Under the pieces are notes generated by a model. That model ran no database searches and was not told the DNA's origin. It saw only the letters and a list, made by a program, of their open reading frames with translations. From contig OY730476.1 in the NCBI GenBank assembly GCA_963422735.1, positions 992,001 through 1,056,000 of the forward strand: 64,000 nt of DNA, given 5' to 3'. Positions 1 through 64,000 of this stretch are shown here, piece after piece. Numbering within the stretch: the stretch's first letter is position 1; each line of letters opens with the position of its first letter. The stretch comes from Candidatus Latescibacterota bacterium (GTDB lineage: Bacteria; Latescibacterota; UBA2968; UBA8231). The position numbers and the translations under genes were made by a program.

Positions 1-626
1 AGGTCGGCAGGCTCATTAATCCCCTCTAAGTCCTCGTAGGGCAGGCCATAGCGCGCCATCCCCGGGCTGTACCCATACGACGGCTCCTCGTCCTCTTCGT
101 ACAGCCAGCGCGGACCCCTGCTCCCATTGTGGGCGCACTTGATGATCTTGTGCTTTGGGTCGTAGTTGAGGGCCTCTGGGTCTTCATTGAGATAGAATCC
201 GGCAAAGCGCCGCGCCCGCACCACATTCTCGGCGTGGGTCGGGTCGGCCATGCACAGCAAATAGAAGTAGATGTAGCTCTCGCTCTGGTGGAACTGGTCG
301 TAGCCGATCTCGTATTCCTTGTCCACGTGGCCGTACTCTGCCATCAGCGCGGTGGTAGCCTCCCACTGCCGCTGGCCCAAGGCGAGCAAATAGTCGCCGC
401 CGCCGAGCAAGTACAGCAGCGGCCAGTTGTAGAAGCTCTCGTAGAAGTCGTCGGCCCCGTCGCGGGTGTGGCGCAGGCCGTCGCGCCAGATCAAGCGGCC
501 GTCGGGGTGGGTGTACTCTGCCAAGAATGGATGGACGGCTTCCTCCATGACTTGGAAAAGCTGTCGTTCCAGCACAGCCCAAGCCGGGGGCTGTGCTAGT
601 GGTAGGGTTGCTTCAATGGCGATCAT
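1..626 (-). CDS. Uncharacterised 'PPAW-ER' family protein (5' part only, runs off the window); paralog of 44330..46306
   Basis: Manual translation from ATG 626: MIAIEATLPLAQPPAWAVLERQL...DDFYESFYNWPLLYLLGG...RARRFAGFYLNEDPEALNYDP, open to the window edge. Absent from the ORF track because there is no stop in the window. Confidence 0.85.
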   Translation of the reverse strand, partial: MIAIEATLPLAQPPAWAVLERQLFQVMEEAVHPFLAEYTHPDGRLIWRDGLRHTRDGADDFYESFYNWPLLYLLGGGDYLLALGQRQWEATTALMAEYGHVDKEYEIGYDQFHQSESYIYFYLLCMADPTHAENVVRARRFAGFYLNEDPEALNYDPKHKIIKCAHNGSRGPRWLYEEDEEPSYGYSPGMARYGLPYEDLEGINEPAD

Positions 627-635
627 ACCCACAAC

Positions 636-1326
636 CTATTCTGCATCCAAGACTTCTGGAGTCAGTTGATACCAGAATACTTCTCCAGATTCAATGGAGT
701 CCTGTATGCGGTCGTCGCGGTACAGACCCGCGACGACCGCATAGGCACACTTGCCGGTGAACATCGTCAAAAATCTAGCGTTGCGAATGGCCCGCGTGGT
801 GTCCCGTCCATTGACGGTAAAAGAGATTTCCACCGCGATGTAGCAAGCTGCGCCGTCCGAGTCAGTGGCCTCCATAATCAGATCAGCCTCGCGGAAACTC
901 CTCAGTTCATTTGTAGGAATATCCGCCGTGTCAGCGAGGTCAATCAGTGCCCACAGATCATCGTCGGTGAGGTTTCTCGTCCGCTGGAGGCCCATCTCCC
1001 TAGCGATTGAACCGGCCCTTCTGAGCGCGGCACTGCGGGCGTGGGTACTTTTGAGTACGCCTACACTATCTTGGATAGACTTCACTTTGGTATCGAGCGA
1101 CTCAAGACGCTGACTCGTGACCTCGGCCTTCGATTCAAGCGAATCGAGACGTTGGGTCGTCGCCTCGACAAAGCTGTCCACCTTGGCGGCAAGACTATTC
1201 ACCCTTGCGGCGAGCTGCGTTAACTTTTAGTTCGCGCGTCAGCAGCCGGGCACGCATGGCCTCGAGCCATTCGGGATTTTCGTCCAATATCTACATTAGG
1301 TCTTCTATCGTATGGATTGCGTTCAT
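636..1326 (-). pseudogene. Coiled-coil plus PD-(D/E)xK-like domain protein with a premature TAG at codon 12
   Basis: ATG 1326 with GGGGAG RBS: MNAIHTIEDLM*ILDENPEWLEAMRARLL continues in frame into ORF 636..1202 (heptad region, then ADLIMEA...YIAVEISFTV). TAG at 1291-1293. Confidence 0.7.
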
Positions 1327-1363
1327 AGCTCCCCCTTTTCCTCCATTGCCGTTATCTTTTGCC

Positions 1364-2119
1364 TCACCCCTTCCCCCCCTTCACACTCCACACCGACCCC
1401 GTAGTGTACGTATTCCGCTCCGAGCACAAAAACTCAATCACTTCGGCCACCTCCTCCGCGTCCGAATAGCGTCCGATCGGGTTGCCCGGATCGCGCAGAT
1501 GCGCCTCGTCAAAGCGCGGCACGACCATGTCAGTCAGTGCCCGGCCCGGCTCGACGCCGTTGACGAACACCCCCTGCCGCGGCCAAGCATCGCCCAGTGC
1601 CTGAATAAACGACCAGACCGCTCCCTTGGACACCGAGTACGGCACCTGATTGGGGCTGCCGTTGCGCGCTCCGGAAGAAATCGTCACGCAGCGCCCCCAC
1701 CCTCGCTCCAGCATGTGCGGGACCGCCGCCTGATGCGCGTAGTACACTCCGTGGACATTGATCTGCATAACCTTGGCAAACTGCGCGGCCTTCTGCTCGA
1801 AAAAGGGCTTCTCCCACCCTAAGACACCGGCACTGCACACCAGCACATCGAGCCGCCCAAAGGCTTTCACCGCTTGGGCCACCGCCTCGTACACCTGCCC
1901 CTCGTCGGTCACATCTGCCTCGACAAAAAGTGCCTGCTGCCCCAGAGCCTCGATCTCCCGCACCCGCTCCTGCGCCGGTTCCTCCAGCACATCGACAATG
2001 GCAATGTGCCGCCCGGCCTCGGCCAAGCGCAGCGCGGTCGCACCCCCGATGCCGCACGCACCCCCTGTAATCAGGGCCACCCTCTGCTCAACAGGTGCTG
2101 CAAATCGCAAATGTGCCAT
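1364..2119 (-). CDS. SDR family oxidoreductase
   Basis: TGGACGIG Rossmann motif; YSVSK catalytic YxxxK. Confidence 0.92.
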   Translation of the reverse strand: MAHLRFAAPVEQRVALITGGACGIGGATALRLAEAGRHIAIVDVLEEPAQERVREIEALGQQALFVEADVTDEGQVYEAVAQAVKAFGRLDVLVCSAGVLGWEKPFFEQKAAQFAKVMQINVHGVYYAHQAAVPHMLERGWGRCVTISSGARNGSPNQVPYSVSKGAVWSFIQALGDAWPRQGVFVNGVEPGRALTDMVVPRFDEAHLRDPGNPIGRYSDAEEVAEVIEFLCSERNTYTTGSVWSVKGGKG

Positions 2120-2215
2120 ACTACCCTCCCCTTGCTTGCGCGGTCGCGCAGTTTTGAATAAATAAGCTACCTATCGCTACTAGTACCCCCTTACGATATA
2201 CACGGAGCATCAAAA

Positions 2216-3343
2216 ATGAAAATCGAACAGATCGACTCCCTCCTTATAGGCAACGGCTACATCGTCCGCATCACCACCGACACCGGCCTAACCGGCATCG
2301 GCCAAACCGCCTGTTGGGGCTATCCCACGGCCGTGCAGAGCATCGTCGATGTATTCAAAGATTACCTCATCGGCCAAAATCCCCTCCGCATTGAACACCA
2401 CTGGCATCACCTCTATCGCATGGCCCCCTTCAGAGGCACGGCCATCATGGGAGCCGTCTCGGCCGTGGATATCGCGCTGTGGGACATTAAGGGCAAGCAC
2501 TTTGAGGTTCCGGTGTGGGAACTGTTGGGCGGCAATGTCCGCGACAAGATCCGCCTACACCTGCTCTCTGGGGGCAGCACCCCGGAGGCCAATTTCAACG
2601 CCGCTCAAGCTGCCGTCGCCGAGGGCTTCACCGCCATCAAGTTCGACCCCATCACTATGGACTGCCACGACAAGGGCCAAGCGCGGATGATCCAAACCGC
2701 CGTCGAGCTGACCGCAGCCGCGCGCGAAGCCGGCGGCCCGGATTTGGACCTGATTATCGAGCTGCACCGCAAGCTGACGCCCATGGTCTCCCTAGCCCTC
2801 GCCGAGGCCCTCAAGCCCTTCCATGTCTTCTTCCTCGAAGACCCGGTCCAAATCGACAGCATCTCGACCCAAGCCCACATCGCGCAGAAATCTACCGTGC
2901 CCTTTGGCAACGGCGAACGCTTTGTGTCTATATGGGAGTTCCGCGAGTTGTTGGAACAAGGCGGCCCCCAGTATTTGCGGCCGGACGTGGCTTTGGCCGG
3001 CGGCATCTCGCATTGCAAAAAAATCGCCGCCATCGGCGAAGCCTACCACTGCGCAGTAGTGACCCACAACTTCTTGGGGCCGCTGATTACCGCCGCCTCT
3101 CTGCACCTCGACGCCTCGATTCCCAACTTTATTACCCAAGAATACACCAAGGGGGACGAAGCCCCGTACCACGCGGTCTATCGGTGCGCGTATAAGCGCG
3201 AGGGCGGCTACATCCCAATTCCCCAAGCCCCGGGCCTCGGCGTGGAGCTAGATGAGAATTTGATTGACGAGACGCCTTATAAACCCATCAACAACGCTTC
3301 CACCCCGCTGCGCGCCGACGGTTCGGTGTCCTATGCCGTATGA
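2216..3343 (+). CDS. Mandelate racemase/muconate lactonizing enzyme family, galactonate dehydratase-like
   Basis: SAVDIALWDIKGK, KFD, ELH, EDP, GER and HN motifs. Confidence 0.9.
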   Translation: MKIEQIDSLLIGNGYIVRITTDTGLTGIGQTACWGYPTAVQSIVDVFKDYLIGQNPLRIEHHWHHLYRMAPFRGTAIMGAVSAVDIALWDIKGKHFEVPVWELLGGNVRDKIRLHLLSGGSTPEANFNAAQAAVAEGFTAIKFDPITMDCHDKGQARMIQTAVELTAAAREAGGPDLDLIIELHRKLTPMVSLALAEALKPFHVFFLEDPVQIDSISTQAHIAQKSTVPFGNGERFVSIWEFRELLEQGGPQYLRPDVALAGGISHCKKIAAIGEAYHCAVVTHNFLGPLITAASLHLDASIPNFITQEYTKGDEAPYHAVYRCAYKREGGYIPIPQAPGLGVELDENLIDETPYKPINNASTPLRADGSVSYAV

Positions 3344-3348
3344 GCAGC

Positions 3349-3419
3349 CAGTGGACAGTGGACAGTCCACACCCCATCGGGGTTGGGTAGGGCGGCCTGA
3401 GCACTAACCACTAACCACT
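3349..3419. repeat. Heptamer-periodic imperfect inverted repeat (CAGTGGA)n...(CACTAAC)n
   Basis: CAGTGGACAGTGGACAGT at 3349-3366 and CACTAACCACTAACCACT at 3402-3419; a similar element lies at 47234-47315. Confidence 0.65.
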
Positions 3420-3438
3420 TTCCATAGGAGTTTTCATT

Positions 3439-4086
3439 ATGAATGTCCTAATTTTATCCGGCACCAACCATCAGTTTGCGGCCAGTGCCTTGGTCATTCA
3501 CGAGTTTTTGAGTGCGCACGACGATCTGTCCGTTGCGCTTGACGACGACAAGGACGTGTTGGCATCAGATGGTCTGCGCGATTTCGATGTGCTGATCCAC
3601 GGCACCGGATTCACGCGCACCGAGCGGCGAGAAGACGGCACCGTACAGCAAGTGCCCGAGCTGACGCTCGTGCAAGAAGAGGGGCTGTTCGATTTTGTCG
3701 CCTATGGCAAAGGGCTAGTCGGCATCCACGGCACCGCGTGGTGGATTGGCGGCAAAGCCGCGGACTTGATTGGCGGTCACGCCAACTGGCATCCGCCGGG
3801 ATCGACCTTCACCGTCGATATTATCGACAGCGATCACCCGGTTACGCAGGGCGTACCCGACTTTGACGTGGAAGACGAGATTTACATGTCGGCGTGGGAC
3901 CCGGCCATTCGCATTTTGGCCACAGCCGAGTGGAGCGGCAATCAGCATCCCCTAGCGTGGGTCAAACCCTACGGTGCCGGGCGGGTGTTCTACACGGCTT
4001 TGGGGCATGGGCCGGGAACATTTACATGCCTAGGGATGCAGCAGATAATGGTGCAAGGAGTGCGGTGGGCCGGAGGAAGTCTATAA
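3439..4086 (+). CDS. ThuA-like domain protein (class I glutamine amidotransferase-like fold)
   Basis: GKGLVGIH, HPP, DEIY and GRVFYTALGH motifs. Confidence 0.88.
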   Translation: MNVLILSGTNHQFAASALVIHEFLSAHDDLSVALDDDKDVLASDGLRDFDVLIHGTGFTRTERREDGTVQQVPELTLVQEEGLFDFVAYGKGLVGIHGTAWWIGGKAADLIGGHANWHPPGSTFTVDIIDSDHPVTQGVPDFDVEDEIYMSAWDPAIRILATAEWSGNQHPLAWVKPYGAGRVFYTALGHGPGTFTCLGMQQIMVQGVRWAGGSL

Positions 4087-5757
4087 AAATCCACCCTTCG
4101 CATCAGACCACTGCCCACAGCGGATTTCCAACGTCCGCGCCACCGGCGTCCGCAGGGCGACGAGCACCCGCAAGTGCCCCTCGTCGATCTCGCTATTGCG
4201 CATCCGCCACATAGTGTGCTCCATGGCCCCGGAGCCGATGCGGATGGCGTCGTTTCCCACCCGGTAGAGCGCATAGCCTGCTTTGAGAAAGACCGTGTGA
4301 CCAGCACGGCCCTCGACGAGCGCACTATCCGTCTCTAAGGTTCCGCCCGGAGCAAAAACCCCCTCAATCTGAAAGGGCACCCCATCAACGCCCCCTGAGG
4401 TGCGGATGTGGAGGTCAAAACCGTCGGCCACCTCCTCGACGTGCAACTCGACTTCCAGCGGGGACAACTCATACGTCGCCCGCCGGCCCCGCACTTGGCC
4501 CCAGTTGTCGGCATCGACTTGCTCGGCAATCGGCAGCCAGTAAATCCCCCCTACGTAATCCTTTTCTGGGTAGATGCGGTTGCGTCCCTTGTGCTGCATC
4601 CGCACCCCGTTGTCCGCCGTGGCAAACTCCTCACCAACAAATTGCCCGGTAGCAAAATAGGTCGATGATATCTTCACCGCCGCCAATTCGGCCTGCCCAC
4701 AGACCACGCTAAAAGGCGCGGTCAAGCCGGACGCAGCCGTAGCACTCACCGCGCCCTGACGCACCCGCCACAGGCCGGATGCGGGATAGACGCGGCTATA
4801 GTGTTCGGGCAAAGGCGTCCGCTTTAGACAAGTCGCCCGCCACTCGGGATGCAGGACGTAGTTGGGCAGACAGACCAAACCGCTGCGGCCGCACGCGACC
4901 AACAGGTCGGCCACGGCCGCGTAAAAGCCATTGTCGTCTAAATGGGCCAAGGCGTGATAGCCATCGGCCAGACCGGTCGGCACAGCCCGCGTATCGCGGT
5001 CCTGCCGCTTGGAAATGCTCGTCACCGCGGTGGCATCGGCGTGGAGGAGATGGTAGGACAAATCCAAGTTGCGCCGCACAGGCTCCAGCAGGTCGGGTCG
5101 TGCAAGCACGTACGCGGCGCGGATTAAGGCGCGGTTGACCACGGCATTGTACACGCCTGTGCTCCGCTCGCTGTATTCGCCATCGGCGTTGATGTCAATG
5201 CTTTCGTCGAGGTACGCGTCCACCGTCGCGCTCACCTCCAGCTCTGGATAGAGGGCTTGGGCTTGGGCCAATGCAGCGACTAACACCCAGCGGTGGTTAG
5301 GCGTGTGGAAGCCGCCGGCGGCCATGCCCGGAGCCGCAGTCTGTATGAGGTCGCCCAAGGCGACCGCGATTTCTGCGGCTCCCTCGTCGTCTGTAGCCTG
5401 TTGTCGCGCCGCAAACACGACCGGTGCAATGGCCTGCACCACAAAGCCTGCGTCCGGGGCCGAGTCAAAGTTGGTGGTTAGTAAATCAAAGCAGCCCGAT
5501 GGCCGGCGGTGCCGGCGGGCAAACTCGGCGGCAAGGAGGATCCGCTCTAAGAGCACCTCGCTCCGGTAGTGGCGCGACTCGGGCAGGAGATAGGCGTAGC
5601 CAAGCGACGCAACCGCGCTGATGCCGCTGGAGCCGACCAGCCGATCTTGATCGACAAAGCCACCGCAATAGGGGCTTTCCGCGTCCAGCACTTGGCGCGT
5701 CAGTACGCCCTCTACCTGCTGATCGAGTTCGCCGACGAGCGGTGCGTACGCAATCAT
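4081..5757 (-). CDS. Hypothetical protein, probably heparinase II/III-like (alpha/alpha toroid) polysaccharide-processing enzyme
   Basis: 558-aa ORF with GGFHTPNHRW and DGEYSERSTGVY motifs; translationally coupled to the upstream Gfo/Idh/MocA gene. Fold is inferred. Confidence 0.65.
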   Translation of the reverse strand: MIAYAPLVGELDQQVEGVLTRQVLDAESPYCGGFVDQDRLVGSSGISAVASLGYAYLLPESRHYRSEVLLERILLAAEFARRHRRPSGCFDLLTTNFDSAPDAGFVVQAIAPVVFAARQQATDDEGAAEIAVALGDLIQTAAPGMAAGGFHTPNHRWVLVAALAQAQALYPELEVSATVDAYLDESIDINADGEYSERSTGVYNAVVNRALIRAAYVLARPDLLEPVRRNLDLSYHLLHADATAVTSISKRQDRDTRAVPTGLADGYHALAHLDDNGFYAAVADLLVACGRSGLVCLPNYVLHPEWRATCLKRTPLPEHYSRVYPASGLWRVRQGAVSATAASGLTAPFSVVCGQAELAAVKISSTYFATGQFVGEEFATADNGVRMQHKGRNRIYPEKDYVGGIYWLPIAEQVDADNWGQVRGRRATYELSPLEVELHVEEVADGFDLHIRTSGGVDGVPFQIEGVFAPGGTLETDSALVEGRAGHTVFLKAGYALYRVGNDAIRIGSGAMEHTMWRMRNSEIDEGHLRVLVALRTPVARTLEIRCGQWSDAKGGFL

Positions 5758-6719
5758 CGCCGCTTTTGCTTCAGCGACCGATACGCCGCTTCGGTAAGCT
5801 TGGCTACTGCCACGGCAAAATCCGGCCGCTCATAGCCCTTACCGCCGTTGCGAATCCAGCGCAAAAAGGCTGCGTCCGGCGTATCTTCCCGCACCCGCTT
5901 GGGCACCTCCAACGGCTCCCCGTTCAGCAACACCTCCCGCACCTGCCACTGGTGCAAATGAAAGACCAAGGTCCCCGCGTCGCCGTGGATGGCCAGCCGC
6001 TCGTCGTGCCGGCTCGCGCTGCCGACAAAGCTCAGCGATCCCAACGCGCCACCGCGAAACCGCGCATTGATCACAGCATCCATATCCACCTGCTTGCCCC
6101 GCTTGTCCATGAAGGCCGAGACCTTTACCGGCGTCAAACCGGTAATCCACAACACCGCGGCCACCAAGTGACTGCCGGTGTCCATGAACATCCCGCCTCC
6201 TGACAACTCGGGCACCATCCGCCATCCCTTCCCGCCCCAGTTTTGCGTCACGTAGGCGACGATTCCCTTGATCTGGCCGAGAACACCCTTCTGCACCAGC
6301 TCTCGCGCACACGCATACGCTGGGTAAAAATTGCGCTGATAGCTGACGACCAACACGCGCTCGCGCTCGGCAGCCAGATCAATTAGGGCTTGGGCGTGGC
6401 GAGCCTTCGTCGTCAGGGGTTTCTCGACCAGAACGTGCAGATCCCGCTCTAGCGCGTAGCGCGCCTGTGCGTAGTGAGTCGAATGCGGCGAAGAAATCAG
6501 CACCCCATCGAGCGCATCTACGCCAATCATCTGCCGGTAGTCGGCGTAATATGTAGCCTCGGCCCCCCACGCTTCCATCAATTGCCGAGCCGACGCTTCC
6601 TCCGGGTCGGCAACCGCCACCAACTCTACGCGGCCATCGGCTTTTAGCCGGGGAATGTGGGCCCCGCGCATGTTGCCGCCACAGCCGATTAGACCGACGC
6701 GAATCTTCTTCTTTGCCAT
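5754..6719 (-). CDS. Gfo/Idh/MocA family oxidoreductase
   Basis: GLIGCGG, HVLVEKP and GGGMFMDTGSH motifs. Confidence 0.92.
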   Translation of the reverse strand: MAKKKIRVGLIGCGGNMRGAHIPRLKADGRVELVAVADPEEASARQLMEAWGAEATYYADYRQMIGVDALDGVLISSPHSTHYAQARYALERDLHVLVEKPLTTKARHAQALIDLAAERERVLVVSYQRNFYPAYACARELVQKGVLGQIKGIVAYVTQNWGGKGWRMVPELSGGGMFMDTGSHLVAAVLWITGLTPVKVSAFMDKRGKQVDMDAVINARFRGGALGSLSFVGSASRHDERLAIHGDAGTLVFHLHQWQVREVLLNGEPLEVPKRVREDTPDAAFLRWIRNGGKGYERPDFAVAVAKLTEAAYRSLKQKRR

Positions 6720-6729
6720 TGTGTTCCTC

Positions 6730-6760
6730 TCAATCTATTAGGTTAAACCCCGCCGAACAT
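6730..6760 (-). repeat. Displaced, diverged copy of the 3' end of gene 8402..9190 (att-like scar)
   Basis: tcaatctattaggttaaac-c-ccgccgaacat versus 8402-8443 tcagtcgattaggctaaac-aacggcgcgact-ccgccgaacat: 27 of 30 aligned bases match, net 11-nt internal deletion. Confidence 0.8.
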
Positions 6761-6771
6761 CCTCATCAGTC

Positions 6772-7380
6772 CTAACCGATTCCAAGTATCTTTGCGACAA
6801 ATTGGGTTCGTGCATAGAAAGCCCGGCTTGTGCTGCCATGCCCGGCTCCCTTGGTTCTCGGCTGAACCAGCACACCCATTTTGCCGGTTAGATACTCAAA
6901 TCCCTTGGTTGCAATGCAACTTCTCACTTCTTCATAATCTCTCTTTATTTGCTCGTAATCAGCCTCGTTATTGAGATCAAAAGCCGATACGTTCATCAAA
7001 ATAGATCGGTTCTCGTCCTTAGACTCGAATAACCTAGCGCAAATCACTACTCTTTTCAGTTTTGTGAGCAAGTGGCTTTGTTCAAAGGGGGTACGTTTGA
7101 CGTTGATCGGGTCGATCATGGTAATAGCCATAGTCTCCTTAACCCTGATGCTGCCATTAGCAAGTTTTTTCAATGGAACAATTTTTAGTTCCCATGATCC
7201 GAAGTTAGGTGACTACGCCGAATTGATGGGAAGCCCCAAGTACCTTTCAAGCAGATGACCTGCCCACCCTTTGTTTTTCTTGTCACCTCTCCAAATGCTC
7301 ACTTTATGTTGAGCGGCGAGTAAAACCAAATCCTGTCCCTTTAGCAATTTCAGCTTGCTGATTGCAGTTTCCCGTTCCAT
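6772..7380 (-). pseudogene. MutH/Sau3AI family restriction endonuclease with an in-frame TAG
   Basis: ATG 7380: MERETAISKLK...NKGWAGHLLERYLGLPINSA*SPNFGSWELKIVPLKK...KETMAITMI...QPRTKGAGHGSTSRAFYART. TAG at 7213-7215 (codon 56). Confidence 0.85.
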
Positions 7381-7389
7381 TGAATCTCC

Positions 7390-8283
7390 TTACGCAAAAT
7401 TTAGGGACGATTGCCGGTTATCTATCGAGTAGATCAAACGTTCTATGGATAGATCGATAAACTCAGATTCGAGTTCTGTCCCCACGAATCTTCGTCGGAG
7501 GTTCACAGCGGCTACGCCGGTGGTTGAACTACCAGAAAAAGGATCGAAGATCAAGTCTCCTGCGTTTGTCGATGCCATAACTATCCTCTCTATGAGCGTA
7601 ATAGGCTTTTGAGTAGGGTGTTTGCCAAATTTTTTTTCTTCGCTATTAGGAGGCCTAAAAGACCATACCGACTTCATTTGTTTTCCATGGTTTAATTTCC
7701 TCATCTCGGCATAGTTAAAACAGTGCTTTGATTTTTCATTTTTAGCGGCCCAGATAATGGTTTCCGTTGCGTGAGTAAAATAGCGGCAAGACAAATTCGG
7801 CGGGGGATTGGGCTTTTCCCATGTAATATCGTTGAGAATCTTCATTCCCATCTGTTGCATGGCATAACCCACAGAGTGAATGACATGTTGGGTTCCAGAC
7901 ACCCAGATCGTTCCGTCGGGTTTCAATACTCTTTGACACCTCGATAACCAAGCGGTATTGAACTCGTGATTTATTTCTGGGCCTTTGGATTGGTCCCACT
8001 TTCCCTTATCGACCTTCACCATTTTTCCAGCGTGGCAGGTAATCCCTCCATTGGAAAGAAAATATGGAGGGTCTGCAAATATCATATCGAATTTGCCCTC
8101 CGGGTATTTGCCGATGAACATATCCAAAAACTCAAGACAATTAGCCCGATATAGGCAGATACCGAATTCATTATTGCAGAATACGCATTGGTTCGGTGAG
8201 TGTTCAGAACTCTCCATGACCAGCAAAGGCATAAGGGGGCTTTCTGGCGATTGCTCATAACTAGGCCCTTGCTTGTATTTCAT
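7390..8283 (-). CDS. Beta-class N6/N4 DNA methyltransferase (DpnIIB/MboIB-like, probably GATC)
   Basis: FADPPYFLS precedes HPTQKP and FDPFSGSSTT; visibly lower GC than the flanks. Confidence 0.92.
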   Translation of the reverse strand: MKYKQGPSYEQSPESPLMPLLVMESSEHSPNQCVFCNNEFGICLYRANCLEFLDMFIGKYPEGKFDMIFADPPYFLSNGGITCHAGKMVKVDKGKWDQSKGPEINHEFNTAWLSRCQRVLKPDGTIWVSGTQHVIHSVGYAMQQMGMKILNDITWEKPNPPPNLSCRYFTHATETIIWAAKNEKSKHCFNYAEMRKLNHGKQMKSVWSFRPPNSEEKKFGKHPTQKPITLIERIVMASTNAGDLIFDPFSGSSTTGVAAVNLRRRFVGTELESEFIDLSIERLIYSIDNRQSSLNFA

Positions 8284-8401
8284 CTAGATAACTATCTCCT
8301 TAACCGTATCTGAATTTGGCTTGAGTAGGAACCAGCCAAATGGATATTAGAACGCCTAATGTGCCCCGAGCACGAGCGAAAAATGGTGGCAGCACCCGTC
8401 C

Positions 8402-9190
8402 TCAGTCGATTAGGCTAAACAACGGCGCGACTCCGCCGAACATACCCGGAAAGCGGAACACGGCCTCGTCCCGGTCGCAGATGCGTGCGAGGAGTGCTTC
8501 GTCGAGCAAGGCGCGCTGGCGGTCGAAAAGGATTTGCTCTTCTTCAACCGCGTACGAACCCTCGCGCCGCGCCTGATCTTGTACGGCGGTGATTTCAGGG
8601 TCGCCGGCCAGTTTTTCCGCCATCGTCCCTAAGAAACGTTCCAGCAACGGCCGATGCCTGCCGTTGGCCGCTTGTGCAGCCGCCGCGTCAAAGGCGGCAT
8701 GGGACTTCACCAGTCGCTCACGCCAGTCGTCGGGCACCTCGCCGTCGAGGGTGAAGGGGACAGCATGGCCCAATAGCGGCGTGCGGTCCTCGGTTTGAAA
8801 CGCCACGAGTACGCAATGGTCCTCCAAGGGCCGGGCTCGAAACCGGACGATGGCCCCCGGCTCAATATCGGCGATCTCGCCAGCGGCGAGCGGCTGCGTT
8901 TTTGCCCCGTCCATAGAGAGCACATCTAGATACGCCTCGGCGCAGAAGTAGGCGATGATATGCTCGCGAGGCCTCCCTTGTATCCCGCAACGCCCAAAAG
9001 GCAGCGAATACACCCAGTCGCTATCAGTCTCGCCATCGCCCTCCCCGAGCAACTGACGCAAGGCGCGATAAAGGCGCTCGGCTTCGCTCGCCGCAGCCGT
9101 AGGCCGCGGCGCAACCGCCCCCGCTTCATCCACCCCCACCCGATAAGGCACCCCGTACCCAAACAGCCGCACGCTCAACGGATTACCCAT
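8402..9190 (-). CDS. Hypothetical protein (possible degenerate cupin-like N-terminal half)
   Basis: Long ORF directly downstream of the DegT gene; start taken at ATG 9190 (uncertain). Confidence 0.65.
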   Translation of the reverse strand: MGNPLSVRLFGYGVPYRVGVDEAGAVAPRPTAAASEAERLYRALRQLLGEGDGETDSDWVYSLPFGRCGIQGRPREHIIAYFCAEAYLDVLSMDGAKTQPLAAGEIADIEPGAIVRFRARPLEDHCVLVAFQTEDRTPLLGHAVPFTLDGEVPDDWRERLVKSHAAFDAAAAQAANGRHRPLLERFLGTMAEKLAGDPEITAVQDQARREGSYAVEEEQILFDRQRALLDEALLARICDRDEAVFRFPGMFGGVAPLFSLID

Positions 9191-9225
9191 ACCATCCATC
9201 CTGTCCATCCCATAAATCTCATAAA

Positions 9226-10494
9226 TCACAGTAACTCGTCGGCGCACTCGGCCACCTTGCGGAAGGACGCAGCGTATTGCTCGATAACTGTGGCGTCGTA
9301 GTGCTTGAACCAAGGAATCGAATAGATGCGGCCGGTCATGCGCTCGGTCGCCGGCAGACTGCCCGGCCCTTGCCGCAGATCGCGGTTGGAGTGGGCGATG
9401 CGCGTGGGTTGGCCGTGTCCGTAAATATCGGCCTCGTTGAGCACCGGGTGCAGGTGCATCAGTTCATTGGCTCCCGGAAGGATCCTGTACGCCCCGGTCT
9501 CGGCCGTGACCGCCGCGCAGAAGCGCTCGACCGGTAGGCCGCCTAGCTCTTCGGGCACATACAGCCCCTTGGCCGCGTACCATCCGCCCATCGTCGAGCC
9601 GCTGTCAGCCGGCGGCCGATGCGCCTTGATCCCCGGGACGCCTTCGAGCCGATCCCAGAAGTAATTCATCGCCCGCTGGATCTCCTGCATCCGCTCGTCG
9701 TAGTGCTTTAGTTGCGTGCGACCCACCGCCGAAGATAGCTGATGCATCCGGTATTTGTACCCGCCCAGCGGCATCCCGGCAAAAGGCCTCAGCGCGGGAT
9801 CCTCTAGGGAACGGGTGCGCTCATAGTGCCCAAAGGCCGCAATGCGCTCGTACAGGGCTTGATCGTCGGTGACCACAAAGCCCCCCTCGCCGCAGGCCAG
9901 TGACTTGCCCGACATAATCGACATGGCACCGATGTGGCCGATGGTGCCCAGCCGCCGCCCCTTGTAGCGGCCGCCTTGAGCGTGCGAGACGTCTTCAATC
10001 ACCTTCAGCCCGTGTCGCTCGGCAATTTCCATAATCGGATCCATATCGGCTGGATAAGCGCAGTAATGCACGGGAACAATGGCCTTCGTCCGCTCGGTAA
10101 TGCGGTGCTCGATGTCGTTGGGGTCCATCGTCAGGGTGTCGGGGTCGATTTCGGAAAACACCACCGTCCCCCCCAGTGAGAACACCTGCAGCGACGTGCC
10201 CCAAAAGGTCATGCTCTGCGAGATGACCTCGTCACCAACGCCGACGCCGCAGGCCCACAGCGCGGCGTGGATCGCCGCCGTGCCCGTGTTGTGACAGAGG
10301 GCGTACTGCAAGCCAAAGTAGGACTTCAAATCCTCTTCAAAGGCCAAGGTTAGATCCCAGCCCGACATCGCCCCGCGACGCAGCACATCCAGCACGGCTG
10401 CCTCATCCTCGGCAGTGATGATCGGCCAGCGGAACATATCGCCTTCGTCAGCGGTGACGGCCTTGGGACCGCCGAAAAAGGCCAACTTGCTCAT
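9226..10494 (-). CDS. DegT/DnrJ/EryC1/StrS family PLP-dependent aminotransferase
   Basis: IEDVSHAQG, SIMSGKSLACGEGG and GYKYRM motifs; start uncertain. Confidence 0.92.
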   Translation of the reverse strand: MSKLAFFGGPKAVTADEGDMFRWPIITAEDEAAVLDVLRRGAMSGWDLTLAFEEDLKSYFGLQYALCHNTGTAAIHAALWACGVGVGDEVISQSMTFWGTSLQVFSLGGTVVFSEIDPDTLTMDPNDIEHRITERTKAIVPVHYCAYPADMDPIMEIAERHGLKVIEDVSHAQGGRYKGRRLGTIGHIGAMSIMSGKSLACGEGGFVVTDDQALYERIAAFGHYERTRSLEDPALRPFAGMPLGGYKYRMHQLSSAVGRTQLKHYDERMQEIQRAMNYFWDRLEGVPGIKAHRPPADSGSTMGGWYAAKGLYVPEELGGLPVERFCAAVTAETGAYRILPGANELMHLHPVLNEADIYGHGQPTRIAHSNRDLRQGPGSLPATERMTGRIYSIPWFKHYDATVIEQYAASFRKVAECADELL

Positions 10495-10549
10495 CGCCAT
10501 GCTATAGCCATCCCAAGTCATTCATAAGTAGGTAAGCGATAATCTACGT

Positions 10550-11536
10550 TTAAGAACCCGTAATTTTTCGCAGCCGCGCTGGCGTCGGCATGTAATCGCT
10601 CTCCCACACCTGCTGCACCACCCCGTCTTCGATATAGGCCAAGCGCGGATAACCGTGGCCAAAGATCAAGCGACGCAAGTCCGTCGTCGATATGGTGGCA
10701 ATGTCAAAGCGCGGTTGCAGCCGCTTCTTGAAGTCGATCAATTGCGGCGAGTCCTGCGCGAAACTCGTCAGGGCAATGAGCCGCGGCAACTGTGGGTCTT
10801 GTGCGAGGCCGTTCATCTTGGGTACGGCGTTTTGGCAGTGGATGCACGTGGGGCTGAACAACTCGATCAGGTACTCACCCTGCATCAAATCGACATCCAG
10901 CCCCTTGAGTGCCAAGCCAGAAAGCCGCACGCCGCTTTTGAGATCCGACTGCACAGTGCGCTCTATCTCGGGGAAAAACCGCCCACCGCCCACCGCCAGT
11001 CCGACGACGAGCGCACCTAACACCATCCGACTCGCCAGTGGCCAAACAGGCGCGCCGCCCGCCCCCCACCAATTGGGCCGATCAACCGCCGGCGCGGCAC
11101 TTGCACTGCGGTGCATTCCCCACCAAGCAAACAGCAGCACTGCCAGCATTGCGCCATCTTCTATTGTCGCTTCCTTTGGTCCGCGCTCAACGAGGGCACC
11201 AAAGCAGCCGCAGTCTATCGAGGCCCCCATGTGCCAAGCCTTGGCCGTCAGCGCGGTAAACGCAGCCATCAGCACCGTCGCCAGCGGCAAGCACAGCCGC
11301 GGATACCAGTTGAGCAGCAGTGCCCAGCCGAGGACGAATTCAATGGGCCCCAATGCGATGGCCACCTTGGCGGCTGCCGACGCGGACTCCCATTCTACCA
11401 CCCCGAGCATCTGCGCATAGGGAATGGCCTCCCAAAAAAAGAGCACCGGCTCCCATATCTTAATCGCTCCAGCAACTATATATACGACTCCGATAACCAT
11501 CTGGCCGACGCGCGCGGCCTTGCTTATAGCGTCCAT
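10550..11536 (-). CDS. MauE/DoxX membrane protein fused to a thioredoxin-like domain
   Basis: DCGCFG motif, transmembrane segments, C-terminal FSPTCIHC and GYPR. Confidence 0.85.
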   Translation of the reverse strand: MDAISKAARVGQMVIGVVYIVAGAIKIWEPVLFFWEAIPYAQMLGVVEWESASAAAKVAIALGPIEFVLGWALLLNWYPRLCLPLATVLMAAFTALTAKAWHMGASIDCGCFGALVERGPKEATIEDGAMLAVLLFAWWGMHRSASAAPAVDRPNWWGAGGAPVWPLASRMVLGALVVGLAVGGGRFFPEIERTVQSDLKSGVRLSGLALKGLDVDLMQGEYLIELFSPTCIHCQNAVPKMNGLAQDPQLPRLIALTSFAQDSPQLIDFKKRLQPRFDIATISTTDLRRLIFGHGYPRLAYIEDGVVQQVWESDYMPTPARLRKITGS

Positions 11537-11548
11537 AATAAGTGCTCC

Positions 11549-14500
11549 TCAGTTGGTCAACTCGGTGAATACGGCTGAGAATACGCACCGCGTCTGCTGC
11601 ATGCGCGCCTCTACTTCGTCTTGGAAGGCCGCTACGTCTTCGCTGCCGAGGGCGCGGCTCAATATCTCCAACTCCCGGCCGGTCGGCAGGGCGTCGCTGG
11701 CTCTTTCGCTGGCGAGCCGCATGCCCTTTTCCACGGCTCGCAGATACTCGTACGCATCGAGAAGAAAGCGGCCCTGCTCCGGATCTAAACAACCCCGCTC
11801 GACGAGTAACTGCAGCGCATGTCTCGTGCTACCTACGCGCAAGTGCCGGTCTCGATAGCCCCACTTGAGCACGAGTACCTGCGCCACAAACTCGATATCG
11901 ACGATGCCGCCCGGGCCGCGCTTGATGTTGATGCGCGCCCGGCGCTTGCCCTGCGGCTCCATTCGCTGGCGCATCTCCTGCATCTGCGCGCCCAAGGCTT
12001 CGTCCACTTCCCGGCTGTAAACGAAGCGCTCAATCGCCCGCAAGACCCGCGCACCAAACTCGGCATCGCCGGCCACTTGGCGAGCGCGACTCAGCGCCAT
12101 CCGCTCCCAAGTGGCCGCCCGCTGCGCCAAGTAGCGGCGGTAGCCGACCAGCGAGATGGCCATGGGGGCACCGGCCCCTTCGGGTCGGAGCCGCGCATCC
12201 ACCGAGTACAGCCCCTGCTCGGCTAACAGGGCGATCAAGCGCTGGCTAAGCTCGATGAAAAACACGCTATTCGGTACGCCGCGGCGCGTCTTGCCGTCGC
12301 TTTCGTACACGAAAAACAAATCCAGATCCGAGCCAAAATCCACCTCGCGGCCCCCAAATTTGCCAGCGGCCAACACGGCGAACCGCACGTCGCGACCCTG
12401 TCGGTTGCGCGGCTTGCCCCACCGCCGTACCAACGGACGCCAAGCCAGCCGATAAACCGCTTGCAACACCTCGTCGCCCAACTCCGTCAGCCGCAGGAAA
12501 GTCTCCTCCTCGGTCGCCAACCCCATCAGGTCGTCGGCCCCAATCCGCAGAAGGGATCGATTCTGCATCCGCGCAACGGCGTGCAAATCACCGCGCACTG
12601 GACCAGGCTCCAAGCCCCGGCCAGCTTGGTCGATTAAGCTGTCGAGCAGGGCCGGATCGCGGCGCAAAAGATCGGCGAGAAAGCGGCTTGCCCCACAGAT
12701 GGCAATGATCAAGGTGCGGAAGCCTGCGTACTCTTGTAATAAGGAGTACAAAGCACCCGGCGCACCATACGCCTCGACTAGTTGAGTGAAGCGCAAAAGC
12801 CCTTGATCCGGGTCGGGAGCCGCAGCCAGCGAATTCAGCAATTCCGGCAACAGGGCCTCAAAGCGTGCGCCCCCCCCACTCAACAGCAGGCCCATGGCCG
12901 CCAGCCGATGCAAGCGACGGTGTGCAGCCGCCCCATCGACAAAGCCCCGCGCCGCCAAGTCGGCTTTTGCCACCTCGCTGCCGCTTTCAACTTCCAAGAG
13001 CCACGTCGGGGAGCGCGGAGCCGCCGCGTCGCTGTAAAACAGCGCGGCAAACAGCCGGCGCACCCGCAGCCGATGCCCGGCCAGCTCACCGGCAAAGGCC
13101 CGTGCATCTCCATAGCCCATAATCAGGGCCAAGGCTCGCGCGGCCCGCGCCTCTTCCGGGATGGCGTAGTCGGGACGGCCAGAGGCGATTTGTAGTAGGT
13201 TTTCAACGCGGCGAAAAAACTCGTACGCGCTCTTTAGCGCACTGGCCTCTGCCACAGTCAATGCCGTCACCGCGGCCAAGCAGTCGATGGCGGCCAGCGT
13301 GTTGTGGATGCGCGCTTGGGGATGGATGCCCCCGTAGAGTAGCTGTAGGCACTGGACGATGAATTCGATGTCGCGGATCCCACCGGCTTGCAACTTGATG
13401 TTGTTCTCGCCGCGGGGACGCTCGCGGATGCTCGCCTCAATCCGCTCCTTGATGCGGCGGATTTCCTCGTGCGGTGCCGAGTGGAAGTGGGCCGGGTAGA
13501 TAAAGGGCCGGAGCATGGCCGCGTATTGTCCCCCCAACGTCGGCGATCCCGCCACGCGCCGGGCCTTGATGAGCATCTGCCGCTCCCACAGTTCCCCACG
13601 CGTCTCGTAATAAGCCCAACTCGCACGCAACGAGTGGGTCAAGGTACCGCTCGCGCCTTCGGGGCGCAGCCGCATATCGACTCGGTAGAAAAACCCATCC
13701 TTGGTCGCCGCGGTCAGCACCTGGACTAGGCGCTGGCCCAAGCGGCGGAAGAACTCGCTGTTCGCCAGCGGCGTCCCCCCCCGTTCGGGCTGGGTCTCGC
13801 CTTCGCCGTCCCACACGAAAATCAGGTCAATGTCCGAGCTATAATTTAACTCCTGCCCTCCATATTTGCCCAAACCGACGACGAGGAAGCGCGCCGGGCG
13901 GCCGCGTTCGTCTAGCGGCTGCCCGTGGTCATGCCACAAGTCGTACTGGCATGTTTCGAGGGCTAACTCGACCACCATGTCGGCTAGGTCAGCTAGCTCT
14001 TTCCCTATTTGTGCGACCGGCTTAGTGCCGAGGATCTCGGCGGCACCAATGCGCAAAATTTCGCGCCGATGCACCCGCCGCAATACCTCCAAACGCTCCT
14101 CGGACTCGGAGGTATGACCGAGCTCGGTGCGCAAAATCTGCCGTAGGACACTCCGCTTTAGCGGCTCGACTAAATGCGGGGTCTCGGCCAACAGCCACAG
14201 CAGGAACTCGGAATTGCACACCAAGATGTCGGCGAGAAAGGTGCTGTGACTCACGATCTGCACCAAGCGCTGGCACAGGATGGAGTCGGCCTCCAAGTGA
14301 GATAAAAGCCCCCGCGGACTGCCGTACGCCATGGCCAAACGCGCCAACTGCCGCAGCCCCTCGTCCGGCCGTCCCGTCGCGGCTAGTTCGGCCAACGCGA
14401 GGGCTGGCAGCGGCGCGGATTGCGGCGGGCTGCCCATCCGGTCCAAGGTCTCTAGAGCCTGGACCGGATGGGCAAAGCCCAATTGCTCTAGTGGATCCAG

Positions 14501-14557
14501 GGCTTTGGCCGCGTCGGCAGTGAGGGCGCAACGGGCCAGTTCCAATGCGGTGGGCAC
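11549..14557 (-). CDS. glnE: Bifunctional glutamine synthetase adenylyltransferase/adenylyl-removing enzyme
   Basis: Two nucleotidyltransferase domains (GKYGGQELNYSSDIDL; GKFGGREVDFGSDLDL), each followed by a DxRLRPEG motif; start set at GTG just after glnB. Confidence 0.93.
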   Translation of the reverse strand: MPTALELARCALTADAAKALDPLEQLGFAHPVQALETLDRMGSPPQSAPLPALALAELAATGRPDEGLRQLARLAMAYGSPRGLLSHLEADSILCQRLVQIVSHSTFLADILVCNSEFLLWLLAETPHLVEPLKRSVLRQILRTELGHTSESEERLEVLRRVHRREILRIGAAEILGTKPVAQIGKELADLADMVVELALETCQYDLWHDHGQPLDERGRPARFLVVGLGKYGGQELNYSSDIDLIFVWDGEGETQPERGGTPLANSEFFRRLGQRLVQVLTAATKDGFFYRVDMRLRPEGASGTLTHSLRASWAYYETRGELWERQMLIKARRVAGSPTLGGQYAAMLRPFIYPAHFHSAPHEEIRRIKERIEASIRERPRGENNIKLQAGGIRDIEFIVQCLQLLYGGIHPQARIHNTLAAIDCLAAVTALTVAEASALKSAYEFFRRVENLLQIASGRPDYAIPEEARAARALALIMGYGDARAFAGELAGHRLRVRRLFAALFYSDAAAPRSPTWLLEVESGSEVAKADLAARGFVDGAAAHRRLHRLAAMGLLLSGGGARFEALLPELLNSLAAAPDPDQGLLRFTQLVEAYGAPGALYSLLQEYAGFRTLIIAICGASRFLADLLRRDPALLDSLIDQAGRGLEPGPVRGDLHAVARMQNRSLLRIGADDLMGLATEEETFLRLTELGDEVLQAVYRLAWRPLVRRWGKPRNRQGRDVRFAVLAAGKFGGREVDFGSDLDLFFVYESDGKTRRGVPNSVFFIELSQRLIALLAEQGLYSVDARLRPEGAGAPMAISLVGYRRYLAQRAATWERMALSRARQVAGDAEFGARVLRAIERFVYSREVDEALGAQMQEMRQRMEPQGKRRARINIKRGPGGIVDIEFVAQVLVLKWGYRDRHLRVGSTRHALQLLVERGCLDPEQGRFLLDAYEYLRAVEKGMRLASERASDALPTGRELEILSRALGSEDVAAFQDEVEARMQQTRCVFSAVFTELTN

Positions 14558-14567
14558 TGCCGGGGCT

Positions 14568-14906
14568 TCAGAGGGCGTTTTCGCCGGTTTCGCCGGTGCG
14601 GATGCGGATAGCCTCAACCAAGTTGGAGACGAAGATCTTACCATCGCCGACCTCGCCGGTGGCAGCCGACTGCAAAATCGCCTCCACCGCTTCGTCGAGT
14701 AGGCCATCGCCAACGGCCAATTCAATGCGAATTTTGGGCATGAAGTCGAGCTGGTACTCGGCACCGCGGTAGATTTCGCTGTGGCCGCGCTGGCGACCGC
14801 AGCCGCGCACCTCGCTGACGGACATCCCGACGAGGCCAATCGCGGCCAAGGAGCTTTTGACCTCATCGAGTTTGAAGGGCTTGATAAAGGCCACGATGTT
14901 TTTCAC
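14568..14906 (-). CDS. glnB: Nitrogen regulatory protein P-II
   Basis: 112 aa; IKPFKLDEV, YRGAEY (Tyr51) and GDGKIFV. Confidence 0.95.
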   Translation of the reverse strand: MKNIVAFIKPFKLDEVKSSLAAIGLVGMSVSEVRGCGRQRGHSEIYRGAEYQLDFMPKIRIELAVGDGLLDEAVEAILQSAATGEVGDGKIFVSNLVEAIRIRTGETGENAL

Positions 14907-14916
14907 GGCATCCCTT

Positions 14917-15540
14917 TCAGCGAGGCGAAAACCGGGGCTTGCGGCCGTAGCTTACGCCGCCGGCCGCCGGCATCTCGGCGACGCCGAGGGGCTTTTGTTG
15001 GCTGCCGTGGGTTGGGCCGATGCAACTGGCCGGGATCTCTTCGGTTAGCACGACCGCGCCGCGGGCGAAAAAGCGATAACCCTCGTCGTGGGCCTTGGCC
15101 GCGAGAATTTCCACCACGCAGGGGGTGTCGCGTTGGTGGCTGTGCGACTCGGCCGCCTCGTGCGTCAGCGACAGATGCACGTAGTAGCGATCACCTGGGG
15201 AAATGCCCTCGCGAGCAAAGCGCTGGGCCGCGCTGCGGGTCGTACCCATGTAGAGCCGCTCGGGTGGCGGATCCATAGGCTCGCCGTCCATATCGACGAA
15301 AAAACTGTGTCCGTACAGTGCGCGGAGGCCGAACTCGTTCAGTTCAAAGCGATACTGCTCTGGATCCTTGACGAGGGCAACGATCTCGGCTTCGGGCACC
15401 TCTGAGTAGCGTTCCTGTACTCCTTGCAGCACCTGATCCAACGGCGCGTAGCCGTAGGCATCTATCTCCAGTCCGAATTCGTCGGGCCGGTGCCTGAGCA
15501 TCAGCGAAAGCAATTTGGAAATGCGACTTGTATTGGCCAC
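14917..15540 (-). CDS. kptA: RNA 2'-phosphotransferase, Tpt1/KptA family
   Basis: SKLLSLMLRH, RALYGHS, LYMGT and RYYVHLS motifs. Confidence 0.88.
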   Translation of the reverse strand: MANTSRISKLLSLMLRHRPDEFGLEIDAYGYAPLDQVLQGVQERYSEVPEAEIVALVKDPEQYRFELNEFGLRALYGHSFFVDMDGEPMDPPPERLYMGTTRSAAQRFAREGISPGDRYYVHLSLTHEAAESHSHQRDTPCVVEILAAKAHDEGYRFFARGAVVLTEEIPASCIGPTHGSQQKPLGVAEMPAAGGVSYGRKPRFSPR

Positions 15541-15593
15541 TGCTCATCGCGTCCTTTCAACATTAGTTCGCCGGCTCGCAGGCCGGCGCAGTC

Positions 15594-16049
15594 TTAGAGG
15601 TTCCACTGTGCGCGATAGGTTTCAATGGCCTGGGCGACCGCCTCATCGGACAGGGCGATGATTTGGGCCGCCAGCATGGCCGCATTGCGGGCGTTGTCAA
15701 TGCCGACGGTCGCCACCGGGATCCCCGGGGGCATCTGCACGATGGAGTAGAGAGAATCGACTCCGCGAAGCGCGCCCGAGGCAATAGGGACCCCGATGAC
15801 CGGCAGAGTCGTATGCGCCGCCACCACTCCGGGCAGAGCCGCAGCTAAGCCGGCACCGGCGATGATCACCTTGAGGCCGCGGCCAGCCGCCTCGCGGGCC
15901 CAAGTAGCGGTGCGCTCGGGGTTGCGGTGGGCCGAAGATACGACCATCTCGTAGCCGAGGCCTAGCTCTTCGAGCACCGCCGCCCCCTTGCGCATGATAT
16001 CCTCATCCGAGGTGCTGCCCATGATTACGCCAACGCGAATGTCTGCCAT
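15594..16049 (-). CDS. purE: N5-carboxyaminoimidazole ribonucleotide mutase
   Basis: [23 protein letters not shown] and [14 protein letters not shown]; GGAGG RBS. Confidence 0.96.
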
Positions 16050-16137
16050 ATAAAAAACGTCCTCCCTGCGAATCCTATCGCACACAGTAACGATTAAGCG
16101 TTAAAATAAGCCAAATCGCCCGTGCGCGACAACCGCT

Positions 16138-17334
16138 CTAAGGAGCGTTCATTTTGCGGCGCAGGAAGGCGGGAATGTCCAAGTCGCCAACCGCAGGACG
16201 CACTGGCTCCTGATGCTCCTGGGGGGTGTCGTGGCCGTTGCGCAGATACGTGGGCACATCCAAGGAGGTGCCCGCATTGCCGACGAGGATCGGGCTGCCG
16301 GTGGTCAGCGGATCCGACTCCACGTCCTGCACCGACTCCTCTTGTTCGCGGGCCGGCCGCTCGGCTTCGCTGCCCTTGTTCAGGCTGAAGCCCGTAGCTA
16401 TGACCGTCACGCGGATATTCTCGGTCAAGCTGTTGTCGATTACGGTGCCGAAGATGATCTCGGCATCCGAGCCGGCGGCTTCGTTGATCAGCGACATGAC
16501 CTCGTTGACCTCGTAGAGCGTGAGATTGGAGTCGCTGGCGATATTGATCAACACGCCCTTGGCACCGGCGATCGATACGTCCTCTAAAAGCGGGCTGCTG
16601 ATCGCCTTGCGGGCAGCCTCCACGGCCCGCTCTTCGCCACTGTGCTCCCCGAGTCCCATAATCGCGTCCCCGCCCATGGAAATCACAGTGCGCACATCGT
16701 TGAAGTCGAGATTGACCATGCCCGGGATCGTAATCAGGTCGGAAATGCCGCGCGTGGCCTGCATCAGCACTTCGTCGGCCTTGAGAAACGCATCTTCGAG
16801 GGTAGTGTCGCGGCCGCAGACGGTCAGCAGACGCTGGTTCTTGATAGTGATCAGGGTGTCCACTTGGTCCTTTAGTTCGGCAATCCCGCTCTTGGCGTTT
16901 TTCATCCGCGGGCCGCCTTCCATTAGGAAAGGCTCGGTGACGATGCCGACCGTCAGGGCCCCTTGATCGCAGGCGATTTCCGCAACTGTGGGCGCGGCCC
17001 CCGTACCCGTGCCGCCGCCCATGCCAGCCGTGATGAAGATCAGATCCGAATCCTGTAGCTGCTTGGAAACCTTGTCGCGGTCTTCCTCGACGGCTTGCCG
17101 GCCCACTTCCGGGTCGGCACCAGCACCCAAGCCCCGCGTGACGCTGCCGCCAATGCAAATGGGGAAGTCGGCCCGCGAGGCCTCCAACGCCTGTGCATCC
17201 GTGTTGACAGCGACGAATTCGACGCCGTGCATTCCGGACTCGATCATGCGGTTGATGGCATTGCCGCCGCTGCCACCAACGCCGACGACCTTAATTCGCG
17301 CCCGATGCTCGTTGTCGATTAACCTAATTGCCAT
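16138..17334 (-). CDS. ftsZ: Cell division protein FtsZ
   Basis: GGGTGTG tubulin signature, NLDFNDV and C-terminal LDIPAFLRR. Confidence 0.98.
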   Translation of the reverse strand: MAIRLIDNEHRARIKVVGVGGSGGNAINRMIESGMHGVEFVAVNTDAQALEASRADFPICIGGSVTRGLGAGADPEVGRQAVEEDRDKVSKQLQDSDLIFITAGMGGGTGTGAAPTVAEIACDQGALTVGIVTEPFLMEGGPRMKNAKSGIAELKDQVDTLITIKNQRLLTVCGRDTTLEDAFLKADEVLMQATRGISDLITIPGMVNLDFNDVRTVISMGGDAIMGLGEHSGEERAVEAARKAISSPLLEDVSIAGAKGVLINIASDSNLTLYEVNEVMSLINEAAGSDAEIIFGTVIDNSLTENIRVTVIATGFSLNKGSEAERPAREQEESVQDVESDPLTTGSPILVGNAGTSLDVPTYLRNGHDTPQEHQEPVRPAVGDLDIPAFLRRKMNAP

Positions 17335-17371
17335 GATTATTCCTCCTTGATTTTCGGGGCTAGCACCGCCG

Positions 17372-18544
17372 CTAGTCCCGTGGTTGTAACCACCTTTTTA
17401 CGCGCCCGAATACTGAATCGAAGGAATTTTCGACCAGCATCTGCGTTCCTTTTTGGTTTTTCTCCTCCTGCTGCTCCGCTTCGTAGAGAAGCAGGCCCAG
17501 CGCCGTAGCATACGGCGGGCTAGCTAGCTCTGTGGCCCCCTCAAACCTGACCGGGACGCCCAGACGCACAGGCATGCCAAAGACCTGCTCGGCCAAGGCC
17601 ACAGCTCCGGTAATTTGCGCTCCCCCGCCCGTGAGGACAATGCCCGCGCCTAGCGCGACATTGGGCAGCGCGGTATAGACCTGCCTGCGGGCTAGGGCCA
17701 ATATCTCTTCCATCCGCGCCTCGGCGATAAGGGCAACAGTTTCACTAGGCGCACCCGCGCACTTGACCCGTTCAGCCTCGGCCCGCGCGGTGCGCAGCCC
17801 AACGCCGATGTCGTTAGTCACATTCTGCCCACCCAATCCGATGATGCCCGAGTGGCGCACCCCTTTGCCAGCGAAGACCGCCACATCGGTCGTGCCACCG
17901 CCGATGTCGAGCAGGCAGACCCCCATCTGCTGCTCGTCCTCGCTGAGGACAGCGTAGCTCGAAGCAAGCGGACCAAGAACGACACTGCGCACCTCGACAC
18001 CAGCGCGGAGGATGCTGTGACAGATGTTCCGCACCGCGGCAACCGAGATGGTGACCACGTGTACACTCGCCTCTAAGCGCACTCCATACATACCCACAGG
18101 GTCGAGAATGCCCCGCTGGCCATTGACGGCAAATTCTTGGGGCAAAACGTGCAGCACCTCGCGGTCGAACGGCACTTTGACCACGCCGGCCGCAGCGAGG
18201 ACTCGGGCGCGGTCCTGTGTTCCGATCCATCCGCCTTCGCCGCCGACAGCCACCATGCCCGTGCTGTTGAGGCTGGCGATGTATTCGCCGGAAATGCCGG
18301 CGTACACCGAGTCGATTTCGACTCCAGCCATCAGCTCTGCTTGACGCATGGCCTCGCCAATGGCATGCACGGTCTTCTCTGCATCCACAATTGCCCCGCG
18401 CTGCATCCCCTCTGAGGGGCACTCGCCCATGCCGATAACCCGCAGCGGTCGCTCGGCGACCCGCTCGGCAATGACGGCGCAGACCTTGGTCGTACCCAAG
18501 TCTAGCCCAGCGACAATGGTGCTGCGCTCCTCACCCCAATTCAT
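17372..18544 (-). CDS. ftsA: Cell division protein FtsA (shortened subdomain 2B)
   Basis: GLDLGTTKV, DIGGGTTD, LTGGGA and a C-terminal amphipathic helix; ATG overlaps the ftsQ stop. Confidence 0.95.
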   Translation of the reverse strand: MNWGEERSTIVAGLDLGTTKVCAVIAERVAERPLRVIGMGECPSEGMQRGAIVDAEKTVHAIGEAMRQAELMAGVEIDSVYAGISGEYIASLNSTGMVAVGGEGGWIGTQDRARVLAAAGVVKVPFDREVLHVLPQEFAVNGQRGILDPVGMYGVRLEASVHVVTISVAAVRNICHSILRAGVEVRSVVLGPLASSYAVLSEDEQQMGVCLLDIGGGTTDVAVFAGKGVRHSGIIGLGGQNVTNDIGVGLRTARAEAERVKCAGAPSETVALIAEARMEEILALARRQVYTALPNVALGAGIVLTGGGAQITGAVALAEQVFGMPVRLGVPVRFEGATELASPPYATALGLLLYEAEQQEEKNQKGTQMLVENSFDSVFGRVKRWLQPRD

Positions 18545-19347
18545 CCCGATTTCGCTTTCTTTTTGCCGACGACCATCTGGCCGGCATAGCGCAAGTCGAT
18601 ATAGGCCGGATCGGGATGGCTCTGATGGACGCGCGGCATCAGCTCGCGAATGGTGCGGAGCCGACGGTCGGCTTCGTTTGCGGGCAAGCGTACTTCGAGT
18701 CCATCGCCTACCATCTGCAAGCGAATACCCGCCCCAGACAACGGCTGGATGCCGGCCACGTTGAGGCAGAATTCCGCATCCGCGGCCGTGGCCTCCTCCC
18801 ACCAGCGCAGTATGGCCAGCAGCGCGGAATCCGGCACCGCCACGCCCGGCCTCAGCGAGTCGCCGCCGACGGACAGCCCGGATATGACGGGCAAATTGCG
18901 AGCGGTTGGACCTACGGGGAGCAGGACGCCATCGGGCGCGACCCCGTAGATCTGGTCCAAATCGACCCAAGCCACTTGGCGGTGCTCGACTATATCGACG
19001 GCAATGCGGTCGGGCGGCTTGCGCACCACGAGAGCCTGCTTGATCCAATACATGGCCTCTAGCCGCTGCGCGACTTCGTCCAAGTCAATGGCGAAAATGT
19101 TGGTCCCGGCCGCGAGGCCGCTGGCGGCATGCACATCTGCCCCGTCGAGCCGCCGCAACCCATCCACCTCAATGGACTTAAGGCCAAAGAAGGAAGCTCG
19201 GCCTAAGTAGGTGACCACCTGATAGGCCGCCAAGGTGCTGCCCGTGGCCAAGATCAAGAGCGCAATCCAAGGCCAGCGGGCCTTGCTGCGGCCTCGGGCC
19301 TCCACGGTTAGCGGCTTCTTGCGCGCCTTGGTCTTCTTGCGGTTCAC
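18541..19347 (-). CDS. ftsQ: Cell division protein FtsQ/DivIB
   Basis: N-terminal TM, POTRA-like region, YIDLRY; position in dcw. Confidence 0.9.
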   Translation of the reverse strand: MNRKKTKARKKPLTVEARGRSKARWPWIALLILATGSTLAAYQVVTYLGRASFFGLKSIEVDGLRRLDGADVHAASGLAAGTNIFAIDLDEVAQRLEAMYWIKQALVVRKPPDRIAVDIVEHRQVAWVDLDQIYGVAPDGVLLPVGPTARNLPVISGLSVGGDSLRPGVAVPDSALLAILRWWEEATAADAEFCLNVAGIQPLSGAGIRLQMVGDGLEVRLPANEADRRLRTIRELMPRVHQSHPDPAYIDLRYAGQMVVGKKKAKSG

Positions 19348-20729
19348 GAGCGCTCTCCGGCGGTCAAGGCCGCGATCAGCTCCTCAGCTACCTCGCCGAT
19401 GTCGCCGGCCCCCATGACCAGGACCAAGTCGCCCCGGCGACAGATAGCCACCAAGTGGGCGACGAGCTGCTCCCTGTCCGGCAGGTATTCCACAGCTTTG
19501 TACCCGCTCCTGTGCAAGGCTCTCGCGATCAGCTCGGAGTTCACGCCGGGCAGCGGGGCCTCCCGCGCGGCAAAGACCGCCGCCAGCACCACGTAGTCGG
19601 CCGCAGCTAGCTCGCGGGCAAAGGCCGCAGCCAATTCGCGGGTGCGCGAGTACAGGTGGGGCTGGAAAACGGCGATTACGCGGCGGCCACTCTGCCGCGC
19701 AGCGGCCAAGGCCGCAGCCAATTCGGCTGGGTGATGGGCGTAGTCGTCCACGACCAGCACACCGGCGAGTTCCCCCTTGCGCTGAAAGCGCCGATCGGCC
19801 CCGCCAAACTGCTCCAAGGCGTCGGCGATCACTGCGAACTCCACTTGTAGCGCACAAGTCAGCGCAGCGGCCCCAGCGGCATTGCGGACATTGTGTGCGC
19901 CGTGGACCTGCAACTCGATTTCGCCTAGCTTTTGCCCGTCGAAACACAGGGCAAACCGGCTGCCCCAAGCCCGCTCTTCGAGCTCGGCGATTCGAAAGTC
20001 GTTGTCGCCATCCATGCCATAAGTCTGATGGGGACGCTGCAAGTCGGCCAGCACCCGCTCCCCGACCAGCCCGTCCCCGGCCAGCACACTGCGGCCGCAG
20101 AAAGGCAGGCGCGCGAGAAATTGGCCGAAGGCCAGTTCAAGGGCCTTCAAGTTCCCATAGTAGTCGAGGTGTTCGGCGTCTATACCTGTCACGAGAGCCA
20201 AGCTCGGATACAGGTGCAAGAAGCCGCCGGCAAACTCATCGGCCTCTACCACGAAGACCTCGCCGCTGCCCGGCTCGGCCTGCGGCCGCCCATTTAGCCA
20301 GCCCCCGACCAAGACCTGGGGATCGAGGCCAGCGCAGCGCAAGATCGCCGCCACCATCGAAGCGGTCGTCGTCTTGCCGTGGGCACCGGCTATGGCAAGA
20401 GTCAACGGTACGCGGGACAGCTCCCCGAGCACCTCGGCCCGACTCGCTGTGGTAATTCCCTCTTGCGCGGCAGCCTGCCGCTCGGGGTTGTCAGCCGGTA
20501 CGGCAGCCGAATACACCACTAGATCCGCGCCTTGTACGAGCTCGCTGTCGTGCCCCACTGCGACGGCGAATCCCTCTTGGCGCAGCAGCGCGACGCTGCG
20601 CGAGTCGGCCTGATCCGAGCCGCTTACCACGCAGCCTTTGGCAGCGATAAGCCGGGCCAAGCCCTCCATGCCCGCCCCACCGATGCCGACGAGGTGAACG
20701 CGGCGATATTGGTCGAAAAGAGTCTTCAT
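19344..20729 (-). CDS. murC: UDP-N-acetylmuramate--L-alanine ligase
   Basis: GIGGAGM, GAHGKTTT, EADE, DDYAHHP and FQPHLYSRT. Confidence 0.96.
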   Translation of the reverse strand: MKTLFDQYRRVHLVGIGGAGMEGLARLIAAKGCVVSGSDQADSRSVALLRQEGFAVAVGHDSELVQGADLVVYSAAVPADNPERQAAAQEGITTASRAEVLGELSRVPLTLAIAGAHGKTTTASMVAAILRCAGLDPQVLVGGWLNGRPQAEPGSGEVFVVEADEFAGGFLHLYPSLALVTGIDAEHLDYYGNLKALELAFGQFLARLPFCGRSVLAGDGLVGERVLADLQRPHQTYGMDGDNDFRIAELEERAWGSRFALCFDGQKLGEIELQVHGAHNVRNAAGAAALTCALQVEFAVIADALEQFGGADRRFQRKGELAGVLVVDDYAHHPAELAAALAAARQSGRRVIAVFQPHLYSRTRELAAAFARELAAADYVVLAAVFAAREAPLPGVNSELIARALHRSGYKAVEYLPDREQLVAHLVAICRRGDLVLVMGAGDIGEVAEELIAALTAGERS

Positions 20730-20731
20730 GA

Positions 20732-21850
20732 CTACCAACCCACCAAGCCATCTTGGTGTCCGGGGGCCGTGCGGGCGACCCCCAGCAAGATACCTACCCC
20801 TACCATGTTCCCCATCAGTGCCGAGCCTCCGTAACTGACAAAGGGCAGCGGTAAGCCAGTGGTGGGCAGTACCCCGATGACCACGCCGATGTTCAGCAGG
20901 GCGTATATCGAAATCATCGCCGTAATACCGACGGCGACCAAAAAACCATACGTATCGCCGGCGCGGGCCCCGATGCGCAGCCCGTAAAACGAGAACGCTG
21001 CGAAAAGCCCGCTAACGACCAGCGTACCCACAAGTCCCATTTCCTCGCCGATGACTGAGAAGACAAAATCCGTGTGTGGCTCGGGTAAGTACTGCTCTTT
21101 TTGCATGCTGTTGCCCAAACCCACCCCAAAAAGGCCGCCGTTGCCCATACCGCAGAGCGACTGCAAGAGTTGGTAGGAGCCAGCCGGATCGCGTTCTGGG
21201 TCAATAAAGTTGAGCAAACGACGCATCTGATAACTCGAATACATCAGGGAAAGCCCAATGCCCAACAGTGCGAGCAACCCGGCCCCGGCCAAGTGGTGCA
21301 AGCGCATTCCGCCGACCCACAGCATGATCAAGGCAATCAGCCCCAGCGCGATGGCCGTCCCCAAGTCGGGCTGTAATACGATGAGCACGAGGACGAAGCC
21401 GACGACCAACAAACGGGGGATAAACCCGCGGCTAAAATCGTGTAGCTCGTCGCGCTTGCGCACCAAGACATCCGCCAAGTAGAGCACCAAAGCCAGCTTG
21501 GCGAACTCGGCCGGCTGAAAGGCCAAGCCCCTGCCCAAGGCCGGAATGCTCAACCAGCGCTGGGCCGCGCCATGGCCCCACGCCAAGACCAGCAAGAGCG
21601 ACAAGAGGGCCAACAACATGATGGGGCGCGAAAGCCGAGCCCACCAATGCAAAGGCAGCCGCGAAAACGCGAGCGCGAGCACCAAACCGATGAGGACGCG
21701 GATGGATTGCTTCTTGAGGAAGAGGCCCGAGTCGCCAAAGCGCACATTCGCCAAAACCGAACTAGAGCTATAGACCATGACCAGTCCCAGACCTAGCAGC
21801 GTCATGCAGATCAGCAACACGCACATGCTGTCGCGCTGAACAGCTATCAT
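20732..21850 (-). CDS. ftsW: Peptidoglycan glycosyltransferase FtsW
   Basis: FQPAEFAK, LQPDLGT, LPEPHTDF and LPFVSYGGS. Confidence 0.95.
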   Translation of the reverse strand: MIAVQRDSMCVLLICMTLLGLGLVMVYSSSSVLANVRFGDSGLFLKKQSIRVLIGLVLALAFSRLPLHWWARLSRPIMLLALLSLLLVLAWGHGAAQRWLSIPALGRGLAFQPAEFAKLALVLYLADVLVRKRDELHDFSRGFIPRLLVVGFVLVLIVLQPDLGTAIALGLIALIMLWVGGMRLHHLAGAGLLALLGIGLSLMYSSYQMRRLLNFIDPERDPAGSYQLLQSLCGMGNGGLFGVGLGNSMQKEQYLPEPHTDFVFSVIGEEMGLVGTLVVSGLFAAFSFYGLRIGARAGDTYGFLVAVGITAMISIYALLNIGVVIGVLPTTGLPLPFVSYGGSALMGNMVGVGILLGVARTAPGHQDGLVGW

Positions 21851-21904
21851 CAGCAAGGAACTCTATGTTGCTAGGGGATTGAGAATGCGCCCGGTGGGAG
21901 CGAG

Positions 21905-23281
21905 CTATCTCAACTGCTGCAGAATGCGTTCGACGACTCGGTCAAAGGCCATGGACCGAGAGGCCTTGACTAAGACCAAGTCGCCGTGACGCAATTGCGC
22001 CGCGGCGAATTCGCCGAGTTGCTCGGGCTGCTCGAAGTGGCGAGCCGCGTCTTGGGCCATGCCAGCCGCACGGGCCGCGGCCACCAAATGCACACTCTCG
22101 CGGCCAGCAGCCAGTACGACATCGGCGCACGCGGCGGCCTTCTCACCTACGGTCGCGTGCAACGGGCCGCTCTCCGCGCCGAGCTCTAGCATATCGCCGA
22201 GCACGGCAATTTTCCGCACACTAGGCACATCGAGGAGGAGGTCGAGTGCGGCTGACATCGAACCGGGGCTGGCGTTGTAGCAATCGTCGATTACTGATAC
22301 CCCGTTTTTGTACGCGATCTCGCCGCGCTGGCTCACCGCCCGAAAATCGGCGAGGGTACGCTGGATCTCTTCCCAAGGTACGCCAAGGATGCGGCCGATA
22401 GCGGCTGCCGCCAAGGCATTGTACGCGTTGTGTCGCCCCGGGATATTGAGATCAATGGGAACATGGTGTAGAAGGAAGTGGCCGCAGCCCTTCTGGTCGA
22501 GTACGAGCCTCTCCCCACGAAACTCGCTCTCACGCGCAAAACCGAAGGTCAGGAGTCTCCCCTTTGTCCTCTTTACCTCCTGAGCCACGACACGGTCATC
22601 GGCGTTGACGAGAGCCGTTAAAGACTCGTCCAGATAATCCAGAAGCTCCCCTTTGGCCTTGGCCACTCCTTCTACAGACCCGAAAAATTCTATGTGTGCA
22701 GTCCCGATGTTGAGCAAAACCCCAATGGTAGGCTCGGCAACCGAACACAGATAGCGAATGTCTCCCACCCGCCGCGCCGCCAGTTCCAATACCACCGCCT
22801 CGTGGCTCGGCGACAATTGCAGCAAAGTGCGGGGCAGCCCTATCTCGTTGTTCTCGTTGCCGATGGTTTTCAAAACGCGGTACCGCTGCCCCAAGACAGC
22901 GGCGATCATTTCCTTGGTCGTCGTCTTGCCCGTGCTGCCTACAACGGCCACCACCGGCACCTCCCAGCGCCGTCGATACGCCCGCGCCATATCGCCCAGC
23001 GCTCGCAGCGTCGAGCCGACGGCCAACAGCGGGCCGGAAGCCGCCCGGTCCAACCCTGGCCAACAACGCTCCACTAAGGCCGCGCACGCACCGCGGGCAA
23101 AGGCTGCCTCGACGAAATCGTGCCCATCGAAGCGCTCGCCCCGCAGCGCGACGAACAGCGCGCCCTCGTCAATGACCCGGCTGTCGGTTGCCACCGCTTG
23201 CAGGGCGCAATCCGGCTGGAGACTACCGACCAGGTCGGCAGCCGTCCATTGCACCATCTCGCTCAGGGTCACGGCGCGCAT
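21905..23281 (-). CDS. murF: UDP-MurNAc-tripeptide--D-Ala-D-Ala ligase
   Basis: GSTGKTTTKE, NNEIGLP, DCYNASP, LGDMLELG and KASR. Confidence 0.96.
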   Translation of the reverse strand: MRAVTLSEMVQWTAADLVGSLQPDCALQAVATDSRVIDEGALFVALRGERFDGHDFVEAAFARGACAALVERCWPGLDRAASGPLLAVGSTLRALGDMARAYRRRWEVPVVAVVGSTGKTTTKEMIAAVLGQRYRVLKTIGNENNEIGLPRTLLQLSPSHEAVVLELAARRVGDIRYLCSVAEPTIGVLLNIGTAHIEFFGSVEGVAKAKGELLDYLDESLTALVNADDRVVAQEVKRTKGRLLTFGFARESEFRGERLVLDQKGCGHFLLHHVPIDLNIPGRHNAYNALAAAAIGRILGVPWEEIQRTLADFRAVSQRGEIAYKNGVSVIDDCYNASPGSMSAALDLLLDVPSVRKIAVLGDMLELGAESGPLHATVGEKAAACADVVLAAGRESVHLVAAARAAGMAQDAARHFEQPEQLGEFAAAQLRHGDLVLVKASRSMAFDRVVERILQQLR

Positions 23282-24753
23282 GATAGCTGCCTTTCCCCAG
23301 TGTGCAAACCCCGCAGCACGCGCCGCGCAACTTCGCGGTCGTCAAAGGCCACGACGCGATCGGCTAGCTCCTGTTCCTGTTCGTGCCCCTTGCCGGCAAT
23401 GACCACCACATCCCCGCCGCGCGCTGTGGTGAGAGCCTTGGCAATGGCTTGCGCGCGGTCAACTTCGCTGTGTACCGCGTGTCTGTCGGGTGCGCCGGCG
23501 GCCATCTCGTCGATGATGCACTGCGGATTCTCGCTGCGCGGGTTGTCCGAAGTCAAGACCGTCCAATCGGCCCACTCACCAGCGATGCGGCCCATCAGTG
23601 AACGCTTGCTGCGATCTCGATCCCCGCCGCAGCCGCAGACGCAGATCAAGCGGCCACTCCCCAAGTCGCGGGCGGCGCACAAAATCATTTCCAGCGCGTC
23701 CGGGGTGTGGGCGTAATCCACGATGACCGCGAAGTCCTGCCCCTCGACAATCTGCTCGCAGCGGCCCGGTACGCTCTCTAGGGCGGCCAAGCCACGGCAC
23801 AGAGCCGCGGCATCCAAATCCAATGCCAACCCGGTGGCCACGACGGCCATGGCGTTGTAGTAATTGAAGCGGCCGATCAAATGCGTCTGCACCTCGATGG
23901 GGCCGGCTGGGGTGTCCAAGCACAGCTGCGTCCCCTGCGGGCCAGCAGCCGCGCTTTGCAACCTCACCTCGGCCTCTGGACTACAACCGTACGTCACGAC
24001 GCACGCCTTTGTCCTGCGGGCCAATTCGTCGGCGCGGGCATCGTCGGTGTTAATCACCGCAATCCCACCTTCTTGCAGGCCTTCAAAAAGCCGGGCCTTG
24101 GCCGCAAAGTACGCCTCCCAAGTCCCGTGAAAATCCAAGTGATCGCGCGTCAGATTGGTAAAGATCGCCGCCCGGAAGGAAATGCCCTCCACCCTTTTTA
24201 ATGCCAGCCCATGGGAAGACACTTCTAGCACGGCCGCTCGCTTGCCGGCATCGACGAGCCGGCGCAGTAAGCCGTGGAGTTGGGCGGCCTCGGGCGTAGT
24301 ATTGTCCATCTTCTCCAATGCGCCATCGCCCCAGAATCCCAAGGTCCCCAAGTACCCGCACGGCAAACCGGCAGCTTCGAGGGCGCTCCTGAGCAGGAAG
24401 GCGGTGGTGGTCTTGCCATTGGTGCCGGTGACTCCGACGTTGAGCAGTGCTCGTCCGGGAAAGGCGTAAAAACGCGCTGCCATTCGGGCCAACGCGGCCC
24501 GACAGTCCGCCACCTGTACCCGCGTTGCCCCGGCACAATCGATCCGCTCCTCCACCATCACGGCGCGGGCACCGCGGGCTATAGCATGGTCGACAAAGCG
24601 GTGCCGGTCCTGCTCCTGCCCCCCGCGCACGGCCACGAAAAGGTCGCCTTCCTCCACGCAGCGCGAATCGCAGCGGATCTGCCCTAGATCAATATCTCGG
24701 TCGCCCTCCACGCAGGCGTCAGGCAACTCTTCGAGTAGGTATTTTAGTTCCAT
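23269..24753 (-). CDS. murE: UDP-MurNAc-dipeptide--meso-DAP ligase
   Basis: GTNGKTT, NLTRDHLDFH, DYAHTPD and DNPR (DAP-type). Confidence 0.96.
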   Translation of the reverse strand: MELKYLLEELPDACVEGDRDIDLGQIRCDSRCVEEGDLFVAVRGGQEQDRHRFVDHAIARGARAVMVEERIDCAGATRVQVADCRAALARMAARFYAFPGRALLNVGVTGTNGKTTTAFLLRSALEAAGLPCGYLGTLGFWGDGALEKMDNTTPEAAQLHGLLRRLVDAGKRAAVLEVSSHGLALKRVEGISFRAAIFTNLTRDHLDFHGTWEAYFAAKARLFEGLQEGGIAVINTDDARADELARRTKACVVTYGCSPEAEVRLQSAAAGPQGTQLCLDTPAGPIEVQTHLIGRFNYYNAMAVVATGLALDLDAAALCRGLAALESVPGRCEQIVEGQDFAVIVDYAHTPDALEMILCAARDLGSGRLICVCGCGGDRDRSKRSLMGRIAGEWADWTVLTSDNPRSENPQCIIDEMAAGAPDRHAVHSEVDRAQAIAKALTTARGGDVVVIAGKGHEQEQELADRVVAFDDREVARRVLRGLHTGERQLSCAP

Positions 24754-26718
24754 CTAAATACCTCTCGAACTTTGGGCTAGAATGTTTCCGATGAGTCGCG
24801 CCTGCTGCGCTTTCCACGAGCTGCGGCTAGCCCCTTCGCCCAGCGTACAGTTGATTCGCTCGACGCGACCGGCCCGACCGGGCAGGGGCGACTGCCTGAC
24901 GACCGCGGTCCCTGCACCAGAAAAGGCCACCGGTAACCCCCGCATCTGTGCTTGGAAGCGGGCCATGGCCTGGGTCATGCCGCGCAGGTCTGGCACGGCT
25001 GGTCCCTCTTTCTGCGGATGCTTGGCCGCTGGCTCGACCAACGAGCCGCCGGGTAGGCTGATAATCCGCTTCATCACCCGGCGGAAGGTCGGGGCTGCTA
25101 CGTATCCTCCCCATCCGTTCACACGGGGGTTTTCGACCATAATCACGCACGCGTACTGAGGATCGTCGGCCGGCAGAAAGCCGACGAATGAGGCGATGCT
25201 GGCGTTGGGGTCGTAGCCGCTGCCACCGGTTACAGCGCGCTGGGCCGTGCCTGTCTTTCCGGCCACGACCACGCCCTGGATGCGGGCCTTTTGCCCGGTG
25301 CCTTTTTCCACTACCCCGGTCAGTACCTCGCTCAGCGTCGCCGCAGTCTGCCGACTCACGACCCGGCGGATCGGCTGGGGGCCGCCGCGATCGTCGAGCC
25401 GACTGTCCGGGCCGATCGTTCCGGCGACGATCCTTGGTGCCATCAGCACACCGCCGTTGGCAATGGCCCCGTACGCCATGGCAAGCTGTAGGGCCGTCAC
25501 GCCGATTTCCTGCCCGATGGCGATGGTCGCCAGCGACCGCTTGGACCACTGATCGACCTCCTGTAATAAACCAGGTGTTTCCGCCGGCAAGTCAATGCCA
25601 GTGCGAATGGCAAAGCCAAAGTTGCGGATGTGTTCGTAAAAGCGGTGCCGCGACAGCCGCTGCGCCAACTTGATCGTGCCGATGTTGCTCGATTTTTCCA
25701 AAACCTGAGGAAAGAGCAGATCGCCGTGGGGCTGGACATCGTGGATGGTGTCCCCATTGGCCAACCTGAATGTCCCCCACTCGCAAAAGATGCGATCTTG
25801 CAGGCTAGTCAGACCGTCTTCAAGGACGGAGGCGGCCGCGACAATTTTGAAGGTCGAGCCGGGTTCGTACACGTCAGTTATCGCGCGGTTGCGCCTGAGT
25901 TCCGGCGACGATCGAGACGCCTTATTGGGGTCGAAAAGCGGCAGGTTGGCCATGGCCAGCACCTCGCCGCTGCGCGGGGCGATGATGACGCCCAAAGCAC
26001 CTTGGGCCTTTGAGCCGTCGATGGCCCGTTGTAGCTCTTCTTCTAGAATGCTCTGATAGACCACGTCGATGGTCAGCATCAGGTCGCGGCCGTGCTCCGG
26101 CTCTTCGCGTCGCTGATGCCGCCCGGGCACGTGCTCGCCCCGCGCATCGACGTATTCCAATATAGAGCCGTCCTTTTCGCGCAGTATGTCGTCGAAGGCC
26201 CGCTCAATCCCCTCGCGGCCGCTGTTGTCGATGTTGGTGTGCCCGATGAGTTGGCCGGCCAGCGGCCCCAAGGGGTACTGGCGGCGGGTCTCTGGGTGTT
26301 GGAATACGCCGGTGTACGCGACCTCGCCCACGTTTGCGTCAACTACCTGACGCGCCAGATAGATAAATTGCTTGTCCTCACGCAATTGACGCTCGATGAA
26401 CTCGGCCCGTTTATCGCTCAGGGGCGCGAAGTGGGCGGCTACGCGCTTGGGTTCCTCAACCTGATTGGGATAGGCGTAAAACGACGTGGCTTGGACATCT
26501 ATGGCCAAGTTGTTGCCGCGCCGATCTACGACCTGACCCCGGTTCGCCTTCAGTGTGCGACGCTTAAGGTACTGATCGCGGGCCTCGGCGCTGTACGCCT
26601 CGTGCCTGAAGATCTGGATTTGGACTAGGCGTGCGGACAAACCTAACCACGCCACCACGCCCAAAACTACGACCCAGCGCAGCCGACCAATGCCCGTATG
26701 TTGCACCCGTGGCCCCAT
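24754..26718 (-). CDS. ftsI: Class B penicillin-binding protein with a C-terminal PASTA-like domain
   Basis: EPGSTFK, SSN and KTGT motifs; position in dcw. Confidence 0.94.
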   Translation of the reverse strand: MGPRVQHTGIGRLRWVVVLGVVAWLGLSARLVQIQIFRHEAYSAEARDQYLKRRTLKANRGQVVDRRGNNLAIDVQATSFYAYPNQVEEPKRVAAHFAPLSDKRAEFIERQLREDKQFIYLARQVVDANVGEVAYTGVFQHPETRRQYPLGPLAGQLIGHTNIDNSGREGIERAFDDILREKDGSILEYVDARGEHVPGRHQRREEPEHGRDLMLTIDVVYQSILEEELQRAIDGSKAQGALGVIIAPRSGEVLAMANLPLFDPNKASRSSPELRRNRAITDVYEPGSTFKIVAAASVLEDGLTSLQDRIFCEWGTFRLANGDTIHDVQPHGDLLFPQVLEKSSNIGTIKLAQRLSRHRFYEHIRNFGFAIRTGIDLPAETPGLLQEVDQWSKRSLATIAIGQEIGVTALQLAMAYGAIANGGVLMAPRIVAGTIGPDSRLDDRGGPQPIRRVVSRQTAATLSEVLTGVVEKGTGQKARIQGVVVAGKTGTAQRAVTGGSGYDPNASIASFVGFLPADDPQYACVIMVENPRVNGWGGYVAAPTFRRVMKRIISLPGGSLVEPAAKHPQKEGPAVPDLRGMTQAMARFQAQMRGLPVAFSGAGTAVVRQSPLPGRAGRVERINCTLGEGASRSSWKAQQARLIGNILAQSSRGI

Positions 26719-27017
26719 CAATCTCCTTCCCAATGCACCAATGCGCCATCCATGCCATCCACAGTTTCCGAGGGGTAGATCATGCCGAGCTGGCCGAAGG
26801 CCACTTTCTCGACAAAACCGGAGTTTTTCCGCACCGAGATGGCCGCCAATAGCTGGGTGCGCGCGCTGTCGAGTTCAACTATTTGCGTCTCAGCCGTGCT
26901 GATGTCGCCGGCCACCCGGGCCATTTCGACCTTTTGCCAGATGTGGAAGAGGGCCGCCCCGGCCAGCATCCCTATGAGGAGTACGCACTTCGCACAGGAA
27001 ATTCCGCCTTTGTTCAT
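26718..27017 (-). CDS. ftsL: Cell division protein FtsL
   Basis: Small TM plus coiled-coil protein between rsmH and ftsI, ending ...QLGMIYP. Confidence 0.75.
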   Translation of the reverse strand: MNKGGISCAKCVLLIGMLAGAALFHIWQKVEMARVAGDISTAETQIVELDSARTQLLAAISVRKNSGFVEKVAFGQLGMIYPSETVDGMDGALVHWEGD

Positions 27018-27018
27018 A

Positions 27019-27945
27019 TCAGCCTGCCTCGATTTTTTCGTAGATCCTCAAAACGGCGCTGCGCGCCCGAGTGTTTTGTTTGACCTCGGCCTCGCCCGCC
27101 CGCTGCAACTTGTGCCCCACTCGCTTAAACGACGGTTTCCGCCCGCAGGTGCAAACGGGCATGCGCGGCGGACAGATGCAGCCGCGCACCAGCTCCGCGA
27201 GATGCTGCTTGACCAACCGATCCTCCAAGGAGTGATAGGCCACGACGGCCAGTCGGCCGCCGGGCTTCAGCCACGCCTCCGCAGCCGTCAACCCCTTCTG
27301 TAACTGCCCCAACTCGTCGTTGACGGCAATGCGCAACGCTTGGAACACGCGCGCCAACGTCTTGTTGAGCATCTGGGGCCGCGTGGCCGCTACGGCCTGG
27401 CGCAAAGCCTGCGTAGTGGTCAAGGGTGCAAGCCGCTGCTGCCGGCAGATCGAGCGTGCGATACGACGTGCCGCGCGCTCTTCCCCGTAGCGCGCAATCA
27501 GCTCGGCCAGTTCGGCCTCGCTGCACGCCGCGATCCATCTGGCGGCTGTGGGGCCAATTTCCGCATCCATTCGCATGTCGAGAGGCCCGTCGGCCCGGTA
27601 GCTGAATCCCCGGGCCGGTGCGTCGATCTGATGTGAGGAAACCCCTAAGTCGAACAGAACTCCGCTCAACGGCCCGATCCCCTCCTGGGCCAGCAACTCG
27701 CTTAATTCGGCAAAGCGGCCTCGCCGCACGACAGCCCGCGTATCTGTTGCCAACCTCGCTCGCGCTACCGCTACGGCCTCCTGATCGCGATCCACTGCAA
27801 GCAGCCGCCCCTTGGGACCGAGAGCCTGAAGCAATGCCCAACTGTGGCCGCCACCGCCAGCCGTCGCATCCACGTACGCTCCGTCCGGATCGGCGACCAG
27901 CCCCGCGACCACTTCCGCAACCATGACCGGAATGTGGTACGCCAT
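27019..27945 (-). CDS. rsmH: 16S rRNA m4C1402 methyltransferase
   Basis: HIPVM, DATAGGGGHS, DLGVSS, FQALRIAVN and YHSLEDRLVK. Confidence 0.97.
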   Translation of the reverse strand: MAYHIPVMVAEVVAGLVADPDGAYVDATAGGGGHSWALLQALGPKGRLLAVDRDQEAVAVARARLATDTRAVVRRGRFAELSELLAQEGIGPLSGVLFDLGVSSHQIDAPARGFSYRADGPLDMRMDAEIGPTAARWIAACSEAELAELIARYGEERAARRIARSICRQQRLAPLTTTQALRQAVAATRPQMLNKTLARVFQALRIAVNDELGQLQKGLTAAEAWLKPGGRLAVVAYHSLEDRLVKQHLAELVRGCICPPRMPVCTCGRKPSFKRVGHKLQRAGEAEVKQNTRARSAVLRIYEKIEAG

Positions 27946-27968
27946 GTCGTTGCCAAGTCATCATGCGT

Positions 27969-28424
27969 TCACAGGTTGATGTCGATGTCCCCGAGTTCTC
28001 CCCCCACTTTTTCCATCGTCTCTTCCACTGCCGGAAACTCATCGCATTCGTCTGGATTCCAAAATTCCAACTTGTTTAAAACGCCGATGATCACCATCTG
28101 ACCGTTGATATTGGCCTTTTCTAAGAGTTTGCGCGGAATGCCGACCCGCCCTTGGCGATCCATTTTCACTTCCGCCGCATGCGAGAGCATAGAGCGAATA
28201 AATGTTCTCACCTCGCGTTTGGTCTGCGATAGGCTGAGCAGTTTGTGCGCCATTTCCTCCCAGATGTGTTGGGGATAGGCGGCCAAGCAGTGGTCGAAAC
28301 CCCGCACCACAACGAGCGTGTCGTCGGCTTCTGGCGGCAGTTTCTTGCGGAACTCCGCAGGCACAAAAATTCGCCCCTTGTCATCGATGGGAACCTCGTG
28401 TCTGCCTGTGAAAAACTGTGCCAT
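27969..28424 (-). CDS. mraZ: Transcriptional regulator MraZ
   Basis: Two DxxGR motifs (IDDKGR, MDRQGR). Confidence 0.95.
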   Translation of the reverse strand: MAQFFTGRHEVPIDDKGRIFVPAEFRKKLPPEADDTLVVVRGFDHCLAAYPQHIWEEMAHKLLSLSQTKREVRTFIRSMLSHAAEVKMDRQGRVGIPRKLLEKANINGQMVIIGVLNKLEFWNPDECDEFPAVEETMEKVGGELGDIDINL

Positions 28425-28454
28425 TTGATGCCCGCGCCAAGCTAAAACCTTCGT

Positions 28455-28516
28455 CCCACCACTTTCCACCACTTTCCACCACACCCCAAAATACATCTGT
28501 CTCAATGGGGCGTCAA
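28455..28516 (-). promoter_or_regulatory. dcw promoter with MraZ-binding direct repeats
   Basis: TTGACG(28516-28511)-N17-TATTTT(28493-28488), followed by GTGGTGG three times at a 10-bp period (28482-28456). Confidence 0.8.
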
Positions 28517-28662
28517 GCACAATTTTTTCTATGTTTTTCAGATAGATACGGCCATTTTAAAAGATATATACACAAGTTTGTGTATATATCACACAATATT
28601 GTGTGCATCTCACTTACTACCTACTCTCTTTAATTATTGCCTCTACTGTCATCTTGACATAG

Positions 28663-28699
28663 AAAAGGGGCTGGCCATAGCGTGGTCCAGCCCCTTTTT
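28663..28699 (-). terminator. Intrinsic (bidirectional-type) terminator after trmB
   Basis: AAAAGGGGCTGG...CCAGCCCCTTTT hairpin with T tracts on both strands. Confidence 0.8.
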
Positions 28700-28718
28700 G
28701 CGTGCTCGGTGGGTACCT

Positions 28719-29321
28719 TTACGCCGGTATCTTCTCCATGACCCGGCGATAGATCGGCTTGCCCTGTGCAAGGAACTTGTCTTCGTAATTCGTCCGTGCC
28801 CCCAACCACTCGACATCCGCCTCCACCAAGCACGGGCTGGTTTCCAGTGCGGCGAGCATGACATCGAAATAGTCGGCGTAATCCGTGGCTAACCACAACT
28901 GACCACCCACGCACAAAGTGCGCTCAACTTCGCGCAGAAAGTCCTCGTTAAAGAGTCGTCGCTTGTAGTGCCGCTTCTTAGGCCAAGGATCGGGAAAGTA
29001 GATGTGATAGGCCCGCACCGACGCAGCGGCCACGAAGAATTCGATGAATTCCCGCGCATCCAAGTGCGCGAATCGCACATTGCTGAGGTTGCGGCGCGCG
29101 GCGCGCTGGCAGGCAATGCGCAAGTATTTGGCCGCCCATTCGACTCCGACGAAATTCACTGTGGGCTGGCGGCTGGCCGCGTCGATGATAAAGCGCCCTT
29201 TGCCAATGCCGATTTCGACCTCCACCGGCTGGTCATTGCCAAAAACTTCCCGCCAATCCAACGTCGGATCCCGGTCTGGGCTATCCGGTAGCACCAGAAA
29301 ACCCTCTCCGGTCTGCTCCAT
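28719..29321 (-). CDS. trmB: tRNA (guanine-N7)-methyltransferase
   Basis: EIGIGKG, FPDPWPKKRH, LATD and TNYE. Confidence 0.95.
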   Translation of the reverse strand: MEQTGEGFLVLPDSPDRDPTLDWREVFGNDQPVEVEIGIGKGRFIIDAASRQPTVNFVGVEWAAKYLRIACQRAARRNLSNVRFAHLDAREFIEFFVAAASVRAYHIYFPDPWPKKRHYKRRLFNEDFLREVERTLCVGGQLWLATDYADYFDVMLAALETSPCLVEADVEWLGARTNYEDKFLAQGKPIYRRVMEKIPA

Positions 29322-29391
29322 CAAATTCTCCCCAAAGAAAAGGCGCTCCCTAGTATAGGGAGCGCCGCGCAAATAATACTGTGAATCGAGA

Positions 29392-30579
29392 TCAACCCGC
29401 GGCCTCGCTGTGCGAGGGCAAGCCGCAAAACTGCTCGTAGTCAATCAGCTCGGTGACGGTCGGGCTGTCGCCGCACACCGGGCACTCGCTGTCGCGCCGG
29501 AGCTTGAGTTCGCGGAATTTCATCTCCATCGCGTCGTAGAGCATCACCCTTCCCATCAAGGAGGTGCCCTGTCCCAACAGCAGCTTGACGACCTCGGTGG
29601 CCTGCATCAGCCCGATGATGCCAGGCAGGACCCCTAAGACCCCACCCTCGGCGCAGCTAGGCACCTCCCCGGGCGGCGGCGGCTCGGGATAGAGGCAGCG
29701 ATAACACGGGCCGTCCCCGGGCACGTACACGGTAGCTTGGCCCTCAAAACGAAAAATGCTGCCGTCAACCACGGGCTTTTTCTGCATTACGGCCGCATCG
29801 TTGACCAAATAGCGGGTCGGAAAGTTGTCGCAGCCATTGACCGCGATGTCGTAGCCATCCATGATCTCGAAAATGTTGTGCGACGTTAGCAGTTCGTAGT
29901 GCGCGTGTATCTCGATGCCGGGGTTGATGTCGAGCAACCGGTCGCGGGCGGCCTCGACCTTGGGCCGGCCGAGATCGGACTCTCCGAAAAGCACTTGCCG
30001 CTGCAAGTTGCTCTTATCGACGACATCGGCATCTACCAAGCCGATCTTGCCGACGCCGGCCGCGGCCAAGTACAGGGCCGTCGGACAACCCAAGCCGCCT
30101 GCCCCTACCAGCAATACCCGGCCCTTGAGCAACTGCTGCTGCCCCTTCTCTCCGACTTCGGGCAGGATGAGATGCCGAGCGTAGCGCTGCAAGTCCTCTT
30201 CGGAGAGCAGGCCACCCTGCTCGATGGCATAGCCAGCGTCCTTCCAGCCTTTGAAACCGCCGATCATGGACTTGGCATTGGTGTAGCCCATAAAGGCCAA
30301 ATCGCGCACGGCCAAGGCCGAGCGGTTGCCCCCAGCGCAATAGAGCACGATTTGCGCGTCGCGGTCTACGGTCACGTCTTCTTCGATGTTGAGCTCCAAA
30401 AAACCGCGTGGGATCAACTCGGCCCCGGGGATATAGCCGTCCATGACCTCTTCCCGCTCGCGCACATCTACGATGTGAACTGGCCGGCCGGCTTGGCGGG
30501 CCCCTTGGACTTCAGCCGGGGTCACTTCGGCGATTTCGGCCTTTACCCTCTCTAGTAGCTGATTGGATGTAACAGTCAT
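29392..30579 (-). CDS. moeB: Rhodanese-MoeB/ThiF E1-like adenylyltransferase fusion
   Basis: N-terminal rhodanese (YCAGGNRS), then RYARHL, GAGGLG, SNLQRQ, CYRC and CPVC. Confidence 0.92.
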   Translation of the reverse strand: MTVTSNQLLERVKAEIAEVTPAEVQGARQAGRPVHIVDVREREEVMDGYIPGAELIPRGFLELNIEEDVTVDRDAQIVLYCAGGNRSALAVRDLAFMGYTNAKSMIGGFKGWKDAGYAIEQGGLLSEEDLQRYARHLILPEVGEKGQQQLLKGRVLLVGAGGLGCPTALYLAAAGVGKIGLVDADVVDKSNLQRQVLFGESDLGRPKVEAARDRLLDINPGIEIHAHYELLTSHNIFEIMDGYDIAVNGCDNFPTRYLVNDAAVMQKKPVVDGSIFRFEGQATVYVPGDGPCYRCLYPEPPPPGEVPSCAEGGVLGVLPGIIGLMQATEVVKLLLGQGTSLMGRVMLYDAMEMKFRELKLRRDSECPVCGDSPTVTELIDYEQFCGLPSHSEAAG

Positions 30580-31748
30580 ACTCTCTCCTCAATTGCTAAT
30601 GCACAAGCGCGCAAGCACTCGACCTGCGCGACTGTGCAGTCGATGGCAAACTCTACTTCTGCCATAGTATTAAAACGCCCCAACCCAAAGCGCAGGGAAG
30701 CCCGGGCCAAATCGTCGCTTGCGCCGAGGGCTCTGAGGACGTGTGAGGGCGCACTCGTCCGCGATGAACAGGCTGCGCCCGAAGACAGCGCGATCTCGCG
30801 CAATCCCAAGAGTAGTTCGGTTCCGTCAACCCCGGAGAAACTCACGTTGAGGTTGCCCGGCAGGCGCTCTTCCGCGTGGCCGTTGACGACCAAGGGGCCA
30901 AGCGCGTCCTCCAGCCCGGCACATAGCCGCCGCCGCATCTGCACCAACCGCGCCGCTTCCGTGAGCATCTCCTCGCGCCCCAACTGACAAGCGCGTCCTA
31001 AACCGACGATGCCCGGCACATTGAGGGTGCCGCCACGTAGGCCGCGCTCCTGCCCGCCGCCCTCGACTTGAGCCTGCAAGCGCACACGCGGCTTGCGCGA
31101 GCGCACGTAGAGAAAACCGACGCCTTTAGGGGCATAGAGCTTGTGGCCGGAGGCCGAGAGTAGGTCGATGCCGTGCGCTTCCACATCGAGCGGCACCTTG
31201 CCGACGGCTTGGGCTGCGTCGCAGTGCCACAAGACGCCGTGCTCGCGAGCCAGCCGCCCAATCGCCGCCAGCGGCTGCAAGACCCCAATCTCGTTGTTAG
31301 CGGCCATGAGCGAGATGAGGACCGTCCGCTGAGTGATTGCCGCCGCGAGCTGGTCAATGTCGATCTGGCCGTCGCGGTCCACGGGCAAATAAGTTACCTC
31401 CACCCCTTGCTTTTCCAAGGTGTGGCAACACTCCAAGACGGCTTTGTGCTCAATGGCACAGGTGACGATGTGCGCTCCAGGGGGTGCCATCTGCACCACG
31501 CCTTTTATGGCCAAATTGTTGGCCTCTGTAGCTCCGGCCGTAAAGACGATCTCCTGCGCACGCGCACCGATCAATCCGGCAACCTCTTCCCGCGCCCTCT
31601 CGACGGCGGCGGCGGCTGCCAAACCAAAGGCGTGGGTCTTGCTGGTCGCATTGCCGAAGTGAGTGCCGAAGTACGGCAACATGTCCGCTAAGACGCGCGG
31701 GTCAACCGGCGTGGTGGCCATGTTGTCCATATAGACTGGAATTTGCAC
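30576..31748 (-). CDS. iscS: Group I cysteine desulfurase
   Basis: YMDNMATTP, GATEANN, SGHKLYAPKG and SSGAACSS. Confidence 0.92.
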   Translation of the reverse strand: MQIPVYMDNMATTPVDPRVLADMLPYFGTHFGNATSKTHAFGLAAAAAVERAREEVAGLIGARAQEIVFTAGATEANNLAIKGVVQMAPPGAHIVTCAIEHKAVLECCHTLEKQGVEVTYLPVDRDGQIDIDQLAAAITQRTVLISLMAANNEIGVLQPLAAIGRLAREHGVLWHCDAAQAVGKVPLDVEAHGIDLLSASGHKLYAPKGVGFLYVRSRKPRVRLQAQVEGGGQERGLRGGTLNVPGIVGLGRACQLGREEMLTEAARLVQMRRRLCAGLEDALGPLVVNGHAEERLPGNLNVSFSGVDGTELLLGLREIALSSGAACSSRTSAPSHVLRALGASDDLARASLRFGLGRFNTMAEVEFAIDCTVAQVECLRACALAIEERV

Positions 31749-31758
31749 GGCCCGTCGA

Positions 31759-32082
31759 TCAGGCACTGAAGGACTCACCACATCCGCAGGTGGTGCGGGC
31801 GTTGGGGTTTTCGATCTTAAAGCCCGCCCCCATCAGCCCGTCGTGGTAATCGAGCGTCACGCCGCTGAGGTAGAGACCGCTCTTCATGTCGATGAAGACC
31901 TTGACGCCGGCGATCTCAAAGACGTGGTCCATGTCGCCGGCACTTTCCTCAAAATCCAGCTTGTACTGGAACCCCGAACATCCTCCACCCATCACGCCCA
32001 CGCGCAGCCCGTGCCCCTCGTTGCTCTGTTCGCCGAGCAAATCCCTGATCTTCTCGGCCGCAGCTTCCGTGATAGTTACCAT
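31759..32082 (-). CDS. iscA: A-type Fe-S carrier (IscA/ErpA/HesB)
   Basis: GGCSG and CGCGESF motifs. Confidence 0.92.
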   Translation of the reverse strand: MVTITEAAAEKIRDLLGEQSNEGHGLRVGVMGGGCSGFQYKLDFEESAGDMDHVFEIAGVKVFIDMKSGLYLSGVTLDYHDGLMGAGFKIENPNARTTCGCGESFSA

Positions 32083-32094
32083 AATTGCATTCCC

Positions 32095-32556
32095 TCAAGA
32101 TTCGTAAATGGCGCATTCGATGAGATCGGGAACCTCGTCGTGCTTTCGATAGACCTCGCAGCGGTGGCAATCCCGCTCTACGACCTTGACCGTACAACAA
32201 AAACAGCCACTGAGAATCTCAATGGCCCGCCGATTCCGCTCCTTCATAAGCGAATACTGGCGAATACGCGCGTCGATTCGGCGCTCTTGCTCGGTTAGAT
32301 GCGCGACGAGTTCGCGCGCCAAGCTGCCCCCCGACTCGTTGCAGTGCTTCAGGTTGAAGAACGCACGGATGTGCTCCAGGTCGAACCCCAAATCCTTAAG
32401 GCTCTGGACGATTTGCAAGCGGCGCAATTGCGCTTCCGAATACAGGCGAAACCCGCCTGCGGTACGCTCCTCTGGCTCGACGATTCCCAATTCTTCATAG
32501 TAGCGAATCGTGCGCGGCGTAACCCCGGCCTTGGCGGCCAAATCCCCTATTTGCAT
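32095..32556 (-). CDS. MerR family regulator with a Cys-rich C-terminus
   Basis: MQIGDLA...TIRYYEELGI...GGFRLY HTH; C-terminal CFCC-x8-CHRC-x14-C. Confidence 0.92.
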   Translation of the reverse strand: MQIGDLAAKAGVTPRTIRYYEELGIVEPEERTAGGFRLYSEAQLRRLQIVQSLKDLGFDLEHIRAFFNLKHCNESGGSLARELVAHLTEQERRIDARIRQYSLMKERNRRAIEILSGCFCCTVKVVERDCHRCEVYRKHDEVPDLIECAIYES

Positions 32557-32589
32557 GGAGACATCCCTCGCTGCAAGGTTCTGGCAAGC

Positions 32590-32618
32590 AATGTACTTGA
32601 CGTGAACGTAAGTGTCAA
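32590..32618 (-). promoter_or_regulatory. Sigma70 promoter with a MerR-type (LiuR-box-like) palindromic operator as spacer
   Basis: TTGACA-CTTACGTTCACGTCAAG-TACATT; the 17-nt spacer is an imperfect palindrome. Confidence 0.8.
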
Positions 32619-32649
32619 TGAACCGACCAGACAGATTTGCTATTTTATA

Positions 32650-32898
32650 ATGTTTAAGCCAACATCTCCGAAAGAGCGAGTATCCCTCACCTACGCACTC
32701 GCCGCCGGCCTGCGCGTGTACAACGCCCTCGGCCAAGCCGTGTGCATCCTTTTGCGCCAGCATCGGGAAGCGGGGACGCATCAGATTCATTGGGATGGAA
32801 AGGACGATCGGGGACAGCCGTTGTCCAGCGGCACCTACTTATTTACCATGCGCACCGGCTCGGCCCGCCAGGCGACGAAGATGTTACTCCTGCGCTGA
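32650..32898 (+). CDS. Stand-alone FlgD-Ig / T9SS-CTD-like domain (possible remnant)
   Basis: LRVYNALGQAV...AGTHQIHWDGKDDRGQPLSSGTYL...KMLLLR. Confidence 0.6.
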   Translation: MFKPTSPKERVSLTYALAAGLRVYNALGQAVCILLRQHREAGTHQIHWDGKDDRGQPLSSGTYLFTMRTGSARQATKMLLLR

Positions 32899-33837
32899 TT
32901 CTACTGACTCGATAAACCCATCGACGCTGAAATAGCGAAACCCAGTATCGCAGAGCATGGTCACCAGACGGGCCTCCGGGCCTAGGGCACTGGCCACCTG
33001 CAAACTGGCCGCCACATTGGCCCCGGACGAAGGCCCCAACAGCAACCCTTCCTCACGGGCCAAGCGGCGGGTGTAGTGAAAGGCCTCGTCGTCGTCTATT
33101 TGCACGATCTGGTCGATCAATTCCCGGTCGAGGACTTCGGGAACAAAACCCGCGCCAATCCCCTGAATGCCGTGCAAGCCGGCTGCACCCCCCGAAAGCA
33201 CGGGCGAGCACTTAGGCTCGACGGCCACTACGCGCACATCCGGCACAGCTTGCTTGAGCACCTCCCCAACGCCGGTTATGGTGCCGCCAGTTCCCACTCC
33301 GGCGACAAAGGCGTCTAGCTCACCCCCGGTGGCCGAGAGAATCTCCTCGGCCGTGGCCCGGCGATGGGCCTCTGGGTTGGCTGGGTTAGCAAACTGCTGG
33401 GGAATAAACACGCCTTCGGGATCTTCGGCCTTGAGATCTTCGGCCTTGCGGATGGCCCCGGGCATGTCTTCGTCCCTAGGCGTTAGCTCGATCTCCGCGC
33501 CGTAACTGGCCATGACCTGCCGCCGCTCCAAGCTCATGCTCTCGGGCATGGTCAGCACCAGCCGGTAGCCCAGTACTGCCGCGGCGAGAGCCAGCGCAAT
33601 TCCGGTGTTGCCGCTGGTAGGCTCGACGATGGTCATGCCCTTTTTGAGCTGGCCGGCCGCCTCGGCGGCGCGGATCATGCTGACGCCGATGCGGTCTTTG
33701 ACGCTGCCGGTTGGGTTGCGCGCTTCGAGTTTGCCGTAGAGCTGGCTGCCGTTGGCGGGCACGACGCGGTAGAGGCGTACGAGGGGCGTGTCCCCCACCA
33801 ACTGCAAAATGTCGTCTGCGGTCTTGCGCTTGCTCAT
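32884..33837 (-). CDS. cysK: Cysteine synthase A
   Basis: [24 protein letters not shown] and IQGIGAG. Confidence 0.95.
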
Positions 33838-35894
33838 CCTTCGGCCTTCAACTGCTTCACCAAGTCCGCGGCCGTAGTTAGCGGCCGTGAGCAGGTCGCG
33901 TCGCGGCACACGTACGCCCGACCGCCAACCGCCAGCTTTCCCTCCAGCAGCGGCAGTGCGACCGCGGCTTCATCCACCCCAAGGCCAGCACCCAACACGA
34001 CCTTATTGGGCGCAAAGCACCGGTGCAGCGCGGCTGCAAAAGCCCAGCACTCAGCTTGGTTCCCCACCAAGACGACCTCCGTGGGTCTCGCCAAGTAGAA
34101 GTCGAGGGCGCAGAGCATCTGCGCTCCAGCGGAAGGAGCGCGGCGCAATAGCTGATCGAAGAGGGCGAGAGTCTGCTCGCCCTGCTGCCACAACGCTTGG
34201 TCGCCTTTCATCGCCCCCAAGCGCAAAAGTGCCAAAGCCCCCAGCGAGTTGCCCGAGGGCGTGGCGTTGTCAAACGGGTTCTTGGTGCGCACGATCAAGT
34301 CGGTCGCCTCGGCCGCCGCATAGAAAAATCCCCCGTGCTCTCCATCCCAAAACCGCGCTACCATCTCGGCGGCCCAATGCTCGGCCGCCGTAAAAAAGCG
34401 CAGTTCAAAGCTCGCCTCATACAGGTCGAGCAGGCCGTTGACCAGACAGGCGTAGTCGTCCTGATAGGCCGGAATTCGCGCCCGACCGTCCTTGTAGGTG
34501 TGCAAAAGCCGGCCGTCGTAGACCATGCGCTCCAAGATGAAGTCGGCCGCCTCGACAGCCGCTCGCAGGTAGCGACTTTCCCCAATAACCTGATAGGCGC
34601 GGGCCATCGCGCTGATCATTAGCCCGTTCCAAGCCGTCAGAATTTTGTCGTCGCGCCCGGGGGCAACGCGCTGTTGCCGCGCCGCAAGCAGCACTGCACA
34701 TCCGCACTCTACTACTTGAGCCAGCCGCTCCGGCTCTACCTCGAGGAAGCGTGCAACCCCCTCTAGCTCGTCTTCCACGTGCAAAATATTTCGCCCGTAC
34801 TCGAAGTTGCCCTCGGGCACAACGCCGTAATAGCGGGCAAAGAGCGCGGCATCTTCTTCGCCCAGCAGGACTTCAATCTCTTCTAGCGGCCAAGTAAAAA
34901 ACCGGCCTTCTTCGCCCTCGCTGTCCGCGTCCTGCGCCGCGTAGAAGCCGCCTGCGGGCTGCGTCATCTCGCGCAGTACATAGCCGAGGGTGTGCTCGAC
35001 GACCTCGCGGTAGAATTCGTCTTGAGTCGCCTGATAGGCTTCGAGATAGGTCCACACCAGCAAGGCGTTGTCGTAGAGCATTTTCTCGAAGTGAGGTACT
35101 AGCCAGCGCTCATCCACCGAGTAGCGGTGAAAACCCCCTCCAAGCTGATCGTACATCCCCCCTCTAGCCATGCGCTTGAGCGTGTACTCAGCGATTTCCA
35201 GCGCACGCTGGTCGCCTCGTCTAACATAGCACCGCAACAGCAGGGACAAGCTCATACTCGGCGGAAATTTGGGCGCGTCGCCAAACCCTCCGTACCTGCG
35301 GTCATACGTGGATTTGAGCTGCTGACAGGCCCCGTTGAGGACCTCTTCTCCGGGGACGCCGCCCGGTGTCAAAAACTGGGCGTGTTGCTGAAGCGCGTGC
35401 ATGAGCTCAACGGTCTTTTCGGCGACTCCGGCGCGGTTTTCCCGGTAGTAATCTGCTATCGCTTGGAGCACCTTCGGAAAACCCGGCCGCCCGTGGCGGT
35501 CTTCGGGTGGGAAGTACGTTCCGCCGTAAAAAGGCTTCAAATCCGGCGTTAGAAACACCGTCATTGGCCAGCCCCCCTGGCCGGTCATCGCCTGCACGGC
35601 CGTCATGTAAATCTCATCGACATCGGGCCGCTCTTCGCGATCGACCTTGATGTTGACAAAGTGCGCGTTCATGCGCTGGGCGATTTGCTCGTCTTCAAAT
35701 GATTCGCGCTCCATGACGTGGCACCAATGACAGGCCGAATACCCCACCGAGAGCAAGATGGGGCGATCGGCGGCCCGAGCTGCGGCCAGCGCCTCCTCGC
35801 CCCAGGGATACCAATCGACGGGATTATGGGCGTGCTGGCGCAAATACGGACTAGATTCGCCGACAAGGCGATTGGTGTGTTTGTGATCGGACAT
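33834..35894 (-). CDS. YyaL/SSP411 thioredoxin-domain protein
   Basis: [21 protein letters not shown] and [12 protein letters not shown]. Confidence 0.94.
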
Positions 35895-35935
35895 GATTTA
35901 TTGATAATACGATTCTATGGCCGTTGGCGATAGAG

Positions 35936-36744
35936 TTACGCAGGAACGAATGACCTAGGTACTTGCCTGTAGATAGTCTTCATAGATCGCCGACGATGGC
36001 GCGGAAGCCGCTCCGCCTCAGCGCGAAATTTCGCACTTTCGCGGTGGCAGTGTAGCTCCCGATAGCACCTTTCGAGGGCATCCTGATAGGCCGAGGGCAA
36101 GGCTGCAATCTGCAACGCGCGCATCTCGCCAAAGCTGATATTCGGCGTACCCACTCCGTTGGCGTAGGCGGCGATCTGCTCGCGGCCCAGCCGAGTCTTT
36201 AAAAAAACCAAGCGTAAAACGGATTGAGCCCCTCCAACCGAATCAGATCGACAAAACAGCACACATTGGCCGGCCCGCTCCCCCAATATACAGCGAGGCG
36301 ATTCCGGCCCAAGGCCCCGGGGCGTACGCTCGTAGAGACCGGTTTCGGCGATGTCGCCCTGCCGGACGACCGGCACTCCGGCCTCTACGTGCTGAGGACG
36401 GCTGCCCGTGACAATCGGCCCGTACGTCAAATGGCAGATGTACTCCCCCAAACGGGACCAGTCGCAAGCGGCCTGCCATGCGATGCACAACTGTGCGCCC
36501 TTGCCAGAAGCGCGAATCCCAACGCCGGGCGCACAGCGCGCACGGCCCCCGGCCCCCGGCGGGCTGGCGCGCCGAGCAAGATCTGGGTGGCTCCACGCTC
36601 GGCCTCTTCCCGATCGGCGCGATCAGCCGCACCTCAGTACGCGTTAGCAACCAATCGCGTGCACACGGCGTCCCACGCCAGCCGCGCAACCGCTGTGGGC
36701 GTAAGGTGCTGGGCTAGGGTTTTTGCGTTTCCCCCGTTACTCAT
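35936..36744 (-). pseudogene. Heavily deleted N6-MTase/specificity-subunit (type I/IIG R-M) remnant
   Basis: 5' KTLAQHLTPTAVA resembles the GQxxTP motif X; 3' FLKTRLGREQI...GVGTPNISFGEMRALQI resembles an HsdS TRD core; stop and frameshift between them. Confidence 0.6.
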
Positions 36745-36843
36745 CAGTGTATCCCATTTGGGGCAATGGCCGCTTATTGCGGCGCGTCAAACAACCTATA
36801 TAACAAATTGCCAAACAAACCATTGGGCGCACAGGCGGCTCGC

Positions 36844-36859
36844 TGGCACACTTTCTGCT
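36844..36859 (+). promoter_or_regulatory. Putative sigma54 (-24/-12) promoter of ssb
   Basis: TGGCACACTTTCTGCT: GG-N10-GC, one mismatch to TGGCAC-N5-TTGCW. Confidence 0.65.
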
Positions 36860-36921
36860 AACGCATAGCTACGCGGTCCGCCAACGGACGCCTCACTCAT
36901 TCATCTATCAGGAGGAACTTC

Positions 36922-37308
36922 ATGCCGACCTTAAGGATGCCCAACATCAACCAAGTCGCCCTCAGCGGCCGCTTGGTGCAAGAGCCCGACTTCCGCTTTA
37001 TGGACAACGGTGCCGCCCGCCTGCGAGGACGGATCGCCGTCAACCGCTCCTATCGCGATCGCAATCAAGAATGGCAAGAGGAGACCTCCTTCTTCGACAT
37101 CATCCTCTGGCAGAAAGCCGCCGAGACCTTGGCCGAACGCCTGCACAAGGGCACGCCGGTCTTTATCACCGGCCGTCTGCAAAGCCACTCTTGGCGCGAC
37201 GACGCCGACCAGCCCCGCTTCCGCGTCCAAGTGCAGGTGCGGAACCTGCAAGTTCTAGAAAAAGATGCGGAAGACATGCAGGAAGAAACCGCCCTCCGGG
37301 TGGCTTGA
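36922..37308 (+). CDS. ssb: Single-stranded DNA-binding protein, short paralog without a DxPF tail
   Basis: INQVALSGRL, IAVNR, LHKGTPVFITGRL; AGGAGG RBS. Confidence 0.9.
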   Translation: MPTLRMPNINQVALSGRLVQEPDFRFMDNGAARLRGRIAVNRSYRDRNQEWQEETSFFDIILWQKAAETLAERLHKGTPVFITGRLQSHSWRDDADQPRFRVQVQVRNLQVLEKDAEDMQEETALRVA

Positions 37309-37377
37309 GCAAGGAATGTGCGCGGGCAGGCGGGTGCAGTCGGCGGACGAACGAGACGCGCCGCGCCCGGCCCGCGC

Positions 37378-38559
37378 TTATTCCACTCGCTCGAAGAGGG
37401 CGGCAATGCCCATTCCCCCACCAATGCACAGCGCGGCTATACCCAGCCTGACGCTGCGCTGCTGCATCTGGTGCAAAAGCGTGGTGGCGATGCGCGCGCC
37501 GCTGGCACCGACAGCATGGCCGATAGCAATGGCGCCGCCTTGGACATTGACCTTATCCCAGTCCCAACCCAGCTCCCGTCCCACAGCAAGGCTCTGGGCG
37601 GCGAACGCTTCGTTGAGTTCGATCCGATCTACATCTTCGAGCCGGGTCTCCGTCTGGGCCAACAACTTGTGGATGGCTGGTGCCGGACCGATACCCATAA
37701 TGCGGGGATCAACACCAGCACTGGCCGTTGCCCGGAGATAGGCCAGCGGTACCAGCCCGCGCGCCTTCGCCCCTTCCTCGGTCATCAACAGCAGCGCGGC
37801 GGCCCCATCGTTGATTCCCGAAGCATTGCCCGCGGTCACGGTACCATCTTTTTTAAACGCCGGTTTGAGCTGACTTAGCTGATCGACGGTGGTCCCGGGG
37901 CGTGGATACTCATCTGTTGCAAAGACGGTCTCCCCGCCTTTTTGCGCGATGGCTATGGGCACAATTTGGCCTCTAAATGCCTCCTCCTCTTGGGCACTGG
38001 CCCACCGCTGTTGACTCCGCGCGGCGAATTGGTCCTGCTCGGCGCGGGTAATCCCGTATTCTGCGGCCAAATTTTCGGCCGTAATTCCCATGTGGCAGTC
38101 GTAAAAACAATCCCACAGCCCATCGAGCAGCAGCATGTCCTCAATAGGGCCGTGCCCTAGTCGCTGACCCCACCGCGCCCCGTGCAGGACGTAGGGTGCC
38201 TGACTCATATTCTCCATGCCCCCGGCCAGCACCACCTCGGCTTCGCCGGCCCGCAAGGCTTGCGCAGCCAGCGCAATCGCCTTCAGCCCTGAGCCGCAGA
38301 GCTTGTTGACCGTCATCGACGGCACCTCGTACGGCAGCCTCGCAGCGATGGCCGCTTGGCGCGCTGGATTGGCCCCGGCCCCGCCTTGATAGACCATGCC
38401 CATCAGCACTTCATCTACTTCGCCCGCTTCCACTTGGCTCTCCTCCAATGCAGCGGCGAGCACCTTGCTACCTAGCTCCGCCGCCGTCATGTCTTGCAAC
38501 GCACCGCCAAAGCGGCCCGTGGCCGTGCGCCGCGCGCTGACTACAACTGGATCTGTCAT
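37378..38559 (-). CDS. Acetyl-CoA C-acetyltransferase (thiolase)
   Basis: NKLCGSG, NEAFA, GHAVGASG and LCIGGGMG. Confidence 0.95.
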   Translation of the reverse strand: MTDPVVVSARRTATGRFGGALQDMTAAELGSKVLAAALEESQVEAGEVDEVLMGMVYQGGAGANPARQAAIAARLPYEVPSMTVNKLCGSGLKAIALAAQALRAGEAEVVLAGGMENMSQAPYVLHGARWGQRLGHGPIEDMLLLDGLWDCFYDCHMGITAENLAAEYGITRAEQDQFAARSQQRWASAQEEEAFRGQIVPIAIAQKGGETVFATDEYPRPGTTVDQLSQLKPAFKKDGTVTAGNASGINDGAAALLLMTEEGAKARGLVPLAYLRATASAGVDPRIMGIGPAPAIHKLLAQTETRLEDVDRIELNEAFAAQSLAVGRELGWDWDKVNVQGGAIAIGHAVGASGARIATTLLHQMQQRSVRLGIAALCIGGGMGIAALFERVE

Positions 38560-38588
38560 GTTTTACCTTTCGCTTCTGCGTGACCGCG

Positions 38589-38617
38589 TTGACGCAGTGC
38601 AGCCACTAACTTAATTT
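38589..38617 (+). promoter_or_regulatory. Sigma70 promoter of tRNA-Ala
   Basis: TTGACG-N17-TAATTT. Confidence 0.55.
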
Positions 38618-38633
38618 TTTGCACACCAGATAT

Positions 38634-38709
38634 GGGGCTGTAGCTCAGCTGGGAGAGCGCGGGCTTTGCAAGCCTGAGGTCGTCGGTTCGATCCCGATCA
38701 GCTCCACCA
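38634..38709 (+). tRNA. tRNA-Ala(TGC)
   Basis: GGGGCTG...CAGCTCC-ACCA cloverleaf, anticodon loop TTTGCAA, G3:U70 pair, GTTCGA T-loop. Confidence 0.97.
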
Positions 38710-38806
38710 ATTATCGCGGCGCACACGGGTCAAACATAATTAGTCCGATCCAAATTCGACACCCGCTCGATGGCCGGTCGCAGTTCCGCCGAAAAGCCTG
38801 AGTCCG

Positions 38807-38896
38807 CTACAAAGAGCGATATCCAGCACGGCGATGGTCTATGCGAAAATCCCTAGCACTAGAAGAAGTGAACTGAACAGAATATCGTTCAGCCAT
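38807..38896 (-). pseudogene. RelE/ParE toxin remnant (central deletion)
   Basis: MAERYSVQFTSSSARDFR/IDHRRAGYRSL*: RelE-like N-terminus joined to an HRxxxYR C-terminus; overlaps the antitoxin stop. Confidence 0.65.
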
Positions 38897-39092
38897 CCGT
38901 GCTCCGCTGCCGTTCTATCTCTGTCTCCATTTCCGCTTTCAGTTCTTCCCATGGGATTGTGGGTTCGCCCCGTCTGGCCTCGATAATCATGCCGTCGTAT
39001 ATGTCTTCCCATAACTCGCCCCATCCCTCAAGGTCAACGAGGACCGATTTCGCGTTGCCGCATTCGTCAACTGGGAATTGGATGCTTTTCAT
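38889..39092 (-). CDS. Putative type II antitoxin (addiction module component)
   Basis: 67-aa acidic protein, VDECGNAKSVLV...ARRGEPTIPWEELK, directly upstream of the RelE-like remnant. Confidence 0.7.
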   Translation of the reverse strand: MKSIQFPVDECGNAKSVLVDLEGWGELWEDIYDGMIIEARRGEPTIPWEELKAEMETEIERQRSTDG

Positions 39093-39207
39093 GGTCTGGT
39101 TTTCCTCCCAAGCAATTGCTGGATTTTTCATAAAAAACAAACCTTGCTCGGCCTAAGGGCGAGAGCTTTCCACCCCTCCCCACTTCGCACTTTCTATGGA
39201 GGACAAG

Positions 39208-40782
39208 ATGCCACACGACAGATGGAGGCTCATCTACGTCAGCGACCCCTCGGGCAATGCCAACTACGATTTTGACCCGGGCAAAGCGCGTCCCCTCATA
39301 ACATCACACCCCGCCAAGCCTGAGGAGCTTAGGAGCATAATCGACAATGTCGCCGCCAATAGGCCCGATACCTTTATCCAAGAGGTCTATAACGCCGGCT
39401 GGACTTTGTACTTTCGCTCCCCGCGCTTCGAGTACGACGCCCGTCCCCAGCACCGGCGCTTTATTCCCATGATGGACAACGGGATCATGCCGCTGCAGGT
39501 GATGCTCGACCAAGCCCGTAAGCACGGGATGAATTTTCTCGCTGGTCTTCGCATGAACGACAGCCACGGCGCACCCGATCAAGGGGGGATGTTTCTCCAC
39601 AAGAACCCGCAGTGGAAAATTGAGGAGATGCCACCGGGCACGGCCTTCGTTCCCGGCAATAGGATGGATTTCACCTTTGCTCAGGTGCGGGACTACCTCT
39701 TCTCAGTGATGGCCGAGGTCGTCGATCAATTCGACGTAGATGGGCTTGAGTTGGTCTTCCGCGAAGGTCTTTACTTTCCGGCCCCCCAAGGCGATAGAAG
39801 CCTGTCGCACGAGCGCCAACCGCTTATGACTGAATTGATCCGGCGAGTGCGGGACATGCTGGACCAAGCCGGAAACAGCCGGGGCCGCGCACTGGTGTTG
39901 GGAGTCCGCGTCCCAGAAACGCTGGAGGAGTGCCACAACAGTGGTCTCGACGTACCCACTTGGATAGCGGAAGCACTCATCGACTACGTTGCTCCCCAAG
40001 ATGCCATGTATTCTGATTTCAACGCCCCATACCAAGAATTCAGCCAGCTCACCAAAGCCACCAAGTGCGAGTTCATCCCCGGCCTCCTCCCCTATTGCGC
40101 CAACCTCGACCGCACCGGTCCGCCATTGACACTCGAAAACTACCGCGCCTTGGCCCTTGCGTTTGCCCGCCAAGGTGCCGACGGGGTCTCCATGTACAAT
40201 TTTCAGATGCACTGGGATGCCTTCTGGAAATCGACCCGAGATCCAGGGTCGGAAGCCATGTATCCCCTAGCCCTTAGCTACCTGCGAGAGCTGCGGGATC
40301 TGGCCAAAGTTACCGGAGGTGCTCGACACTATCTCTTTCACCCTATGTGGGAAGGCTCTACGGCCTTTGGATCTCCGGGCACGACCGCAGGTGGGGCTAT
40401 TAGAGACGCCAAGATCCACCTTGAGCGGACGGCGGAGCAACCTTATGGCCAGTATCATTTTCGCCTGTACGAAAACTTCGACGAGATCGTCTTCGCCAAG
40501 CTGTTCTTCCGCGCTACGGGCTTGGGGCCTTATGATCGGATTGCTGTCGATATCAACGGCACGGCCATCCCCGCCGACGGGGTGCGCCGCATCTGGCACA
40601 GCGACGGCCGGCCCCAGAATCAAGGGCGGCCGCTCCCCGCGCATACGACCGGCATTATCGATCTGTCGTCGCCGCCCGTACGCGACGGCGACAATGCCCT
40701 CGGCGTCCGCTTGCTATTCTCCGGCCTCCCGGAAGGGGCTGTCGTCATCGATGAAATAGAAGTGACCGTGCTGCCGCGATAG
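39208..40782 (+). CDS. GHL10-like TIM-barrel glycoside hydrolase-like protein
   Basis: LRMNDSH, MDFT...VRDY, FDVDGLEL and GADGVSMYNF; GGAGG RBS. Confidence 0.8.
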   Translation: MPHDRWRLIYVSDPSGNANYDFDPGKARPLITSHPAKPEELRSIIDNVAANRPDTFIQEVYNAGWTLYFRSPRFEYDARPQHRRFIPMMDNGIMPLQVMLDQARKHGMNFLAGLRMNDSHGAPDQGGMFLHKNPQWKIEEMPPGTAFVPGNRMDFTFAQVRDYLFSVMAEVVDQFDVDGLELVFREGLYFPAPQGDRSLSHERQPLMTELIRRVRDMLDQAGNSRGRALVLGVRVPETLEECHNSGLDVPTWIAEALIDYVAPQDAMYSDFNAPYQEFSQLTKATKCEFIPGLLPYCANLDRTGPPLTLENYRALALAFARQGADGVSMYNFQMHWDAFWKSTRDPGSEAMYPLALSYLRELRDLAKVTGGARHYLFHPMWEGSTAFGSPGTTAGGAIRDAKIHLERTAEQPYGQYHFRLYENFDEIVFAKLFFRATGLGPYDRIAVDINGTAIPADGVRRIWHSDGRPQNQGRPLPAHTTGIIDLSSPPVRDGDNALGVRLLFSGLPEGAVVIDEIEVTVLPR

Positions 40783-40785
40783 CTC

Positions 40786-41330
40786 TTGCTCTTCAGCCAA
40801 GGAGAAATGCTGTGCCGAGGAGCGATCCCGAGCTCTGGAACCGACGCACGAGCGCGGCGACTTATATGGACCAACCTGCGCTGGACCCTCACCCACATCT
40901 GGCCGGACAGGCGGGCACTGGCCTTGGGCATCGTCGCCGTGCAAACTCTGTCGGTGCGGGGGGCGCTGGCTTTGAACAGGCCCTGCCGTGGCTTATAGCA
41001 TTCGGGCTCGTGCTTCTGCTCACAAGAGATGTGCAGTGGAAGGTGCGGTACGCGCTCCACCTACGGCTGAACACGCGCTCGGCCATCGCTTGCTGGCCAA
41101 GGCGTCGAGGCTGCAGATCGTCTTCTTTGAGGTAAGCGCGTTCCACGATCAGCTAGAACGCGCCAAGCCCCCGGGGCACGCGATCAATCGGTTCTACTTC
41201 GCGGCCATGCACGGATTTGAGGTCGGCATCCAAGCCCTCTCCATCGCGGCTATGTTCGCCTTAGTCTCTCCGTGGCTCTCTCTGACTCTTCCAATTGTAC
41301 TGGTACCGCAGATTCGACTGGCAGTTGTTG
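40786..41330 (+). pseudogene. ABC transporter transmembrane-domain fragment
   Basis: Frame-hopping fragments including LLAKASRLQIVFFEVSAFHDQLERA and LVSPWLSL; no ATPase domain; ends approximate. Confidence 0.5.
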
Positions 41331-41727
41331 CCCTGGCAATCCTTGGAAGAGAGGAAATCCCGATCAGGTAGGCTCTCGAATTCGTCTAGCGATATGTCCA
41401 TGTTCTCAACTTCGCTCTGAAAGAGACTCAGGATGACCACGCGAGCTACCCGGTCTTCCCGTTTTCGAGATCGTCTAGTTCCTGCTTTAACTCGAAGACC
41501 GCATCTTTGATCTCCTTCTGCCGCCGTGAGTGGAGTTCGGCTCTCTGCCGCCCTAGACCGCCCAGTGTTCCCAGAGATTCTCGGGGACTTCTCGCTTGAT
41601 CTTCTCCGAGCAACCGCGAAAAAGACGATTAAAAGGCCGTATCTTGTATGATTACGCTGCTACAAAAAGAAAGGCCGCATAGTTCGCATCTCCGATAAGT
41701 GGAATAGCGCGAAGCACCCCCCAATAT

Positions 41728-41765
41728 AAGTCATAAGTCGCTACCGCAGACTTATTGACTTTTTT
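41728..41765 (+). promoter_or_regulatory. Inverted repeat (operator or terminator) overlapping a TTGACT -35 box
   Basis: AAGTCATAAGTC-N9-GACTTATTGACTT followed by a T run. Confidence 0.45.
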
Positions 41766-41822
41766 CAAACATCCACGTTCTTTGATTTTGTTCCCCTTTG
41801 ACCAACAGGAAAAGGTCCTACT

Positions 41823-42095
41823 ATGACGACGACTAACTCTAAAAAACGCAAACTTTTCAAACTTTTAGCCCCGCAGGCGGAAAGCGTTTACTTGGCCGCC
41901 TCCTTCAACGATTGGGATCCACAGGCCCGCCCGCTCAAAAAAGACACCCAAGGCCTGTGGAAAACTTCGGTCACGTTACCTTTGGGCAAGCACGAATACC
42001 GCTTTGTGGTCGATGGCGAATGGCGCGATGACCCGCAGTGCCGGGAGCACCACCCCAATCCCTTCGGCACCACCAACTGCATTTTGCACGCCTGA
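41823..42095 (+). CDS. Glycogen-binding (CBM48/AMPK-beta, early-set) domain protein
   Basis: APQAESVYLAASFNDW...GKHEYRFVVDGEW...NPFGTTN. Confidence 0.9.
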   Translation: MTTTNSKKRKLFKLLAPQAESVYLAASFNDWDPQARPLKKDTQGLWKTSVTLPLGKHEYRFVVDGEWRDDPQCREHHPNPFGTTNCILHA

Positions 42096-42126
42096 TCTCG
42101 CCGCGCCTTTAGGCGTACGCCCACCG

Positions 42127-42148
42127 CCTCACGACGGAAACGGCACGG
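42127..42148 (-). repeat. Second displaced copy of the 3' end of gene 44330..46306
   Basis: cctcacgacggaaacggcacgg versus 44328-44349 cctcacgacgggaacggcacgg (21/22), encoding VPFPS*. Confidence 0.75.
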
Positions 42149-42169
42149 CTTGCGCAATAGTGGCGAAGC

Positions 42170-43000
42170 TTATTGGCCGTCGCAAGGCCGGTATTCGCCG
42201 CGGGCGTTCCAGCCGGGATACTGCGATTCCAAGGCATCGAGCGTCTGGCGGGTGTAGTAGGGATGGTCGGGCGGCGGGAAGCGGAAGAGCTGGCGATCGG
42301 CGGCAGTGAGGCCGGCGATAAACTCGCAAAAGTGCGGGTCGCGCCCCACCTGGGTGTAGTGCTCGACGCCTTCCCAATAGTGGTCGGCGCGGCCATAGGC
42401 GAATTTCCAGATATAGCGCTGGCCGTCGGCGCGCCGATAGTCGCTGGCGGCGTGCCAGGAGTAGTTGTGGAAGATGGCTACCGAGCCGCCAGGGGCGACC
42501 ATCGGCTCGGCTTTAGCCGGGTCCTGGTGCTGGCCGTCGCCATCGGCGACGAAGAGGGTTGGGGCCTGATCCCCTTCGACGTCTTCGAGGCAGAACCAGA
42601 AGTTGAGCTGGCTGTGACGACGGTCGGATGTAGTGGGCGGCAGCAGCGAATTGTTGCAATTGTCGATGTGGAACGGCCCACCCTTGCGGCCCGGATAGGA
42701 GACCAAACCCAGTCCGGGCCGGTAGTGGATTTGGTCGGTGCCGAGCCAGTGTCGGGCGAAGGCGATGGCTTCGCGGTCGACGATGGCGCGGTTGAGGCAT
42801 TGTTCGGGATAGGGGAAATAGCAGGAGTCCAGGCGAGCGTCGGGCGGGCCGTCCGCGACTTCGTCCCAAGGTTTGAGGAGGAGGCGGAGGGCGGCGGCCA
42901 TGGCGGCGCGTTGGGCTTCGGGGAGGTAGTTGTGGATGATGACAAAGCCGCGTGTGGCAAGTGTTTTGAATACTTCGTCGTTTAGTTTTTGCTCCTGCAT
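42170..43000 (-). CDS. Phytanoyl-CoA dioxygenase (PhyH) family Fe/2OG oxygenase
   Basis: GFVIIHNYL, HxD (FHIDN) and distal WHAA. Confidence 0.88.
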   Translation of the reverse strand: MQEQKLNDEVFKTLATRGFVIIHNYLPEAQRAAMAAALRLLLKPWDEVADGPPDARLDSCYFPYPEQCLNRAIVDREAIAFARHWLGTDQIHYRPGLGLVSYPGRKGGPFHIDNCNNSLLPPTTSDRRHSQLNFWFCLEDVEGDQAPTLFVADGDGQHQDPAKAEPMVAPGGSVAIFHNYSWHAASDYRRADGQRYIWKFAYGRADHYWEGVEHYTQVGRDPHFCEFIAGLTAADRQLFRFPPPDHPYYTRQTLDALESQYPGWNARGEYRPCDGQ

Positions 43001-43011
43001 GATGGGTTCCT

Positions 43012-43326
43012 TTAGGCGACATGTTTCTGGATGCCGACGACGAGTGCGATGCTCAGGGCCGCGATCAGCGCGACACCGACGAGCGTGATGATTAAGGTCT
43101 TGCCCATAAACAAATAGATCCCCAAGCCCATCAGGACGGTCACCACTCCCATAAGGAAGAGCATCAGCCCCACCCAGTGGGCCAATGCGTCCTTGTCGGC
43201 GACCCGGTTCGGGTCGAGACCGGAGATCAGGCCGATGCGTTTCTTAACTCCTATCAGATAGGCGATGGCATAGAGCGGCAGGGCGGAGAGCAGCATGACG
43301 AGAAAGATAAATAGGTCTGAGTCCAT
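43012..43326 (-). CDS. Small three-TM membrane protein (DUF3784-like)
   Basis: Hydrophobic segments, LISG...DK pattern; AAAGGAG RBS. Confidence 0.7.
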   Translation of the reverse strand: MDSDLFIFLVMLLSALPLYAIAYLIGVKKRIGLISGLDPNRVADKDALAHWVGLMLFLMGVVTVLMGLGIYLFMGKTLIITLVGVALIAALSIALVVGIQKHVA

Positions 43327-43355
43327 AGAAAGCTCCTTTCATGGGCTGGGAGTTG

Positions 43356-43430
43356 TCACGCCGGAAACGGCACGGGAAGGCATAGCTTGGCGTATTGTAG
43401 AAGCGGTCTAGCCCGGCTCCGACGCGAATC
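43356..43430 (-). repeat. First displaced copy of the 3' end of gene 44330..46306
   Basis: 75 nt aligning to 44330-44426 with 9 mismatches (6 synonymous) and a 22-nt deletion between TTCCCGTG direct repeats. Confidence 0.9.
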
Positions 43431-44270
43431 AATCTAGAGCACGGCAAGACCATTGTCCTTGAAGCCACTCCTCCAGTTCAGCAATCTCCTCTTCCGTCAA
43501 GTTCAAGCTGGCTGCTTGAGCGCGATCAGTTGTAGATCTGATCAGGGCTGCTCGAATATCGTCCGCGTTTGGTCCCGGGTTTACACTCCGTGCAGCACCG
43601 CCGAATAGCGCTGCACGGAGAATCACTCCAATCGCTTGTCGTCCTACTTGTATGCCCTCCCTCTTAAGCTCATCCCGGGTCCAAGCCGTAGCTTGGGTCA
43701 AGCTGAAATCATGAGTGTTCCCATAGTGTGCGAGCATTTCAATGGTTGCCTTCCACTTAGCAGGGCTAAGCAGGGGTAAGTCGGTGATTTGAAAAATTTG
43801 CGTGATAAGCTCCGGCGTGTCTTCTTCGCCTCCCGGTTCCGAGTGAATGTCGGGATTCCACACATAGTGATTCTTTGTGCGGAGATCGGGCATCATCGAA
43901 ACTAATCTGCCAAGCGAGCCGGTGTTAAACCATCGGCTTCGATCTATGGTATCCCCGAATTCGATCTGAATTCGGATACCGAAAAGCCTGATTTGGTGAG
44001 ATTTGGCCGGAATCTCGAAAAGTAAACCCTACCACTATCGTTCCCCTCCTCGGTGTCCTCAACCCATCCCACCGGGTTCATATACGCCCGTCGTACTAAG
44101 AAATCTCTCCTAGCGTTAGGTGAAAGCTTCCAGGAGGCAAGAGCATCGAGCCACTTGCTAGGTTCCCGCGCTAATGTGTAAGCCGCTCAACGGTCCAGTT
44201 CCAGCATGCCACTGAAAAGATTGTCGAAGTCTAAGAAGAGTGCTGTTCTGATACATTCCATGCTGGTCAT
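43429..44270 (-). pseudogene. NYN (PIN-like) domain protein pseudogene
   Basis: ATG 44270: RTALFLDFDNLFSG...DR*AA...RRDFLVRRAYMNPVGW...YFSRFRPNLTKSGF, then deletion/frameshift into the C-terminal ORF 43429..43896; visibly lower GC. Confidence 0.75.
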
Positions 44271-44329
44271 CTCCAGTTATCTATCTATTTGCTACCCCTC
44301 TGGCCGCCAAGAGGATACAACGATTAACC

Positions 44330-46306
44330 TCACGACGGGAACGGCACGGGAATCCCATCGCCGTGCCACGGGAAGGCGTAGCTCGGTGTATTGCAGAAAC
44401 GATCTAGCCCGACTCCGACGCGAATCGCCGTTGACGGCGGCAGTTCCACCGAGAAGTACTTCCCTTCTACAGCAGCTACAACCTCGCCATCCCTCCCTGC
44501 GGCGCGGTATTTGAGCTGCGTGAAGCGGTGCTCACCAAAGGCACCGGCCTGTACAATGAGGCGGCGCGTCTCGTGCCGCGACGTGTTGACGAGCTGAATG
44601 CCGACCCCAGCCGGTCCCAGTTCATCTACCAAGGCGGCCACATCTAAGGGCAGCCCCGGACGCAGGAGATCGGCGTCGAAGTAGCGCACCGTAGCGCGCA
44701 GCAGACCGCCGTTATAGACCGACTGCGGCGCCCCCAGCGTCACTTGGGTCAGCCCCTTGGTCAACACCGGCTGCGACGGGAGCCGATTGGTAGCGATGAT
44801 CTCCAGAGGACTGCGCTCCACGTCGCGCATGGCCTCGTAGGTCTCTAGGGCCTGCTGGTACTCCGCCTGCAGAATCTGCTCCGGCCAGCTCGGGTTCTTG
44901 CCGTCGTAGTACTGGAAGCGGGCAAATTCGGTATTGCCCCAGTTTTTCTCGCCCAAGACCGTGCCTACATCATTCCAGTCTCGCTCCACGTCGCCTTCGC
45001 GCACCGAGGTGATGAGCTCGTAGTCCTCCCGGGCCATAGAGGCGTGGTACAGGTGCATGATGTCCTGACCCCTAAGTGGGGTGGGTTCCAGCCAGTAGCC
45101 CCGCATCTCAATGCCGTCGCTTACGTGTAGTCCCGGCGCTGGATTCCAGTCCCAGCCATCCGGCCCGTAGCGCACTGGCACGAGGAACTGCCCATCCTCC
45201 CGTTTCCTGCCGTTATCGATTTGCAGCTTGATTTGCGAGCGCAAAAAGTCGAGGTAGCCGCTGTCGCCGGTGAGCAGTTGGGCGCATTCGACTGCGATGT
45301 TGATACCGTGGAACATGATGTTGTAGCCTTGGTAGTGGTTCCAGCCGTATTGGCCTCCCCACCACGCGCCTTCGCGTCCCCCACCGATGACGCCTTTGGC
45401 ATCGACATTGTCCGGGCAAATACCGCCGTTTTTCTCGGTGCGCTCCATCCACGCCTCCGTGTAGTCGAGGACCCACTGTTTGTACTTGCTATCGCCCGTG
45501 TACAGATAGGTATTGGTCACCAGCGCGGTAGCCGCTAAGCTGTTGGGCGTGTCGCACTGCAAGACGAGCCGGTCGAACAGATCGACGATCTGCTTGCGCC
45601 GCGCTGGATTTTCAAACCAGCGGGTCTCTAAGTTTTTGACGATGGGATACAGGCTGGCGCGCACTCCGTAGTAGTTGGCCTGTCCGCCCAAGCCGCGCCC
45701 GGCCAGCAGCATGGTGTTGGCGTATTCTGCGTCTGCGTGGAGCTTGGGTCCTTGGCTCGAATGGAAGGGCGAGCGCAGGATGCGGTATTCGGGATCCCAG
45801 TTGGGGGCTTGGGGATCCTCACCGATAAACAGGGCCGCAAAGCTCCGCGCCCGCCGCATGTTTTCCGATACCGTGGGATCGGCCACCCCAAAGTCGTAAA
45901 AGGCCATATTGCCCTCGCCCAAGTGATGCCACTCCATGGCTTGTTCGAGGTTCCAGAATTCGTTGTGGATGGAAGGGCGGAAAACTTTCACGTGATCGTT
46001 GTAGCGCGTGCGATGATTAATGCGATCATCGCTGATGCGGGTGACCGCGTTCCAATTGCGGAAGTGGAAATCGAGCAAATCGTCGGCCGCGCCAATCGCG
46101 TAGAACAGGCCGAAGTTGTACATCTGTTCGTAGAGATCATCCACATCCTCGGCCAACAAGGTGCCGCCGCCGCGCTCAAAGTACTGCCGAGCGAACAGGC
46201 GGCCCGACTCCTCCATCAGTGCGATCAAATTCCGCTCCATTAAGGCCCACGCCGGCGGGGCCGCAACCTCGGTCGCCTCAATCCTAGTCATACTATTTGC
46301 TACCAT
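44330..46306 (-). CDS. Uncharacterised 'PPAW-ER' family protein (658 aa)
   Basis: Intact ORF with GGAGGT RBS; motifs PPAWALMER, DDLYE, EWHHLGEG, WWGGQYGW, RPGLPLDVAALV and QAGAFGEH. Confidence 0.88.
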   Translation of the reverse strand: MVANSMTRIEATEVAAPPAWALMERNLIALMEESGRLFARQYFERGGGTLLAEDVDDLYEQMYNFGLFYAIGAADDLLDFHFRNWNAVTRISDDRINHRTRYNDHVKVFRPSIHNEFWNLEQAMEWHHLGEGNMAFYDFGVADPTVSENMRRARSFAALFIGEDPQAPNWDPEYRILRSPFHSSQGPKLHADAEYANTMLLAGRGLGGQANYYGVRASLYPIVKNLETRWFENPARRKQIVDLFDRLVLQCDTPNSLAATALVTNTYLYTGDSKYKQWVLDYTEAWMERTEKNGGICPDNVDAKGVIGGGREGAWWGGQYGWNHYQGYNIMFHGINIAVECAQLLTGDSGYLDFLRSQIKLQIDNGRKREDGQFLVPVRYGPDGWDWNPAPGLHVSDGIEMRGYWLEPTPLRGQDIMHLYHASMAREDYELITSVREGDVERDWNDVGTVLGEKNWGNTEFARFQYYDGKNPSWPEQILQAEYQQALETYEAMRDVERSPLEIIATNRLPSQPVLTKGLTQVTLGAPQSVYNGGLLRATVRYFDADLLRPGLPLDVAALVDELGPAGVGIQLVNTSRHETRRLIVQAGAFGEHRFTQLKYRAAGRDGEVVAAVEGKYFSVELPPSTAIRVGVGLDRFCNTPSYAFPWHGDGIPVPFPS

Positions 46307-46447
46307 CGCCTACTACCTCCTGTGCGCGAGAAAGGGTCGGACGTAATTCTAGGCGGCACTACATGCGCGGGCAAGCGGCACACTTTCAGCCGATGGCGCG
46401 TTGGTCTGCTTGGCTGCTCCCGACGCATCCTTTACCTTAAAAACCCC

Positions 46448-47233
46448 ATGAACAGTAAAGACTATCTACACGCCCTCTTCGGCTGCGAGGGCCGCAAAGC
46501 CATCGTCACGGGGGCCTCCAGCGGCCTAGGTGCCGAAATGGCCCGCGTCCTCGTCTCGGCGGGTGCTGACGTCCTCGCCATCGCCCGCCGCCAAGAGCGC
46601 CTCGAAGCACTGGCCAACGAATTGCAAGATCGCGCCGGGACCATCCACGCACACGCGGCCGACCTCAGCGACAACGCCGCCATCGCCGCCCTGCCCGAGC
46701 AAGTGTGCGAGCGACTCGGCGGCTGCGATATCTTGGTCGCCAATGCCGGCACAGCCACCCGCGTCCGCCTCGAAGATATGGCCGAGCAAGACTTTGCCGC
46801 GGTCGTCGATCTCAACCTCAAAGCCCAATGGCTGCTCGCCAAAGCCTGCTTTCCCCTGCTCTGTCAATCCGATGCCGGTCGCATCGTCAATATCGCCTCC
46901 ATCTACGGCTTGGGAGCCTCGGTAATCAACGGCCTGAGTGCCTACACAGTCAGCAAGCACGGACTCGTAGGGTTGACGCGCTCGCAGGCAGTGGAATGGA
47001 GCAGACACGGCATCACTGCAAACGCCATCGCCCCCAGCTATTTTCCCACCGAATTGACCGAAACCGCCCTCGACAACGAGAAGATGAGCACCCGCCTGCA
47101 CACCTTTACGCCGCAGGGCCGCTTTGGTCAGCCCGCAGAGTTGGCCACTACCCTGCTTTTTTTGTGCTCAAAGGACAGTGGCTACGTCAACGGGACCGTC
47201 GTACCGGTGGACGGCGGCTGGACAGCGTGGTGA
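46448..47233 (+). CDS. SDR family oxidoreductase
   Basis: TGASSGLG, NAG, YTVSK and VDGG. Confidence 0.92.
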   Translation: MNSKDYLHALFGCEGRKAIVTGASSGLGAEMARVLVSAGADVLAIARRQERLEALANELQDRAGTIHAHAADLSDNAAIAALPEQVCERLGGCDILVANAGTATRVRLEDMAEQDFAAVVDLNLKAQWLLAKACFPLLCQSDAGRIVNIASIYGLGASVINGLSAYTVSKHGLVGLTRSQAVEWSRHGITANAIAPSYFPTELTETALDNEKMSTRLHTFTPQGRFGQPAELATTLLFLCSKDSGYVNGTVVPVDGGWTAW

Positions 47234-47315
47234 TAGTAGCCAGTGTTGAGTGAATAGTGCCCCGCCGCCTCTAGGGTCGGGAGCGGACGGGAACTAACCA
47301 CTGAAAATCGGCACT
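47234..47315. repeat. Degenerate heptamer-periodic intergenic element
   Basis: TAGTAGC-CAGTGTT-GAGTGAA-TAGTG ... AACTAAC-CACTGAA; same architecture as 3349-3419. Confidence 0.5.
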
Positions 47316-47700
47316 ATGAAAAAGCGAATCCTCGGCCGCACGGGCCTAGCCGTGAGCGAGCTGTCGCTCGGCGGGCTTTTTGTCTCGTCCCTTGGTGCGG
47401 CCTTTGAGCAGAGCAAGCAGGCCGTGCGCCGCGCCCTCGAATTGGGGTTAATTACATCGACGCCGCGCCGACCTATTTCGATAGCGAAGAGGTCTTGGGT
47501 AAGGCATTCGAAGGCGTGGAAACGCCCCTTTACCTTTCGACTAAGATCGGAGGTCGCCTAACCCCCTTCCTGCCACAGGGCCCCGCCTGCCTGCGGCGTT
47601 CGGTGGAGGAAAGCCTCAAGCGCGACCGCGTCGATATCCCGATGGTCCACGAGCCAGACCGGCCGCGGATGTACGATTGGGGTTCCCTTCCGACCTTGCG
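47316..47700 (+). pseudogene. Aldo/keto reductase pseudogene
   Basis: MKKRILGRTGLAVSELSLGG; one base missing in GGGG near 47444 (restoring it gives NYIDAAPTY...SEEVLG); truncated after VHEPD. Confidence 0.8.
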
Positions 47701-47766
47701 AAGACCCCTTCGTCCTACCGCTAGCCGGGCTTACTCTGGGCTGGGACAGATCCGTTAGCAGTCTTC

Positions 47767-48483
47767 TTAGGCTGGCGGCGCTTCCAGAAAAACGCGTACC
47801 CCCATATCGGCATAGCGCGACCGACTCTCAGCCGTGCCATTGCGGAAACAGACCGCGGTATCCGTGCCCTGCAAGGACTCGACCACGTGGCGCACACAGT
47901 CATCGACGCTTTTGAGATGGGGATGTCCCCGGTGATTCAGGTCCATTTGCAGGTCGGTAGGGCCAAAGGAGAGGCAATCGACCCCGGGCCGCGCCAAGTT
48001 GAATGCACTAGTCGCGGCCGCCACGGATTCGACTTGCAGCCACAGCACCCCGTACTGGTTCCACCAATCCGCATACGCCTGGGGGCCGCTACTCGCGTCG
48101 CCGACGCGGGCACTGCCGCCGTGGCTGCGCACCCCTTGCGGCAAGTAGTAAAAATTAGCCACGGCCTCTTCAGCAGTCGCTACGGCCTCTACTTGGGGTA
48201 CTTCGATCCCCGAGGGCCCCAGGTCCAAGTAGTTGCCGATCAGGTAGGTGTGGCGAGTGTGCTTGATGCGGAAGTGCAGCGGTAGGTCGAACTCCCCGAC
48301 CATGCCCGACAACGCGACCAAGCGATCTTCGCTATAGGGCGAGTGCTGGCTATCGACAAAGACAAAATCGCACGCGCCCAACTCGGCGATTCGCTTGAAT
48401 GCATCGCGCTCGATATCGCCGCGGATGCCAAACCCCACCACCTGTTCGCCCCGCTTGATCTCCTGCTTCAAATTCGCTGCCAT
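47767..48483 (-). CDS. HpcH/HpaI aldolase family protein
   Basis: DFVFVDSQH, LQVES and FGPTDL. Confidence 0.88.
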   Translation of the reverse strand: MAANLKQEIKRGEQVVGFGIRGDIERDAFKRIAELGACDFVFVDSQHSPYSEDRLVALSGMVGEFDLPLHFRIKHTRHTYLIGNYLDLGPSGIEVPQVEAVATAEEAVANFYYLPQGVRSHGGSARVGDASSGPQAYADWWNQYGVLWLQVESVAAATSAFNLARPGVDCLSFGPTDLQMDLNHRGHPHLKSVDDCVRHVVESLQGTDTAVCFRNGTAESRSRYADMGVRVFLEAPPA

Positions 48484-48506
48484 GCTCGTATCTCCTTTAA
48501 CCTCGG

Positions 48507-49391
48507 TTAGGCGTACAGCCCGAATGTGCTAGCTGCCAACCAGAGCAGAGTGTTGACCTGCAAGGGCCGATCATTCCAGACGACTGCCGTCGGGTCGTCT
48601 CCCAGCCCTCGGTGGTACACAAGATAGAGATAGCGCAACACGCCGTAGAGCACAAAAGGGATCGTCCACTGCATTTGCGCGTCTTCTGCATCGCCCACCC
48701 CCATTGCGTACAGCGCATAGCAGACCATAGTCACGGCAGAAAGGACGGCGATCATTTGGTCGAGAAAAGGTACGCTGTATTCTTCGAGGATGGCGCGGTG
48801 ATCCGCGGCCGCATCCGCCAGTTGTACGATCTCCTGTCGGCGCTTGACCGCAGCCACGAAGAGCACCAGTGCGAAGATACAGACGATAAACCAAGTGGAA
48901 ATAGACACCTCGATGACCACGCCACCGCCGACGGCGCGCAGCAGGTAACATGCGGCCACGATCAGCACATCCACCAAGACCACGTGCTTAAGCCGGAGCG
49001 AGTACGCCGCGTTGAGCACCGCGTAGAGCGCGGCCACCCACCACAAATGGGGGTGCAGCCAAAATGCACAGGCCAACGCAAGGGCCAACGCGACCAAAGC
49101 CGCCCCCCATGCCAACGCGAGGGATAAGTGGCCGGCGGCAATCGGCCGGCGGCACTTCTCGGGATGCAGGCGGTCGTACTGGCGGTCGAAGATGTCGTTG
49201 AACAAATAGACGCTCCCGCTCAACAGAACGAAGCAGAGGGCCGCCCCTAAGCTGCGTACTAGGTAGGGAATTTCAAAAAGATGCTCGGAAAAAACGAGGG
49301 CGGGAAAGACGAAGATATTCTTGATCCACTGCCGGGGGCGCATGGACCACAGGATGTAGTAGAGCAACAAAACAGGGCTATGCTTCTGCAC
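48507..49391 (-). CDS. UbiA-family decaprenyl-phosphate phosphoribosyltransferase-like protein
   Basis: MRPRQWIKN, YLFNDIFDRQYDRLHPEKCRRPIAAG and KRRQE. Confidence 0.88.
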   Translation of the reverse strand: MQKHSPVLLLYYILWSMRPRQWIKNIFVFPALVFSEHLFEIPYLVRSLGAALCFVLLSGSVYLFNDIFDRQYDRLHPEKCRRPIAAGHLSLALAWGAALVALALALACAFWLHPHLWWVAALYAVLNAAYSLRLKHVVLVDVLIVAACYLLRAVGGGVVIEVSISTWFIVCIFALVLFVAAVKRRQEIVQLADAAADHRAILEEYSVPFLDQMIAVLSAVTMVCYALYAMGVGDAEDAQMQWTIPFVLYGVLRYLYLVYHRGLGDDPTAVVWNDRPLQVNTLLWLAASTFGLYA

Positions 49392-49411
49392 AACCGGAGA
49401 GCAGAGGTCGT

Positions 49412-49972
49412 TTAGACCTCCATGATCTCCTTTTCCTTGTTCTCGATGATCCCATCAATAGAGGCTACGTATTCAGCAGTCAACTCCTGCACTCTTTTCT
49501 GTGCGCTGCGCGATTCGTCTTCAGAGATGTCCCCGTCCTTTTGGGCTTGCTGGAGCAGGTCTATCCCGTCGCGCCGCGCATGTCGCACCGCGACCCGTCC
49601 CTCCTCGGCTCGGTGCCGGGCGACTTTGGTGATTTCCACCCGCCGCTCCTCGGTCAGCTCGGGAATGGGCAGCCGGACGATGGTGCCGTCGTTGGCCGGG
49701 TTAAGCCCCAAGCTCTTGTCGGCGAGGATGGCCTTTTCAATCGCGGGAATCAAGGCCGCCTCCCAAGGCTTAATCACCAACAAGCGCGGCTCGGGGACGC
49801 TGATCGTCGCCACTTGGTTGAGCGACGTCTGTTGGCCGTAGTAATCCACCCGCACGTTGTCGAGCATGGCGGCCGAGGCCCTTCCTGTGCGGATAGAGGC
49901 TAAGTCGCGGCGCAGAGACTCGATGGCCTTGTCCATACTCTCTTTTACTGTTTCAATGACCTCTTCCAACAT
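49412..49972 (-). CDS. frr: Ribosome recycling factor
   Basis: IRTGRAS, PELTEERR and KEKEIM. Confidence 0.97.
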   Translation of the reverse strand: MLEEVIETVKESMDKAIESLRRDLASIRTGRASAAMLDNVRVDYYGQQTSLNQVATISVPEPRLLVIKPWEAALIPAIEKAILADKSLGLNPANDGTIVRLPIPELTEERRVEITKVARHRAEEGRVAVRHARRDGIDLLQQAQKDGDISEDESRSAQKRVQELTAEYVASIDGIIENKEKEIMEV

Positions 49973-49990
49973 GGCGGCCTCAATGTGCTT

Positions 49991-50593
49991 TCAGGCGTCT
50001 TCTCCCAAGACGAACCGCTCAAAGCGCCGCACGGTAATTTTTTCGCCGATTTTGGCGGTTATCTCGGTGACTAATTCGCCAATGGTCTGGTCGGGATTTT
50101 TGACGAAGACCTGTTCCATTAGGCAATTTTCCTGATAGAACTTCTCCATGCGGCCCTCGACGATTTTCTCGGCAATGTGCTCGGGCTTGCCCTCGTTTTT
50201 GGCCTGTTCGAGGTAGATGGCCCGCTCCCTTTCCACGGTGTCGGCGGGAATGCCCTCCCGATCAACCGCCAAAGGCTGGGAGGCGGCAATGTGCATAGCC
50301 ACATCCTTGGCGAACTCTTGGAAGTCGTCGGTGCGGGCGACAAAATCGGTTTCGCAGTTGACCTCTATTAGCACGCCGAGGCGGCTGCCCTGGTGAATAT
50401 ACGCTTGGATCAGGCCCTCGCTGGCGTCGCGACCGGCCCGCTTCTCCACGGCAGACAGGCCTTGCTTGCGCAAATACTCAATGGCCTTTTCGCTGTCGCC
50501 ACCCGTCTCTTGTAGGGCCTTCTTGCAATCCATCATGCCCAAGCCCGTCTTCTGCCGAAGCATCCGTACGCTTTGTGCGGTAATTTGAGTCAT
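49991..50593 (-). CDS. tsf: Elongation factor Ts (short form)
   Basis: GMMDCKKAL and EVNCETDFVA. Confidence 0.97.
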   Translation of the reverse strand: MTQITAQSVRMLRQKTGLGMMDCKKALQETGGDSEKAIEYLRKQGLSAVEKRAGRDASEGLIQAYIHQGSRLGVLIEVNCETDFVARTDDFQEFAKDVAMHIAASQPLAVDREGIPADTVERERAIYLEQAKNEGKPEHIAEKIVEGRMEKFYQENCLMEQVFVKNPDQTIGELVTEITAKIGEKITVRRFERFVLGEDA

Positions 50594-50624
50594 CGTCGTT
50601 TGCTTTCAAAAGTGGTTGATCTGG

Positions 50625-51398
50625 CTATGCGGTGGCCTCGGCTACATCCGTCGGGGTTTCTTCTTCGGTTCTTACGGCCTCTTGCTTGTCGTCGCGGGCC
50701 GCCTTCTCCGCCTCCGCCTCCGCCCTGCCCTCAATCACCGCGTCAGCGATGAGGCGCGTGATGAGAGAGATCGAGTGGATGGCGTCGTCGTTGCCGGGGA
50801 TCGGATAGGTCACCAAATCGGGGTCGCAGTTGGTATCGACGATGGCCACCGAAGGAATGCCTAGCTTGGCCGCCTCGCGCACTGCGATGTGCTCTTTCTT
50901 GATGTCTATGATAAAGACTAAGCCGGGCAAACCACCCATGTTGCGGATGCCGGCCAAGGTCCGCTGGAGCCGGGCGCGCTCCTTTTCGAGCAGCAGGACC
51001 TCTTTTTTCTTGAGGTTCTCGTAAGTGCCGTCGGTTGAGATGCGGTCGAGATGCTCTAGGTGCCGAATGCTCTGGCGAATGGTCTGCCAGTTGGTCAACA
51101 TCCCGCCGAGCCAGCGCTCGGTGACGTGAAACATGCCACAGCGTTCGGCTTCCTGCCGCACGAGATCAGCGGCCTGTTTCTTCGTGCCGACAAAGAACAC
51201 GGCGCGTCCGGCGCGCACCGTCTGCCGCACGGCCTCGCAAGCGGCTTCGACCTTGCCGACCGTCTTTTGCAGATCAATGATGTGGATGCCGTTGCGCTCG
51301 GTGAAGATGTAGGGCCGCATTTTGGGGTTCCAACGCCGAGTCTGGTGCCCGAAGTGGGTCCCGGCTTCCAGCAAATCGCGGATGGTGAAGTCTGCCAT
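50625..51398 (-). CDS. rpsB: 30S ribosomal protein S2
   Basis: [25 protein letters not shown] and IPGNDDA. Confidence 0.98.
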
Positions 51399-51521
51399 GA
51401 TCGCTCCTAAATGTTAGTTGGACCTCCGCCCCCCTCATCTACACACAGAAGCCCCGCAGACGCCGGACGCCCACGGGACACTCTCTGCCGTGCATCGGGA
51501 AACGTGTGTATTGGGATGGGA
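51399..51521 (-). promoter_or_regulatory. rpsB leader, t44/S2-autoregulatory RNA-like
   Basis: TACACAC...GTGTGTA long stem and GGAGGT-x-AAC element before the RBS; recognised by eye. Confidence 0.55.
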
Positions 51522-51914
51522 CTAGCGCTTGGAGAATTGGAAGCGCTTGCGCGCACCAGCCAATCCGTACTTCTTGCGTTCTTTCTCGCGGGCATCGCGC
51601 ATCAGAAAGCCGCCTTTCTTTAACACCTCCCGCTTCTGCGGGTCGTACTGTAACAAGGCGCGGGCAATGCCGAGGCAGGCGGCACCGGCTTGGCCGCGCA
51701 GACCGCCGCCACGGGTGGAAATGTGGATATCGAAAGTGTGCCGAGTCTCGGTCAGATCCAGAGGCTGTACGAGAATCATCTCTAGGGAATCCCGGCGCAG
51801 GTATTCGCCGACAGCGCGACCGTTCACGTAAATACTACCATTGCCGAGTTGCAGACGCACTCGGGCTACCGAGGTCTTTCTACGGCCGGTCGCTTCGTAG
51901 CTTTCTAAGGGCAT
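51522..51914 (-). CDS. rpsI: 30S ribosomal protein S9
   Basis: TGRRKTS, GGGLRGQA and ERKKYG...FQFSKR. Confidence 0.98.
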   Translation of the reverse strand: MPLESYEATGRRKTSVARVRLQLGNGSIYVNGRAVGEYLRRDSLEMILVQPLDLTETRHTFDIHISTRGGGLRGQAGAACLGIARALLQYDPQKREVLKKGGFLMRDAREKERKKYGLAGARKRFQFSKR

Positions 51915-51931
51915 GGGCGCGTTGCCTTTGC

Positions 51932-52366
51932 TTAAAGTTCGAGAAGTTGGGGATTTTGCGCTTGGTGCCGATGCTCACCGCCGACATAGACGCGGAGCTT
52001 CTTTAGCTGCATCCGGCCCAATTTGGTGTGCGGCAGCATGCCCCGCACGGCCTTGCGGATGATCCGATCGGGATGCCGCTCGGCCATGCGGCTATAGGGA
52101 GTGACCCGCAAGCCACCTGGATAGCCGGTGTGGCGATAATAGACCTTCTTTTTGGCCTTGTCGCCCGTTACTCGCACCTTGTCGGCATGAATCACGATGA
52201 CGTGGTCGCCGATATCGGCATGCGGAGCGTATTCGGGCTTGCCCTTGCCGCGCAGTACTTGGGCAATTTCCGAAGCTAGCCGCCCTAGGACCTTGTCGGT
52301 GGCATCGACCACGAACCACTGCCGTTTGATTTCGCCCGCTTTAGGGGCGTAAGTAATATCGTTCAT
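51932..52366 (-). CDS. rplM: 50S ribosomal protein L13
   Basis: WFVVDA...LGRLAS, YYRHTGYPGG and AVRGMLP. Confidence 0.98.
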   Translation of the reverse strand: MNDITYAPKAGEIKRQWFVVDATDKVLGRLASEIAQVLRGKGKPEYAPHADIGDHVIVIHADKVRVTGDKAKKKVYYRHTGYPGGLRVTPYSRMAERHPDRIIRKAVRGMLPHTKLGRMQLKKLRVYVGGEHRHQAQNPQLLEL

Positions 52367-52421
52367 CGTCTTTTCTTCGGATAAGATTATATATCGACTT
52401 ATATAGAAATAGAAACCGGCT

Positions 52422-52450
52422 AATTTAAGCCCTCTATCCGTCCTTGTCAA
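52422..52450 (-). promoter_or_regulatory. Sigma70 promoter of rplM-rpsI
   Basis: TTGACA-N17-TAAATT. Confidence 0.65.
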
Positions 52451-53055
52451 GGCTGAGCCACTCGCCGCTTGCGCCACCAGCGCCAGAGTAGCACCGCCCC
52501 CACCAAGCACAGTATCCCCACCAATAATCTATTGTATTGCGCGATCAGTGCAGTGACCTGCTCCCAGTTCTCGCCCACCAAAAACCCGGCGTAGAGCAGC
52601 AATCCGTTCCAAACCGCCATGCTGATCGAGCCGCAGAGCACAACGGTTGGCCAAGACATGCGCCCCAGACCAGCACCGATGGCGATGACCGACCGAATGC
52701 CGCTTAAAAATCTGTTGCCTAGAATAAGCGCGACGCCGTAGCGATTGAGCCACCGCTCGGCTTGGGCCAGCTTCGCCGTGCCCCGACGCCCCGCAAAAAA
52801 GGCGCGACCCCGGCTATAGCCCAAATAGTACATGACTAAAAAGCCTGCCATGCCTCCGGTACAAGTACAAAGGAAAACCGGCCATATATCCAAAAGGCCG
52901 CGCCCCACCAAATAGGCGCTAAACACCACCACTGTATCGCCCGGTATGGGCGGCACGATATTCTCTAAAAAGGCACTCAGCAACAAGATGCCATACGCCC
53001 ACAGCGGATCGACTCCAGACAGGACCGCGAGTAGAGATTCCAAATAGGCCGCCAT
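52447..53055 (-). CDS. DedA family membrane protein
   Basis: LENIVPPIPGD and NRFLSGIR...AG. Confidence 0.92.
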   Translation of the reverse strand: MAAYLESLLAVLSGVDPLWAYGILLLSAFLENIVPPIPGDTVVVFSAYLVGRGLLDIWPVFLCTCTGGMAGFLVMYYLGYSRGRAFFAGRRGTAKLAQAERWLNRYGVALILGNRFLSGIRSVIAIGAGLGRMSWPTVVLCGSISMAVWNGLLLYAGFLVGENWEQVTALIAQYNRLLVGILCLVGAVLLWRWWRKRRVAQP

Positions 53056-53058
53056 ACT

Positions 53059-54225
53059 TTAGAGTGCTAAAAGGGCCACGGCTTGGGCTTCCATACCCTC
53101 CTCGCGCCCGACGAACCCCAAGCGCTCGGTCGTTGTGGCCTTGAGCGAAACCTGCCCCACCTCTAGGCCCAAAGTCGCAGCTAGCGTTTGGCGCATCGCT
53201 GCTATGTGCGGTACCAGTTTGGGTTGCTGAGCCGCGACGACGGCGTCAATGTGCAGGACCCGCGCCCCTCGTTCCGCCATCAGGGTGCCGACCCGTTCGA
53301 GCAGCACCAAGCTCGATATATCCTTGTACTGCGCGTCCGATTCGGGGAAGAGCTGGCCGATATCTCCGGCCGCCAAGGCACCCAAGAGCGCGTCGATTAT
53401 GGCATGTGTCAGCACATCCGCGTCCGAGTGGCCTGCCAATCCTCGAGCAAAGGGCACGACGACCCCACCCAAAATTAGGGGCCGCCCTTCCTCCAAGCGA
53501 TGCACATCGTAGCCCTGTCCTATGCGCAAGCCCATAGCAGGCACCTCCTCCCTTGCGCGCACTCGCCACTCGGCCCAAGCCAGATCCTCGGGCGTGGTGA
53601 GCTTGCGGTTGTCGGCCTCGCCGGGCACTACGCAAACCGAGTGGCCCAGCCGCTCGACCAGCGCGGCGTCGTCGGTGGCCACTGCGTCGGTCCCAACCGC
53701 GTGGTACGCTCTTAGGAGCAACTCGCGGTCAAATCCCTGCGGGGTCTGCGCCTGCCACAGCCGCTCGCGGCGCGGCGTGCTGACGACCCGGCCGGCTGCT
53801 ACTTCCTTGATCGTCTCTACCACCGGCAAAGCGGGCAGTGCTGCTCCGTGCTCGCGGGCGGCGGTGACCACCCTCTCCAACAGCCCCTCCGAAATAAACG
53901 GCCGCACGGCGTCGTGTACCAAGACCATATCGGCGAGGGTCTCCTGCAGGCCCCGATACACGGATACGCTGCGCTCAGCACCCCCGGGCACAAGGGCGGC
54001 GACCTTGGAAAAGTCTCCACTCGCGCTCAATTGGCGGCGGCAATAGTCCACGTCCTCGCACCGCACGACCAAGACGATATCGGTCACCAGTGGGCTAGCT
54101 TCGAGGCGCGCGAGTACGTGCCAGAGTACGGGCCGGCCCCCTAACGGGAGGTACTGCTTGGGCCGATCTCCTCCCATGCGCTGCCCCCGGCCACCGGCCG
54201 GAACGATGGCGGTTATGCGTTCCAC
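53059..54225 (-). CDS. ispDF: Bifunctional IspD/IspF
   Basis: AGGRGQRM...PKQY, HDAVRP and QTPQ, then GQGYDVH, HSDADV and KATTTE. Confidence 0.95.
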   Translation of the reverse strand: MERITAIVPAGGRGQRMGGDRPKQYLPLGGRPVLWHVLARLEASPLVTDIVLVVRCEDVDYCRRQLSASGDFSKVAALVPGGAERSVSVYRGLQETLADMVLVHDAVRPFISEGLLERVVTAAREHGAALPALPVVETIKEVAAGRVVSTPRRERLWQAQTPQGFDRELLLRAYHAVGTDAVATDDAALVERLGHSVCVVPGEADNRKLTTPEDLAWAEWRVRAREEVPAMGLRIGQGYDVHRLEEGRPLILGGVVVPFARGLAGHSDADVLTHAIIDALLGALAAGDIGQLFPESDAQYKDISSLVLLERVGTLMAERGARVLHIDAVVAAQQPKLVPHIAAMRQTLAATLGLEVGQVSLKATTTERLGFVGREEGMEAQAVALLAL

Positions 54226-54229
54226 AGCG

Positions 54230-55258
54230 TCACACTATCATCATAGCATCGCCATAGCTATAAAAGCGATAGCCTCGCTCTATGGCCTCGCGGTAGGCGG
54301 CCAAAAGCCGTTTCCGGCCGACGAAGGCCGCCACGAGCAACAACAGGCTCGAGCGCGGCAAGTGAAAGTTCGTCACCAACCTATCGACCGCTTTGAATGC
54401 GTAGGGTGGATAGATAAACGCATCGGCAAATCCCCCGCAGGCACACACATTGCCCTCGGCATCAACGCTCGACTCCAAGGTCCGCACCACAGTAGTACCG
54501 ACAGCGACGACGCGCCCACCACTGGCGCGGCAACGTCTGAGCGCGTCTGCCACCGACTCGTCGATTTCGCAGTATTCGGGATCGAGCAAATGCTGGCGCG
54601 GATCGGCGCAGCGCACCGGCTCGAATGTGCCCGGCCCCACGTGCAGGAGCACCTTCAGGACTGCCACGCCCTTGGCTGTGATCGCAGCAATTAACTGAGG
54701 GGTAAAGTGCAAACCAGCCGTGGGCGCAGCAACGGCTCCCGGACGCGCCGCATAGATGGTCTGATAACGCTCCCGGTCCGCGGCCTCGGGTGAACGCCGA
54801 ATATAGGGAGGCAGCGGTACTTCCCCGAACTCCTCCAGCCAGGCTAGCACGTCCTCGACGTCAAAGCGTACGCGGAACCGCCCCGGTGCAACTTGCTCGA
54901 CGATGTGCGCTTCCACTGCTCCGTCGCCAAACTCCAACTGCGTCTTTGGTTTTAAGCTCCGACCGGGTCGCCCCATAGCCAGCCAATCGCCTGCAGTTAG
55001 CGGCCTAAGCAGCAGCAGTTCAACCCGGCTCCCGGTAGCAGCTTTACGGCCCCTGAGCCGAGCCGGTACGACCTGTGTTTGATTCAATACTAGGGCGTCA
55101 CCGGGCGCAAGCTGATCGACGATGGCACCAAAGCGCAGGTGCTGCAATGAGCCATCCGCCCGGTTCAACAGCAAGAGGCGCGCTTGATCGCGCTTGGGCG
55201 GCGGCCGTTGGGCGATCAGGGCATCGGGCAGGTCAAAATCGTAGTCCACCAATTGCAT
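54230..55258 (-). CDS. queA: S-adenosylmethionine:tRNA ribosyltransferase-isomerase
   Basis: PLPPYI, AAPTAGLHF, TNFHLPRS and FYSYGDAM. Confidence 0.97.
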   Translation of the reverse strand: MQLVDYDFDLPDALIAQRPPPKRDQARLLLLNRADGSLQHLRFGAIVDQLAPGDALVLNQTQVVPARLRGRKAATGSRVELLLLRPLTAGDWLAMGRPGRSLKPKTQLEFGDGAVEAHIVEQVAPGRFRVRFDVEDVLAWLEEFGEVPLPPYIRRSPEAADRERYQTIYAARPGAVAAPTAGLHFTPQLIAAITAKGVAVLKVLLHVGPGTFEPVRCADPRQHLLDPEYCEIDESVADALRRCRASGGRVVAVGTTVVRTLESSVDAEGNVCACGGFADAFIYPPYAFKAVDRLVTNFHLPRSSLLLLVAAFVGRKRLLAAYREAIERGYRFYSYGDAMMIV

Positions 55259-55272
55259 CGAGCAGTGCCAAC

Positions 55273-55980
55273 CTATCCCCTAGGCCAAGTAGGACGCCAC
55301 CGCGCATAGCGAAAAATGGTCCAGATAATTTTGTATCCGGCTCGCAGCGCGCCGCTGAGCGTGCCGCTGATCTTGGAGGTGCCTATGCGGCGGCGGTAGC
55401 GCACGGGCACTTCGGCTGTACGCAGACCCAGCCGAGCGGCTTTGACCTGCATCTCCGCGGTCCAGCCAAAGTTGCGGTCCTGCATCTCAAGCCGCATGAG
55501 CGCGTCGTAGCGCAATGCGCGGAAAGGCCCCAAATCCGTAAAATTGACGCCTAACAAAAGGCGAATTAAGAAGGTAGCCAACCAGTTGCCAAAACGGGCC
55601 TGGGGCAAAAGAGCCCCCTTTTCTCGTTGGCCCAAGACCCGCGAGCCAATAACCATATCGGCGCGGCCGGCGACGAGCGGACGTACTAGAGCCGGCATGT
55701 CCTCGGGGTAATCGCTGTAATCTCCGTCTAGGAAGACGACGATATCTGGACTCTCGAGATGGGCCATGCCCGCCAGACAGGCTTGGCCGTAGCCGCGGCG
55801 CGGCTCGCCGACGACACAGGCCCCCAAGCGGCGGGCCACCTCGGCGGTGCGGTCGCTGGAGCCATTATCGACGACGATGATCTGCTGTGCGATGTCCGGT
55901 ATGTCTTGCAGCAGTTTGCCGATGGCTTCTTCTTCGTCGCAGGCGGGAATGACGACGGCAATGGCAGGCGGAGAGTCCAT
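55273..55980 (-). CDS. Glycosyltransferase family 2
   Basis: VIPA, VVDNGSSD, FLDGDYSD, DLGPFRA and SKISGT. Confidence 0.92.
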   Translation of the reverse strand: MDSPPAIAVVIPACDEEEAIGKLLQDIPDIAQQIIVVDNGSSDRTAEVARRLGACVVGEPRRGYGQACLAGMAHLESPDIVVFLDGDYSDYPEDMPALVRPLVAGRADMVIGSRVLGQREKGALLPQARFGNWLATFLIRLLLGVNFTDLGPFRALRYDALMRLEMQDRNFGWTAEMQVKAARLGLRTAEVPVRYRRRIGTSKISGTLSGALRAGYKIIWTIFRYARWRPTWPRG

Positions 55981-56008
55981 GCGCTGAGCACCGCAGGTAA
56001 AGTGCTGT

Positions 56009-56839
56009 CTAGAGGTTTTCCTCCAACCAGAGGAAGAACATCGCCTGCGCCTCGGCGATATTGTCGAGCAATGCAACGCCGTGGTCGGCTGAGTCTGGAA
56101 AAACGCGCAGATCTTTTGGCTCGGCCGTCTGCGCTTCTAGGCTGCGAGCGAAATCGGCATAGCTGAGCATGACGTCCCCAGCCTGAATTTGATCCTGATC
56201 GCTCGCCATAAAGAGCATGGACCGCGGGCCAAACGACTCGTGGCCAGCCCCGATGACCAACGGCTCTAGCGAAGAGGTCCCCCATAGCCCAGGCGAGAGG
56301 GAGACGCCGGTTTTTATTAGCTCGGGGAAAATGCCCGAACTCACGTAGGCCACATTCCCCCCCGAGCCAGTGCCCACTACCGCAATGCGGCTGACATCGA
56401 CTTGAGACTGGCTCGGCAGCCAGACCAGCGCGGCGTGGACGTCGAAAAAGCTCTGTTCCAGATCCACCAATTCCAAGACCTGCCGATCATCGGGCAGCGG
56501 GGTTTCGCCGTGCCCACGCATGTCAATGGCCAAAACGACGTAGCCGCGCTCTAGCAAGGCCACAAACGTGTCGGTATTGTTCAACCAATCGGATTTGCTC
56601 CCCCTCAGATCGTGCAGGAGGATTACCACCGGCAGCGATTCGCCAGCCTGCGACGTGCCAAAAAGTGCGCTCACCTCGACGCCGTCATTGGACGGGAAGC
56701 TAACGGCTGAAATGGCATAGGCCCGGCCCGGGCCTTCGGGCAGACCGGGGCCGACGATCTGTAACTCCTCGTCCGAGTCGCTGCACCCCGCAACCACAGC
56801 GGCGAACACCCAAACCCACCTGCACAGTATCTTGCTCAT
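56009..56839 (-). CDS. Alpha/beta hydrolase-fold lipoprotein
   Basis: VAGC lipobox; LLHD, DMRGHGET, GTGSGG and C-terminal HG. Confidence 0.85.
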   Translation of the reverse strand: MSKILCRWVWVFAAVVAGCSDSDEELQIVGPGLPEGPGRAYAISAVSFPSNDGVEVSALFGTSQAGESLPVVILLHDLRGSKSDWLNNTDTFVALLERGYVVLAIDMRGHGETPLPDDRQVLELVDLEQSFFDVHAALVWLPSQSQVDVSRIAVVGTGSGGNVAYVSSGIFPELIKTGVSLSPGLWGTSSLEPLVIGAGHESFGPRSMLFMASDQDQIQAGDVMLSYADFARSLEAQTAEPKDLRVFPDSADHGVALLDNIAEAQAMFFLWLEENL

Positions 56840-56957
56840 AACGCCATATCCTCGCCAAAAGCGCGTTGGGAGCACCCTCAATTGGCAACGCTCCTGATTC
56901 TCGTAACTCCTTGAATTTGAATAAACAATCTCCCCCTCTAGCTGTCAACTTGACGCC

Positions 56958-56986
56958 TTGACGGCAAAATTCTTTTGCCGTATGCT
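56958..56986 (+). promoter_or_regulatory. Sigma70 promoter containing a 21-bp palindrome upstream of ecfA
   Basis: TTGACG-N17-TATGCT; ACGGCAAAA-TTC-TTTTGCCGT at 56961-56981; ATG 8 nt after the -10 box with no SD. Confidence 0.7.
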
Positions 56987-56994
56987 GCCGTTTT

Positions 56995-58700
56995 ATGATC
57001 CGCGTCGAAAAACTCAGCCTTAGTTATCGCGAGGGCCTAGCCGCTTTGCGCTCCATTGACCTCCACATCAGCCCCGGGGAAGACATCGCCCTCATCGGTG
57101 CCAACGGCTCGGGCAAGACCACCCTCGCCTACTGCTTAAACGGACTGCAACAGCCCCAAGCGGGCCGGGTCCTCGTCAACGGCATGGACACCAGCGATCC
57201 GACTCAGATCCGCTCCATCCGCCAGCTAGTCGGCATGGTGTTTCAAAACCCAGACGATCAACTAGTCGGCACCACAGTCGCCGACGAATTGGCCTTTGGC
57301 TTGGAAAACCTAGCCCTAGCCAGCGATGAGATTCGCCACCGCGTCGAAGAAACACTCGTCGTTTTCGATCTCGGGGCCTATAGCCGCTATCCGCCGCACA
57401 AGCTCTCCGGCGGCGAGAAGCAGCGCGTGGCCATTGCCTCGGTGGTGGTGATGCGACCGCGCTATCTCATCTTGGACGAATCGACGGCCCTGCTCGACCC
57501 CGACGAAGACAGCAAGTAGCCGAGTTGCTCCAGCGGCTGCGCACTGCATACGGCATCGCGACGATACTCATAACCCAGTCCCCAGAAGAAGCCGCTCGCG
57601 CTAACCGCGTCATCATCCTCCATGCGGGCCATGTCCATGCGGACGGCCCCCCTGCCGCCCTCTTTGCCGACTCGCCCAAGCTCAGCGCCCTCGGCCTCGA
57701 CCTTCCCTTTGCAAGCGCGCTCGCCGTTCACTTGTCGCTGGCCGAGACCCACTTGGAGCTAGACGCCTTGTCCGACGCGCTGGCCGCGCTAAAACCACAA
57801 ACGCCCCTACCGCCTTGGACTCCGCCGCCACCGGCACCTCCAGCCCCGAGCAAACTAGCGGCCGAAAAGCTGACGCACCTCTACGACGAGCATCTGCCCA
57901 CCAAGCGGCGCGGTATCCGCGACATTACCATGGACGTCCCCACTGGAGCTGTCCTAGCCCTCGTGGGTACCAACGGCTCGGGCAAAACCACCCTCGCCCA
58001 GCACTTCAATGCCCTGCTCAGCCCCTCGCGCGGTCGCGCGCTCCTCGACGGCTGCGACATCGGCTCCCAGCCCCCAACTCGCGTACGCCAGCGCGTCGGC
58101 TTGACCTTCCAGTTTCCCGAACTCCAGCTCTTTGCCGAATCCGTAGCCGATGATGTGGCCTTTGGGCCGCGCAACCTCGGCTTTGCTCCCGAGCGCGTCG
58201 GTTGCCTCGTGGCTCGGGCACTCGCCATGGTGGATATGCCGCTGGAAGAATTCGGGCCGCGTCAGCCCCTCTCGTTGAGCGGGAGTGAAAGGCGTCGCGT
58301 CGCACTCGCCGGCGTCCTTGCCATGGACCCGGAGACCCTAGTGCTCGACGAACCAACCGCCGGCCTCGACCCCCAGACTACCGCCAGCTTGTGCCAGCTT
58401 TTCGCCGAGCTAGGCGGCCAAGGCCGCACCCTCGTGCTGATCAGCCACGATATGGAGCTAGTCGGCCGCCTAGCCACCCACGTAGTGGTTCTGTGCCAAG
58501 GACGCATCGAGCTACAAGGGCCGGCCCGCGCCGTGCTCGCCCATCCCGAATTCGGGTCTATCAGTGGACTTGTGCCCCCACAGTCCGTGCAGTTGGCTCG
58601 CCGACTGCGACAACGAGGCTTAGCCCTAGGCGGCGAGCCATTGACTTTGCGAGAAACCATCGACTGGCTCGCCCCACTCGTCGCCCTCTCCCATGTCTAA
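56995..58700 (+). pseudogene. Tandem (fused) ECF transporter ATPase EcfA-EcfA' split by a 1-nt frameshift
   Basis: Two Walker A motifs (GANGSGKT, GTNGSGKT) and FQNPDDQ/FQFPELQ; adding one base near 57508 gives a continuous LDPDE(R)QQVAELLQRL. Could be a sequencing error. Confidence 0.75.
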
Positions 58701-59991
58701 ATTTTCTGCCGACTTGCTCGTCCGCCAAGGACGCCTCATTGACCCGGCCAATGGTACAGATGCCCACTTGGACATCCTCATCCGCCAAGGAAAGATAGTC
58801 CAGTCGGCCCCCAACCTCCCAACACCTCCAGACGTGCCCGTCCTGATGGCCGCCGGTTTGGTCGTCGCCCCGGGTTTTATCGATATCCACACCCATCTCC
58901 GCGAACCGGGCTACGAACACAAGGAGACCATTCAGAGCGGCACCGCAGCGGCTGCGGCCGGCGGCATCTGCGCGGTGGCCGCCATGCCCAATACCAACCC
59001 TCCCCCCGACAGCAGCAACCACTTGCAACGAGCTCTGGAGCGAGTGCATACAGCCGCCGTGCGCTACTATCCAATCGCCTGTGTGACAGTGGGACGCCAA
59101 GGACGCGGCGCACTCGCCCCCCTCGCGGAATTGGCCGAATTAGGCGCGGTGGCCTTTTCCGACGACGGCGACCCAGTAGAAGACGAGGTTTTAATGCGTC
59201 GCGCCCTCGAAATCGCCCGCGACCTCGACCGGCCCATCTTCCCTCACGCAGAGGTCAAGTCGCTTACGGCCGGCGGCTGTATGCACGCAGGAGAAGTGGC
59301 AGCGAACCTCGGCGTCAAGGGCATGCCAGCAGCAGGTGAGGAGGAGATGGTCGCCCGCGATATAGAACTCGTCCGCCAGACCAGCGGCCCTCTGCACATC
59401 GCCCATGTCAGCACGGCCGGCACCGCGCAATTGGTCCGGCGCGCCAAGGCCGACGGCCTACCCGTGACCTGCGAAGTGCTGCCCCACCACTTCCTACTCA
59501 CCGACCGCGAGGTCGAGTGCCAAGGCACGGCCGCCAAGATGAGCCCTCCGTTGCGCGAGGCCGCCGATGTCGAGGCCATGCTCGCGGGGCTAGCCGATGG
59601 CACCATAGAGGTCATTGCGACCGACCATGCGCCGCATACGGCCGCGGAAAAAGCCCAATCCCTAACCCAAGCTCCCATGGGCATTGTCGGCCTAGAGACG
59701 GCCATCGGCCTCACCTTGACCTATTTGGTGGACCGCGTTTTGCCCCTGCACGAGGCCATCGCACGCTGGACTTGCCACCCGGCGCGCATCTTGCGCCTGC
59801 CTGGGGGCGCACTCACCCCGGGGATGCCTGGGGATCTAACCCTCCTCGACCTAGCACGCGAATGGGAGGTAGTCCCCGAGTACTTCCGCTCCAAATCGCG
59901 GAACACCCCTTTTGCCGGTTACTGCCTAAAGGGCAAGGCCGTGGCCACCATCGTCGGTGGCCAGATCGTCTATAGCGAATTGGCCGCTTAA
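58693..59991 (+). CDS. pyrC: Dihydroorotase
   Basis: DIHTHLREPG, MPNT, FSDDG, ATDHAPH and SRNTPF. Confidence 0.95.
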   Translation: MSKFSADLLVRQGRLIDPANGTDAHLDILIRQGKIVQSAPNLPTPPDVPVLMAAGLVVAPGFIDIHTHLREPGYEHKETIQSGTAAAAAGGICAVAAMPNTNPPPDSSNHLQRALERVHTAAVRYYPIACVTVGRQGRGALAPLAELAELGAVAFSDDGDPVEDEVLMRRALEIARDLDRPIFPHAEVKSLTAGGCMHAGEVAANLGVKGMPAAGEEEMVARDIELVRQTSGPLHIAHVSTAGTAQLVRRAKADGLPVTCEVLPHHFLLTDREVECQGTAAKMSPPLREAADVEAMLAGLADGTIEVIATDHAPHTAAEKAQSLTQAPMGIVGLETAIGLTLTYLVDRVLPLHEAIARWTCHPARILRLPGGALTPGMPGDLTLLDLAREWEVVPEYFRSKSRNTPFAGYCLKGKAVATIVGGQIVYSELAA

Positions 59992-61334
59992 TCGAGAGGC
60001 TTGAACGCGTCCGGCCAATGCTCAATTTCTGCGCCAGCGGCGCGCAGCCACACGGCGATCACGTCGAAGCGGCAGGCCACATCGGCCACGGTGGAGTATT
60101 GGATATAGTGCTGAGCGGCCCGCGCCAGACGCTGCCGCTTGGCGCGATCCACCCTTTGTTCGGGGCGGGACGCACGCTGGCTGGCCTTTACCTCGACAAA
60201 GACCAACTCGCCCATCTCTTCAGCCACCAAGTCGATCTCGCCCCCAGCGGCGCGATAGCGGCGCACCCGAATCCGATAGCCCCGTTCTTCCAGATAGGCC
60301 GCGGCCGCCGCTTCACCCCGCCGCCCGATATCCCCCAGTTTGTCGCGCTGCTCCCGATAGGCCCCTCTCAGGGCCGCTAGCTCGTCGGCCGTTAACTCGT
60401 CGGCGGCCTCTTTGACTAACTGTCCCAACCTCCCTAGCTCGGCGAGGTTGGCGCAGTCGTATATGCCCTCTTCAAAAGAGAGGAAAAGCTCCGAGCGCGG
60501 CTCGGCGACTCGCGCGGCCACTGGACCGAAACTGCGGCGGTGCAGCGGGCAAGGGCCATGGGCGTCAAGCGCGGCTAAGTGCGCGGCGCTGCCATAGCCC
60601 TTGTGCGCTGCAAAGCCGTATTCGGGATAGTGGGCATCGCATTCGCACATCAAGCGGTCGCGGTGTACCTTGGCCACGATCGAGGCAGCGGCAATCGACA
60701 GCGAGCGGGCGTCTCCGTCAATGATGGCTTGCTCGGGATAGGGGCTGCGCGCCGGCAGGTGCCCGTCGATCAGCACCCGGTCGGGCGGGGTACGCAAATT
60801 CTCCAGTGCCAAGCGCATAGCCTTGAGCGAGGCCTGCAGGATATTCAAGCTATCGATCTCCGCAGCCTCGACCTGCCCTATCCCCACGGATAGGGCCTTG
60901 GCCGCGATTTCCTCGTACAGGACTTCGCGCTGGGTCCGCGACAGCTTCTTGGAATCGTCGATCCTGTCTATGACACAGTCCGATGACAAGACGACGGCGG
61001 CGGCCACCACAGGCCCCGCCAAGCAGCCGCGCCCGACCTCATCAACACCGGCCACTCGGCGCACCCCCTGTGCCCAAAGGTGCCGTTCAAAATGCAGAAG
61101 TCGCTCGCGCCGCTGGGACTCCGCCTGCTCTCGCGCATCGCGCCGACGCCGCTCGACCACCAAGTGCCGGACGCCGACGCGGCGATCCTTTTCGAGCAAG
61201 GCCCAGCCCGGATCGCCGCTTTTCCACTCCGCCACTTGTGCGCGTATCTGGGCAATCGTCATTCCGGTGAGTTTGGTCGCGTCGTCGCGTTCGCAGGAAC
61301 GGCTCATACCGGCAGGCGTCTCATCTATTGACAT
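59988..61334 (-). CDS. rnhB: Ribonuclease HII fused to a C-terminal YraN (UPF0102) nuclease
   Basis: GVDEVGRG, DSKKL, IDG, IAAASIVAKV and HRRSF; helical linker; GRRGE...GEIDLV...VFVEVK...RFDV. Single ORF; start uncertain. Confidence 0.92.
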   Translation of the reverse strand: MSIDETPAGMSRSCERDDATKLTGMTIAQIRAQVAEWKSGDPGWALLEKDRRVGVRHLVVERRRRDAREQAESQRRERLLHFERHLWAQGVRRVAGVDEVGRGCLAGPVVAAAVVLSSDCVIDRIDDSKKLSRTQREVLYEEIAAKALSVGIGQVEAAEIDSLNILQASLKAMRLALENLRTPPDRVLIDGHLPARSPYPEQAIIDGDARSLSIAAASIVAKVHRDRLMCECDAHYPEYGFAAHKGYGSAAHLAALDAHGPCPLHRRSFGPVAARVAEPRSELFLSFEEGIYDCANLAELGRLGQLVKEAADELTADELAALRGAYREQRDKLGDIGRRGEAAAAAYLEERGYRIRVRRYRAAGGEIDLVAEEMGELVFVEVKASQRASRPEQRVDRAKRQRLARAAQHYIQYSTVADVACRFDVIAVWLRAAGAEIEHWPDAFKPLD

Positions 61335-61384
61335 AAGGTACCGACCTCGTATATTTGCGAAAAGCTACCAAGAGGAGCCTTAAC

Positions 61385-61969
61385 ATGAAGTGCTACACGG
61401 CGTTAGTTGCCTGCTTGTGCCTCGTTTTGCAACCCGTCATGGCCCTCGCAGAGACGGAACCGACACCTACCGCCGGGGCAGACACTCGACTCTATCTAGC
61501 CGATGGCAGCTTGGTGGAAGGCAATCTGGTTGAAAAGGCCCAAGATCTGGTCATCATGCGCATCAACGACAAGATCTTCACTTTCGACAAGACCGAAATC
61601 GATAAAATAATTACCCTCGGATCGCTGGGCGGAGGTGCCCAAACGATCTCGGCGACCGAGTTTCCCTACATCAGTTTCCTCGGAGGATCCCTTGCCTTCA
61701 GCCTGCTTTCTTGGCTGCAATTCGACCGGGCTTCCGACAACGAAACCGAAGCAACCCTCAACCGCTTACACGGCCAGCTAGCCCGCGCCCAAAAGCTCGA
61801 CGACAAAGCCGATCGCGCACGCCTCTATGGCTGGTCCACAGCCGTTCTCGCCGCCGGCAGCTTCGGGGTGGCTCTGATCCCGCGCAAAACCACCCGCCGC
61901 GTCTTTCCCGAACTCAGTTTCCGCGACGGCGAGCCGCGCATCGGCGTATCCTACGTCCATTCGTTCTGA
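61385..61969 (+). CDS. Hypothetical exported/membrane protein
   Basis: GAGGAG RBS, signal peptide, LxDGS-x-xEG motif and two hydrophobic segments. Confidence 0.7.
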
Positions 61970-62421
61970 GAGCCTTCCACACCCCTCAGGTGATGCACCA
62001 AAGCATCTAGCCCGAGCACGTAGCTAAAACTGCCAAACCCGACTATTTGCCCTAGACAAACGGGCGCAATAACCGAGTGCTGACGAAACGCCTCGCGGGC
62101 GTGGACATTGGACAGATGCACCTCGACGGTCGGCAATCCCTTGGCCACCACGGCGTCGCGCAGGGCAAGGCTATAGTGGGTGAAGGCACCCGGATTGAAA
62201 AGCAGGCCCTGTTCTTGGGCTTGATGCAGGGCGTTGATTAGCGCACCCTCGCAATTGGATTGGCGGCAGCGCACCTGCACCCCGAGCCGCTGCGCGTGAT
62301 CGGCGCTCAACGCGTTGATTGCAGCCAAGGTCTCCCGACCATATACTTCGGGTTCGCGCGTTCCCAGCAAGTTGAGATTGGGTCCGTGTAGAATTAGAAT
62401 GCTAGTCAAATTGATCTCCAC
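61951..62421 (-). CDS. aroQ: Type II 3-dehydroquinate dehydratase
   Basis: [26 protein letters not shown] and EVHLSN. Confidence 0.96.
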
Positions 62422-63283
62422 TATTTCGCGCTACCACGCAGATCCACGCCTCTCTTGCCAAGACTGTATCGACCTCTAATTTAGCTTGTGTGACCCAGTG
62501 GCAAAAAGCAGCTTCTTCCCGCACCAGCAAACCCGAAAACGCGATCTGTCCATCCGATGCCAACAAGCCGCACAAAGGGGTCAAAAGGGGCCGCAGTACG
62601 TGGCTTTGGATGTTGGCTAAGACTAAATCAAAGGGCCTTTCCGCGACTGCCTCCACCCCTCCCAGCCGCACCTCAACCCGCTCAGAGCCAATGCGGTTGT
62701 GCGCCAAGTTTTCTCGCGCATTGGTCACGGCCTTCTCGTCGATATCCACGGCGAGCACCGAACCTGCCCCCAGCAACGCAGCGGCAATGCTGAGAATGCC
62801 GCTGCCTGTCCCCAAGTCCAGACAGCGTGCCCCGGGGCACAGATAGCTCTCCAGCGCCTGCAAACAGAGCTGGGTTGATTCGTGAGCACCCGTGCCAAAG
62901 GCCATTTTGGGATCTATGCTCACGGCGATCTGGCCTTCGGCTATCTCAACCGGAATCCACGAAGGGTGGACGACGATTCGCTCGGTGGCCCACACCGGCG
63001 CAAAAAACTGCCGCCACTCGGCCTCCCAATCCTGTTCCTCCACGCATTCGGTGCCTATCGGCGACGCCAAGCCGAGCGCGGCGAGCCTATGCGTCAACTC
63101 GCGCCGAACTCCAGCCAAATCGCACATCGGCTCGGCCGCAAAGTACGCGCTCAACCGAGTTCTATCCTTCGATTCCTCAGCTTGGAGGCCGCAGCTACCC
63201 AGCTCGTACGCCCACGCGCTCACATCCTCGGCGCAAGCCGCAGGAACCTCTAGCCGCAAGCAGTGCCAAGCCCGTTTATTCAC
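62402..63283 (-). CDS. prmA: Ribosomal protein L11 methyltransferase
   Basis: [23 protein letters not shown] and LANI. Confidence 0.95.
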
Positions 63284-64000
63284 TGGTTTCCAAGCGACGC
63301 AACTGGGCGACTAGTCCTTCGGCAATTGCGGCAAAAAGGGGGTCGGGCGCGGCCCGTCCTTCATCCCCGCTCTGGCGGATTGTAGCCGATAGAGGCAGCG
63401 CACCCAAGAAGGGCAACCCCAACCGCTCCGCGGCCGCGGCCCCCCCACCGCATCCAAAGATCTCGTGGCGTTGGCCGCATTGGTTGCACAGGTAGTAGCT
63501 CATGTTTTCGACGATCCCGAGGATATCTACCTCGACCTTGGAAAACATGGCGATTCCACGCTCCACATCCTCCAAGGCCACGCTCTGCGGAGTGGTCACA
63601 ACCAAGGCACCAGACAGGGCCACAGCTTGGCTCAAGGTAAGCGGAACATCTCCGGTGCCGGGCGGCAGATCGATCAACAAATAGTCGAGCGGCCCCCATT
63701 CTACTTGGTTCAAAAACTGCTGCAACGCCCGCGCCAAGAGCGGCCCGCGCCAGACCACGGGCGCGTCCTCGCCCGCGATAAAACCAATCGACATCAGGGC
63801 GACCCCGGCCTTGTACACCGGGCGCATAGTACCTTGCATCCCGGTTGCGGGCTGCTGCCTGATACCCATCATCAAGGGAATGCTCGGGCCATAGATGTCG
63901 GCGTCGAGAAGGCCGACGCGAGCCCCTTGGGCCGCCAGACTCACGGCCAAGTTGATACTTACAGTTGATTTGCCCACGCCGCCCTTGGCGCTGGCAATCG
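63276..64000 (-). CDS. mrp: Mrp/NBP35/ApbC Fe-S carrier ATPase (5' end outside the window)
   Basis: ASAKGGVGKST, DADIYGPS, WRGP, DLPPGTGD and ENMSYYLCNQC. Confidence 0.93.
   Translation of the reverse strand, partial: IASAKGGVGKSTVSINLAVSLAAQGARVGLLDADIYGPSIPLMMGIRQQPATGMQGTMRPVYKAGVALMSIGFIAGEDAPVVWRGPLLARALQQFLNQVEWGPLDYLLIDLPPGTGDVPLTLSQAVALSGALVVTTPQSVALEDVERGIAMFSKVEVDILGIVENMSYYLCNQCGQRHEIFGCGGGAAAAERLGLPFLGALPLSATIRQSGDEGRAAPDPLFAAIAEGLVAQLRRLETSE

Follow-up and report, generated by a model that had tools for sequence, protein, structure and literature searches.

The locus described here raises the question of how partial copies of one gene's 3' end came to lie in succession behind that gene, with unrelated genes between them. 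An initial annotation had read the arrangement as a stacked array, in which incoming DNA repeatedly replaced the end of the gene and pushed the older tails and their cargo downstream, and had suspected an undescribed cassette-accumulating hotspot. We analyzed a 64,000-nt window of contig OY730476.1, and all coordinates are positions within it (Table 1). The host belongs to a lineage of uncultured MAGs, within a sponge-type Latescibacterota clade. The window was compared closely with the loci of 17 relatives (92-96% protein identity, ~90% DNA identity), and displaced tail copies, here called orphans, were scored across these 18 genomes with nhmmer. A wider comparison used 80 fetched loci, i.e., the 17 close relatives and 63 others. 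Recombinase and transposase families were searched for in 61 of 61 window ORFs and, in the 17 relatives, in 65 of 108 candidate ORFs >1.2 kb past the gene end.

Table 1. Features of the array and its borders, in window coordinates.
Feature	Position	Strand	Basis
Convergent CBM48 / AMPK1_CBM gene, 90 aa	41823..42095	+	Domain match
Tail copy 3, eroded remains of an older ~45-nt orphan	42127..42148	-	Sequence comparison and relatives
Cassette 2b, PhyH-like dioxygenase, 276 aa	42170..43000	-	Pfam match just below cut-off
Cassette 2a, DUF3784-like small membrane protein, 104 aa	43012..43326	-	Pfam match just below cut-off
Tail copy 2, 75-nt orphan (final 97 nt of the gene, with 22 nt deleted)	43356..43430	-	nhmmer, E = 2e-17
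Cassette 1, ~899 nt, NYN-domain pseudogene	43431..44329	-	Homologue comparison
Tail copy 1, working 3' end of the anchor gene	44330..44426	-	Sequence comparison
Anchor gene, 658 aa, uncharacterised conserved family	44330..46306	-	ORF and translation

Tail copies and cargo in the window

The anchor protein has 465 homologues at E ≤ 0.001 (7999 candidates), and all homologues listed for it carry the precomputed database label PF26099. It had no match in local Pfam, NCBIfam, or PDB sequences, no toxin or Rhs/YD domain was found with local Pfam and NCBIfam, and its AlphaFold model (mean pLDDT 59.9) matched no PDB fold at E ≤ 0.001. Conservation within the protein is highest at the C-terminus, which ends in PSYAFPWHGDGIPVPF, a sequence nearly invariant across phyla in the C-termini of 121 stored proteins, and PSYAFPWHGDxIPVPF is almost unvarying among the homologues listed.

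At the DNA level, the conserved tail holds the palindrome CCGTGgCACGG, a 7-bp hairpin, and two TTCCCGTG repeats, and in copy 1 these 8-mers lie 22 nt apart and an inverted repeat reads GGCACGG-N13-CCGTGCC. Copy 2 is identical to 44330-44426 at 66 of 75 positions when a 22-nt gap is allowed between the two 8-mers (local alignment gave a 60-nt block at 88% and a 22-nt block), and protein-level similarity may reach ~43447. Copy 3 matches 44328-44349 at 21 of 22 positions. The recurrence of the tail, the deletion between microrepeats, and the common orientation reported in the initial annotation were all borne out, all three copies being direct repeats that read in the minus-strand coding sense. 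A 22-mer with ≤3 mismatches matched the window three times vs. 0 in 100 shuffles, and a 23-mer matched twice, again vs. 0 in 100 shuffles. When the last 120 nt of each of the 61 non-overlapping window ORFs were compared with the DNA ≤6 kb downstream, only the anchor gene had copies at E < 1e-3.

The cargo genes also proved to be as first described. Cassette 1 has a GC content of 0.51 vs. about 0.58-0.65 in its surroundings, and its NYN gene is broken: residues 1-95 (43977-44261) are interrupted by an in-frame stop at codon 25 (44187-44189), residues 237-412 lie at 43456-43983, and ~141 codons have been deleted. PF01936 was identified in two full-length homologues, 412 and 433 aa long. No NYN gene was found in the 80 fetched loci, tblastn of P0122 and P0123 matching the window alone. 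Since this cassette has a lower GC content and is absent from all relatives, foreign DNA must have entered the locus here. The DUF3784 and PhyH matches are real, though just under the Pfam cut-offs (27.6 bits vs. 28.1, and 21.8 bits vs. 22).

Gene order behind the anchor gene in relatives

Results showed 10 gene orders among the 18 genomes, so that the cargo is variable, and the site behind the anchor gene is a hypervariable insertion spot. The order gene, DUF3784, PhyH, orphan, CBM48 occurs in six genomes, the same order lacking DUF3784 in three, and an AAA_14-DUF4143 cassette replaces most of DUF3784 in two; the window and six relatives (L001, L011, L014, L015, L016, and L021) each have an order of their own. 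Orphan tails occur in 15 of the 18 genomes, 10 at nhmmer E ≤ 1e-3 and five more at the same position with E of 0.05-0.32, and none was found by nhmmer in L011, L014, and L016. In the relatives, the DUF3784 gene lies behind the anchor in seven, is displaced in two, is reduced to a 3' scrap in three, and is absent from five. The PhyH gene is present in 15 of the 17 (L014 keeps an end scrap alone and L016 has no match) and absent from the other 63 loci. In most relatives the variable stretch is bounded on its far side by the CBM48 gene, which stays in place. Across genomes the cargo is mostly defence-like (NYN, HEPN, AAA_14-DUF4143, AbiEii-like) along with IS elements; among 12 cargo ORFs from these loci, one, in L015, encodes an IS5-type transposase. 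Each compact cassette contains one to three genes, which mostly run in the same direction as the anchor, and the cargo gene ends ~10-25 nt from the orphan.

New cargo always adjoins the working gene, which always has an intact tail, and in 15 of the 18 genomes a partial older tail lies downstream, still attached to the gene's former follower. The orphans are followed by DUF3784 and PhyH or by the convergent CBM48 gene, and the sequence behind each orphan is that found after the working gene in relatives, as is the spacer after copy 2. The window differs from L002-type genomes by exactly the NYN cargo plus one tail, leaving a precise empty site (WIN 12877-14568 aligns straight onto the relatives' gene end), which homologous recombination between tails would also predict. 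Across relatives the anchor gene is ~90% identical up to the stop codon and then diverges completely within a few bases, and the left junctions of roughly five different new cassettes fall at about -6 to +4 nt of that codon. As for the few bases of microhomology expected at a non-homologous junction, the window may have a GATT overlap there, although placing the join would take a donor sequence.

All orphans share their right end, the stop codon, and keep the terminal ~20 nt, while their left ends, measured from that codon, lie at ~8 nt (L016), 43-45 nt (L015 and the older orphan), 57-62 nt (L001), ~102 nt (L021), or 97-118 nt (window). In the older and L015 orphans, the left end coincides with the first TTCCCGTG; overall, left ends differ by >100 nt and have no common motif, and the orphans, which by eye are truncated coding tails, represent truncations of one homologous sequence. 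Beside them, tblastn matched only anchor residues 622-646, 640-657, or 625-646 and no other gene body. The AAA cassette sits at tail-less junctions, which lie behind DUF3784 in L015 and directly past the PhyH stop in both L021 and L014, and no tail was found between DUF3784 and PhyH. The same tail-copy pattern occurs at other genes too: in L016, two copies of an SDR gene's tail, one of 34 nt (100% identical) and one of 20 nt, flank a tandemly duplicated small-ORF cassette, the ~396-nt duplicated unit consisting of the 34-nt tail and this cassette, and in L015 a scrap of the DUF3784 tail lies behind the AAA cassette.

Origin and age of the orphan tails

Codon comparison of copy 2 with the present tail confirmed that six of the nine differences are synonymous and three non-synonymous. 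Seven of the nine differing states are present in the working tails of at least 6 of the 17 relatives, and the remaining two, both non-synonymous, are rare (0/17 and 1/17). Since most differences are synonymous and most states recur in working genes, copy 2 looks like a former coding allele of the anchor gene, in line with the initial annotation's view that the longer tail was once the coding end of another allele. It matches L005 at 71 of 75 positions and L021 at 70 of 75, as compared to 66 of 75 for the window's own tail. Nor does a different paralogue fit better, copy 2 matching orthologous tails at 62-71 of 69-75 aligned bases and in-genome paralogues of 63% identity at 40-41 of ~55. Allelic recombination that reached the working gene at a later time could also have made the present tail differ from copy 2. 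Such recombination is frequent, since identity of the window gene to each relative ranges from 83 to 99% across 150-nt windows.

The older ~45-nt orphan, after PhyH and before the convergent CBM48 gene, occupies the same position in 12 of the 17 close relatives, L021 carrying a 75-nt version there, and the NYN pseudogene and copy 2 occur only in the window. Judged by this distribution, the distal tail is older and the proximal one younger, which fits older tails being pushed downstream. The older orphan retains its hairpin in different species, and 4 of 11 sequences show one compensatory pair, a hint that the element serves a function and is not simply a scar. The window and L021 orphans have a 22-nt deletion in common, start ~5-20 nt apart, and adjoin different cargo; this could mean either that the deletion recurs at a hotspot or that the two orphans come from one mobile module.

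These observations suggest an order of events. The clade ancestor would have gained PhyH, with or without DUF3784, leaving the ~45-nt orphan, and the window lineage would later have gained the NYN gene, leaving a 97-nt orphan. The latter may then have lost 22 nt between the 8-nt direct repeats flanking the hairpin and taken two non-synonymous hits.

Explanations of the array and closest known systems

The tail copies are probably scars of recombination, left in an integrase-less hotspot for insertions that lies immediately behind the conserved, uncharacterised anchor gene, the tails having been displaced repeatedly by homology-anchored illegitimate recombination or by homologous recombination from tail to tail. 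The conserved gene would provide the homologous anchor for DNA incoming from relatives, and the far end of that DNA would join illegitimately inside the resident tail; indeed, homology is found on the anchor side of the insert only, as in homology-facilitated illegitimate recombination. Afterwards, the tails could act as short homologies, by which tail-to-tail recombination would move, duplicate, or delete cassettes. Since a donor arrangement with NYN directly behind the gene was found in none of the 80 loci, we only infer that tail and cargo were imported as one piece, and the clustering of junctions around the stop codon is not predicted by random illegitimate joining in the ~27-nt spacer. 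The initial annotation's account of repeated 3' end replacement holds for the array and its age order, and a joint arrival of the present tail with the NYN gene is conjectural: the 31 window-private substitutions in the anchor gene occur throughout its length, only one of them within the final 300 nt, and no imported tract is visible from them at its 3' end.

As initially noted, no integrase is visible in the window, none of the 61 ORFs matching a recombinase or transposase family, and the 65 relatives' ORFs scanned (of 108) yielded no integrase and a single IS1595 transposase. Orphan lengths of ~8 to ~118 nt argue against a fixed att site. Nothing in the scanned ORFs or in the scatter of orphan left ends supports a dedicated cassette-capture mechanism, and this is probably not a fixed-site, integrase-driven system. 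If the conserved tail, with its hairpin and the two TTCCCGTG, were a true attachment site, served by a recombinase encoded elsewhere that inserts compact cassettes after the stop, as in integron arrays or where integrase-less cis-mobilisable elements accrete behind a gene, this would account for the close packing of cassettes, the clustered left junctions, the retained terminal ~20 nt, the orphans that begin at the first TTCCCGTG, the identical deletion between 8-mers in two orphans, and the constant proximal position of new cassettes. However, given the lack of an integrase in the scanned ORFs, the motif-less left ends, the AAA cassette at tail-less junctions in three genomes, the lack of a tail between DUF3784 and PhyH, and the lack of any Rfam match at E ≤ 1 in 41000-48000, we consider such a site unlikely. 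We think it quite improbable that the conserved tail is the recombination site itself, into which an enzyme acting in trans or hairpin-driven template switching inserts defence-gene cassettes precisely at the stop. If it were, the locus would be an integron-like array, integrase-less or served in trans, inside a gene's 3' end and common to the whole sponge-symbiont clade, and the orphan hairpins would be kept as working recombination or terminator sites.

An origin in place is also unlikely, i.e., tandem duplication or template switching over the gene end, followed by replacement of the cargo copy and overwriting of the working tail by allelic recombination. The fresh tandem unit at the SDR gene in L016, the frequency of allelic recombination, and the lack of a visible imported tract would suit it, but the window's two cassettes are unrelated (NYN vs. 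DUF3784 and PhyH), the NYN cassette shows that foreign DNA came in, and duplication alone brings no new genes. Full-length paralogues of the anchor stand two to four in a row in Dehalococcoidia and Poribacteria, and tandem members of the family are present at many other loci (e.g., L036, L038, L041, and L044); the tails might be the last remains of paralogues that decayed in place. This origin is highly improbable and is already contradicted by the closer match of copy 2 to orthologous tails, by the missing gene body beside every orphan, and by the sequence that follows the orphans.

The locus has several parallels among known systems. Integrative and integrase-less, cis-mobilisable elements accrete at the 3' end of fda in Streptococcus thermophilus (ICESt elements), where the repeats are fixed-length att sites made by a known tyrosine integrase. 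The present locus likewise has stacked elements and direct repeats from a gene 3' end, but its repeats differ greatly in length, and the scanned ORFs contain no integrase. Integron arrays consist of compact cassettes, the newest nearest the fixed end and each followed by a repeat, as here; however, they adjoin IntI and attI and have attC hairpins with inverted R''/L'' and L'/R' cores, whereas here no IntI was found in the scanned ORFs and the repeats are, by eye, shortened copies of the anchor's coding end. In the hybrid mitochondrial atp6 of Allomyces, a foreign 3' end has displaced the resident one, which lies beside a mobile endonuclease ORF; there, too, the incoming element supplies a replacement 3' end and the old end stays downstream as a pseudo-fragment. 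That process is driven by the insert's homing endonuclease, and none is evident here, though the NYN and HEPN cargo is nuclease-like.

Rhs and T6SS arrays offer further parallels. Passages of Jackson et al. (2009; PMC2935791) describe 'C-terminal displacement' and orphan tip arrays in Rhs genes and propose homologous recombination via a circular intermediate, without a dedicated integrase. As in those passages, a working gene is followed by 3' fragments in the same orientation, each with a conserved piece, and the newest end is at the gene with older ends downstream. Unlike Rhs, the anchor is no polymorphic toxin and its C-terminus is conserved rather than a variable tip, the orphans, short conserved tails of 8-118 nt, contain no variable domain, and in place of toxin tips with immunity genes the cargo comprises unrelated genes of a defence-like or metabolic type. 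In Rhs, CDI, and T6SS orphan arrays, a cognate immunity gene follows each orphan; no toxin-immunity pairing is evident behind the orphans here. For Vibrio cholerae T6SS effector-immunity arrays, sections of Kirchberger et al. (2017; PMC5361080) describe sequential displacement by means of a conserved upstream anchor and an illegitimate join at the other end (HFIR), with finished arrays spreading by ordinary homologous recombination, and compare them with integron cassette arrays. These sections resemble our locus in that the older module, including the effector 3' end, is displaced downstream without an integrase. They attribute retention to selection for immunity genes, and no such benefit is evident for the orphan tail here, whose anchor is a single non-secretion gene.

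Thus, of the initial suggestion of an undescribed cassette hotspot, the variable hotspot stands but not the undescribed class. Since the same type of array has been explained in print for Rhs and T6SS, the locus is a variant of a known pattern, here anchored on a non-toxin gene.

Tail copies and cargo behind the 658-aa gene

The 3' end (tail) of the 658-aa anchor gene recurs downstream as two detached copies, or orphans. The proximal orphan repeats the anchor's last 97 nt as a 60-nt block (88% identity) plus a 22-nt block, giving 66/75 matches once a 22-nt gap is placed between two TTCCCGTG 8-mers, and the distal orphan matches the anchor's last 20 nt and two bases past the stop codon at 21 of 22 positions. 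With up to 3 mismatches allowed, the 22-mer matched three times in the window and never in 100 shuffles; a 23-mer from the tail matched twice, vs. no match in 100 shuffles. When the last 120 nt of each of 61 non-overlapping window ORFs were compared with up to 6 kb of downstream sequence (E < 1e-3), only the anchor had such copies. The tail copies are far above chance and specific to the anchor gene, and coordinates, match counts and shuffles all agree with the array of three tail copies described in the initial annotation. The synonymous bias claimed there also held on recount, the nine differences between the proximal orphan and the working tail being six synonymous and three non-synonymous. 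An Rfam scan of positions 41000-48000 (E ≤ 1) gave no match, no terminator-like site was found at any tail, and the sole tRNA of the window, a tRNA-Ala, lies 3.4 kb away from the array.

Cassette 1, next to the working tail, is an NYN-domain pseudogene, of which residues 1-95 (interrupted by an in-frame stop at codon 25) and 237-412 remain. Pfam was silent on these pieces alone even at E ≤ 10, so the NYN assignment rests on two full-length homologues (412 and 433 aa), both of which contain PF01936. Cassette 2 holds a DUF3784-like and a PhyH-like gene, each slightly below the Pfam cut-off, and a convergent CBM48 gene ends the variable stretch in the window. None of the 61 window ORFs scanned (61/61) matched a recombinase or transposase family, in keeping with the earlier remark that no integrase is visible in the window. 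The rest of the window is core chromosome (dcw cluster, ribosomal proteins and similar). A MutH-like endonuclease fragment (133 aa) in the window adjoins an N6/N4 DNA methylase, probably a small restriction-modification pair.

Features of the window and of the related loci (prefix L, locus of a relative; no prefix, window)
Feature	Position	Strand	Remark
Anchor ORF, 658 aa	44330-46306	minus	ORF call and translation
Working tail	44330-44426		anchor's last 97 nt
Cassette 1, NYN-domain pseudogene	43431-44329		GC 0.51; via full-length homologues
Proximal orphan	43356-43430
Distal orphan	42127-42148
tRNA-Ala	38634-38709
SDR gene	46322-47233	plus
Variable spot after SDR	47234-47767; SDR stop regions of L002-L021
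MutH-like fragment and methylase	6772-8283
Old orphan after PhyH, examples	L002:13161-13244; L003:14168-14258
AAA unit	L003:12016-13179; L007:6730-7893; L001:3724-4887; L021:12858-14021; L015:14619-15782; L014:12027-13190; L016:15468-16937
Duplicated cassette after SDR	L016:3300-4710		SDR tail copies between: 34 nt (100% identical) and 20 nt
Defence-type genes past CBM48	L013:13692-20211; L006:19254-19613; L005:14043-15586; L007:9953-11497; L011:13198-14777
Frameshifted anchor gene	L021:10001-11978
Multiple anchor-family paralogues	L031, L036, L038, L041, L042, L044, L048, L051-L059, L062-L064, L071, L072, L075-L077, L080

The locus in related genomes

Species-representative genomes were scanned with an alignment of 19 anchor homologues, which gave 112 loci with a relative, of which 80 were kept (L001-L080). 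Seventeen of these (L001-L016 and L021) come from MAGs of Latescibacterota type, of which two carry the label Gemmatimonadetes or Planctomycetota and many are chromosome-level assemblies; their identity to the window is 92-96% in protein and about 90% in DNA, and their flanks are collinear with it. Together with the window, these genomes showed 10 architectures in 18 genomes behind the anchor, and thus the cargo proved variable among relatives, a check that the initial annotation had proposed. PhyH, DUF3784, CBM48 and NYN genes were not found in the other 63 loci.

Architectures behind the anchor gene in 18 genomes (order from the anchor outward; scrap, 3' remnant of DUF3784 unless stated)
Architecture	Genomes
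gene, DUF3784, PhyH, orphan, CBM48	L002, L005, L006, L008, L012, L013
as in the row above but lacking the orphan, then AbiEii-like AAA_21 gene	L011
gene, PhyH, orphan, CBM48	L004, L009, L010
gene (last two codons changed), AAA_14-DUF4143 on opposite strand, scrap, PhyH, orphan, CBM48	L003, L007
gene, HEPN_RiboL-PSP and 77-aa ORF, 57-nt orphan, AAA, scrap, PhyH	L001
gene, PhyH, AAA, 75-nt orphan, CBM48	L021
gene, scrap of PhyH end, AAA, CBM48	L014
gene, 77-aa ORF, 239-aa ORF and IS5-type transposase, 43-nt orphan, DUF3784, AAA, scrap, PhyH	L015
gene, 77-aa pseudogene, ankyrin and 361-aa ORF, about 8 nt of tail, DUF3784...	L016
tenth architecture	window

A tail profile (nhmmer) detected orphans at E ≤ 1e-3 in 10 of the 18 genomes and at E 0.05-0.32 in five more, where the weakly scoring orphans occupy the same position and are positional homologues by alignment; none was detected in L011, L014 and L016. 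In the other 63 loci, extra tail matches fall within full-length tandem paralogues; orphan tails hence characterise the locus in this clade. A background scan of 1013 ORFs from those loci gave 61 matches on about 50 genes; by spacing, most resemble tandem paralogues, and the two inspected (L024, L037) were repeats or paralogues. Apparent tail copies at a 396-aa gene of L015 sit within a full-length paralogue and hence are not orphans.

In genomes of the L002 type, the working tail is followed by a spacer and then directly by DUF3784. Since the same spacer follows the proximal orphan of the window, the window differs by exactly one NYN cassette plus one tail. The orphan after PhyH is common to nearly all relatives, where it measures about 45 nt; by sequence comparison, the 22-nt distal orphan of the window, whose sequence recurs exactly in none of the 80 loci, is its eroded form. 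Because the one is shared among relatives and the other, with its cassette, occurs only in the window, the distal copy is old and the proximal copy recent and lineage-specific.

Past CBM48, relatives differ in defence-type genes (type I restriction R subunit, AIPR, HigB toxin, and an AbiEii-like AAA_21 gene with a partner ORF), and so the variable region reaches beyond the tail array. With genes such as HEPN, NYN, AAA_14-DUF4143, AbiEii-like ATPases, HigB, a type I restriction subunit and AIPR, the cargo and the relatives' wider downstream region mark the neighbourhood as a variable region of defence type that lacks mobility genes.

The AAA unit (about 1.36 kb) consists of one AAA_14+DUF4143 ATPase gene and a palindromic upstream sequence, and occurs in at least four junction contexts within the locus. 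Its homology extends from its stop codon to about 35-45 nt upstream of the start; it behaves like a mobile gene, yet without flanking repeats. A second variable spot lies directly after the stop codon of the SDR gene, where relatives carry at least five unrelated sequences, each beginning at once behind it. The gap of 530 nt found there in the window starts an ORF (MKKRILGRTG...) that matches the first part of the relatives' downstream gene but looks cut short. Short runs of GGCCAGTGG / CCACTGG-like repeats just past the SDR stop in L021, L005 and L016 may be a small repeat element.

Origin of the proximal copy and the joining process

At seven of the nine positions that differ, the base of the proximal orphan occurs in the working tails of at least 6 of the 17 relatives, while its bases at the remaining two, both non-synonymous, are rare (0/17 and 1/17). 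Identity was 71/75 to L005 and 70/75 to L021, as against 66/75 to the window's own tail. The match to the paralogues that these genomes carry (63% identity) was poorer, at 40-41 of about 55 aligned bases, than that to the orthologous tails, and this rules out a decayed paralogue. These comparisons support the view, advanced in the initial annotation for the longer tail, that the proximal orphan was formerly a coding allele of the anchor. Its allelic nature does not prove that the present tail arrived together with the NYN gene. Neither sliding identity nor private-substitution counts revealed a breakpoint that would mark an imported tract in the anchor gene: its 31 substitutions private to the window are evenly spread, a single one lying in the last 300 nt, and identity to each relative is mosaic (83 to 99% in segments of 150 nt). 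Given this pattern, the tails could also have come to differ through allelic recombination that later affected the working gene.

How cassettes and tails were joined may be read in two ways. If the tail were a fixed att site, orphans would be expected to have a constant extent, but their left ends lie at about 8, 43-45, 57-62, about 102 and 97-118 nt from the stop codon; the AAA cassette, moreover, occurs at junctions without a tail, and no tail separates DUF3784 from PhyH. No integrase was found in the window, nor among 65 scanned ORFs (from 108 downstream candidates) of the relatives; the scans of relatives' ORFs gave one IS1595 transposase (among those 65) and, separately, one IS5-type transposase. 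On the other side, the left junctions of about five cassettes fall within -6 to +4 nt of the stop codon, with a spacer of about 27 nt, and the orphans of the window and L021, which adjoin different cargo and start within about 5-20 nt of each other, have the same 22-nt deletion. This deletion sits between 8-nt direct repeats flanking a hairpin, a classic slippage hotspot, and it may thus plausibly have recurred. The old orphan after PhyH and the orphan of L015 both have their left end at the first TTCCCGTG, and the old orphan's hairpin is kept in 11 aligned relatives (7-10 bp). One of its pairs is A-U in five sequences and G-C in four, a compensatory change that may be a single event since the four are closely related; the hairpin could have kept a function (terminator or recombination site, for instance) or be the product of templated mutation within a quasi-palindrome. 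Taken together, junction clustering, the common deletion, the TTCCCGTG ends and the hairpin keep a site-directed or hairpin-directed process as a minority reading.

Other features of these loci favour general recombination processes. In L016, the SDR gene is followed by a tandem duplication (100% identity) of a unit made up of a 34-nt tail and a small-ORF cassette, with an older 20-nt SDR orphan behind it, and in L015 a remnant of the DUF3784 tail comes after the AAA insertion. We therefore consider, with moderate confidence, that the mechanism is most likely recombinational rather than a dedicated capture system. Tails would be scars of anchored illegitimate joins, and existing tails would then act as short homologies for cassette excision, duplication and shuffling, a scheme we infer only, since no donor genome was seen. 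The pattern put forward in the initial annotation is largely right; a dedicated capture system is disfavoured by the scattered orphan ends and the lack of an integrase among the ORFs scanned.

Similar layouts have been described. One account of Vibrio T6SS arrays invokes homology-facilitated illegitimate recombination with a conserved upstream anchor (PMC5361080), and for Rhs, the model is homologous recombination, via a circular intermediate, of tips joined to core fragments (PMC2935791). The likeness to Rhs, CDI and T6SS orphan arrays is one of pattern; this anchor, however, does not encode a polymorphic toxin and ends in a conserved instead of a variable sequence, and immunity genes are missing after the orphans, which places the locus outside that class. 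Accreted integrative elements at a gene's 3' end are also similar in layout, but this locus has neither an integrase nor fixed repeats. A literature search found no prior description of this gene family or clade, although it was by keyword, which alone does not establish that none is published.

The anchor family and the meaning of the array

The anchor protein is a member of a large, very conserved, unnamed family, with 465 homologues at E ≤ 0.001 among 7999 scored candidates and the precomputed database label PF26099 on all 120 listed homologues. It had no match in local Pfam, NCBIfam or PDB sequences (best PDB E 0.17). An AlphaFold model from 19 sequences was of low confidence (mean pLDDT 59.9, pTM 0.70), and no PDB fold was matched by Foldseek at E ≤ 0.001; the best of its weak matches were mostly (alpha/alpha)-barrel glycosidases (TM ≤ 0.23), so that a predicted glycosidase-like fold is a hint, nothing more. 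The C-terminus (...PSYAFPWHGDxIPVPF) is almost invariant, including in Poribacteria and Dehalococcoidia, and the repeated piece is thus the anchor's most constrained part. Two other window ORFs considered as paralogues (659 and 686 aa) are unrelated, Pfam assigning them to a penicillin-binding protein and a DsbH-like protein. Loci of Dehalococcoidia, of Poribacteria and of some Latescibacterota hold two to four full-length paralogues of the family, arranged consecutively or close together and often adjoined by GHL10-like genes, which hints at a role in glycan metabolism. The anchor gene of L021, a chromosome-level assembly, has a one-base frameshift near codon 266; this may mark a true pseudogene or stem from a homopolymer error in long reads.

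Defence-gene hotspots without a visible mobility gene are common in bacterial genomes, and the route by which new genes enter them is rarely visible. Here, orphan tails record the order of insertion, oldest distal and newest proximal, and with 10 architectures in 18 genomes the clade offers a tractable natural series for studying the joining mechanism. The locus also shows that an ordinary conserved gene can undergo tail displacement, which until now had been described for genes of polymorphic toxins. If the clustering of junctions at the stop codon and the kept hairpin do reflect a site-directed process, uncultured sponge symbionts would possess a cassette system of a new kind.
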